Source of the DNA: Gekko japonicus
Lineage: Eukaryota
Assembly: GCF_001447785.1 (NCBI RefSeq)
Contig: NW_015164185.1
Location: 689,002 to 753,001 of the forward strand
Direction: 5' to 3'
DNA length: 64,000 bases
Shown: positions 1-64,000 of the stretch, piece after piece
Numbering within the stretch: the first letter of the stretch is position 1
How the letters are laid out: each line of letters opens with the position of its first letter
The notes under the pieces: generated by a model
The model's input: only the letters and a program-made list of their open reading frames with translations
What the model was told of the DNA's origin: nothing
Database searches by the model: none
Program-made: the position numbers and the translations under genes

Positions 1-617
1 GTCTGACTTTTCCTGTTTGCCCACATTAGCCTTAAACTTGCATGAGATAATTATCCATCTCTAGATCTCCCCTCCCTGCAGTTATACTATATCTTTATGT
101 CTGCATGTATGATTGGATTTGAAAGTTTACATTAAGAAATGTATGAGTTTTGTTGTCCCTATGTGCAACCTATGAGTAATTTATGTATGTACTTATTTAC
201 TATATTTCTATACTGCTTCTCACTGCTCAAAGAGCATGCAATACAACAGATTCATCATGAACATTAATTGTATGTTTCCAATATTAGTCCTAATTGCTGA
301 GTTCTTGCAGTTCAACTTCTTGAGGTAGAAGCAGGATGGCAAATGAAGCATCATGTCAAAGCACTCTACAACTGGCAGCTGCTTTTCTTACTTAGTACAG
401 TCTTGCTTTTACCTCAGGCCCAAGAGACTCTGGCTTTACCCTGTGACACAAACCTATCTGAAAATGCTCAGACAAAGTTGTAGAGTGCTTTAACATGCTG
501 TGCTTTCTTTCTGTTGATGTTTGGGTTGCCCAAAGTGCAGCTGTTACCTCTTGCTGGTTTGGGCTTTTGTCTGGATTTGTAAATCAATGTATTGGTAATT
601 CTGTTTGATTTAGTCTA

Positions 618-712
618 AAGTTTGAGTCCAGTTGCACGTTTAAGATCAACAAAGCATTATTCTGGGTATAAGCTTTCATGTGCATGCACAGTTCTTCAGG
701 TACATTGAAACA
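618..712 (-). mobile_element. Penelope-like element terminal (pseudo-LTR) remnant
   Basis: Same motif (gagtccagt..ttaagaYcaacaaag...ctgggtataagcttt..tgtgca) recurs at ~9345-9600, ~34685 and ~52410. A GIY-YIG fragment lies near the last copy. Confidence 0.65.
666..703 (-). ncRNA. Minimal type-I hammerhead ribozyme motif (Penelope-associated), slightly degenerate
   Basis: Minus strand reads gtac-CTGAAGA-actgtgcatgcacat-GAAA-gctt-atac: CUGANGA and GAAA core boxes, palindromic stem II, AAGCTT stem III, one mismatch in stem I. Confidence 0.6.
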
Positions 713-737
713 AGTGTGCATGATGTAGCTTGATGGT

Positions 738-1183
738 GGCCCCGGTCACACGAAAGGTTTTGGGCCGGGAGAGGGACAGATCGGGGCGCAGCAAATGGGT
801 GAGATCTCACCGCAACATCTGGGAAGCGGTGCGCACCCGTCCCCGATCCGGCCCTTCTGGCCGAAAATCTGCTATTAAAAAAACCCCCACCTCCCGAGCA
901 GGACTTACCAGAGACGCCGCAGCAAGCGCGGCCGTCGGATCGCCCAAGCATCCATCTTCTGGAGCAATTGAGGCTCCCAGCCGAACTGCACATGCTCACG
1001 CATGCGCAGCTGGCGGCCTCCCGCTCCACTCGGTGGCTTCCTCCCCGGCATCTGATCGTGCCGGGAAGCAACGGCGCGGCGGCTCAGGGGATCAATGTGA
1101 TCCCGCCGCTGCGTGTTTCTTTTGGTGCAACTCTGAATAGCCGCACTTTGCCCGTGTTTTTTTTCTGCCTTGTGGCAGGGACC
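738..1183. mobile_element. PIF/Harbinger-like MITE (GC-rich, quasi-palindromic)
   Basis: Imperfect TIRs (ggccccggtcacac / tgtggcagggacc) and internal similarity to 3358-3798, including the aactgcRcatgct..catgcgcag hairpin. No TSD evident. Confidence 0.6.
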
Positions 1184-1618
1184 AAAGATAAGATTTTTTT
1201 TTCTTTTTAAAAGCAAAACTAATTGAGAACAGTGTTTATTTGTAGGCAGATGTGGAATAAGGGGCAACTTTATTTAATTTTACATCAAGTATATAGAGAT
1301 CTGCAGCAAAAAAAAAAGCCCATTTCATACTGCATCACAGTGTGGACAATTGATGGCATGCAGAAGAATCAGGCCTCCACTGCCTGTGTGTCCCTGTGTT
1401 TTTGACATGGCCACCCTGGCTCCGAGTCCTAAGCAGCGAAGGTGCATACCAACCAGGTTCTTCCTTACCAAACATTTATTGATGCTTAATGGAGGTTTGC
1501 CATATTCCTTCCCCCTATCAATGAGTTCCATGGATCAATCTCTCCTCTGAAAGGACTCCTGTCCAATCAACATAAAGGCACTGAAGGCCCAAGTTTTTGT
1601 TCTGATGATTGCCCCTTC

Positions 1619-1901
1619 AGCCAGTTTGGTGTAGTGATTAAGTGCATGGACTCTAATCTGGGAGAACCGGGTTTGATTCCCCACTTGTCCACTTGTAGCT
1701 GCTGGATGACCTTGGGCAAGCCATAGTTCTGTCAGCTGTTCTCTCAGGAGCAGTTCTGGAAAGAGCTCTCTCAGCCCCACCTACTTCACAGGGTGTCTAT
1801 TGTGGGGAGGGGAAGGGAAAAGGAATTTGTAAGCCGCTCTGAGACTTCAAGTGAAGGGTGGGGTATAGATCCAATCTCTTCTTCTTCTTCTCTTCTTCTT
1901 C
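1619..1901 (+). mobile_element. Squam3-like tRNA-derived SINE
   Basis: A box (tggtgtagtgattaag), B box (ggtttgattccc), L2-like 3' end (tgtaagccgctctgag..gggtata) and (ttc)n tail. Multiple copies in the window. Confidence 0.85.
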
Positions 1902-2158
1902 AGCTGATGCCTCAGGATACCCATCTAAGTTTTATATATGCCAGTCAACCAACTTTACCTGTGCTGATACCACCACAAGGGACACCAGCTCACTGCTTGG
2001 TCCCCCGCCACCCCAACTGCTCCTGAGAGTCTGACCAGGCACTGCTGCAAATGGCCAAGAATGTTATAACCAGACTGAGGAAATGGCTTTCCATCACACT
2101 TGCACATGCAAGGCAAGCAATTCTTGGCGTCAATTGTGCACTCAAAGAGCCATCCACC

Positions 2159-2547
2159 CAGAGGTCATTTCGGGGGGATCGCGGGGGATCGCAGTTCCCC
2201 CGGGTGAGGTACGTGGGGGTGGGGCACATGACGCCCTGCTTCCGGCCCTCATTCAGCCAGGAGGAGGCAGGAGAAGAGGGAGGGTAAGTTGCTTCCTCCC
2301 TGCCTCTCCCCACCCCTGCCTGCCTGGGGCCAGGGAGGGCCTTCGCGGGGCTCGGCAGTGGAGCTGGAAGGCCGGCGGCGGCAGCCGGGACCGTTGGGGG
2401 TGGGGTGTGTGGCCTTATGACACACTTTCGGTGATGTCAGAGGGTGTGGCCTTATGACACACTTCCGGTGATATCAGGGGGTGTGGCATATGCTAATGAG
2501 TTATGCTAATGAGTCCCCCTAGCTCTTCTTCTATGAAACGACCCCTG
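2159..2547 (+). mobile_element. Non-autonomous hAT transposon (MITE), copy 1 with an internal deletion
   Basis: TIRs cagaggtcattt / aaacgacccctg and a perfect 8-bp TSD CATCCACC (2151-2158, 2548-2555). Homologous to 16009-16471 and 48773-49238. Confidence 0.9.
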
Positions 2548-3033
2548 CATCCACCCAACTAAACCAACTCCAGTCTCACTTTTCCATTCACTTTGCAGTG
2601 TGGTTATTCTTAATAAGCATTAGGATTGGCTTAAAACCTCTGGTCAATGAAGCTAATAAGTGAAAGGAAAGGAAGGAAAGAAAAGGAATAAACATGAGGT
2701 GTGAGGAGCTCCTCCACCCTTTCCATTGCAGCATTTCCACCAGGCACAGCCTTGATGTTGACATATGTGGGTGACCACCAGGAGCTGCACCTGGAAGGAC
2801 AAACGGCATAGGATCCAAGCCTTAGTATTCCATGAGCCAGGCAGAGAACAGCTAGGTGTTGGTCTGTCTCCAATCTTAGAGTGGCTATAATTTGGCAGCA
2901 CCACTATTCCATGTCTTCCTTTAACAAAAGCACAAGAAAAATACAAATAGTAAAATGCCTGGGATTGTCAGTATATCCTGAGTATTGTCCCAGTTAAGTT
3001 GAAACTGTTGGAAAGTAAGAAATGATTGTATTT

Positions 3034-3321
3034 AGAAGAAGAAGAGAGAAGAGATTGGATTTATACCCCGCCCTTCACTACCCAAAGGTGTCTCAGAGCG
3101 GCTTACAAACTCCTTTCCCTTCCCCTCCCCACAACAGACACCCTGTAAGGTAGGTGGGGCTGAGAGAGCTCTTGACAGAAACTGCTCTTTTTCAAGAACA
3201 GCTCTTAGCAGAACTACGGCTTGCCCAAGGTCATCCAGCCAGTTGCAAGTGGAGGAGTGGGGAATCAAACCCGGTTCTCCCACATTAGAGTCCACGTACT
3301 TAACCACTACACCAAACTGGC
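3034..3321 (-). mobile_element. Squam3-like tRNA-derived SINE
   Basis: Reverse complement of the 1619-1901 family, with a (gaa)n tail. Confidence 0.85.
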
Positions 3322-3357
3322 TTCAGTTTATAAACTGAAGTTCAAAAAGATTACTTA

Positions 3358-3798
3358 GGTCCCGTTCATACGCGGCGATTTGGGCCAGTTGCGGGCCAGT
3401 TTGGGGGCGGATCAAAGCAGCGCGATCACACCACCACATCTGGGAAGCGTTCTGCTTCCGCACCCGAACTGGCCCAAACCCGGGAAGAACCGCCGCAAAA
3501 TGAACCACCTACCTTGGTGGTTCAAGTGGACGCGGCGCTTCTTCCCGGGCGTCTGATCGCCGGCGCTCCCTTGCGCCGGCTCAACCCCGGCCCGGAGCCG
3601 AACTGCGCATGCTCCGACATGCGCAGTTCGGCCGGCTCCCGGTTAGGGCTGTGTTTTCTCCCCGGCGTTTGATCGCACCGGGGAGAAACGGCGGCGCGGC
3701 CGGGGGATCCGTGAGATCCCGCCGTGCCGTGTCAACATTGGCGCGGCTTTTAAAAGCCGCGCCTTCTAGCGCCTTTTCCCCTGCGTGTGGCAGGGGCC
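3358..3798. mobile_element. PIF/Harbinger-like MITE
   Basis: Imperfect TIRs ggtcccgttcatacgc / gcgtgtggcaggggcc, 3-bp TTA TSD on both sides (3355-3357, 3799-3801), CpG-rich. Confidence 0.75.
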
Positions 3799-5299
3799 TT
3801 AATTAACTTTGCATGAAAATAATGTTCTCCGAAGCATGTGATGTATAGGTCTACTGTAGAGTTTCATTTTTTAAAAAATGGCCTAATCACTGCAACCATA
3901 TAAAATCTATGCCAGGAATCACCCCAAAAGACATGCATATAAATCATTCACTCAATAAGAGACAAAGTGCAATTGAAGCTCATACCAATGCATCAATGGA
4001 TAGGCTTCCAATTCCTTGCATAATTAAAATGAACATTTAATATGAAAATGTGTAGATATGATATGTTGGCTGGGTAATGACGCATTCCGCTTTGGGAACT
4101 ACCCATGGCTGAATATTTCCTGATTCCTAGAACAGCTTCTACATCGATGTGCCTTGAATATTTTTCATCACATTGTTGTTAACTAAAATGTTTTCATTTT
4201 TATTTAATGGAACAATATTATATCCCTATATAATAGCCCTATAACCTGGAGAGTAACGCATATACCAAAGTATGAATGCAATAGTATAATGTTTGGTAGT
4301 CAAGGCAACTGAATATTACCATGTCTGGTTGCCTCCCTCATTCCATGGAGTTTTTCTATATAATTTTGGCAAAGGAAAGGTTGAACTTGGAAAGACCTGT
4401 GTGAGCAGCAGACCGGCTGGGCTCTGATAATGAAGGGGCAGGGCCAGCAGCAGGAGAGGAGATGCATTTAATGGAGGCAAGAGAAGCCGAGCTGACAGGG
4501 GCGAGAGGTGAGCTGTGAGGGAAGAAACAGGAAAAGCGATGGCCAGGAAAGGAGAGGATGAAACCAGCCTTTGAAGGAGAGATGCCAGCAGCATTCGGGG
4601 AGGGACAGAGACTCCAAACAGCCAATGACTGAGATGCCAGGAAAGAGCCTCTCTCCAATGTCCAAGGACAGATGAAACAGTTGGGAGGGGCGAGGCCTGC
4701 TGAAGAAACCTGACAGGGATGCAGAGCTGATGGAAGTGTAAAACCCCAAGAAGAGCCTCTCTGCAGGTTGGACTTGAGGTGGGAAGGGCCCACCCAAGGC
4801 TGCAGGATTCACTCTGGGGAAATGGGGACAAGACTGGTCTTTGTAAAGGGGTCAGGTGAGGGAGCACTGGAGTTGGTAAATAAAACAAAGACATATAGCT
4901 TGTGATGACCCTTGTTGCTGGATGCTGTAGTGACCTCCTGCAGCTCCCTCAGGGCTGAAGCCACTATTATCTTATAACCTGAATACTCCAGATGCTTCTC
5001 TGTGAGCTTTCCACTGCTTCCGGCCTTCCTACAGTCAGTTATTCTTCCGTTGTCACTCCCAGAAAGGCCAAGGTATAAATTTTATGGTGAGGGGATATGG
5101 GTACTCTGAGGGGGTATGGTTTTCTTGAGACTCATTGGGTAGGACTCAGTGGTGAGACTTGATGATGCCACATTATTAATAGCCATATTAATAGTATGTA
5201 TTATATGGTATTTGTGGCATCGTAATCATGTGATTTTGAAGAGATGGGATATTTAGCAGACTAAAAAAAATAAAAAATAAAAAGGAAATTAACTATGTG

Positions 5300-6410
5300 C
5301 TACACTGTAGTACCAGATTATTGCCTCTCATCGACAATTTACATATGAACATGTGACCATAAAGGCATATATAGAAGTCTTCTAGAAAGGCATATACTAT
5401 CAGCTATCCAAGAGGAAGACTGCCCAAGAAATCAGAAGGAGACTAAGACTGGGAAGGGCAGCAGTGAAAGAAAAGTTCCTTTAGTGTAAGGATGTATCGC
5501 TGGCAACCAAGATCAAGCTGATTTGTACTATAGTATTCCCCATTACAATGTACGGGTGTGAATGCTGGTCAGTGAAGAAAGCTGACAGGAATAAAAGTTG
5601 ATTATTTTGAAATGTGGTGTTAGAGGAGAGTTTTTACAGATACCATGGACCACCAAAAAGACAAATCAGTGAGTTCAATATTAGGGATGAGCACAAATTG
5701 GCAGACAAACTAAAGTTCGTCATGAATTTGGGCTGGTTCATGGTTCACAAAGTGATGTTCACAAACTGAAGAACTGTCACAAACTTCAATGGATTTTGAT
5801 GCAGTTTGTGGTGGTTCATGATGAGAGGAAAGCAGGGGTTTACTCCTCTTTATGAAAAGCAGCTGAGACGTCCAATGCAGAAAGCAGGGTTTAAAAGGCT
5901 CAGAGCCATTTAAACGAAAGAGCTGCTTTTTGATCCCCATGAAAAGCTATGGGGAGCAGAAAGCAGGGGTTTAAACTTTAGATGGCTCATGAACCAATAC
6001 AAACTGGTTTGGTGTGCAAACTGGCATATCAGTTCATTGTGCAGTTTGTAATTCAGTCATAAACCACAAATCAAACTGCAAAAATGTGGTTTGTGCCTAT
6101 CCCTATTCTAGGTCAAATCAAACTTGGACTCTCCCTAGAAGCTAAAATGACCAAACAGAGGCTATCACACTTTGGTCACATTATAAGAAGACAAGACTCA
6201 TGGGAAAAGACAATAATGTTAAGAAAAGTTGAAGGTAGTAGGAAAAGAGGGAGACCTAACATGAATTGAATTGGCTTAATCAAGGAAGGCACAGCCCTTA
6301 GTTTGCAAGATCTGAGAAAGGCTGTTAATGATAGGATGTTTTGGAGGTCATTAGTTCATAGTGTAACCATAAGTTAAAAGGAATTTGATGACACTTAAAA
6401 CACACACAGA
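5300..6410 (+). mobile_element. Old, decayed RTE-BovB LINE 3' fragment, interrupted by a MITE
   Basis: Translatable remnants include VFPITMYGCECWSVKKADR and LSLEAKMTKQRLSHFGHIIRRQDSWEKTIMLRKVEGSRKRGRP. Ends in a (ca)n-like tail. Confidence 0.85.
5682..6105. mobile_element. hAT-like MITE nested in BovB
   Basis: TIRs tagggatgagcacaaa / tttgtgcctatcccta, degenerate 8-bp TSD (ttcaatat / ttctaggt). BovB sequence resumes on both sides. Confidence 0.75.
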
Positions 6411-7246
6411 GGGACCTGTGTGTTAGATGCATAAAGTATTATGCCTTGTTATAACAACACAGTCCTGAGACATTTTTTCATGCATTAAATATTACCTAGG
6501 TTACCTCTTTGTTATTCTTGGCCCTCCTAAAATGAGCTGAAAACAGTTCTTCTGTGATATGAAACAAGTAGTTGTTTGTCAAAAATGGAGCCAATTGGCC
6601 TGGCCCTTCCACAGCCTGGTATTAGAGGAAGTTTATACCGTGTTGGTGATGTTACAATTAAATTCCAAAAAGGGAGGTCTTAACACAGATAACATTAATC
6701 TAAATCAATTTAAATATACATCTTGCAAGCTATAATGATATTAAGCTTGTAATCAAGCAGTCAGAGATTAAGCATTTATTCTTTTGTCCTCCACCTTGAA
6801 GTAAAAGAAAGCTTCTACTGTAATTAAATCAGTTGCTCCACGGTATTTGACTAAACATCTGATTTAATCTGGTCCTATAATTATTTTAAGTGATTTTAAT
6901 TAGTACCATCTGCGGTGCAATTTGTAAACAAGTTACTTCTGTAAATATGCATATTAGATAAGTAGATTGCTAACCAATTTAAAAGTTCTGAATCTCTAAT
7001 AGTTTCTTGACTTAAATATAGTTGAAAACAAGTGACATAGATTACAGAAAAAATATTACATTAAACCTTTTTTACAAAAGGAATGCCAGTGCAAAGGTAG
7101 ATTGTTGTCGGTTGTGCAACATATTTTCCAGGTTTTCAGGTAATTTCCTCACACAGGAATGAAAGAAAAACAGTGGGATAGACAATATGATCTGAAGACA
7201 AGGCAGGGGATCAAAACTTTCATTTCTTTGCTCACTTCCAGTTACT

Positions 7247-7452
7247 CAATGTTCCCTCTAAGCTGTGGAGTCCTGTGAGCAACAATTCTACTTTGTGAGC
7301 TACTGACATTACAGCTGTGGGTGAGCAATCTGGCTGCTGCATAAATGAGTTGGCTCTGGAGCCCTCCTTCCCAAGCTGAGACAAAAATGTGTGAGCCAGA
7401 GTCTAAAAAACTGTGAGCTGGCTCACACTGGCTCAGCTTAGAGGGAACACTG
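7247..7452. mobile_element. Short hAT-like MITE
   Basis: TIRs caatgttccctctaagctg / cagcttagagggaacactg, partial TSD (gttac). Confidence 0.75.
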
Positions 7453-7810
7453 GTTACAATTATACTTAACCTGCTATATTTAACCTGCTTCATGTTCCTG
7501 GCTATGTTTTCTCATTTATTAAATAAAATGGCCAGTTATCGCTTATTGGAGTGCATAAAATGCTCTGTTTGAATAGATCATGGATCTCTGGATTGCAGGA
7601 CAAGCTATTAGTATTGTGGAGTGATCACAGAGCATTGGTCTTTGCAGTACCTAGACTGTTGTAAAGGGGGAATATTATTAAGGGAGGGACTTCCAGGTTG
7701 GGGGGGTCACTCCTTGCTTAGGTGGAGAATTGTGTGTGTCTCCTCTTTAAAAACAATCCTAAACAGGTCTACTCAGATTTCTACTCAGGCCTATTCAATG
7801 GGGCTTACTC

Positions 7811-8094
7811 CTAGTTTGGTGTAGTGGTTAAGTACACAGACTCTAATCTGGGAGAACCAGGTTTGATTCCCCACTCCTCCACTTGCACCTGCTGATGTAA
7901 CCTTGGGTCAGTCACAAGCTCTGGCACAGCTGTTCCTGAAAGAGCAGTTTGTGTCAGAGTTCTCTCAGCCCCACCCACCTCACAGGGGGTCTGTTGTGGG
8001 GAGGGGAAGGGAAAGGGGTTTGTAAGCCGCTCTGAGACTCCAAGTGAAGGGCGGGGTATAAATCCAATCTCTTCTCTTCTTCTTCTTGTTCTTC
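7811..8094 (+). mobile_element. Squam3-like tRNA-derived SINE
   Basis: A/B boxes, same body as other copies, (ttc)n tail. Confidence 0.85.
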
Positions 8095-8303
8095 AAAAGT
8101 GTTCTTAGGATTGTTAGAATACTTCTGTAAAAACTAGCAGTCTTATATTTTGCATTCACATTTTTAAAAATTATCTTAAGAGTTATATAGGAAATTGTTT
8201 TTAAATTATGTATGACAAAATGACTGGATATGAAATTCCACTAATGCATATTTCCACAGGAAAAACAATGGAATTCCACTGGACTACTCACCTGTTTTAC
8301 CAT

Positions 8304-9327
8304 GGCTGCAGTCACACGGAGCATTTGCCATGCTGATGACATGGATGGTAGGTGGATTTTCCGGGTGCGATCACACCGCAACATCTGGGAAACGTAGAGC
8401 TCCCGTGGCTAACCCGAGGCTTTCCACCAAAGATGAGGAGTAAAAAACTAGTACCTCCGAGGTACTAGTTTCCGGAAGCCGCAGGGCAAGGGCGGGCGTC
8501 TGATCGTGTTTCTGGTGGACTTACGTGGCATCCGGCGCCCGGCGCTGTTCATTGCACACAAGGGGTTTTTTTTGTCTCCCAAGTCTCCGCAGGTTGCACA
8601 ACAGCACCCAACAACTCAAGAATTTTTAAAGGAACAGCTGGGAAGGTCGGAGGATGTGAAAAAAAAGAAGAGGACCGTAGGTCCAGTGGCGAGCTGGAAA
8701 CTGGTTCATCTGGCGAGGACTCTTTGTCTGAGCAGGGGGCAGCAGCCCCGAAAAGTCCCTACATGTTGCGGAAAAGAGAGAAGAAGTAGTAAAGGCTGAA
8801 GGACTCTGAATTGTGCCTTTGAGAACTTTGGTTCCTGGGGATGATTGGGGGCACTGTTATTGGGCAGTTAAATGTAAATGGGGAGGGCTAAAAGTTTTAA
8901 AAGTTTGACACAATTCATAAGAAGAACAATGATGAAAAGACTGGATGCATAAAAGCTAGTTGGAGGGTCTCCTCTCTTGGGTTTTTAGAAGCCGCAGGGC
9001 AAGGGCGGGCGTCTGATCACATTTCCGGTGGACTTACGTGGCATCCGGCACCCGGCGCTGTTCATTGCACACAAGGGGTTTTTTTGTCTCCCAAGTCTCT
9101 GCAGGTTGCACAACAGTGCCCAACAGTGCATGTGCACAAAGAGCGATTGCTAGTGTGATCACGCGGCGCGGCTTCTGTGCCGTGCTGCAGGATACCCATC
9201 TGGTCAGCATCTCCCCCCTAACTACGGGACCTCGACCGGGACATGTGCTTGGGCGGCCGCGTGTTAGTTTCCTCCGGGGCAATTCGCCACCCCCCCCCCG
9301 CGATATCCGGCCCATGTGACCAGGGCC
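8304..9327. mobile_element. Harbinger-like MITE with an internal ~139-bp duplication flanking a ~374-bp insert
   Basis: TIR-like ends ggctgcagtcacac / atgtgaccagggcc, possible CAT TSD. Shares the gatcacaccgcaacatctgggaa motif with 738-1183 and 3358-3798. Confidence 0.6.
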
Positions 9328-9339
9328 CATGTTACTTAA

Positions 9340-9600
9340 AGAACAAAGGTTAAGTCCAGTGGATCCCTTAAGACCAACAAAGTTTAATTCTGGGTATAAG
9401 CTTTTGTGTGCACACATACTTCTTTAAATACATTGAAACAGTTTTCCTCAAGCCTTTCCTATAGGTAGAGAGAGGATGGGGTGTGCAAGCACATGAAAGC
9501 TTATACTCAGAATTAAACTTTGTTGGTCTTAAAGGTGCCACTGGATTCAAACTTTGTTCTGCTGCTTCAGACCAACATGGCTACCCACCTAAATCCATCT
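9340..9600. mobile_element. Inverted pair of Penelope-like terminal repeats
   Basis: ttaagaccaacaaagtttaattctgggtataagcttt and its reverse complement aaagcttatactcagaattaaactttgttggtcttaa flank a short spacer. The hammerhead core is mutated here. Confidence 0.7.
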
Positions 9601-10549
9601 TCATGTTATTTAAAGGATTTGTTGTCTATGAAGAGATAATTGTAACCTTTTAATAGCAGCAAGAAAGAATATAGCCCAGAAGCAGATGAAAAATGGCCCA
9701 GATGTTAGACTGTTCCTTGGTTTTACCCCACCTTTTCATCCTTACAGAATTAACATAGGGCTGACAATCAAGTATCCCCCCCTATAAAAATCATTATTAC
9801 ATCCAACATAATACAATAACCAATGAAGAGTTTGGATGTGTAATATAAAGTTGGCCAATTTAGCTGAGTAAGAGAAGGGAAGAAAATTGAACTTCATACT
9901 TATTCAGAAAATGACTTTATTCCTTATGCTTAGGATGAGATGGTAGACTACAGTATATGCACATTTTCAATTTTTAAAACTACTGTGTAGTACTTTTGGT
10001 TTCTTTATGAACTTGTAAGCTAAAATAAACAGCAACTATATTTATAATTTATATGAGGGAGAAAAACTGTTGTTATGGTTGTGTAATCTGAATTCTGCCT
10101 TAAGTGAACAATAAAGTAATAATGACCAGATAGTACAAATTGTTCCACCCACAAAGGATTTCATTACTTCAGTCTCTCTCTGTAGAACTAGCACTGGAGG
10201 CTATCCACACAGAGCAATTTGAAAGCCTGAGACCTAATTGTTAGCATGATGTGTGTGGTGGGGAAAAAACAATATAAGGTAGCAGACAGTTACCTCTGGC
10301 ATGTTAATAAGGCCATGGAATGTTTGTGTGATCAAGTACCTATAATTTAATTAAAATTCTGATAAATAAGAAAAAGCTATAATGAGGGGGGTTTCTTTGG
10401 GGGGGGGATAAGAAGCACATAGCATAATATTTGGAAGGATTAGTTACCATTATCTTGGTGTTATCTCCCTCCCCCAAATCCCATGGAAATAATGGGGATT
10501 TAGACTAAAGCAAGTGTAAGCCTGATTGCTCTGTGTTCTTATCAATATT

Positions 10550-11592
10550 GGGGATCTATGATTTATAGAACCGCAATAGGTGATAGGGAGCAATCACCAG
10601 TGTATACAGAGGTCCCACTTTTTCCAGGAGATATCAGTAATAGGCACAAAGGCTGAAGTAAGTTTAAAATGACGTCTTTACTGTATTCTTTTCCATATTC
10701 AAACAATACACATACGCAAACACAATTACGCAGCTTCTAGGAAAAATAAAGAGAGATGGGTAGCACGTTCGCATTAGCAGGATATCGTTGGTGGGCAATA
10801 CTTTACCTGTCCGAAGAGATGAAGCTTCCAAATGGAAAAATAAGGGAACTATAAGGAAATGGGGGGTTTAAGCTAAGGAAATGGGAATCATGTGACTGGA
10901 CCAGCAGACACACGTGGAAAGACTCTGGCTGCAGTCCCAGAGCCTTGGGGTAGGGGGGATGGCAAGGTAGCCAAAGATAAGAGTCAGCGAATATAGAGGT
11001 CATGGAGGGGGTGTAGAGAGGGAGTAAGAGCAAGAGTGTGAGAGAGTGAGCACATGGCTGGGTGTCCCTTTTAAGGGGGGGCTTGGGGGGTTGTGCCAGG
11101 CTGGTCACATGTCTTGGCCCACCTTCTACTAGTCCATCCCAAAAGACACACTATTGGATACAGGGAACAAGGGAAGGGGAATAAGGGAGTGGTCAATATT
11201 GAGAGCTAGTAACGTAGACTGGAGAGTGGCACCTGGATGAAGAGGGAATGAGTCATCGGGCTAGGGCTATTGTTTCTCGATGGGCTTAGCCAAGCCTGTT
11301 GATGGCTGAGGGATTAGTTTCCAAGCAACCGTGTGTAGAACCTCTCAGTTGTGTGCTGTCTTGTAGGTAGATGTGGGGGGGGGTTGCCTGCGTGTGACAG
11401 AGGGAACTCCTCATGGCGTTTGGAGCTTCTTTGTCCTTGTGTCATGGCATGGCGTTTGACTCCTCCATGCATCTAGGGAACTGGTCCATCTCACAGCAGG
11501 TAAGAGGGCAGGTAACCTTGAAGAACCAACTGGAACAGTAACGCAAAGGAAGACTTTATTCTCTAAGGTGTGAATTCTCAACTGCCATCACA
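10550..11592 (-). mobile_element. Possible solo LTR (ERV-like)
   Basis: Compositional shift, with minus-strand CCAAT, TTAAAA box and AGTAAA signal in LTR-like order. Boundaries and TSD not resolved. Confidence 0.3.
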
Positions 11593-12756
11593 TTGGGTCA
11601 CTATGCAGTACAGTCCCTTAAGCATATGCTTGCACAGTCCATTTTATCACTTAGAACTTATACAGTTCATAAGAGCACATTAAGTGCCTTGCAGGGCAAC
11701 ACAAGGTTCCTATGTAGTGCGACGTTTGTATCTTTTTAGTATAGAAAGTTTTAAAAAAAGAATGTACATCAAGGTATAATATTCATTTAAGTTATACTGT
11801 TCCTCATTGTTATGAGTACTCCATTTGGAGACTGGTGCCATGACCCACATCAGGCACACTTTCACTGGAGAAGCCGGTCTATTTGCATATGAAAATCTCA
11901 GTAATTTCAAGGATGAGTGGAATGGCTTCAGATCCCCTCTGCTAGACTGCAGACCATGGGGGTTACCTCCTGCCGGCTCCAAGAGCATTCTGTATCACAA
12001 TGATACATTTTTTATAAATCCCAAGTTCATTCAGTGCCAAGCTAGCTTGTGAAAAGTTTCACTTTTAGATATCTCATCTGATGCTACACAGTATCATAGA
12101 CAGTCTCAAGTGATTCAGGCAGTCTCTTGAAAATTACTATATTAGAGTGCAACACTCAATTCCACAGCCGGTTTTTGACTTTAATTTGTGATATGTTTAT
12201 TATGGAAAGCAGGCCATGATCAAACACAGTTCAGAAACAATAAACGTTTCTCACAATCATTCACTGGTCCCCAATGATATGAATGAGGGTCCAAGCTGAA
12301 AATGAAATACATTCAGCATGATTATTACAAATTCTATGAAGCCCCAGGGCCTGAGCCTCTGATAACACTGCCAGTCCCATGTAGTAGTGTGCAGAAAAAC
12401 GAGGATGGCTTTGGAGATCACTGTGGAATCTCCAGGGCATTCCTTTTCTCCGTTCTCTAAAGCTCTCATGAAATCTGTTGGTAAGTAAAATCAACATAGG
12501 ATTTGTTCACCTTTTTGAATCCAAGGAGAGGTAGGATACTTGAAACAAGAACAACAAAAACCACAACGGAACAAAACAGATTTAAGAAACCCCAGGTTAA
12601 AGCTTCATTAAATGAGAAAGGACAGCATTTTATTCTTAAGGCATGTGAAAACATTTAAAAAATCAATATGCTTTTAGAAAACAAAGTGGGTTAAACAGCC
12701 TGTATGAAAGGGAGAATGTTTCTTTTAGCTATTGAAAGTTGTGGTGGGTGTAGCAG

Positions 12757-13022
12757 AAGAAAAAGAAGAGATTGGATTTATACCCTGCCCTTCACTCAGA
12801 GTCTCTGAGCAGTTTACAATCTCCTTCCCTTCCACTCTCCTCAACAGACACCCTGTGAGCTAAGTGGGGCTGAGAGAGCTCTTTCGCAGACTGCTCTTGA
12901 GAGAACAGCTCTGAGAGAACTTTGACTGACCCAAGGTCACTCAGCTGGCTCCATGTGGAGGAGTGAGGAATCAAACCCGGTTCTCCAGATTAGAGTCCAC
13001 CGCTCTAAACCATTACATCAAA
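12757..13022 (-). mobile_element. Squam3-like tRNA-derived SINE
   Basis: Reverse-complement copy of the same family. Confidence 0.85.
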
Positions 13023-14097
13023 GTGGCCAAGAGCATCATGGCAAAACACTATGCAATTATCCATGTGCATTCTCTCTCCCCCCCCCCACCCCCCCAGTCT
13101 GGCATGTTTGAGTTGTTTGGACAGAGATGAACACTGAGTCTGGCAATTAATTGCAATTTCCAAGCAGACTGCAAGCTGAACCAGCAGGTGATTGAGCATC
13201 CCTGGTTTGAAGCTCCTCAACTGCTGCAGGCAGAATTGGCCCGTAAGATGTATATAAAGCTTTCAAACTGATGATGTTTGGGAAACTTAGATGTTAGTTT
13301 ATTTACAGCCTTATCCTATGCATGTCTATTTAGAAAAATATCCCACTGTGTTCATAAAGTCTTTCTCCCAAGTAGGTGTCCGTAGGATTGATACCATAGT
13401 TTCCTTAATTTTTATGGGTTTGGATCCTACAGACCTGTAAACAAGTCACGTTTCCAGAAGGGATTTTTGCCAACTTCTCCCTCTTCCTTCTCCCAACCCA
13501 GTCCTGAGGATTGGGCACTGAGTACAATGCAGAATGCTGCTGAATTTCATGCTGGCCCAAGGCTGGTTAATTTAGGTCACAGTAGCTTGGGCATCTAGGA
13601 GCAGGTAGTGATTAGGGGGCTGCAGTGAGGAGTAGGAGGAGGAACTGTTCTGAAAATGTGCTCTGGATCCAACCCTATGCTACTTTATCCAATAACTAGT
13701 TTACAGCAAAGCAAACTGGAAAAAAAAAAATCCAGCCATACAACCTAAAAAGCAATGCTGTGCCCCCTTCTTCATCCCATTATTCTTTGCTCCTGCAACA
13801 TGAGGGCTTTTATAAGGAGTTTTTATGGCATAAGTAATGGAAAAATCAAACAAAAGCAATGTGTTTGCTCTCCTGGTACTGAGTCAGAATTCCTTTCCAC
13901 GGAAGTATTGTTTAGGAAAAAGGGAAAATGTCTCAGTGCAGATTCAGATGAATACTTCTTAGGTGGACATCAGACTTTTTTTCTAGTTCTTTGTTCTTCC
14001 TTGAGAAAATGGGTGAAACAACAGGAACACATGAAGCTTCCTTATACTGAGTCACACCATTGGTCTATCAATAGTCTAGCCTGAACACCAGTGTGAG

Positions 14098-14345
14098 AAC
14101 TAGTGTGGTGTAGTGGTTAAGAGTGTCAGACTCTAATCTGGAGAACCAGGTTTGATTCCCTGCTCCTCCACATGAAGCCTGCTGGGTGACCTTGGGCCAG
14201 TCACAGTCCTCTCAGAACTCTCTCTGCCCCACCTACCTCACAAGGAGCCTGTTGTGGGAAGAGGAAGGGAAGGTGATTGTAAGCCGCTTTGAGGCTCCTG
14301 GAGGGGGAGAAAAGCAGGATATAAAAACCAACTCATCTTCTTCTT
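14098..14345 (+). mobile_element. Squam3-like SINE (shorter variant)
   Basis: A/B boxes and L2-like tail. The central insert is shorter than in the other copies. Confidence 0.8.
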
Positions 14346-14427
14346 TAATAGCAATCACCAGTGTGACTACTATGAACATATGACTACCATGAGCTGTCAC
14401 CACTACCATGTAAAGACCCACTCAATT

Positions 14428-14705
14428 TAGGGTTGCCACCCCCTGATGTGGGCAGGGTTCCCTTGATTTCAGAGCCCCCAATCCATTGCTGGCCAGCCGG
14501 CTGGCAGGGGAGCCCTGCCCCCGAAGAACTCCACCACACCTGACATGCCTGGCACAAGGACATCAACTGGAGGTGATGTTGTTGTGCTGAGCACGACATG
14601 TGGGGGATGCTCTAGCATTTGGCTAAAAACTCTATGGTGTCCATAGAGTTTTTGGCTGCACCCAGGAGACCCCTGCCGGCAGACAGTAGGCACCTGGCAA
14701 CCCTA
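14428..14705. mobile_element. hAT-like MITE
   Basis: TIRs tagggttgcca / tggcaacccta, degenerate 8-bp TSD actcaatt / actcagtg. Confidence 0.75.
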
Positions 14706-14754
14706 ACTCAGTGGCAAGTATACCAGATATAATCATAGCACAACATACTTTAAT

Positions 14755-15040
14755 ACAGTTTGGTGTAGTGGTTAGGAGTGTGGACTCTAATCTGGGAGGA
14801 CCAGGTTTGATTCCCCACTCCTCCACATGCAGCTGCTGGTGTGACCTTCGGTCAGTTACAAGTTCTTTCAGAGCTGTTCTCTCAGGAGTAGTTCTTGAGG
14901 GAGGTCTCTCAGCCCCACCTACCTCACAGGGTGTATGTTGTGGGGAGGGGAAGGGAAAGGGATTGTAAGCCAGTCTGAGACTCCTTTTGTTAGTGAAGGG
15001 TGGGGTATAAATCCAATCTCCTTCTCCTCCTCCTCTTCTA
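14755..15040 (+). mobile_element. Squam3-like tRNA-derived SINE
   Basis: A/B boxes, family body, (tcc/ttc)n tail. Confidence 0.85.
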
Positions 15041-16008
15041 CACAATCATTTTCCTGCCTGCACATATATCATACAGGAAAAACATGAAATCAGACCGAAA
15101 TGAATGCTGAGACATCTTTATTTGTACCATCCTGTTCCTAAGAAGCATTTTTTACGAAAATATGAAAGCACCATGAAATTAGCATTCTCAAAGCACTTAT
15201 TTGTCAGACATAATCAACATTTGTGCTGGCAGAAACACATTGAAGCCTGGGTTATTTAATCCAGTAGTTGATTATGAGAAATTGTGTGTTAAATTTTCTT
15301 ACAGATCTAGATGCCCAAGCTATTGTGACCTAAATTAACCAGCCACCAAATCTGTCTTTCATTGCTGATGCTATGAATGTGATAAGGCATTTACAAGAGC
15401 TGCATCTTCTTTTTTCACCTTCTAGTACAGTCCCATTGATACTTGTTTCTATGGTAATCACAGCCTAAAGGAGAGAGAAAAGTCTTGCATCAGCCACAAC
15501 TTTCAATAAAAGCATTAGCCACTATAGTCATTCTTAATATTTATCTGTCAATGAATCATAGAGGGTTTTTAAAACTTTGTGCACAAATAAAGACTAGGCT
15601 ACAAAGAACTGGATCCTATGAACTTTATGAAAGCAAACTTACCCCCTCCCCCAGTAGACCCCCCCCCAGCTGACCCTTGGGGAAACCTTGTGAACAAATG
15701 CAATGATGCACAGAGGTCTACAAAGAGGGAATTTGGGGAAACGGCATCTCCTCCTTCCTCTACTAGTCAAAGAGAGCTCAGAGGGACAAATACAAATAAT
15801 GTTCAGAAAGGGAGGAGACAAATCAAAATGGTCAATTCTGTGAAGACTTAAATCTGGAGTTCACAGCCATGAACAGATAAATCAGATCTTTCTACAAATG
15901 TGAAAAAGCCCCAAGTTTGCAGAAAAAGCTAAAATATTTTTTTAAAACACATTGTGGGTTAAACCCTCCCCCAATAATAGAAGCAGCACCTATGGCTTTT
16001 CCCATATG

Positions 16009-16471
16009 CAGGGGTCGTTTCATAGAAAAAGAGCTAGGGGGACTCATTAGCATAACTCATTAGCATATGCCACACACCCTGACATCACCGGAAGTGTGTC
16101 ATAAGGCCACACCCCCTGACATCACTGGAAGTGTGTTATAAGGCCACACACCCCGCCCCCAACGGTCCCGGCCGCCGCCGGCCTTGCAGCTCCACTGCCG
16201 AGCCCCATGAGGGGCCCGGCGGTGGACCTGCAAGGCCGGCGGGAGTGCAAGGAAGCCCCGCAAAGGCCCTCCCTGGCCCCAGGCAGGCAGGGGTGGGGAG
16301 AGGCAGGGAGGAAGCAACTTACCCTCCCTCTTCTCCTGCCTCCTCCTGGCTGAATGAGGTCCAGAAGCGGGGCGGCCGGAAGCAGGGGGCGGGGCTTCGT
16401 CATGTGCCTCGCCTCGTACTTCACCCGGGGGAACTATGATCCCCCGCGATCCCCCCCTGAAATGACCTCTG
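16009..16471 (-). mobile_element. Non-autonomous hAT transposon (MITE), copy 2
   Basis: TIRs plus a perfect 8-bp TSD CCCATATG (16001-16008, 16472-16479). Confidence 0.9.
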
Positions 16472-19400
16472 CCCATATGGATTTTCCTGTAATCTAAGGC
16501 TAGTTGGTAAAGCACTGCTCCAAATTCCATCTTGCAGGGAAGCCAAACTGGCTTCCATACTCAGTAGGACCTTCTCAGCATTAGCCCAACTCTGCAACAC
16601 TGCCCTCTGTGGGGAAAAATTCCTTGCTGTCTCTACTATTTTTTAAATAAGTTTAGATATATTTCTGTTCAGAATTTTTATAATAAATAATGTCTCCTCA
16701 TCCCTGCTGTTTATATTGCTGCTGTTGTATTGTTAATGCCACTTGTGGTGTTACTGCTTTTATTATGTTCTAATTTTTATAGTTCTATCTTTATATGTTG
16801 TTTTGAAACGTCAAAAATAAAATAAAGTTAAAACCTCAGCTGTGCAGATTCTTACACCTGGGTATCAAGTTAGAACGGACACATTTCTATACAACTTGCA
16901 AATAAAACATTCAGAGTTTTACACTGTAGAAAGTGCAATCTCACAAAAAAAATGTGTTTCATTTAGGGGTATCCTACCTGTGTGTATAGCTGCCCTTTGG
17001 ATTTCCAGTGACAAAACCAGTTTTGTATGAACCCAGAAGATCAGTTATAGCATTGCAGCCATATTAGATTCAAAGATGACTGCCAAAATGCATGAATTTG
17101 TTAATTATTAAATTTTAAAAGTGCTAACTCAGTACATCAACTCTGTTCTGTTTAACATTACCTCAACAATAAATCATCTGATGGGAGATTGGCAATAAAG
17201 AGAGTTACCTTCATCAGATGATATAATTGAGAATTATCAAGTCCACAGACACACAGGAGATGGAACTCTGCCTATAAAATTAATTGTGTCTCAAGATAGC
17301 TTTGTGGTCAATGATTAAACAATATGCATCTACTGGGATTGAAAAAAAAATTAAAGAGAAATGTGTTTGAGCCTAATAAAATTTCTGAATTTGACATTAG
17401 TTTTGGCAGCATTCTTACATGGTGGTTTGCAATACTCCAAAACCCTTGTTGACACCATTATAGAATACTTAGAGATGATAAGAACATAGCAAGTAGAAGG
17501 TAAGAGGGAAATCTGACACCATAATCAAGTGACAAAAGCAGAAAAGATCAAACAAATCATCTTCTTCAACAGTTCACTGGAGCATGTGCATATTCTGCCT
17601 GAAATGTTCTAACAAGAAAGTGTCAAGTATCTATATTTGACTCATTCAATGCAATACACAGAATGGCAGAGATGAATGAAGTATTGTGTTGTTGAATTGG
17701 TGTCAAAGATGTAATAGCTGCTGTGAGCCACATTACCATCCTGAATGCAGGCGGGAGGAACAATGGAAGAAAGCCATCTCTCATTCCCATTTATATGTGC
17801 AGATTGTGCAAGAAGGAAGAACATGGCAGTAAGTGATTGATGAGCTAGATGATGGTTTTTGCATGAGAAAACATGCACACTACACTCTGAATAATATATC
17901 TTAAACGTATTCTGATTTAGTAGAACATGGTTGTGATGAACATTTTCTGATAAAACCAAATCACATGCATCAAGAAGTCCAGACTCACTTCAGTCACAGT
18001 GCAATGAAATGTGATTCTTCCACTCCTTGTCCTTTGAACATTGACTGGTTGAAGATAAGGAAAAATTCCTTTGTATGCTGCTCAGAGAAAAGTGTTCAGA
18101 TCCATGAGACTTGTACAATACTGTGATCAAAGAGGATCTGAAACTTACAGCTAGCATGAAGGACACAGTAACTTGAATGAAGAGCACATTCACAGCTGTG
18201 TTTCTGATAACCTTTATTCTCTGATCCACTTGAGTTGGCAAGGTTACTAGGCCCTCTTAGATGCTGAAAGTTATGTATGAAAGTTGCACACAAGCATCTA
18301 GAGATGGATGCATTGGATATATTGCTTGTTTTATCGGCAGTCATAAGGTAAAAAGCTAACACAAAAACTTGTTGAGTTAGGCTAGCATGCAACTAGGTCT
18401 AAGGAACTGATCCAAAGTCTCCATGCTGCTGGATGCATGATATGTTATGACACAGCTCACCATACTGAAAGCCACATCACTATGAATAATATCAGGAATC
18501 TCAGAAATAGAGGCATTCACAGCCATTAGAGCTGTGAATGGATTTGCCCTAGTCTAGATTCAAAGGAAGCTTGAGGCAGGATTGGCTGGTCAAAGAAGCC
18601 ACTCAATGGGAAAGCAAGCAGGAGAGGTTAATTATTCCTCCCTCACCTCATGCTACAGCTTTTGCTAGTTGCTGCTGACCCACCCAAGCACCCTTGATAT
18701 CACAAGATTAGCTGGTTACCGTTTGGAGCCAAGCAGGAGTCTGAGGGGCCTTCTGCCAGATTGGTGCTTGGGCAGGGTCCTTTTTCACCTGCTTCATGAT
18801 GTCCAGGCTGGGTAATAAATAAATAAATAAATTTAGGATTAATTAGGCCTGGGCATAAGTTCCCACCTTTTATTTCCCCCAGCATTCATTTGTGAATATA
18901 TAAAAGCTAGTTCTTGGGATCAGAGATGCTTGGACAAAATGCCTTATGCTACAGGGGGCAATGTGAGAAGAGGAAACTGGATAAAACAAGCAGAGCACCC
19001 ACGAGGACTTGTGGTGTGCATCTCATTTCTCCTCCCGAACTCTTGCCCATTTCCCTTCCCTAAAAGACCCCATAGCCTCTTCCCTTTTCCTTCCTTACAG
19101 CCAACATACCTTTATCTGCTGTTCTGTCTTCAAATTTCTCTGTTTTCCATGCTCAGCAGATTGTCTCAAAAAAAACTATGGTCTGGCTATGGTGACCACA
19201 GCCACTGATTTTCTCAAAGCTACAGGGGCTGCTTCTATTATTATTATTTTTTTGGGGGGGAGGTTGAGTCCACCAATGTGCTTTTTTCAAATCTTAGATT
19301 TTTTTTTTCAAACCTGGGATTTTTTTCAGCTTTGAAAAAAGATCCTTCTCCTCTCTTCATGGGTCCAGTCTCTGGATTTAAGTCTCCATAGATCTGGCCA

Positions 19401-19494
19401 CACTGAAATTTTTATATATACCCTTCTCTCCTTCCCATTCACTAACCAATCTTTTTATCTACCCCCCCCACCAGTCTTCATCTTGTCACTATTT

Positions 19495-19642
19495 TTTTAC
19501 TTCATTTATACCTCACTTTTCTCCACAATGGGAGCCTAAAACAGCTTACATCATTCCCCTCTCATTTTATCCTCACAACAACCCTGTGAGGTAGGTTAGT
19601 TTGATAGTGTGTGACTGACACAAAGTCATCCAGTGAGCTTCC
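19495..19642 (-). mobile_element. Old MIR/Ther1-like SINE fragment
   Basis: CORE-SINE-like segment ttatcctcacaacaaccctgtgaggtagg...aaagtcatccagtgagcttcc. Confidence 0.6.
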
Positions 19643-20471
19643 CTATCCCTTCTTCTTTGCCTTTTACTGACAGAAACCAAGGCTTAAAGCTTGGCAATAC
19701 TTCTGGGGCTGTCTAGCAATGGACACTGAGTACTTTTGTTTCTTAAAGCTACAGGGTCTGCTTTTGTCATTTTTGTGGGTTTTAACGGCCAATGTATTTA
19801 AAATCTGAAATGTATTTTTGTTTAGATTTCAGATTTTTTTGCAAACCTGTTCATAACCCCAATCTCTGGATTTAAGTATATACAGATGGGTCTGTCTATC
19901 TCTCAAACATCATTAATTTCCCATATTTTTACAATTAATGTACCTGCCACAGAATTTTGATGAAAATAGATTTCTTTATTTTCTTTATTTAACATACTCT
20001 TTCAATATATAAGAGCTTTGAAGTACGGTCATTTTTAAAACCAAGGGAATAATAAGTCTCTTATCATATTGCTTTTATGGCAGAACATTTGACATTTGCT
20101 CTGTTTTTTTTTCTCAGTTCATCATTTCAAAGACAAAACAATAAATTTCATGCACTACAATGTTACTATACTCTAGCTTGGGGACCTTTGTGTATGTTCT
20201 ATTGAAATCAATACAATGTTAGCCATGATTTACGGAAGTTCCATTAACTTCAACTCAACAGGGTTTCAGTGTGAGTCATCTTTCCTGGATTGGGAGCAAA
20301 TGACTATATTTCAACCCAACATCACTTTGTATACTTTAAAGCTAATTTAAAAGATGTATTTTAGAAATCTTTTTCTGTGAAGATTAATTCAGTTGCTTTT
20401 AGTACACCATTCTTTGCTTCTAAATTAAGTATATTAAGTAGAAAAACTACCAATCATATATCTGTCATGTA

Positions 20472-20580
20472 GTTTTATTTATTTTTTATTTTATTTATAG
20501 TCAAATTTATACCCCGCCCTCCCCGCAAAGCAGGCTCAGGGCAACTTCCAACAACAACACAACAATACAGAATAAAAACA
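20472..20580 (-). mobile_element. L2 LINE 3' terminus
   Basis: (ttta)n tail followed by tttataccccgccctcccc..ggctcagggc, matching the 3' end of the L2 at 55172-55734. Confidence 0.65.
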
Positions 20581-20639
20581 CAGCATTTAAATAGAGTACT
20601 GGTGGCAGTTAAAAATCAAACAAATAGAACTTCCAGTTT

Positions 20640-21840
20640 GTGGATTGGCGATGGCGGTTGCTCTCCCTGGACCTCAGGGGAGCGATTAGGACACCAGTGG
20701 CATGGAGGGGTGCTACCTCAAGTGGCATCCCCATGGAGCCTTTGTTATAGGATCCAGGCCAGAGGGCTTTTGAGGGTTAGCCTCTTTGACGGCTCAATGC
20801 CGGAGAATCGAGGTTTCCCTTCGCCCTGACGGTCCTGCCATTGTGTGGCCTTCAGGCACAAGCTAATTCGATCGGGACAAGCGTGGGAGATCGAGCAGAA
20901 TAACAAATGATGTGAGCGAGGTCAAAGATATGACCAACAATGAACGTGAGTTCAAAGTAAATGGAGTATTTTAAAAAATTAATTCCCCCCTTATGGGAAA
21001 AGTGGAGTGCAAAGAGGGACGCCTCTCAGCGCATGGACAGTTAAACGTATCAAAGAAGGAAGGGAGGAAGTAAACAGCGAGTTTATTTTGAGAGACTTAC
21101 GTGAGTGCCGATAGTGAGCCAATGAGTTTTTCGAGCCCTTGTGAAGCAGTTTGAAATTGTAAACAAAACTGTAAAATGGCGGCTTCCTGAGGAAAGTTAA
21201 AAGTGAAAACACCGGGCAGTCAGAGCCCAAAACCAGAAGAGGGAGCAGACGTCATGAAGATGTTAGCGGATATGCTCAAGCCGATGATGGAGCCACTCGA
21301 TGGTATTAACTAGCAACTGACCTCGTTAAACCAAAACTTCGCTCTACAGCAGCACCAGCTGGCAGAAATGGAGAAGAGAGTGGAGCATGCGACTGAGAAT
21401 GTTACAGAGATGGACACCGCAAACAAGAAAATGAAGAAAAGAATGGGAGATGTGGAAACAAAACAAAACCTCCAAGAAAACCGTCTGTTACAAGCTGCAA
21501 ATGGAAAAGGCCAACATGATTCTCAGATTCCAGGGAGTTCCTGAAACTGAAAAAAAAGATTTGAAGAAGACTATGGGTGAGATTATTGCTCCAGTAACAG
21601 GCTTACCAGTGGATGAAATAGTAAAAGATATGGAGACTGCCAATCGGGCTTACTCCAATTATATTTAAAAAAATAGCCTGCCTGGAGAGATTGTAGTCAG
21701 ATTTGCAAGAAGACAGACCAGAGATGCTATATTAAAGGCAACCTCAGCAACTCCACTGAAACTGGGGAATACAACCATTAAGACTTTAAAAGACATTCCA
21801 TTTGAAATTCGTCAAAAGAGGAAAAGCTATAAGGACTTAA
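20640..21840 (+). mobile_element. L1 5' fragment (CpG-rich 5'UTR and decayed ORF1 from ~21176)
   Basis: Coiled-coil segment, then ILRFQGVPE, EIVVRF and KDIPFEIRQKRKSY, resembling the L1 ORF1p RRM/CTD. Contains stops and frameshifts. Confidence 0.7.
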
Positions 21841-22504
21841 TCTCTTTTCCTCAAACCACAGCCCTGATACCACCCCTGACACCCAAGGGAGGGTATATAA
21901 AAGTGGGCCCTTGTCTAAGGCACTGACCAGCTAAGTCTCTGTGCTTGTCTGGAGCAGAGAGACTGAGATGTCTCAGAGCTCTGAGTCCACCTACACCCAA
22001 ACCCCAGCAGCAGAGAGCAGATCACACATTGCCTATCTCATTCATAATCACTTCTTCTCCCCATTTTCTGTGGCCATCATTAGCCCTTGTTCATTGCTAT
22101 CTACATCCATTGAATCTTTGTAAATTAAGATATTGTTATCTGTTCCAAGCTTGTTGGGAAGCTGTGTTGTTTACATACATGTAATTTACAGGGTACTTTT
22201 GATAGTTACCATTTTCATAAATTTATTCTGTATTTTTTCAGCTTTCTTCATTATTAGATCCCTCAAGCTGTCAAGGACAAGTGTTGCCCTTTGGAGATTA
22301 GTTCCCTGGGAAATGCCTTTATGTTATGCCAAAAGCAGACAAAGCTCTGTGTTTCTATAAAATATGACATTATAAAGCATTATACTGTGAAGGCTACCAT
22401 CAGCTTGCATCAGTCACAATGCATTACATGTCTAGTATGAAGTGCCATACTATAGGATTCCAGGTGAGAAATATGACTGAAAGTTTCCATCTTGAGGACC
22501 ATAT

Positions 22505-24300
22505 TCTGAATGCTGTCTCTGTTCTGTGACCTGGGCGGAAGCCGGACTGGAAGGGATCCAGCATGAAAGTGTCATCCAGAAAGCTCTGCAACTATATCGC
22601 CACTGGCCGCTCTATTAATTTGCCCAAATAGGGCAAATTGGAGATCAGCCAATAGTTGGCCAATTTGGCCGAGTCCAGAGATTTTTTTTTTAAAGAGAGG
22701 GTGGTCCATTGCTTCCTTGAGAGCCCCTGGGAACAGCCCCTCAGAGAGGGACTTGTTGATAATGTCCCTGAGGACGCCTTGAAACCCCTCGCGGCCTGCT
22801 TTAATTAGCCAGGAGGGGCATGGATCAAGGCTGCATGTGGTTGGGCGTACTGTTGAGATCAATCTGTCAACTTCCTCAAGGCTGAGCAAATTGAAATAAT
22901 CCAGAATGGGACCAGAAGACACACATGGAGCCTTGGGTTCACTCACTGTCTCAAGTGTGGCCAGGAGGTTGCGGTGGAACAACAAGACTTTGCAAAATAG
23001 CTCATAAAAGCCTCACAGCCTATATCCAATTCCCTAGTGTTTTGTCTGTCCTGTGGCAGAATTGTTAAAGACTGAATCATTCTATACAATTGTGCCGGGT
23101 GTGAGCTTGCAGGCACAATCGTGGCTGCATAGAACTCCCTCTTCGCAGCCTTGACTGCCATTTCATACAACCTCATAAACGTTCAATAGAATGCTCTTGC
23201 TGCCTCATCGCGAGCACACCACCACTGTCTCTCTAGCTATCTGAGCCTTCGTTTCATCAGCCTCAGCTCCTGGGTATACCAAGGAGCCAGCCTTGAATGA
23301 GGGCGCAAAGGGTGTCTGGGAGCGATCTCGTTGATGGCTGCCGAGAGCCAGCCATGCCAGTCCTCGACTAGCTCATCTAACAAGCCGCCAGGGGGCAGTG
23401 GATCCTGGAGAGCCATCTGAAGCTGCAATGGGTCCATTTGGCTCTGCAGGCGAGCCAAAATATGCTCGCTGCCCAAACAGGGTTGGGGTGTCATGTTCAC
23501 TTGGGCCCTCAGGGCATGGTGGTCCGACCACGGAACTGCTGTAGCAGTAATCCAGTCCACTGTAACCCCTGCGGTGAAGATCAAATCAAGTGTGTGACCG
23601 GCTCAGTGAGTGGGGGCCATTACATATTGGGAGAGTCCCAATGCTGCCATGGACGATGCTAGGTCCGCCGCCTGTGAGGAAGCCGCATCATTGGCATGGA
23701 CATTGAAGTCACCCAAGACTAACAGCCTAGGGTGCTCCAATGCCCAGCCCGACACGGCCTCCACTAGAGATGGCAGGCTGTTGGCCGGCACGTTGGGTGG
23801 ACGGTACACCAGCAAGACAGCCAAACTCTCCCCGGCTTCCCACACAAAGCCAGCACACTCCATGCCCAAGAGCCTCGCTGCCAGGAGTGCCTTGAAGGAG
23901 TAAGCCACCAGAATGAACAAAGCCACTCCTCCCCCCGCTCCATAGTCTGAGATTGGTGAAGGACCGAGAACCCGGGAAGAGCCAACTGGGAGAGGGCAGT
24001 CATCTCCCCATCTCGTACCCAGGTCTCGGTCACGCATGCCAGATCCATGTCCTGTTCCAGCAAGAAGTCCCGAATGACTCAGCTCTTATTATTTATGGAC
24101 CTGGCATTGCACAACACCGGGATGGGACACATGCTGAAAGGTGGCCAAGCTTCTCCATTTCTCTGCCCCCTTCCCTTCCATCTCCGCCTGGTCCCACCGC
24201 TATACCTTCCCCTCCCCAGGAGCATTGGAATTTCCTGCCTGGCCATTACTATGCCTGGTGGTCTTCGCTGGCCACACTTGACTTGAGCCACAGACCTACC
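22505..24300 (-). mobile_element. L2/CR1-group LINE fragment (AP endonuclease and start of RT), decayed
   Basis: Motifs LCNARSINNK, ACVTETW, VYRPP, LGDFNVH, WSDHH, TTCSLDPCPSWL and LDPFQSGFRPGH across frameshifted ORFs. Confidence 0.9.
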
Positions 24301-24461
24301 AGTTTAGTTGGCAGATATCAGGGTCCACTGCATACTGCTGCTATTAGAAATGTAGCGGTGGAATTCATCAAGGCTAAATCTTGTACATGATCCACACTGG
24401 AATTAACATTTTGTAATTAATCCTAAAAACATAAGATTCCTGTTGTAGGGATACACAAACC

Positions 24462-24586
24462 CAGGGCTCTTTTTGTAGCAGGAACTCCTTTGCATATTAG
24501 GTGACACACCCCTAATGTAGCCAATCTTCCAAGAGCTTACAGCTTGTAAAAAGAGCTCTGTAAGCTCTTGGAGGATTGGCTATATT
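24462..24586. mobile_element. Left part of a palindromic hAT-like MITE split by the Ngaro element
   Basis: cagggctctttttgtagcaggaactcctttgcatattaggtgacacacccctaat is the inverted repeat of 32233-32288. Confidence 0.8.
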
Positions 24587-24982
24587 GCCCCCCAAGATGG
24601 AATAATGAGGCAGACACCAATGATGGGTTTAACTATTGGGCCACTTTATTAACTGACAACTTTAACTGGAACTAACGGCAAGGGCAACACATTTTGTGGT
24701 ATGGTCAAGGCCAGGGGTCAATGACCCCTCCCTTACCTCATGAAATAGGGCAAGCCACCCTGCCCCACGTGGAAGCCATCAGCAGTGGCTCCCACCCGGC
24801 TGGCTAGCCATTGCAGGACAACCTTGTAGGCCCATCCTCCAAGCCGCTAGTCTCAAAGGGAGGCACAAAGACTGTACTCACAGGACCCCTTCAACCCCAA
24901 ATAATGAGTGTCAGCTGGTGCTCACCAGACCGCAATCTGTATACTGCATAGAAACCTGCCACCGCTGAGGCCAAGCCTCTGC

Positions 24983-25567
24983 TTAGGCCTTCGCACCCAT
25001 TGGGAGGCCCAAGGCCCCCTGAAGCCCTTGCCATAAATCCTCCAGAAAGATGTCCATGCCCATTTCTGACAGGTGGATACCATCCTGCCTGTAGAACTCT
25101 GCACACCCCACATGTATGATCGGGTGCGGCAAAAAGATACCCAAACCACCCTCAAGAATCCTATGCAACTCTCTATTCGCCTTACGGTGAGCCTTGTCAA
25201 TGGCCAGCAGATTTACCACCCCCTGCCAAACCCGGCAGGGTATCATAGCTGACCAGCCACTGCCTGAATATAAACTGAAAATCCTCATGGGCCTGAAGGA
25301 TTAATGCCTTTCCTTTGATCAGGCCTAAATCATGGCCTTCTAAATGGATAACTACAACCTGAGGCAGAGGGCCAACCCTCTCATGAAACAACAACTGCAA
25401 AAGGCCCAGCCACTGTAAGCCCCAGCGCCCTTGCCATTCAACAGTGGTCCACTGGCTAAGGTCCAGCTGCGTAACAATCAGCGTCCTCCTGGTGCGATGA
25501 GCCGCCCCAAAAACAAAACCGTGCCTGCAGATTAAAACAGTCTTCCTCTCCTGCTGGCAAATCAAAT
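24983..25567 (-). pseudogene. SGNH/GDSL-like hydrolase ORF of Ngaro element 1 (one frameshift)
   Basis: Block I-like VLICRHGF, block III-like VVIHLEGHDLG and block V DGIHLS. Homologous to 44858-46122. Confidence 0.8.
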
Positions 25568-25627
25568 CTGAAACAACAAAAACAGTGAGCAGGGGCACAA
25601 ATACACCCACAATGCGGCCACCCAGGC

Positions 25628-26770
25628 CTACCTTCCGTGTCTAGACAAGGGCTGCACATAAGACTTGTATGTCGAGGAACGCCACCTCCCCAGTCACTGA
25701 ATATCGCGTGCTGGGTACCCCATGGCCACTGCTGTGGAAGCAGCTCCAATGTGAAAAGAGTGGGTGCAAAAACGCCTCCCAGCAAGCCCCAGCTTCACTA
25801 AAGCCCTAGTGGTGACCATCAAAAAATGATGTTTTGTTAAGGGGGTGCCATCCTGGTGCTGAAAAAGTAGGCCTGCCCGAATCCCCCTTACTGCCAGGTA
25901 GGCAGCTAAAGCTGCCACGGGACACACCTGCTTCTCAGCACAAGCGCCCAGCTCGACAACTGAACCTCACTGCCACTGTATGATTGGCCAGCCCGTGCGC
26001 CTTGCTGGCATATGCCAAGGCAGACAACAGCCCCTTTATCGAACTAATCGCCAAACCCTTACCTTTTGATGCCACACAAAAATGCAAAAGGTGCTCCACA
26101 GGAACAGGCCACAACCTAGGATACCCTTTGTTGTTCAGTCGCACAGTCGAGTCCGACTCTTTGTGACCCCATGGACAAGATCACGCCAGTCCCTCCTGTC
26201 TTCCGCCGTCCTCTGAAGTTGGCTCAATTTCATGTTCGTTGCATCTATGACACTGTCTAACCATCTCATCCTTTGCCATCCCCATCTTCTTTGACCTTCA
26301 ATCTTTCCCAGCATCACGGTCTTCTCCAGTGAGTGCTCACTTCTCATTTGGTGGCCAAAGTATTTGAGCTTCAGTTTCATTATCTGGCCTTCCAGGGAAC
26401 AGTCAGGGTTGATTACTTTTAGGATTGACTGATTTGATCTTCTTGCAGTCCAAGGGACTCTCAAGAGTCTTCTCCAGCACCATAGTTCAAAAGAATCTAT
26501 TCTTCGGTGCTCGGCCTTCCTTATAGTCCAACTCTCGCAGCCATACATGACTACTGGGAATACCATTGCTTTGACCATGCGGACTTTTGTTGGCAGGGTG
26601 ATGTCTCTACTTTTTATCTTGCTGTTTAGGTAGGATACCCTACCTCCTGTCTAAATTCCGAGAACTGGGTGACCACCCGGTCATAAGCCTGTTTGGTGTT
26701 TGGCACTATGGCTAGTCCTATTGCCCCACACACTTCTGCCTTCCAACCAAACATAGCCCCGGTGGCATCC
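25628..26770 (-). pseudogene. Tyrosine recombinase ORF of element 1 (BovB insertion and internal deletion)
   Basis: WPVPVEHLLHFC, CPVAALAAYL, THSFHIGAASTA (HSFRIGAA-like) and GRWRSSTYKSY. Confidence 0.85.
26128..26630 (-). mobile_element. Young 5'-truncated RTE-BovB LINE nested in the YR ORF
   Basis: Open frame VKAMVFPVVMYGCESWTIRKAE...GVTKSRTRL, (caa)n tail, perfect 11-bp TSD TAGGATACCCT (26117-26127, 26631-26641). Confidence 0.95.
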
Positions 26771-29500
26771 ATACCGGCTGGGAGTCAGTGTCTCGGGCCA
26801 GCTAATGGAACCTCTCCATCTGTTTACGAGAGAGAGCATCAGCCACCCCATTGTCAACCCCCGGCACGTGCCGGGCAAAAAACAAAATATTTAGCTGGAG
26901 GCAACAAAGTGTAAAGGCCCTGACCAGATGCATGACGTGTTGGGATCTGGATGATAGGGAATTGATGACCTGCACAACCGCAAGGTTATCGCACCAAACG
27001 TACACCGTGTGGTTGGCTAACTCCTCCCCCCACAGGTGAACTGCCACTAGGATAGGAAAGAACTCCAGAAAAGTCAGGTCAGTCGTCAGCCCCTCTGCGA
27101 CCCAGGATGCTGGCCACGCTTCAGTGCACCAGCGCCCACGGAAGTAAACACCGAAATCAGAGGACCTGGCTGCATCCGAATGGACCTGAAGTTCTGCTTC
27201 CAATCTAAGATCCTCTCTCCAAAATGAAATGCTGTTGAAAGAGGTGAGATACTCAAAAAGAAAAAAGAGAGAAAGAAAGAGGCGAGAAACTCCAGCCACA
27301 TTTCCAAATCCTGCTGGATGCCAGCGGTGATCCGGATCCTGTAGTGAGGGAGTCGCAGCCCGGTCATCATGGCACACAACCTGCACAAAAAGGCCTGGCC
27401 AGGCACCACCACCTTACATGCAAAATTAAGTTGACCAACCAACTGCTGTAGCTCCCTCAAGGTGACCCTCCATCTGCGTAGAAATTCACTGATTCGACTG
27501 TGCAGGAACGCCAGCTTGCATGCCGGCAGCTGGGAAGCCTGTGCCACCGAATCCAATTCTACCCTCAGGAATGTTAGCACCTGGGCCAGATCTTCAGTCT
27601 TTTCCTGAGCTAAAGGCACCCCCAACTCGCCTGCCAGAGACATGAAAGAACCCAGCAACTGTCCGCACTGTCCAGAACCCTGGGGGCCCATGAACAGAAA
27701 GTCATCCAAATAGTGTGCCACTGTGCTCAACGTGCACAGAGAGCCCACTCCAGAAAGGAGCTAAAGTGCTCAAAAGTGACACAGGAAATGGAGCAGCCCA
27801 TAGGCAGAGCCTGATCTAAATAGAACTGGCCCTCAAAACAAAAACCCAGCAGCTCAGATCCCTCCGGGTGCACTGGGAGAAGGTGAAATGCAGACTTAAT
27901 GTCACATTTCGCCATCTCCGCTCCCCTCCCACAGCGGTGTACAATGTGCACCGCCTGATTGAAGGAAGTGTACCAGACGGAGCACAAAGCCTCAGGAATG
28001 GCATCATTGACTGAACAGCCCTTAGGATAAGAGAGATGATGGATGAGACGGAACTCCCCAGGAGCCCTTTTGGGCACAATACCCAATGGGGACACGTGAA
28101 GGTTGGGGACGGGGGGGGAGGAGAAAGGTCCTAGGACCCTACCCTCCTGCAGTTCCTTGTCAATCTTTTCCCTAACCATGTGCTCCATACCCCCTATGGA
28201 TCATAAGTTACCTGCCATGAAGGGAGCCCTCTCACCCTGGTAAGGTATGTGGAAGCCCTGTGAAAAACCTTTTAAAAAATATAAACTATTGGAACATAAG
28301 CTACATATCTCTATCCCATGGTTCCTCTACCTACAACTCAATCATGTAATATCTACCTTAAAGATTTTCTCTCTTCCTCCTAAAACTGTATTTGAAAACA
28401 TATTAGCTTCTACTGGGACCTCATCAAAAGGATTGATCTCTAAAGTCTACAATATCTTACCAGATCTCCACAGTACAAATGACCTACCATACAGAAATAA
28501 GTGGCAATCAGAGTGCAACCTCATATTCACGGACGAAATCTGGGATCGAGTTTGGTCCTCATCTACACTTAAATCACCAATCATCAGTACGCAGCTACAA
28601 TCATATAAAAGTATAACTCAATGGTACCGAAAACTAGCGTTATCCTCACCAAATTCTTCACCACTCTGTTGGAGGAACTCTGGAAGTATTGGGACTTACG
28701 CCCATTGTTGGTGGGAATGCCCAACTGTTAACTCTTTCTGGCACGAAGTTCTCACTCAGATTAAAATTATTACGGGCTATGAAGTCCCCCTGAAACCAGA
28801 AATACTTTTTCTCAACATCTGGCAAGATATCCAAATACCATCGATTCGGAAAGACCTCATATCTAGCTTAATAGTTGCAGCAAGATCCTGCATAGCCTCC
28901 AGATGGAAGTCCCATCTCACCCCCACAATTGAGCTATGGTTTACAAAAGTCTGGGATTTTTTTATTCTAGAAAAAATTACAGACCAAGTCCGGTGTACAG
29001 ATCAATTTCCTAAGATGACCTCATTCTCTGCGAAATGGCTGCCCTTCTTTAACAAAATAACGGAAGAAAAATATTCAAACCATAAACATATATTACACTA
29101 GTTGTGTGCCACTAAGCTAAGCAATACTCCAGATAGAATTACCCTATAACACATCTAAGTTAGCACTATTTAGTTAATCTCTTGTTGTACAAGAAGTATA
29201 ATGTTCTATGTGTTCCAAAAGTTGTATTGATACCTACAACACTTGTTACTCTTGTAATACTCTCCACCAGACTTGGAAATTTTGAATGTTGCTGTTTTAT
29301 AAAGCTGTATTCATTTATAAAAAATATTAATAAAAAAGTTCATGAGAAAAAATATATAAAATATTGGAACATTGAGGATAACTATGTAACAGCAACTCAA
29401 ACACTCTCAACCTTATGGGCATTGGCCCCCTTTCCATGCACCTGCCCAGATCCACCCCCCTCTGGCCTTCTGCAACCTTTACGGGGCTTTCCATGGAAGC
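26760..29500 (-). pseudogene. RT/RNase H (pol) ORF of element 1, interrupted
   Basis: SPLGIVPK..FRLIHHLSYP, AKCDIKSAF, LPMG, HYLDDFLF, HSDAA, WCDN, HVPGVDNGVADALSR. Confidence 0.9.
28298..29346 (+). mobile_element. 5'-truncated L1 (ORF2 C-terminus and 3'UTR) nested in Ngaro pol, antisense to it
   Basis: Open frame to 29101 with zinc-knuckle-like CWRN..GTYAHCWWECP, AATAAA near 29329, TTTT/AA target site, ~24-bp degenerate TSD aaaaaatata..tattggaacat (28274-28297, 29347-29372). Confidence 0.85.
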
Positions 29501-31039
29501 ATGCTGAGAAGGGGTGCGGGCCCGCGCACAAGGGGCATTCATGTCGATACTGGCATGCCTTATGGTTACACACTCCTTGGGCCCCAAATTCCCAGCAAAT
29601 CTGGCAGGGTTGAACCACCTGCCCCACCTGAGGGCAGGGACCAGAGGACATGGTCAAATGCTGGACTAGATGGCCGCTGTGTGATCGATCCCCCATGTTT
29701 GGCCTGGAAGAGGCCATAACCTGCAGCCAAAGCTGGGGGTGGATCTGATCCCAATGCAAGGAAGGGTTCATGGCAGCACACATCCTGAACTCCTTGTCAT
29801 ATTGGAGCCAGGTGGGGCTGGTAAAACTGGTATAGCCCTTGTAAATTATGTCAAAATATTGGAACAGTGATACTGACCAGCATGGTTGTGCTTTAGAAAA
29901 CACACCGGCATATATAAGGAAACCTGCCACCCAGTTGGCCCAGGTTCTATCTACCTTCATCTTCCTATACTTTTCCTTGTCCCTATCCTCAAGCTCTTCC
30001 TTCTCCTTCCTTTCCAGTTCCCAGAACAGAAGTGTAAAAACATTCATGTATTTTCGCCACCCAGTTGGCCCAGGTTCTATCTACCTTCATCTTCCTATAC
30101 TTTTCCTTGTCCCTATCCTCAAGCTCTTCCTTCTCCTTCCTTTCCAGTTCCCAGAACAGAAGTGTAAAAACATTCATGTATTTTCCCCTGCAATTTTTCC
30201 CCCTAGTGGCAGGTAGCAGGTGGTCACCTAATGGGAGTGCCAAATCCCCAAAGGGGAGGCCAGTGGTGGGAGCCACTGCGTATGATACACCGCAAGGCGA
30301 TGGACCACTCCACCATGGTGTGCCAGACATGCTGCAGTGCTGTGCAGATGCAGCATTACAAAAAGACTGAGGGGTGCAGATGATAAAGCAGTGCCACATG
30401 TCTGACCACAGGACAGATCTGCAGGACAGATACTGAGCCTCTAGCAGCAGGTTGGCCCCAGGGCCAACTGCCTACAGTGTGGTGCATTCCACACTTACTT
30501 GCCTCTGTGGAAGGGCCAGCCTGGGCGCCAGTCGGGCGTTGCTGCTCTGAAGCTATTGATTCAGGAGGTGTGCCAATGTTCTGACTCACAGAGGCCCCAT
30601 CCTTGCTTGCCCCATGTGTGGCAGTGTGCCCTGCTGCCGCGGAAGGGCCAGCCAGGGCATTGGTCGGGCATTGCTGCTCTGAAGCCATCAATGTAGAAGG
30701 TGCACCCAGGTCCTGATCCATGGAGGTCCCATCTGTGCTTGCCATATGATTGGCAGTGCGCCCTTCAACAAGAGACAAATGAGTTAAAACCTCCAGTTGA
30801 AAACGCTTATTGGCAGCAGAGCGTCTTTCTTTACACCCCCGTGCTCCACCTCCAGGCCTAGCACAAGGGAGTGATACTCCTGTGGCCTGCTCAACAGCCT
30901 TCAACTGATCCAGAATAGCCTGCTGCACCTCATTGTCCTCATCATCCGTAGAGGACAGGGCAGGAGTGGGCCATTTAGGGGGTGGCTTGGATGCTGGCTG
31001 TTTTCCCTTAGAATGGCCAGAGCCTTTTTTGGGAGCCAT
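29397..31039 (-). pseudogene. gag-like ORF1 of element 1
   Basis: Basic N-terminus MAPKKGSG, acidic/helical segment, PFGDLALPLGDHL, RTWANW, WLQYD.EFR and C-terminal CWEF..C...C.YRHECPLCAGPH zinc finger. Homologous to element 2 gag. Confidence 0.85.
29926..30185. repeat. Apparently perfect 130-bp tandem duplication inside gag
   Basis: 29926-30055 is repeated at 30056-30185. Confidence 0.95.
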
Positions 31040-32232
31040 GCTAATACCTCTATTGACCAGCAAGCAGGGCAAGGAACACCCCCCCCCCCCGCCGCCAACA
31101 GGCAGTTGCATAGCTGCTTGCACCAATAACTGCAGGAGCTAGGATTAAAAAGTAGCCAACCGGAGCTAGGTAACAAAATGGCCGGCCTGAGCCAGTGTTT
31201 AAAATGGCTGACCAGAACTGGCCACAAATTGGCTGACCAGTCCCAGACCAAAATGGCCGTTTGAACAAGGGCAACCACTTGCCTCCTCCACCCCAGTGGA
31301 TAGCCACCTGGCCACCCAATGAGACCAGACAGGCTGCTTACCTATCACAGACCCAGCCAAGCTGCCCCCAGAACACACTGGGGGGGGGGAAAGGAGTGGA
31401 GAGGGGGAAAGGCCAAGAAGATAGGGCTGCCGACCGAAAGACCCCCTATGAATGCAGGCTGCAAGCCACTACAACAGGCCCATTCCACCCGCAGCCCCAC
31501 CCCAGAGGGGGGCCCAGTCTGCACTACCCCCCCAGGCACAAATCCCGCACTCTTGCCACTGCCTCAGAGCTCCTCACTCCTCTTGATGACTGGCCTTCAC
31601 CCACCGCCAGGCGTGCTGAAATACTGGCACCCAACCCAGCTACTGTGCCAGAAAACGGGCCCACCACCACCCACTGCACACTCCCTGCTGCCCCAGGCAA
31701 GCACTACTGAGAAGCCCCAATATGCTGCCACCGCCTAGCCTCTGTGCTGCTCAATGCTGCAGGGACCCGACTGGCCCCCTTACCATCACTGCATCTGCCG
31801 CGGTGAGCCTCTGGGCCAGTCCACATTGCCGAGGCCCAACCGACCCCGCCACCACATCAGCCACTGCACTGACGCTCCGCTCCCACAGGCACCGCAAGTC
31901 CCACCACCGCCAATCCACCGCTAATCCACCGCCAAGGAGGCCACACCCAGGCAGGCCAGCCGTCAGCCTGAAAAGGAGTTCCCACCATGCAGCCTGCCGA
32001 GCAGGTAGGTCCAAAAAGAAGGCACGCTGCGGAGCTCCTTGCCAGCTGAAGACCAAACGGTACTGCTGGCAAGGAGAGGAGGGGCCGGGGTTTTAAGCCA
32101 CTTGGCCCCTCCCACCTAGAATACCCGTATGAGGTGCTTTTGGTGCCTCAATTGGGGCCCGCCTCATCCGGCTGGGAGACAAAGGTGTCTCCCCAGCCCA
32201 ATGGCTGCAAGGGCCAAGGGCTGTTTGAAACG

Positions 32233-32288
32233 TATTAGGGGTGTGTCACCTAATATGAAAAGGAGCTCCTGCTACAAAAAGAGCCCTG
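32233..32288. mobile_element. Right part of the MITE split by element 1
   Basis: attaggggtgtgtcacctaatatgaaaaggagctcctgctacaaaaagagccctg, inverted repeat of 24462-24515. Confidence 0.8.
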
Positions 32289-33267
32289 CACCTGTTACAC
32301 TTCAGATCGCAATGGTATTCTTTTATTTTCAAGGAGCCCTGCTTCATCCCTCCTTTGATTCTTTTCCCAATAATCCAGGTTCAGATGATTTATTTAGTGC
32401 TCAAATTGTGTTTGTTTTATGCTTGCTTTATTGCTATTTTTTAGACATTTGGATAGGGGGTTTTTTGGCTTCTTGTTCTTAATCAATTAGACTGAACCAA
32501 TGTGTTAAACGTGTCTGTGTCTGGTAAGGTAATTGTTTCTGAAATTGACCATTAAATATGAATTGAATGTGTGAAACAGGAAGTCTGACATTTGACACTG
32601 AATTTTTAAACCACGGTATCTCAATATTCAGTAGAATTCAGTCACAGTGATAAATTCGTTTTACCTCAAGCAAGGAAAATTTATCTTGATCCTGTAATTA
32701 TTTTGTCATGAAATTGGACTCAAGTAACCAGTCTTCTCCTGCTGGTACTATGTTCTTTGAACAGGCACTACTCATAATGGCATCAGGATCTACCAAGATT
32801 TGGATTTATTTATTTACTATATTTATATGCTACTTTTCCCCTGAAACACAGGACTCAAAGTGGCTTAAAATGTTAAAGGTGTAGCAAATATGAGTAAAAT
32901 CACTTAAAATTCAAATATATCAAAACAGATATCGCTCATGCCTGTCACTATAAAATTCAAAATATGAGAAAAATGGGAGAAAATTTCTATACCAGCAAGA
33001 AACCACCTACAGAGACAAAAAAAAAAATCAGCTATGAAACACAAAATTAAGAACAGAGAAACAAACCATTGAAAAGGTGATGGTCTGCAGGTCAAAATAG
33101 TAAACTGCCTCTCCCTTTCCCAGTCCCTCATTGTCATGGACAGGGTAGGTTCTGCCTTTCCCTATGAGTCACTAGTGTCCATCCCCAGTGCGATGAAATC
33201 ACTCATCACATCCCACTTTTTTCCTACTGTTTAAAAAGAAGATTCCCTTTAAATGGTGGGGGGAAGT

Positions 33268-33520
33268 GAGGCAGGAGCTGGCTGCTCCCCACTTGGAAAG
33301 AGCGGATGCTCCTGCCTTGCAAGAGGTGAACATGCCTCTTGCAAGGCAGGTGCTGGTGGCCCCCACTCAGAAAGAGCAGGCTGTGGGCGCTCCTGCCTTG
33401 CAAGAGGTGAACATGCCTCTTGCAAGGCAGGAGCTGGCAGCCCCCACTTGGAAAGACTGTCATGCGCCTGCCCTGCAAGCAGCAGATTTGCCACTCGCAG
33501 GGCAGGCAGCACCCACTTTT
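33268..33520. repeat. Imperfect ~75-80-bp tandem repeat with internal hairpins, within an LTR-like segment (~33132-34297)
   Basis: Unit ggcaggagctgg..cccac..gaaaga..ctcctgccttgcaagaggtgaacatgcctcttgcaa. The surrounding segment starts tgtcatg, ends gtcaca and contains AATAAA, but no TSD was found. Confidence 0.6.
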
Positions 33521-34322
33521 TCAAGTGGGGTTACAGAGGACTTTTGGGGGTGGGGCTCCCCCCACCAGCCAGCTAGTGAGCATTGGGGAAGAGCCCTAAA
33601 TATTGGGAGCCCCCGCCGGCACCTGGGGACTGGCATCCCTAGACCAATGAGAGCTGACAAAATGATGGGGAGAGTCAGTTGGAAAACCATAGTTAAGTTG
33701 GCAGTTGGGAGTTCGCAACTGGGGAGTGGAGCGGGGAAAAGAGGATGTGAAGCTGTTGAGAAAAGCTGCTTAGAGTGGTCTGAAAATAGCCAGCTTGTAA
33801 CCCAAGGATCCCAATTGCAGGAACAGGATCACAGTTCAAAAGTTCAGTGGTAGCAAAATATAACTTCTACCTTGTTTTTTGGTGTTATTGCCATAAATAC
33901 ACTAACTTCTTGTTTTGTTTAGCTCTATGAGCTGCATGTCTAAGGGAAAGAAACACACAATTTAATATCTCACTCTCTGTATTATAGGATATGAATAAAT
34001 GATGGCAGCATGTGAATGGAACAATGTTTGAGCCCCCAAACCCCAATAACTGTGTGTGAGTGAGGGCCTGTTGTTAAAGGGAGCCCCCTGTTTGTGGATA
34101 TCTCTGTGAGAGAGGTTCTGAGGGGGCATGGTCAAGGTTCTCTATATATTTTCCAACAAAGGAGAAGGCTGGTGAATGTCCTAGCCAATTGATAACCCTG
34201 AACCTGAGGTTTTAGAGGTGATAGGTGCTCTGTGTGAGTGAGGAAAGGGATGTCACACTGGTCTTTATATCATCTCTAGGCCAGGGCACAGTCACAGCTC
34301 TACAGGTACAATGAGAAACTGG

Positions 34323-36208
34323 CAGGGTCGGCCCCAGCTTTTTTTGCACACTAGGCGAGAATACCTTCTAGCGCCTCCCCCCCCCCCCCGGGGCCCCCAC
34401 ACAATTTTAACGCAACCCTTCCAGCCCCCCCCCCCCCCCCCCGGGTGCACCCACCAATTTTCAAACATAAATGCAGGAAGAATGAAAAACACAAAATTTG
34501 AAATTGCTAATTTCTTTTTTCTTTCATTGTGAGAAAAAGTAATACAATCTCTGATTTTCTCTCTCGTACAGAGAAACACAAGGCATTTTGAAAAATCCTG
34601 TTAATTGTGATGTTGAAATTTAAGTCTCTTTAGTGTTTCCATTTCAGGCACATCATATTCTGACCCTAATCCTAATCCTGGCTTGAGTCCAGTGGCACCT
34701 TTAAGATCAACACATGCGCTTTTTTGTGCACAAACACTCTTCTCAGGACAGTCCAGGATGGACCTCCCAGTCCCAGATATCCCAAGCCAGCCCATCCACC
34801 AACACAGCTCCAAAGGAAAAAGGAGTATTCACCTAAACCTTGTAACACAGCAAGCCATAGCCTTAAGATTTCAGAGATGAAGGGAGGATTTTTGACTACA
34901 CATCTCTCGAGTCCAGCAGGCCCTTGACTTCCCAGAAAACCAGGAATCTTCTACCCAGGGGTTATTTTATTAAGAGACCGTTCCTGCACACATACAGAAC
35001 TTTTTAAAGAGAGATGTGTAGTTACTAAACTGTGCCTGTAAACCAAGGAAGTGAATGTACTTATTCCAGTGTTCTCAGCCATTCATCCAAAACTCATGCT
35101 GGCTTACCCATGACAGTAAAACAACAACAACAACACACCAAAAAAAAATACCACAGAAATTGAAGTTTCCAGGAAAAAGCAACACAAATACAAAAGCTCT
35201 AACCTCCCCACCAGAAGGGACGGGGAGGAGAGGGAATCTGCTTCAGTGTCCTGCTGTGGAAGTGACCCAAAGCCAAACAAGGGGAACTAAATACCACTAA
35301 CTAAATACCACCTTTATTCTAATCCTACAGTTACCTTTCTCTATAAAGGCACATGAGCACATAAATCTGCCTTATACTGAATCAGATATTTTTGGTCCAT
35401 CAAGGCCAGTATTGTCTCCTCAGAGTAGCAGCAGGTCTCTAGTAGAGGTCTTTCACATCAGCAACTACCTGATCCCTTTAACTGGAGATGCTGGGGATTG
35501 AACCTGGGACATTCTGCATACCAACCCCATGCTCTATCAGGCACCCTTTGGCCAGCCTCTAACCATCAGCTTCTCCCCCCTATCTGTGTTACAGAGATAA
35601 TTATAACAATGTACGTTCCAGGGCTGTTGTAAGGATTCTAGCTTCACATTTAAACATTTTTTCCCCAAAATATATCCTCTCATTTGCCTGCCCACCAGGC
35701 AGTTGGGAGTGGGTTTTTTAAAGACATTTTGGAGACGGGTGGTTTCCTTCTCCTGTCAAGATAGTTGCTTTTTATTAAAAAAATCTTAAGTCTCCCTCAC
35801 CTGGCTGCACTCCCCCCCACCTCCCAAATATGACTGCTTCACTGCACCTTTTGCTGGTGCTGCTCTTCTCCAATGTTACCTTGCCCCCCTGGAGATGGAA
35901 GGCAGCAATGGGTGCAGCAATGTTGTGCGGGTTGTGAGCACAGTGGGGGGCAGGCCTTGAGCACCTGGGTCAAGTGTGGCTGGGGAGGGCGGGATTGCAG
36001 CCTGACGGAGGGAGGGAGGGAGGGCGGTCGGGGGTGGGTCTGGCAGGCTGCAGCAGGAGGTGCTGGCGGGATGATGATGGGGCAGCCAGGGGAGAGAAAG
36101 AGGTGGTGGCTGGGGGCAGCAATGGCGGGGGGAGGCACAGTTCGGTGCCCACATCCAGGGCCCGCCCTAGGCAAAAGTCTAATTTGCCTAGTGGGTGGGC
36201 CGGCCCTG
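34323..36208. mobile_element. Probable ~1.9-kb non-autonomous hAT element carrying secondary insertions
   Basis: TIRs cagggtcggccc / gggccggccctg, with flanks gaaactgg / ggagctgg (6/8 match, two transitions). Confidence 0.5.
35350..35545 (-). mobile_element. tRNA-derived SINE with CR1-like tail (Squam2-like)
   Basis: Reverse B box ggggattgaacctgggac and tail ctgccttatactgaatcaga..tggtccatc. A related 3' piece lies at ~61740-61845 (+). Confidence 0.6.
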
Positions 36209-48772: not shown

Positions 48773-49238
48773 CAGGGGTAATTTTGGGGGGGGGACGCGG
48801 GGGACGCCATCCCCCCGGGTGAGGTACGGGGGGCGGGGCACATGACGAAGCCCCGCCCCCTGCTTCCGGCTGCCCCGCTTCCGGCCCTCATTCAGCCAGG
48901 AGGAGGCAGGAGAAGAGGGAGGGTAAGTTGCTTCCTCCATGCCTCTCCCCACCCCTGCCAGCCTGGGGCCAGGGAGGGCCTTCGCAGGGCTTCCTTGCAC
49001 TCCCGCCAGCCTTGCAGGTCCACCGCTGGGCCCCTCATGGGACTCGGCAGTGGAGCTGCAAGGCCGGGGGCGGCGGCCGGGACCATTGGGGGCGGGGTGT
49101 TTGGCCTTATGACACACTTCTGGTGATGTCAGGGGGTGTGGCCTTATGACACACTTCCGGTGATGTCAGGGGGTGTGGCATATGCTAATGAGTTATGCTA
49201 ATGAGTCCCCTAGCTCTTTTTCTACGAAATGACCCCTG
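48773..49238 (+). mobile_element. Non-autonomous hAT transposon (MITE), copy 3
   Basis: TIRs plus a perfect 8-bp TSD GGTCTTAT (48765-48772, 49239-49246). Confidence 0.9.
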
Positions 49239-50597
49239 GGTCTTATAGATAAACAAACCAGCAGCTACTGAATTTCTTTGAGTACTTGACAGAGATGTTC
49301 CTTTCTGTCTATAATGGACCCACACTGCAGGGCAAAAAAGGCACCTGGCCTGCTGGGCAGCCAGACTGTCTCTCCCTCCCTCCCTTCCTCCCTCTCTCCC
49401 TCCTTCCTTTGGGAGGCTGGAGCAGGCCAGGGGTTGAAGCCATTTTCCAGGGGCATTTTTCCTTCCAAATCACCCACTGAAACTACATGAATAACTTTAA
49501 ACAAGGAACTACACTAGAACAGAATATGCTTGATGTAGTTTCAAAGGTAGTATGATCAATACAGGTAGTTTTTTTTATATGCTGGATTTATATGCATATT
49601 AGCTTTACTCAGTCACTGTGAAAGATTTGCCTCCTAAAACAGTATATCCAGAAGCAGTGACTTAGTGGATTCATATTTGCTGGATATCAAAATCCCTATT
49701 TTCCTCCTATATACCTGAAATTAATATTTGCATTCTAAATGTGTGACTTGGCTGGTCTCTTCGAATCCTCCACCAACTTCAGAACAATTCTACAGAAACC
49801 TTCTCATCGAGTGTATCGAAGCATAAACTGAGCTACTTCTGTATCACTTTTTTACAACTGTAGCTTTGCCTTCATTCTCCTCTTGCCAGCCACCATTCCT
49901 CCCCATGCCTTTGCTATTTTCTTCAAGCTTAACACTCTTACTTTTGGATTTTTATATGCTATTTCTTATTAATATCAAGTTAAATGCTCTGCAGTGTTAC
50001 ACATGTTACAAAAGCTGAAGTACAGGAACAGTATTGGCAAGTTTTAATTAATCAAGTTCCTTCAATTAAAAATCAGATTGGTTCTGCTTGAGTTTATTAC
50101 TTTCGTGCCTGTGTTTGCACTCTCTGCACAACAATGCAGACTAAAATATCTGTATCCATTTTAATTGATTTTTCTAGCATACTGACTAATCCTGCACAGT
50201 TTCTTATTTAAAGAAAATCAAACTGATACAGCACTACGTTTAAATAAGAGGGGTTATGCAAATTAGAGACTTGCACACACAGAGACACATGCACAGTCCA
50301 GGTTGGTGAGCAGCACCTCTGAATTATTGAAAATGAAATCAGATTATTTCAATAGAGACAAGAGTCACATGCCTCGTAATTTCTAAAAAATGTAAAAAGA
50401 TCTTTATAATGACAGATAATGAAATTCTCAAGATGAATGCTAGAATTGTGTGTTGCAGAAAGGAAGCAGAAAGAAACATTGTTTGGATTAATTATTTGAT
50501 TCAAAAACAACAGTTCATATGTATTCATGGGGGTAGCTTTCCCATCATCCTTTAGGTGCCAGCCAAAATTTTATCTCTTTTCTTTACATCAGGCTGC

Positions 50598-50628
50598 AAA
50601 TAAATAAATAAATAAATAAATAAATAAA
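50598..50628. repeat. (AAAT)n microsatellite
   Basis: Direct observation. Confidence 0.95.
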
Positions 50629-51391
50629 TGCAAATCCTCAGCTCTTCCTTTGCCAGCAATTCTCCACCAGATCACTAAAAAGGACTGTCAAACATGATCC
50701 TGTGAAGAGATTGGAGAAGCCCAATGCCATTACAGAATACACAGGTTGGGTCTAGGATTCCCATCTTGTCTAACAGTCAGGCATGAATTGTGGGTTCCCC
50801 TTGATTTCCAGGGGCAGAATAACCTATACTTTGGGAAGAACCATAGTGCTTCTGATGTTGCAACAGTGCTGAAGATTGATGGGGAAATTTTGCATGGGAA
50901 TCACTGGAAAACCCTATGACTATACTAAGTACATACTTGTTGAAGATCTTGATGTCCATCTGCCCTTGTTGTGAAATTGCATCATTACTTAAATGATTCA
51001 GGTACTGCAGCCTTCACTGAATGGCCAGCCCCTTCACCTGATTCAAGCAAACCCTCCTTCCTCCTTTGTGATAGTGAAAATGCTTCTGGTTCATGAATGA
51101 AATATGCAAATCATTCTCCTGATTCATCAGCCCTTGTCTAGTTGTGAAACATTCATGAACTGAACAATCCTTATTCAGCTGATTAAATCAGAAAGAGATT
51201 TGTCCGGTCCATGAAATGTGCACATTGTGATAAAGTGCTTCTTTCCTACTTCATTAAGGGTTTTGCTGATTATACAATTAGAGCCAAACTAGAGGAGATG
51301 TCAGAGATCTGTAATTGGGTCTCCAAATTCTTTACTTTTCTTTAAACAGTAATAACTATGGGGAGGGACAGTGAATTGGATTAGGATTGTA

Positions 51392-51437
51392 NNNNNNNNN
51401 NNNNNNNNNNNNNNNNNNNNNNNNNNNNNNNNNNNNN
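51392..51437. other. Assembly gap (46 N)
   Basis: Run of n. Confidence 0.99.
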
Positions 51438-52034
51438 CTGATACAGTCTCTCCCTTATAAGTGCTATTTTGACTCTGTATACTTTCTGCAGTGGGCAAAT
51501 TGCAGCCTTTGGAAGCAAGTGTCCAGATTAGGAAAATATCTTCCCTAGAATCATGATCCCAATTCAGGTAGCTAGTCATCATTGCTTTTAAAAGAAATTA
51601 AGAGATATGAGAAATGTGATGATGGACCTTAACTCTAGTGTGGCCCAATGATCTAAAGTGTGTATAATGGGCAGAAGTCACACTGTATTAATGCAATTTT
51701 ACAAGCACACAAGGACTTTGGTCTTTCCCATTTGGGGTTGAGGAGTCCATCTTGATCAGAGGCATTGAATTCATCTGTTATGAGGGCCAGATCTGACATA
51801 AATGTCACTTTGTTGAGCCAGGCCAGGCATGCTATAAAATGTAACACAAGGTACTAGAGATATAAACTTTATAAAGTTGATTTCAGATGTTGAATGGCAA
51901 CAGCAGGTGAATGACAATAGCAGGCTTGATTGAATTAGGTGTGATATGCAGAGGGGTAGTAGGCATGGAGACCAGCATTGGTAAAGAGACAGGAAACCTA
52001 GGTCTCAATTCCATCCAGGAGGATTTATTCTAGG

Positions 52035-52290
52035 AGGATGCAAAGAATAAATGGACATAAGTCTGACATTAGAAACCACAACATTCAGTTGCTGACCTAA
52101 GAGTAGCAGTGTTCTTACAAAGGAATTTCAAAGGGAGATTAGAAAGAGAGACTGCTGAATTGCAATTGATATTGAAGCTCAAGACAATGCATTCTCCTGG
52201 ACTAGACTGAGACCTAGTTTTCCTCCCTCATTAACAATGTGTGCTATTATCATTTGGCATCTGAAGTCACTCCTCTCTCCAAGATATAAG
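52035..52290 (+). mobile_element. Penelope-like element fragment (GIY-YIG endonuclease C-terminus)
   Basis: Translates as INGHKSDIRNH...DLRVAVFLQRNFKGRLERETAELQLILKLKTMHSPGL. A pLTR-like remnant follows at ~52408-52475. Confidence 0.75.
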
Positions 52291-52641
52291 GACCAATCCA
52301 AGTGTTCTGATTCCTAATTTTGAAAGAAAATAAATCTGGATAGGAATAGAGAAATCTAATTTTTTAAATAAAAAAAGCTTTTCAGAATAAGCCAAATTCT
52401 CCCTCCCAAGAAGTGTGCTTATACCTGGAATAAAACATTGTCGGTCTTAAAGTTGCCATGGAACTCCAACTTTGTTTTTTCTCTCTCTCCTTCCTCCCCC
52501 TCACAAAAAAAGAGGAACAGCAGACTAAGAGAAGGAAGCAGAAAAACTCTCTGTGTGTGCATGTTTGTGTGAGGTCTTGTTTTTGTATCTCACCAGCATG
52601 AAACAGCCACAAAGCTCTCTCTATCTCTGTGTATGTGTGTT

Positions 52642-52644
<3 letters not shown>

Positions 52645-52695
<51 letters not shown>
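52645..52695. repeat. (GA)n microsatellite
   Basis: Direct observation. Confidence 0.95.
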
Positions 52696-52699
<4 letters not shown>

Positions 52700-54164
52700 C
52701 GAGGGGGGGGGGGGAAGCGAGGGGGGAAGCCAGGGGGGAGAGAGGCAAGAGGCAGGAAGCAAAGAGCCACTGAGGGAGCTGGGGGGGGAAGTAAGCTAGG
52801 GTGCAGCTGCAGCAGCAGCCCTGGAAAGGAAGCGGGAGAAGGAAGTTGCTTAGGGGCAAGTTCTGAGCCCTGAGTGGGCTGCATCTGATCCGCAGGCCAC
52901 ATGTTTGGCACCCCTGATCTAGATGATGCATTAAACAGAGTCTTTACTTCAGGCAGATGATTTACTGAAGTACACAAGTTGATGTTCCTGATGTAGACAA
53001 ATAATTTGCTTCTTTTGTGAATCATGTAATGGATTTGGGGAGGGTTTGTTTTTTTTTGCTTAATTCATGTATTAAAGTTTCTGTTTCATGAATGGAGTTG
53101 CTGTGTATTTATTTCACAAACTGTAAACTCTCTCTCTCACTCTCTCTCAGCTCACAAATAAAGGAACACATATTAAAAGTTACTGAACTACAGAGAAACA
53201 AAAAAAATCCAATCAGGAGATCTTAACACCCCAAAACTATTGTGTAATTAACCTTTATGCTGTGTTATAATCAAATGTGTTAAACATCAAGAGCTACAGT
53301 ACTGACTCAGTTACATGAGGTTCCTTATGATTTGATTAATTTCAGATAAAAGTTATTTTAAAAATTACAGAAACATAGAGGAATTTGCAGCGATAGCATC
53401 AGTTCAGCCATGGTCATTAGAGGCAATGGTGCAGTTGTGCCAGTCTATTCTGTTTAAATGAGGCACAATGCCTGATTAGTAGGGCTCAAAATCCTACAGC
53501 CTATCAGAAGGCTTAGCTTACTGGCAAAACCTTAAACATGTGTTTTGCTTTCCTGGTGAAAGTATTTGCCATGTGCTGTTAAGTTACCCAACTTCCTGTA
53601 GGATTAGCTGGTCATATTTCAGGCTGAGCAGGATCTCTTGTGACTGACTGAGGAAAGGAATAAACTTTGTTTCATTTCTTTCATTTTTGTTGCTAATTCT
53701 AAAATTCCAAAAAGGACAGTTTCATTATTGGGTTGTTTCATAAAGGTTTTCTTTCATGATTTTTTAATTTTCATAACTTCATATGTTATTGTTTATTCAT
53801 TTTCATAATTTTATTTTATTATTTCCCATTGGTTTTCATGGAAGATCCCCTCCCCTTTCAGCACTGCAGCTTCATGGTTTTCCATCCAAACTGAACAAAA
53901 CTCCGATATATTGTAGTATTCTCCAAGCACACCCACACTGACAAATTTCAAACAAAATTAAGAGCTTTCCAGTTTCTAAGGCTACGAAAGGTACTCATGT
54001 TCAACACAGTCTATGGGAAAACTGATACGAAAGATTCCGAACAGTAACACAGACAGCACTGCAGCCACTTGGCTTGAGGTTCAGTTGCATGAGGAAGTGT
54101 TGTTTGGTGGAACAAGGTGGGCGAAGCATCTGGGCAGGCAGACAGAAGATAGATAATGATGAAA

Positions 54165-54659
54165 TCTTACCTTGGTCTCATTAACAACCCTAACTATAGA
54201 TGGGCATTTATTAGAGCACAGCTTGATGCGTTACCCTCAGCAGTACTTTATGGTAGATATGCCCGGACTCCCATGCACTAGAGAATTTGCTCCTGTTTGT
54301 TAGAACAGGCGGAGTCGGCCTCCATTGTCCTATGTATGACGAAGAGAGACAGCAGTTGTTGATACCCCTTCTCTCACGTTTTAAACCCTTGGCTAATTAT
54401 CTTACATATGCCGAGGAATGTTTGATGAAGTTTTTATTGGCCGATACTTATGAGTCTGTCTCACGCAATGTTGCTAAGTATTGTTATTTGGTAGTTAAAA
54501 AGCATAGAATGTACTGTAACTCGAGCCATTAATGACGGAATTGACCGGTTTCGTATTTTAGTATTTAAGGCTGCAAGGATTCTATGTCGTAGACTCGGTG
54601 TTGTACTATTTTGGTTTATTTTGCTGGTCTTATGACTGTTCTTAATAAATTTGATTTGC
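54165..54659 (+). mobile_element. 5'-truncated non-LTR retrotransposon 3' end (clade uncertain, RTE-X/Crack-like)
   Basis: Remnant YL..RWAFIRA..LPSAVLYGRY...ICSC...HCPMYDEER, AATAAA with a (atttg) tail, perfect 12-bp TSD ATAATGATGAAA (54153-54164, 54660-54671). Confidence 0.8.
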
Positions 54660-54745
54660 ATAATGATGAAAAGGCAATTGAGAATAATTGCACTGTCTCC
54701 TAAAACAGAGTAGTACAAATAAACTGGAAGCTGAGGGGGGGGGGA

Positions 54746-54945
54746 TTGTATTTTTTATATGTGTGTGCGCGCTCCTGGAAGTCATGGCGACCTCTGGTGA
54801 CTGACCCCTACTGGGTGCCTGGAGGATATTCAGAGAGGTGGCTGAATAAAGCCTGCCCCCACCTCCCGCCTCTGGTATTTCAAGGAGTCTCCCATCCTAG
54901 TATTTGCCAGAGTCGACCCTGCCAAGATCTGATGAGATCAGGTTT
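54746..54945 (-). mobile_element. 5S rRNA-derived SINE
   Basis: Reverse complement of the 63563-63800 family (gtctcccatcc..tatttgcc..gaccctg..gatctgatgagatcagg). Confidence 0.7.
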
Positions 54946-55171
54946 GCAAGGGCAAAAGTTACATTTTTTAAAGGTTCTTTTTTTCACTTGGATAACCCAT
55001 TGTTCCTTCAAAATGGCTAACCATTGTATCCTCACCACACTCCAAGGCCACCTAAGTATACCATTGTGCAGCTGCTGTCTGATCAATATAAATGTTTTTG
55101 GCATAAGGGAGCAGGAGACAGGGCCCATGACAATAGAATGTTAACATTCCTTAATGGCTGTGTGTATGTTC

Positions 55172-55734
55172 TCTACCTGAGGGACCGCCTTTCCCCGTAT
55201 GTTCCCCCAAGAGCACTACGGTCAGGGGCCCAAAATTTGCTAGCTATCCCGGGCCCCAGGGATACAAAACTGGCCGCTACTAGGGCCAGGGCTTTTTCGG
55301 TGGCGGCTCCTACCTGGTGGAACGAGCTCCCGGGGGAGATCCGGGCCCTGTGGGATCTTGTGCAGTTCCGCAGGGCCTGCAAGACGGAGCTCTTCCGCCA
55401 GGCTTTTGAGTAGGAGCCGCTGCCCCCACTATATCACCACCGTTGTGGGTTGGATGAGGCCCTGAGGAAATATCTGAACATGAAAGAAGTCTTAAACCGT
55501 CTACCAGGAACTTCGGGCATCTTTGGACTATGAACTTTGGACATCTTTGGACTATGAAGACACTGAGCACTTTGTTAAATTAGGATTTTTAAGATGTACT
55601 GTATGTTTTTAAATTATCATGTATATTATGTAAGCCGCCCTGAGCCCACGGGGGAGGGCAGGGTATAAATATGAAAAATAAATAAATAAATGAATGAATG
55701 AATGAATAAATAAATAAATAAATAAATAAATAAA
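55172..55734 (+). mobile_element. L2 LINE 3' end (ORF2 C-terminus, 3'UTR and (TAAA/TGAA)n tail)
   Basis: YLRDRLSPYVPPRALRS...RAFSVAAPTWWNELP..FRRACKTELFRQAF*, then tgtaagccgccctgag..gggtataaat. Confidence 0.9.
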
Positions 55735-58213
55735 GGGACAGTTTCCCAGTGGCTCTGTTCAAGTAGCTATCAGTGTTTTAGGGATGTGACTCTTCCCAAC
55801 TGAGGGGGAGGGGCAGTTATCTGTATTTGGAACAAAGAAGCAGGTTGCTATGAATTGACTGAAGTACCTGGGGTGTGTGGTCTCTCTCTCTCTCTCTCTC
55901 TGGGAATTCAAAGTGGGGTAAGTGATCTACTGTGTTCTAGAAATGCTTCTTTACCGCCATGCATGCACTACTGATGCATGCACTACTTATACAAATAAAG
56001 CAAATATTACAAAAAAACATTATAAGCACTTTCCTGGGGTACCTTGAGGGGGGCATAACTCAAACCTGTAAATTGAATCCTCACCAGACTTGAAGGACAG
56101 GTAGAGAAGAGTCATATGAAGAACCCCTGCAAGTTTGATGTCTCTAGCATGCGGGGGGGAGCATTCTACCATGTCACAAAACAAACCAGCTTGTTTGGCA
56201 GCTAAAAGTTTGTGACAGTTCATGATTCATGCCCATCCCTATTGTGGACTAGAGAATCAATAATAAAATGTCTTGTATCATCTGTGGTCCATCTTGATTA
56301 ATCATGAGACAATCTTAATTTACCTGGAAGCACAGTTGAAAGTAGCACAGTACAATCACTCTGCTGTGCCATATTAGTGGCAGACTGGGTTGCTTGCCTG
56401 CCTGCAATCTGTGGGCTTTATTGAACTTTCCACATTTTGTTAGAGAAATCTGCATCCCAGAGTGTTTTGGTTTCCAGCACATTTTTATGTACTTCAACCT
56501 TGTCATACTTACATTTGATTTTACCAGTTTTCCTCGGGGGGGGGGGGACATTCCAAAATTGCATCTAAAAATATGACTGTGTCCAGAGGATATTTCTTTT
56601 AAATGCAAAGGGCTGGAAACTGGTGACCAGCCAAGATAAATATTTTATTAATTGAAACACTATTAGCCAATATCAGACCTTATTCTTTAACTTGATTCTG
56701 GGGTCAGGCTAAAATTAAATGAACTGTTTCAAGGTGCCCAAAGTGTTTGACTTGTTAACTGAATAAAAGAAAAGGGCAGAAAGGAAGAGGAACAAGTTTA
56801 AATCCAGGCTCTTGAAGTAAGCACAAATTACAATGCTCCGACTAAATGCTGCAATAAACCTAACCATGCTGTGTCTATTGGATGATTGTATAAATTACTA
56901 TTATCCGCTACTGAGATTAAAGAGGGAAAATCCTACCCCCTCCAGCAAGTATAATTTAATCTTCTATGATGAGGTCCTTATGAATTTGTCTTATGAACTG
57001 CTTTCATTTACATACATTTAGTCAAATCAAGAGCTCTTTCTTTACAGGTATATCTACATAATGGCATAGTATTAGCTAAACTGGGATCAGTTTTAAAAGG
57101 AACTCCTTAGTGATCTCATGAGAGAAGAGTCACCCTGAACTGGATAGCCCAGGTTAGCCAGATGGTCACCTCGAGACTAGCAGGGACAGGTTTAATTTCC
57201 TATTTTTTATCTTTTACAGAAACTTGTTTTCTGGTCCATATTGAATTTATATTTGTATCCATTCTGATTGTGTCTACATGAGTGTATTATATATTTGTAG
57301 CCATCTTGCCACTTAATTGTTTGAATTGATGCTGCCTTTTCTCCATGTATGAGAATGGGTTGGTTCCAGACAGTTTTTTCTATCTCACCCAGTTCTCAAT
57401 ACAGTTCCTTTCCTACTCAACTTTTGTTCTTGCAGCCCTCATGATCTATAGCATAGCCTTTTAGGTGGTCAAAAGGGACCTCTTCATCCCCTTTTCACTG
57501 GTGGGAAACCTGGTTGGATTCAACCCAATATATGCTCCAGACAGTGACTATACTATGTCATAGAGATACAGTCTTTTTGAAAGATATGCTGGGAAGAGGA
57601 GAAGAAAATGAAAAAGAAAATTGGGAAGTTATCTATCTACCTTTAAATATGCAGAAAAAGTAAATGAAACCTCTTTGCCCCAGCACTCCAAATAAAGGCA
57701 CAGGACAACTACATAAGTTTAACTGGTTTATTTAAATTAGCTGATCTACATCATAACTATTAAGTATTAACTATTACTATGTTAACATATTAAAGGGTCA
57801 GGTATGACTTCCTTTATATGGCAGATCTATCCTGGCTCCAACTCAGTCAGCATCTTCTGTCAGCCTTGTTTATCATCACCTGCACATAATGTGCCAAGAG
57901 ATGCCAACCCCCTTCTTCTTCTCATTATGTGTTCTAAGGCCATGACCAGGTTTGGTAAGATGTTGCTCAGCACCAAGGGTGCGCCTTCTTAAGCTCACCA
58001 TGCCATAAGACCAGTGATGGCCTGTTCCAGACATGCCTTCCATCTCGTCCAAAGCCTCAGAGTGGCTTCCTACAACATCAGAAATAATTTCCTACTGCTG
58101 GAGTGGGCACAATAATTGATTTGTAACCTCAGGAGCTTAATTTGCTAACCTCATGGCACATTACTATTTATTCAGCCGTTCTGTTGGAAAGAAAAAAAAT
58201 CTGCAAATCACCA

Positions 58214-58580
58214 TTTATTTATTTATTTATTTGTTTGTTTGTTTCCTTCAATTTATATCCTACCCTCCCTGCAAAGCAGGCTCAGGGCGGGTTCCAACCT
58301 ATAATAATCCGCTGGGTGCAGATTTACGTAATAAAAGCAGAACAAAATACATATAATAAATACAATAAAATAGATACAACACTAAATACTTTAAAATAAA
58401 TTATACCTCAACAGAGAGCAGATTGAATTGGATACCCACTGCCTCAACTGAAGGCCTGGCAGAAGAGCTCTGTCTTGCAGGCCCTGCAGAATTGTAAATC
58501 TCTCACAGGGCCCTAATTTCTGATGGGAGCTCATTCCACCAGGCAGGGGCCAGGGCTGAATTTGCCTATTTGAGGCAAGT
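58214..58580 (-). mobile_element. Decayed L2 3' end
   Basis: (ttta)n tail and reverse complement of the same ORF2 C-terminus (gagctcattccaccaggcaggggcc). Confidence 0.75.
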
Positions 58581-59179
58581 TGCAGACGTCGTTCCCATTG
58601 TTCGATATGAAGATTCGTATTGAAAAGCAATTAATGGAATAATTCATGAAGCATAGATTTATTAAATCACATGGTAGGAAGCTACTGAAAATAGCAACAC
58701 AGTGTTATTTTAGCATTTGCTTCTTAAAACATATTGTTCAACAGCATAGCTTGTTTGAAGATAACATACAATATACGGTTTGTCTACTCAATGACTCACT
58801 GAATGCATTTTGACTCGCAAGCATCTGAAAAAAATCTTTAGTATATTGGCATCATTTCAATAACTTGTCTGTTTGTCAGTCTTCCTTAATATAATATAGT
58901 CAACTTGTCTTCCATGTCGAAATGGCAACTTTATACCCTTCAGTGTAGCTTCCAACAGATCAGTCGAAAAGCCTGTACAGCTTCTAAAAAACATTCTGGA
59001 TGTAGCAAACTGGATGCAAAGTGAATTATGTCATCCTAATTCACTTGAATAAATCTCTTTTTTTCTTTTCTAGTTAAATGTCTGTCTCCTCTTCCCATAT
59101 GTCCATTTATGAGTGTCAAACTCCCATACAGTGAGCAACAGGAAGAAAAAAGTTGTGGACTATAACAGAAGAGACTAGT

Positions 59180-59960
59180 GAAATTAGCATTCAAAGGATG
59201 CCTTATAAATGAACACCACTCAGTTCTGTCTCTACTGAATTCATAAGCTGTATTCATAAAAATTTGCAAGCCTATCATGATTTGATTAATTAAGCATGAT
59301 GTATGCTTAATTAGAATTATGTTCTAATGTTGGACTTTTGACAATTAGTGTTATCCTTGTGGTGTGCAAGAATTTTCAATATGCATACTTGCAAATGCAG
59401 AAAACTATTTTAAGGAAGCTAATTTCAATAAGCCAGAGAGATATGATAAATTTTAACTAATACATGGTAATTATTGATATCATTGTGTCACTTTAATAAG
59501 GGTCTAGGATTAATTACATATGTAAAAAAAGAATTTCATAAATTTGTTAATCTCCTTGTCTGCCGCCATAAATCAGGTAGTAACCTTTTACTGTCCAACT
59601 GTTGGCCCATTAGCCATCAGCAGGAAGGAAAACATGCTACCTGACAGCAGAAGCACCTGTCACTTAAGCCCCTTTATTCCTCCAGCACTCATGAACTGTA
59701 ACAGCAGAAAGGGAGAGAAGGGGCAAACAACAGAATTGTAAGAAAATAAATTGATGACCAGTGATAGGGATGAATTTTGGACTTGTCATCCAGAATACAG
59801 TTCTATTCAGTTCATAAATTGATCATACCTCATTATGAGAGCTTCACTGAGACAGCAGATGACTGGTACGCCTCTCCTTAACTGGCCTGGATATTATGCA
59901 CACACTCAGTACATTTCCTGGCATCTCCTGACGGTCACTCTCACGTTTCCTCCTCACACC
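59180..59960. promoter_or_regulatory. Candidate conserved developmental enhancer
   Basis: No repeat recognised. PBX-HOX site (ccataaatca, 59566-59575), MEIS TGACAG/CTGTCA (59642, 59657), many TAAT/ATTA cores, E-box CAGATG. Motif evidence only. Confidence 0.4.
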
Positions 59961-60197
59961 CATTGCATCATTAGTAGATGCTACAGATGAATAGTCTTGA
60001 CTTAGAGTTGTACCCCTGCCCCTGTTAATTTGTGTGGTGGAAGAAACTCTTGCATTGGCAGAAGGCCTCTTGTACCTAAGGAATTTCCTATCATATTAAA
60101 TGGATTTGTAGTTTCCAGCCACTCTGGAAATAGTTGTCTGAATATACGTTAAGAGTTTGTTTTGTAGGGAGGTTTTGAAATCAGCAGCAGAACCAGG

Positions 60198-60330
60198 GAA
60201 CTAGTGTGGTTTATTGGTTAGAGTGTCAGACTAAGACTGGGAAGACCTTGTTAAAAGTCCTGGGTCACCAAAGGCCAGTCCCAATCTCTCACTCAAACCT
60301 ATTACACAGAATTTTTGAGAATTTAAATGG
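60198..60330 (+). mobile_element. Degenerate Squam3/MIR-like SINE
   Basis: ctagtgtggtttattggttagagtgtcagactaagactgggaagacc head. Confidence 0.55.
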
Positions 60331-63300
60331 GGAAGAGAAACAAGTATACTTCCCTGCGCTCTTTGGAGAAAGAATGGCATGAAGATGTGACAGAACCATA
60401 ACATTTGTAATTGCTTTTCTAACTGTGGGACAAGAGCTAAAAGTACACTGTAAGTCTCTAGGTAGGTTAGGAGACCAGAAGGAAGAACAGAGTGCTGTCC
60501 AAATCTGGATCTGTATACTTTGGTGTGCTAGGCCCAATAGACCACACCAAGCGAGGCTTCAAACATAACAGGAGCAGACTTTCTTCGAAGGGAACCCCAG
60601 CATACAAAGCTGAAGTTCAAAGTTCTGGTGTGCTTACAGCCACTTATACACCTTCCGTCCTTTCAGAATATTTCCCATGTTCATGCTCAGACTGTCTGCA
60701 TTATATCACTTCATTTCATCTGCCTAGCAACAGGCATTCCACCAACTAATTTGTATCAAACCAATACCAAACAATATAAACTCTGAACTGATCAACTTCT
60801 TATTCCACAAGAGTGAGCTGGGAGATCTATTCTGTAGGAAAACTGGAAGAGTCAGTGATAGCACTAGACTTCCTAGAGTTACCACCATTGCTGTTGGGTT
60901 TTTCCTAGAAGTGACATCATTATGCTCATGATGCCAACACCACCCACCATGTTTCCAGCCCCAACTCTATGCAAATTCCACAAAATTAAACTTGTTGCTC
61001 AATAATGCTATTTATTAATAAATCCTAAATATGGAAAATAGAATATAACAAGTGGATTTATAGCAGCTTTTGGGGTGGTGGAGGCATAGACTGGGTGAGG
61101 AAAGGAAAAAGCACGAACACTGCAACCTTCCTTTGCTCAACCTCAGGCTTTCTTACAACATGACAGAACAGCGATCTTCTGCTCTTCTTGTTTTCTTTTG
61201 ATTGGGTTAAAACATTAAGGACTGTGCTTTGTTTTTTTCTAAATTACTCCAGATCTTATTTGAGAACAAATGAACTGGCTATAATTACTACAAAAGTAAA
61301 GTAAGTGTATCATTATTTAATTAGCTCTGGAAACTAAAGTAGCTAATATTGCGTAGTGACCTGTAAAAGTGAACTGTAATTAGGGTGGACCTTTTGACTG
61401 TTAATTGGATAACAATGAGGACAAACAATTTGCTTTCCTGGAGGTATTTGCCAATGACTGCAGTTGTACAGATTATAGCCATAGTTTATTGTTTTGTTTC
61501 CTAAAAACTGTGTTGATACTGGAGGACTGAATTCCAGAGGCTGAACACTGTTTGTATGCTGTGATACAACAGGAATTTAGGTGGGAGGTTGGCAATGTGT
61601 GATTGGTGCACTTTGGTTTGAATTGTCTATAACTATGGAATTTCCCATGTGAGCCTCAGTTCTGACACGGTACTGTTCCGCCTGGACCATGCAGACATCT
61701 CAATAAACAAATCACTGCCAAAGAAAGAGAAAGAGTGTTGTTAGAGAACCTCTTGACCAGGGGTCTGACACACTGCCAGTCTGAGTAGACAATGCTGACT
61801 TTGATGGACCAAGGGTCTCATTCAGTATAAGGCAAATTCATGTGCTGCCTGACTCACAGGTATCTCTAAATAACTGGGCATCCCACTTCTAACCTGAACC
61901 AGAGATCCCACATTCTTGGCCTGAAAACACAGAGCTAGCCACTGCTCTGGAAAAGGGTATTTCCCCTTTTCAGGTAGCACAAGGCAGCCCTCAAAGCAAT
62001 CTCCAGCCTTCCCCCTCCACCCAGCAAGGTATGCATATGAAGCAATGCCAAGTTCCACCAGGTAAAGTATCTGCATTTCTAAAGGCTATTCAGAGGCCAC
62101 CTGGCAAATAGCCCTTCTGTCTCCAGAACTTCACCTAGCTCTTTTTGTGTGATACCTATATCTATGTGAAAATCCTTTGTCTCCACAACTGTCCTTCCTG
62201 CTTCATCCCTCAGGATACTGAGATAAACTAATCAAACATTCAAATGTTAAACATTCCTTTCTGTCTCTAATCAGGGACACATCTCGCACCTTTTGCCTAC
62301 ACCTGGGAACCTATTCAACCTGCCTTGGCAGGAGCATTAATGGTCACTGAATCCATTCAGCCAGCTCCAGTAGAGCCTTCCAACACCTGGCTAATCCTAT
62401 CAATGCTATTGTGAATCCAGGCTCTGCCCCTCTGGAACCTCATTGGTCATACCTAGGTTTAACTTCTCCTTGTGTTACACCCCCTGTGACCCCTTATTGG
62501 TCCAGGTAACCTTTTGTCTTCACCTGAGCCAAGCCCCTCAAGGCCTCCCATTAGTCCACATTGTGTTCCAATGTCTATATCCATCCAAGCACATGGCCAT
62601 CAGGGTGTGCACTCTGACAACGCTTATACTTTTGAGTACACCCCCAAAGTCTCTCCTTTGGGCCCCCTCCTTAGTGCATAATGCTGGCTGTTGGTGCTAT
62701 TCACTTCAAGGACCTCTGCACATCTGGACAGGTAGTATCACCCCATAACTGACCTTTCTATTTACTATCATCAACTCTATTTTCTTACTTCTGAATTGCT
62801 TGCTCTTGCTTGAATGCTTAGCGTGCTTGTAATCAGGGAAATTCTTCAAGAAAATGATTTAATTTAGTCTTCAAATCTGGAGTTTTCCTACTGTACCAGA
62901 CCTTGTTATAAACTGGTGAACAATCCCTGGTACCCCTCGGGCCTCCCCTGCCACATAAGCTAATTTCCCCAACATCTAGTCAGGCCACTGGTAGTAACAA
63001 TGTGTTCATGTGAGATCACTTCCAGTTTCCCCTGAAAGTGACATTATGCCAAATTCAATGCTGGCACTCCCATCCCCCCCCCCACTTAGTCCAACCCTAA
63101 ACTCCCCAAACCCTACTCTTTACAGGCTTTCCCCCAAAATCTCCAGGAATTTTCCAACCTGGAGTTGGCAATCCTATTCTCCATGCTCTTCTTTACTATT
63201 GAAGAAGACAGGGCCTCTGGAACACTCAATAGCTTCTTTACTGATTTCTCTGAAATATGCTCAATAAATGCAGCTGTTAGTCTAACATGGTTTTAGAAGG

Positions 63301-64000: not shown

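What the first reader, a model, noticed from the sequence alone, without database searches (positions are those of the whole stretch)
24983..31039. Same phase-1 donor/acceptor pair in the divergent Ngaro element 1
Seen on the minus strand: a donor CAA|GTAAGT (intron start 30498) lies about ten codons before WPWG in gag. An acceptor ctcac-tgtttttgttgtttCAG (intron end 25568) lies directly before the SGNH ORF. Both are phase 1, giving ...STEA-NLICQQERKTVLIC... in frame, about 180 Gag codons plus about 195 hydrolase codons. The two elements differ extensively in surrounding sequence, yet keep position, branch-point-like motif and phase. Inference: the splice architecture was under selection in active ancestors and is not a chance motif.
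Basis: partly seen in the sequence, partly recalled or inferred. Interest (0 to 1): 0.82.

Follow-up and report, generated by a model that had tools for sequence, protein, structure and literature searches.

The report
Ngaro retrotransposon splices Gag onto esterase
A dead copy of a lizard-type Ngaro retrotransposon still carries splice signals that once joined the start of its Gag gene to a start-codon-less esterase gene; annotated proteins from seven lizard species have this joined form at the same codon, which explains how the esterase is made.

Summary
On the minus strand, element 1 has a donor CAA|GTAAGT (intron starts 30498), 11 codons before WPWG in gag. It has an acceptor CTCAC..polyY..CAG| (intron ends 25568), 13 codons before the ICxH block of an SGNH esterase ORF with no ATG. 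Both are phase 1.

Element 2 of the window is about 65% identical and has the same pair (41408 and 44857). Shuffles give such a phase-matched pair in 0.02-0.4% of trials.

The decisive evidence is external. At least 15 clusters of annotated proteins, from 7 named squamate species, are Gag-N::SGNH fusions. In the leopard gecko, a fusion and a full Gag are identical up to ...PEGDG. Gag then continues K...WPWG, as expected from G|GT AAG. The fusion continues into ILICGHS at the window's spacing.

The same donor also feeds a tyrosine-recombinase acceptor, which both window elements keep (CTCTCTCTCG..AACAG|ATGG; exon starts 26819 and 43835). Frog isoforms show the same phase-1 pattern.

Element 1 itself is a fossil. 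It holds two nested LINE fragments, a frameshift and a lost catalytic Ser, and RNA reads over it are almost absent, with none at either splice site.

No paper in the held library describes splicing in Ngaro elements. The scan already reported this architecture on element 2 of this window (s1-827998) and on another piece of this genome (s1-818661).

The parts
24587..32233 (-). Ngaro element 1, a decayed copy with approximate ends. Order: gag, RT/RNase H, tyrosine recombinase, SGNH esterase. It lies between two 55-nt inverted arms (24462-24516 and 32234-32288).
   Evidence: Collinear with element 2 at protein level. tblastn matches to gecko Gag, YR and fusion proteins. Inverted arms found. No split direct repeats were detectable.
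30499..31039 (-). Exon 1, the Gag N-terminal leader: ATG at 31039, 180 open codons plus the first base of the split codon. It includes an old in-frame 132-nt tandem duplication (30500-30763).
   Evidence: 40% identical over 95 aa to the N-terminus of gecko fusion P0004, E 1e-13. Duplication found.
30493..30501 (-). 5' splice site CAA|GTAAGT, phase 1. The intron starts at 30498.
   Evidence: PWM rank 5 of 488 GT sites. Matches the point where gecko Gag and the gecko fusion diverge.
30455..30466 (-). WPWG motif of Gag, the anchor for position: 11 codons after the split codon.
   Evidence: The spacing is also 11 codons in gecko Gag P0168 and 12 in element 2.
25568..30498 (-). Intron of the Gag-N::SGNH message (4931 nt here). 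It contains the rest of gag, RT/RH, YR and two nested LINE fragments.
26820..26840 (-). Acceptor for the recombinase message: GATGCTCTCTCTCGTAAACAG|ATGG. The exon starts at 26819, in phase 1.
   Evidence: The junction of the gecko Gag-N::YR protein P0166 (D139) maps here.
25568..25592 (-). 3' splice site for the esterase message: branch-like CTCAC (A at 25586, 18 nt from the AG), a pyrimidine tract, then CAG|.
   Evidence: PWM rank 4 of 590 AG sites. Conservation island of 68% against 36-39% in the flanks.
24983..25567 (-). Exon 2, the SGNH esterase, with no in-frame ATG upstream of block I. It is broken by a frameshift near 25255-25260. Block I reads RHG where relatives read GHS. The stop is at 24983-24985.
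   Evidence: Relatives fold as an SGNH hydrolase.
26128..26631 (-). Nested BovB/RTE-like LINE tail inside the recombinase gene.
   Evidence: ORF 26135..26578. A gap in collinearity with element 2. Thousands of RNA reads end at these edges.
28287..29395 (+). Nested L1-like fragment between gag and RT.
   Evidence: ORF 28247..29101. A gap in collinearity. A contig of a relative joins 28286 to 29396 without it (table 5c).
41405..41413 (+). Element 2 donor GTG|GTAAGG, phase 1. The intron starts at 41408.
44837..44857 (+). Element 2 esterase acceptor TTCACtgtcttctctttcCAG|. The exon starts at 44858, in phase 1.
   Evidence: It is the top-ranked acceptor of the element.
43814..43834 (+). Element 2 recombinase acceptor GATGCTCTCTCTCGCCAACAG|ATGG. 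The exon starts at 43835.

Best explanation
Element 1 is a dead copy of a squamate Ngaro (tyrosine-recombinase) retrotransposon. Its ancestors expressed their downstream genes from spliced subgenomic messages, as retroviruses do.

The full-length RNA serves gag and RT/RNase H. A single phase-1 donor lies in the disordered linker of Gag, 11 codons before WPWG. It is joined either to an acceptor at the end of the RNase H region, giving Gag-N::recombinase, or to an acceptor 13 codons before the catalytic block of the SGNH esterase, giving Gag-N::esterase.

Neither downstream frame has a start codon of its own ahead of its conserved domain, so the gag AUG and about 130-210 Gag-N codons supply initiation.

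Shown: the signals, their phase and their conservation in two diverged copies, and fusion proteins with the junction at these codons in other squamates. Inferred: that those models rest on real spliced RNA. Speculation, untested: that the Gag-N leader, which has a basic patch, an acidic patch and two helices, brings the enzymes into the Gag/RNA particle.

In this copy the system is a fossil. It has nested LINEs, a frameshift, a lost catalytic Ser and almost no RNA.
For: Motifs, phases and open exon 1. The same pair in element 2. Ranks and shuffles. Conservation island at the acceptor.

No in-frame ATG lies between the upstream stop and block I in either copy.

A profile search of 1.84 billion proteins with exon 2 alone found 552 relatives. 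Among the top 150, 15 clusters carry a Gag-N leader in front of SGNH. They are RefSeq models of Heteronotia, Eublepharis, Anolis sagrei, Elgaria, Hemicordylus, Rhineura and Pogona, often as numbered isoforms and from several loci per genome. One further fusion, P0089, is a contiguous 394-aa ORF on a 1677-nt Logan contig, so it is an intron-less form.

Gecko P0004 and P0168 place the junction to the codon. P0165 and P0166 share the leader and then read G+SGNH or D+YR, as expected from G|GN and G|AT. The YR acceptor is kept in both window elements.

The frog isoforms P0135 and P0172 show G/D and G/S at their junction codons.

The junction lies in a disordered linker just before the first strand of a confidently folded SGNH domain. 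Catalytic Ser, Asn, Asp and His are invariant or nearly so across 28 squamate and amphibian proteins.
Against: No spliced read was seen. RNA runs of this species give depth of 2 or less over element 1, zero at both splice sites, and no 30498-to-25568 joint.

GTAAG overlaps coding sequence (codons xGT AAG), so its retention could partly reflect protein constraint.

The two window copies share ancestry and are not independent trials.

Some models join YR directly to SGNH instead (P0009, P0047, P0118).

Confidence: 0.85

Rival explanations
1. The splice sites are usable, but they are a minor or cryptic route. The esterase would be made mainly another way: as a recombinase-esterase fusion, by a short intron from the recombinase C-terminus, or by reinitiation or frameshifting on the full-length RNA.
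For: Models P0009 (Gekko, partial), P0047 (Phrynocephalus) and P0118 start in the recombinase and run into SGNH. Three-exon isoforms Gag-N + YR-N cassette + SGNH exist in Rhineura, Hemicordylus and a frog. The Xenopus literature describes all four ORFs as overlapping.
Against: In both window elements the YR and SGNH frames differ and a stop separates them. P0009 still enters SGNH within about one codon of the same acceptor position. Gag-N::SGNH is the commonest architecture among the annotated relatives. All the routes seen use the same SGNH acceptor.
Confidence: 0.08
2. The motifs are chance splice-like sequences in two related dead copies, and the fusion proteins elsewhere are artefacts of automatic gene prediction chaining TE ORFs.
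For: GT and AG motifs are frequent. Only two related copies lie in the window. No spliced read was found here. All but one of the fusions whose source I looked up are computed models.
Against: Shuffles give 0.0002-0.004. The junction falls at the same codon spacing in 7 species and in families no more than 50% identical to each other. The same leader is joined to two different acceptors with the predicted G/D codon change. One Logan contig carries a contiguous fusion ORF. An ab initio predictor would have to skip 3-5 kb of long RT/YR ORFs.
Confidence: 0.04
3. The fusions are domesticated host genes (Gag-N plus esterase) and not products of transposon splicing, and the window copies merely resemble them.
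For: The models are annotated as ordinary 'uncharacterized protein LOC...' genes. Catalytic residues are conserved.
Against: There are several near-identical loci per genome: six accessions for the P0004 cluster, plus three Hemicordylus loci. There are many divergent families per species. In the window the 'intron' is the RT/RH/YR body of the element itself.
Confidence: 0.03

Closest known systems
Retroviral env subgenomic mRNA, especially the avian leukosis/Rous sarcoma virus type, where the donor lies inside gag and the first gag codons plus the gag AUG are fused to env (from established knowledge, not tested here)
   Same: One donor near the 5' end of gag and an acceptor just before a downstream ORF that lacks its own start. 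The product is an in-frame Gag-leader fusion. The unspliced RNA is kept for gag-pol.
   Different: The leader here is 130-210 codons, not six. The downstream genes are an SGNH esterase and a tyrosine recombinase, not an envelope protein. The element belongs to the DIRS order and has no LTRs or integrase.
Ngaro elements with an SGNH 'hydrolase' ORF after the recombinase (Xenopus DIRS-53_XT and DIRS-54_XT; Goodwin and Poulter 2004 as cited in PMC9210276)
   Same: The same gene order, gag, RT/RH, YR, SGNH, and the same esterase family.
   Different: The papers I could read describe four overlapping ORFs 'with no proven function' and say nothing on splicing. Here a splice route and a fusion product are proposed.
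Spliced subgenomic messages of other retroelements: env of gypsy-type errantiviruses and pol of foamy viruses (established knowledge)
   Same: Splicing is used to express a downstream ORF of a retroelement.
   Different: Those elements are LTR elements or retroviruses. No case in a tyrosine-recombinase retrotransposon turned up in the held library.
PAF acetylhydrolase Ib catalytic subunits and bacterial SGNH acylhydrolases (PDB 1wab, 3dt6, 2hsj)
   Same: The best structural matches of the esterase domain: Foldseek E 7e-8 to 1e-6, probability 1.00. The Ser / Gly-Asn / Asp-x-x-His blocks are conserved.
   Different: Only 14-21% identity. The substrate is unknown. Here the domain is fused to a Gag leader and carried by a transposon.

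Membership tests
Ngaro (DIRS-order tyrosine-recombinase retrotransposon) | Encodes RT/RNase H and a tyrosine recombinase, with no integrase | tested here: met
   RVT_1 hit E 7.5e-4, below the Pfam cut-off. tblastn of gecko YR protein P0166 onto element 1 gives E 7e-30. P0166 itself passes Phage_int_SAM_1.
Ngaro (DIRS-order tyrosine-recombinase retrotransposon) | Split direct repeats (A1 ... B1 A2 B2) at the ends | tested here: inconclusive
   No direct repeats between the 5' and 3' ends above chance. The copy is old, so the repeats may have decayed.
Ngaro (DIRS-order tyrosine-recombinase retrotransposon) | Gene order gag, RT/RH, YR, with an SGNH ORF after YR in vertebrates and no methyltransferase | tested here: met
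   Collinear maps. The order matches the description in PMC9210276.
SGNH/GDSL hydrolase | Block I Ser nucleophile, block III Gly-x-Asn-Asp, block V Asp-x-x-His | tested here: not met
   Relatives keep GHS, GGND and DGVHL, invariant or nearly so. Element 1 reads RHG in block I and is frameshifted before block III. It is a dead member by descent, not a working enzyme.
SGNH/GDSL hydrolase | Three-layer alpha/beta/alpha SGNH fold | tested here: met
   Model of relative P0004 has pLDDT above 93 over residues 146-333. Foldseek gives 149 PDB matches at E 0.001 or better, led by PAF-AH-type and GDSL hydrolases. Pfam Lipase_GDSL_2 scores 32.3 bits against a cut-off of 32.9.
Spliceosomal GT-AG intron | GT donor, AG acceptor, pyrimidine tract, branch-like motif, compatible phase | tested here: met
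Spliceosomal GT-AG intron | Spliced RNA observed | tested here: not met
   There is no joint and almost no reads over element 1 in three RNA-seq runs of the species, so the copy is silent. RNA support for the models of other species could not be inspected. A contiguous fusion ORF sits on a 1677-nt Logan contig.
Retrovirus-like subgenomic expression (works like, not a member) | One 5' donor shared by several downstream acceptors | tested here: met
   P0165 and P0166 share the leader and diverge into SGNH or YR. Both acceptors are present in both window elements.

The most novel reading that the evidence does not exclude
Vertebrate Ngaro retrotransposons run a retrovirus-like splicing programme that predates the split of amphibians and amniotes. 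A phase-1 donor ends a Gag-N leader exon, which is joined to separate acceptors for the tyrosine recombinase and for the SGNH esterase. Both accessory enzymes would then be made only as Gag-N-tagged fusions, and the tag may load them into the Gag/RNA particle. This would be the first splicing-based expression strategy described for the DIRS order. It would also answer how the 'orphan' hydrolase and the overlapping recombinase ORF are translated.
Probability: 0.5. Interest if true: 0.75.

Novelty: new variant of a known kind. Interest (0 to 1): 0.64.

Why it matters
The SGNH ORF of Ngaro elements has been listed for twenty years as a gene 'with no proven function', and nobody has said how it is expressed. 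The recombinase ORF is described only as overlapping its neighbours.

A shared gag donor with two in-frame acceptors gives a concrete and cheaply testable expression model. It predicts the actual protein products, Gag-N::esterase and Gag-N::recombinase. It also brings tyrosine-recombinase retrotransposons into line with the subgenomic-mRNA logic of retroviruses.

For genome annotation, it means that hundreds of 'uncharacterized protein LOC...' models in reptile and frog genomes are transposon splice isoforms, not host genes.

Tried and rejected
The word-index protein search with the decayed esterase piece of element 1 found nothing. The full HMM search was needed.

Pfam on the window's own ORFs gave only a weak RVT_1 hit.

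RNA reads were laid on 25300-30700 from three raw RNA-seq runs and one contig set of the same species at 85% likeness. Depth was 2 or less over the Ngaro parts, zero at donor and acceptor, and there were no joints. The only strong signal was the nested BovB-like LINE. This shows the copy is silent. It says nothing about active relatives.

The DNA of the annotated fusion loci in other species, and the origin of the Logan contig of P0089, could therefore not be read.

The test of whether the long frog N-termini are Gag was uninformative. Local blastp against the long polyprotein-like hits found no link. The last word search, with P0170 residues 1-315, returned only two relatives, both of them SGNH fusions. 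The identity of the amphibian leader stays open.

Complex prediction on two copies of the Gag-N leader (P0004 residues 1-100) gave no verdict, with score 0.04 and an uncertain fold. It is not evidence either way.

The sequence search of PDB with P0004 found nothing useful. The fold search did.

The possible extra donor CCG|GTAAG 45 nt after the YR acceptor was rejected as a second intron. The gecko protein reads straight through it, and element 1 is in frame there apart from one stop codon.

Exon 1 and exon 2 were searched and compared separately by reference.
Full report
WHAT IS THERE

Window 24.5-32.3 kb, minus strand, holds a decayed Ngaro-type retrotransposon, element 1. Its gene order is gag, RT/RNase H, tyrosine recombinase (YR), SGNH esterase.

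It is collinear at protein level with a second copy, element 2, on the plus strand at 40.9-46.2 kb. The two are only about 65% identical in DNA where they align at all.

Element 1 carries several lesions:
- a BovB/RTE-like LINE tail at 26128-26631
- an L1-like fragment at about 28287-29395
- a perfect 130-nt tandem duplication in gag

It lies between two 55-nt inverted arms. No split direct repeats could be recovered.

THE OBSERVATION

Donor: GAG GCA A|GT AAG T. The last exon base is 30499, which is the first base of a gag codon, so the donor is phase 1. WPWG follows 11 codons later.

Acceptor: CTCAC, then a pyrimidine tract, then CAG|. The AG ends at 25568, and the branch-like A lies 18 nt upstream. 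The split codon would read A+AT = N, followed by LICQQERKTVLICRH in the esterase frame.

Exon 1 is open from ATG 31039, for 180 codons.

One correction. In this copy the esterase is not a single open frame of about 195 codons. A frameshift near 25255-25260 splits it. Block I reads RHG where intact relatives read GHS.

Element 2 has GTG|GTAAGG (intron start 41408, 12 codons before WPWG). It also has TTCAC..polyY..CAG| (intron end 44857, again 13 codons before ICRH). Both are phase 1.

Neither copy has an in-frame ATG between the upstream stop and the catalytic block.

IS IT MORE THAN CHANCE?

The donor ranks 5th of 488 GT sites in element 1 and 5th of 336 in element 2. The acceptor ranks 4th of 590 AG sites in element 1 and 1st of 426 in element 2.

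First-order Markov shuffles of the Gag-N region and of the YR-SGNH spacer were scored for a phase-matched, open pair of at least the observed quality. The fraction was 0.0002-0.001 for element 1 and 0.004 for element 2.

The acceptor is a conservation island. It is 17/25 identical between the elements. The 88 nt upstream are 39% identical and the first 25 nt of exon 2 are 36% identical.

Around the donor the DNA is essentially unalignable, at 37% identity, yet GTAAG is kept within one codon of the same distance from WPWG.

The two copies share ancestry, so these numbers alone do not prove function.

EXTERNAL EVIDENCE

Each was searched by reference on its own.

A two-row profile of exon 2 from both elements was run against 1.84 billion representative proteins. 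It found 552 relatives.

Many of them have 130-250 residues in front of the esterase domain. Those N-termini read MPPKKGxGxSKGKxPAKRP..SSDEE..ILAKLxALE..VLxRLSxLE. This is the same leader as element 1's gag ORF, at 40% identity over 95 aa and E 1e-13.

phmmer with these leaders marks 15 clusters among the top 150 hits as Gag-N + SGNH. The clusters are no more than 50% identical to each other.

Most are RefSeq models of seven squamates: Heteronotia binoei, Eublepharis macularius, Anolis sagrei, Elgaria multicarinata, Hemicordylus capensis, Rhineura floridana and Pogona vitticeps. Many are numbered isoforms, and several loci per genome occur.

One fusion, P0089, is a contiguous 394-aa ORF on a 1677-nt Logan contig. 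It is therefore an intron-less form, and its origin could not be read.

THE JUNCTION, TO THE CODON

In Eublepharis the fusion P0004 and the full Gag P0168 are identical through ...AEEPPVAVVVDQPEGDG.

Gag then continues KPPAPHASYTWPWG. G-K is what G|GT AAG encodes, and W lies 11 codons on, as in element 1.

The fusion continues AVVRRGRCRILICGHS. That is ten residues from the split codon to ILIC, as in both window elements.

For the six other squamate fusions read by eye (P0002, P0011, P0018, P0019, P0023, P0030), the residue ten places before the xLIC strand is G, A or D. All of these are codons that begin with G, as expected if the exon-1 base is G.

A SECOND ACCEPTOR

Gecko P0165 (fusion to SGNH) and P0166 share the leader. 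After ...VEPE one reads G+AVVRR..ILICGHS. The other reads D+GALSPACTRRR.., running into a protein that passes Pfam Phage_int_SAM_1 and is therefore the recombinase.

G versus D is what G|GN versus G|AT gives. Both window elements keep CTCTCTCTCG..AACAG|ATGG at that point, 15 nt before the RT/RH stop. The exon starts at 26819 in element 1 and at 43835 in element 2.

That region is 88% conserved coding sequence, so its conservation cannot be credited to splicing alone.

The gecko YR frame has no Met before its SAM-like domain. It too needs the gag AUG.

AMPHIBIANS

Models from seven frog species and a caecilian also carry long N-terminal extensions before SGNH.

The Pseudophryne isoforms P0135 and P0172 differ by a YR-N cassette. 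Their junction codons read G/D at the 5' side and G/S at the SGNH side. This is the phase-1 pattern again.

Whether the frog leader is Gag could not be shown.

THE PROTEIN

An AlphaFold model of P0004 has three parts:
- two helices in the leader (residues 33-52 and 74-95)
- a disordered linker (98-140) that contains the junction
- a confident SGNH domain (146-333, pLDDT above 93)

The best solved matches to that domain are PAF-acetylhydrolase-type and GDSL hydrolases.

Ser, Gly-Asn-Asp and Asp-x-x-His are invariant or nearly so in 28 squamate and amphibian proteins. The enzyme has therefore been under selection.

RNA IN THIS SPECIES

Three raw RNA-seq runs and one contig set were laid on 25300-30700. 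Depth was 2 or less over the Ngaro parts and zero at both splice sites, and there was no joint.

Element 1 is silent, as expected for a copy this damaged. This neither supports nor refutes splicing in active relatives.

LITERATURE

The papers I could read describe the Ngaro hydrolase ORF as of unknown function, with overlapping ORFs. None mentions splicing.

The original Ngaro papers are not held.

The scan itself reported the same architecture on element 2 of this window (s1-827998). It also noted it on another piece of this genome.

VERDICT

The best reading, at confidence 0.85, is a fossil of a retrovirus-like subgenomic splicing system. One gag donor feeds a recombinase acceptor and an esterase acceptor.

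The weak links are two. There is no direct RNA evidence in my hands.

The idea that the Gag-N leader acts as an assembly tag is speculation. The one complex prediction gave no verdict.

Noticed in passing
window 30500-30763: An old in-frame 132-nt tandem duplication (75% identical copies) sits in the Gag-N leader of element 1. It ends exactly at the last full codon before the donor. The leader/linker seems to tolerate length changes, and its length also varies from 130 to 210 aa among relatives.
   Followed up: partly
window 29926-30185: A perfect (100%) 130-nt tandem duplication inside gag of element 1. It shifts the frame. It is either very recent or an assembly artefact.
   Followed up: no
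window 26128-26631: A nested BovB/RTE-like LINE tail. It draws thousands of RNA reads on both strands, most 90-99% alike, whose loose ends pile up at 26128 and 26631. This LINE family is abundant in transcripts of the species.
   Followed up: partly
window 24462-24516 and 32234-32288; also 24514-24586: 55-nt inverted arms (96% complementary) flank element 1, and a 29-nt hairpin lies next to one arm. The Ngaro copy appears to sit inside a MITE-like palindromic element.
   Followed up: no
window 25525-25536 and 44891-44902: Both dead copies read ICRH (AGG / AGA) where every intact relative reads ICGH. This fits parallel CpG decay of TGC|GGN to TGC|AGN.
   Followed up: partly
window 29397-30047 (minus): The C-terminal part of Gag carries a CCCH-type finger followed by a CCHC-like knuckle (CWEFGAQGVCNHKACQYRH ECPLCAGPHPFSAC). 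Splicing removes both from the fusion proteins.
   Followed up: no
window 45157-45945: Element 2's esterase gene is interrupted by about 790 nt that have no counterpart in element 1.
   Followed up: no
proteins P0157, P0163, P0172 (Rhineura, Hemicordylus, Pseudophryne): Three-exon isoforms: leader + N-terminal recombinase cassette + esterase. They imply an extra donor inside the recombinase gene that joins to the same esterase acceptor.
   Followed up: partly
proteins P0013, P0014, P0035: SGNH domains of this family are fused to unrelated host-like N-termini, for example a 1429-aa 'zinc finger protein 318-like' model in Elgaria. These may be exonisation events through the strong esterase acceptor, or annotation chimeras.
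   Followed up: no
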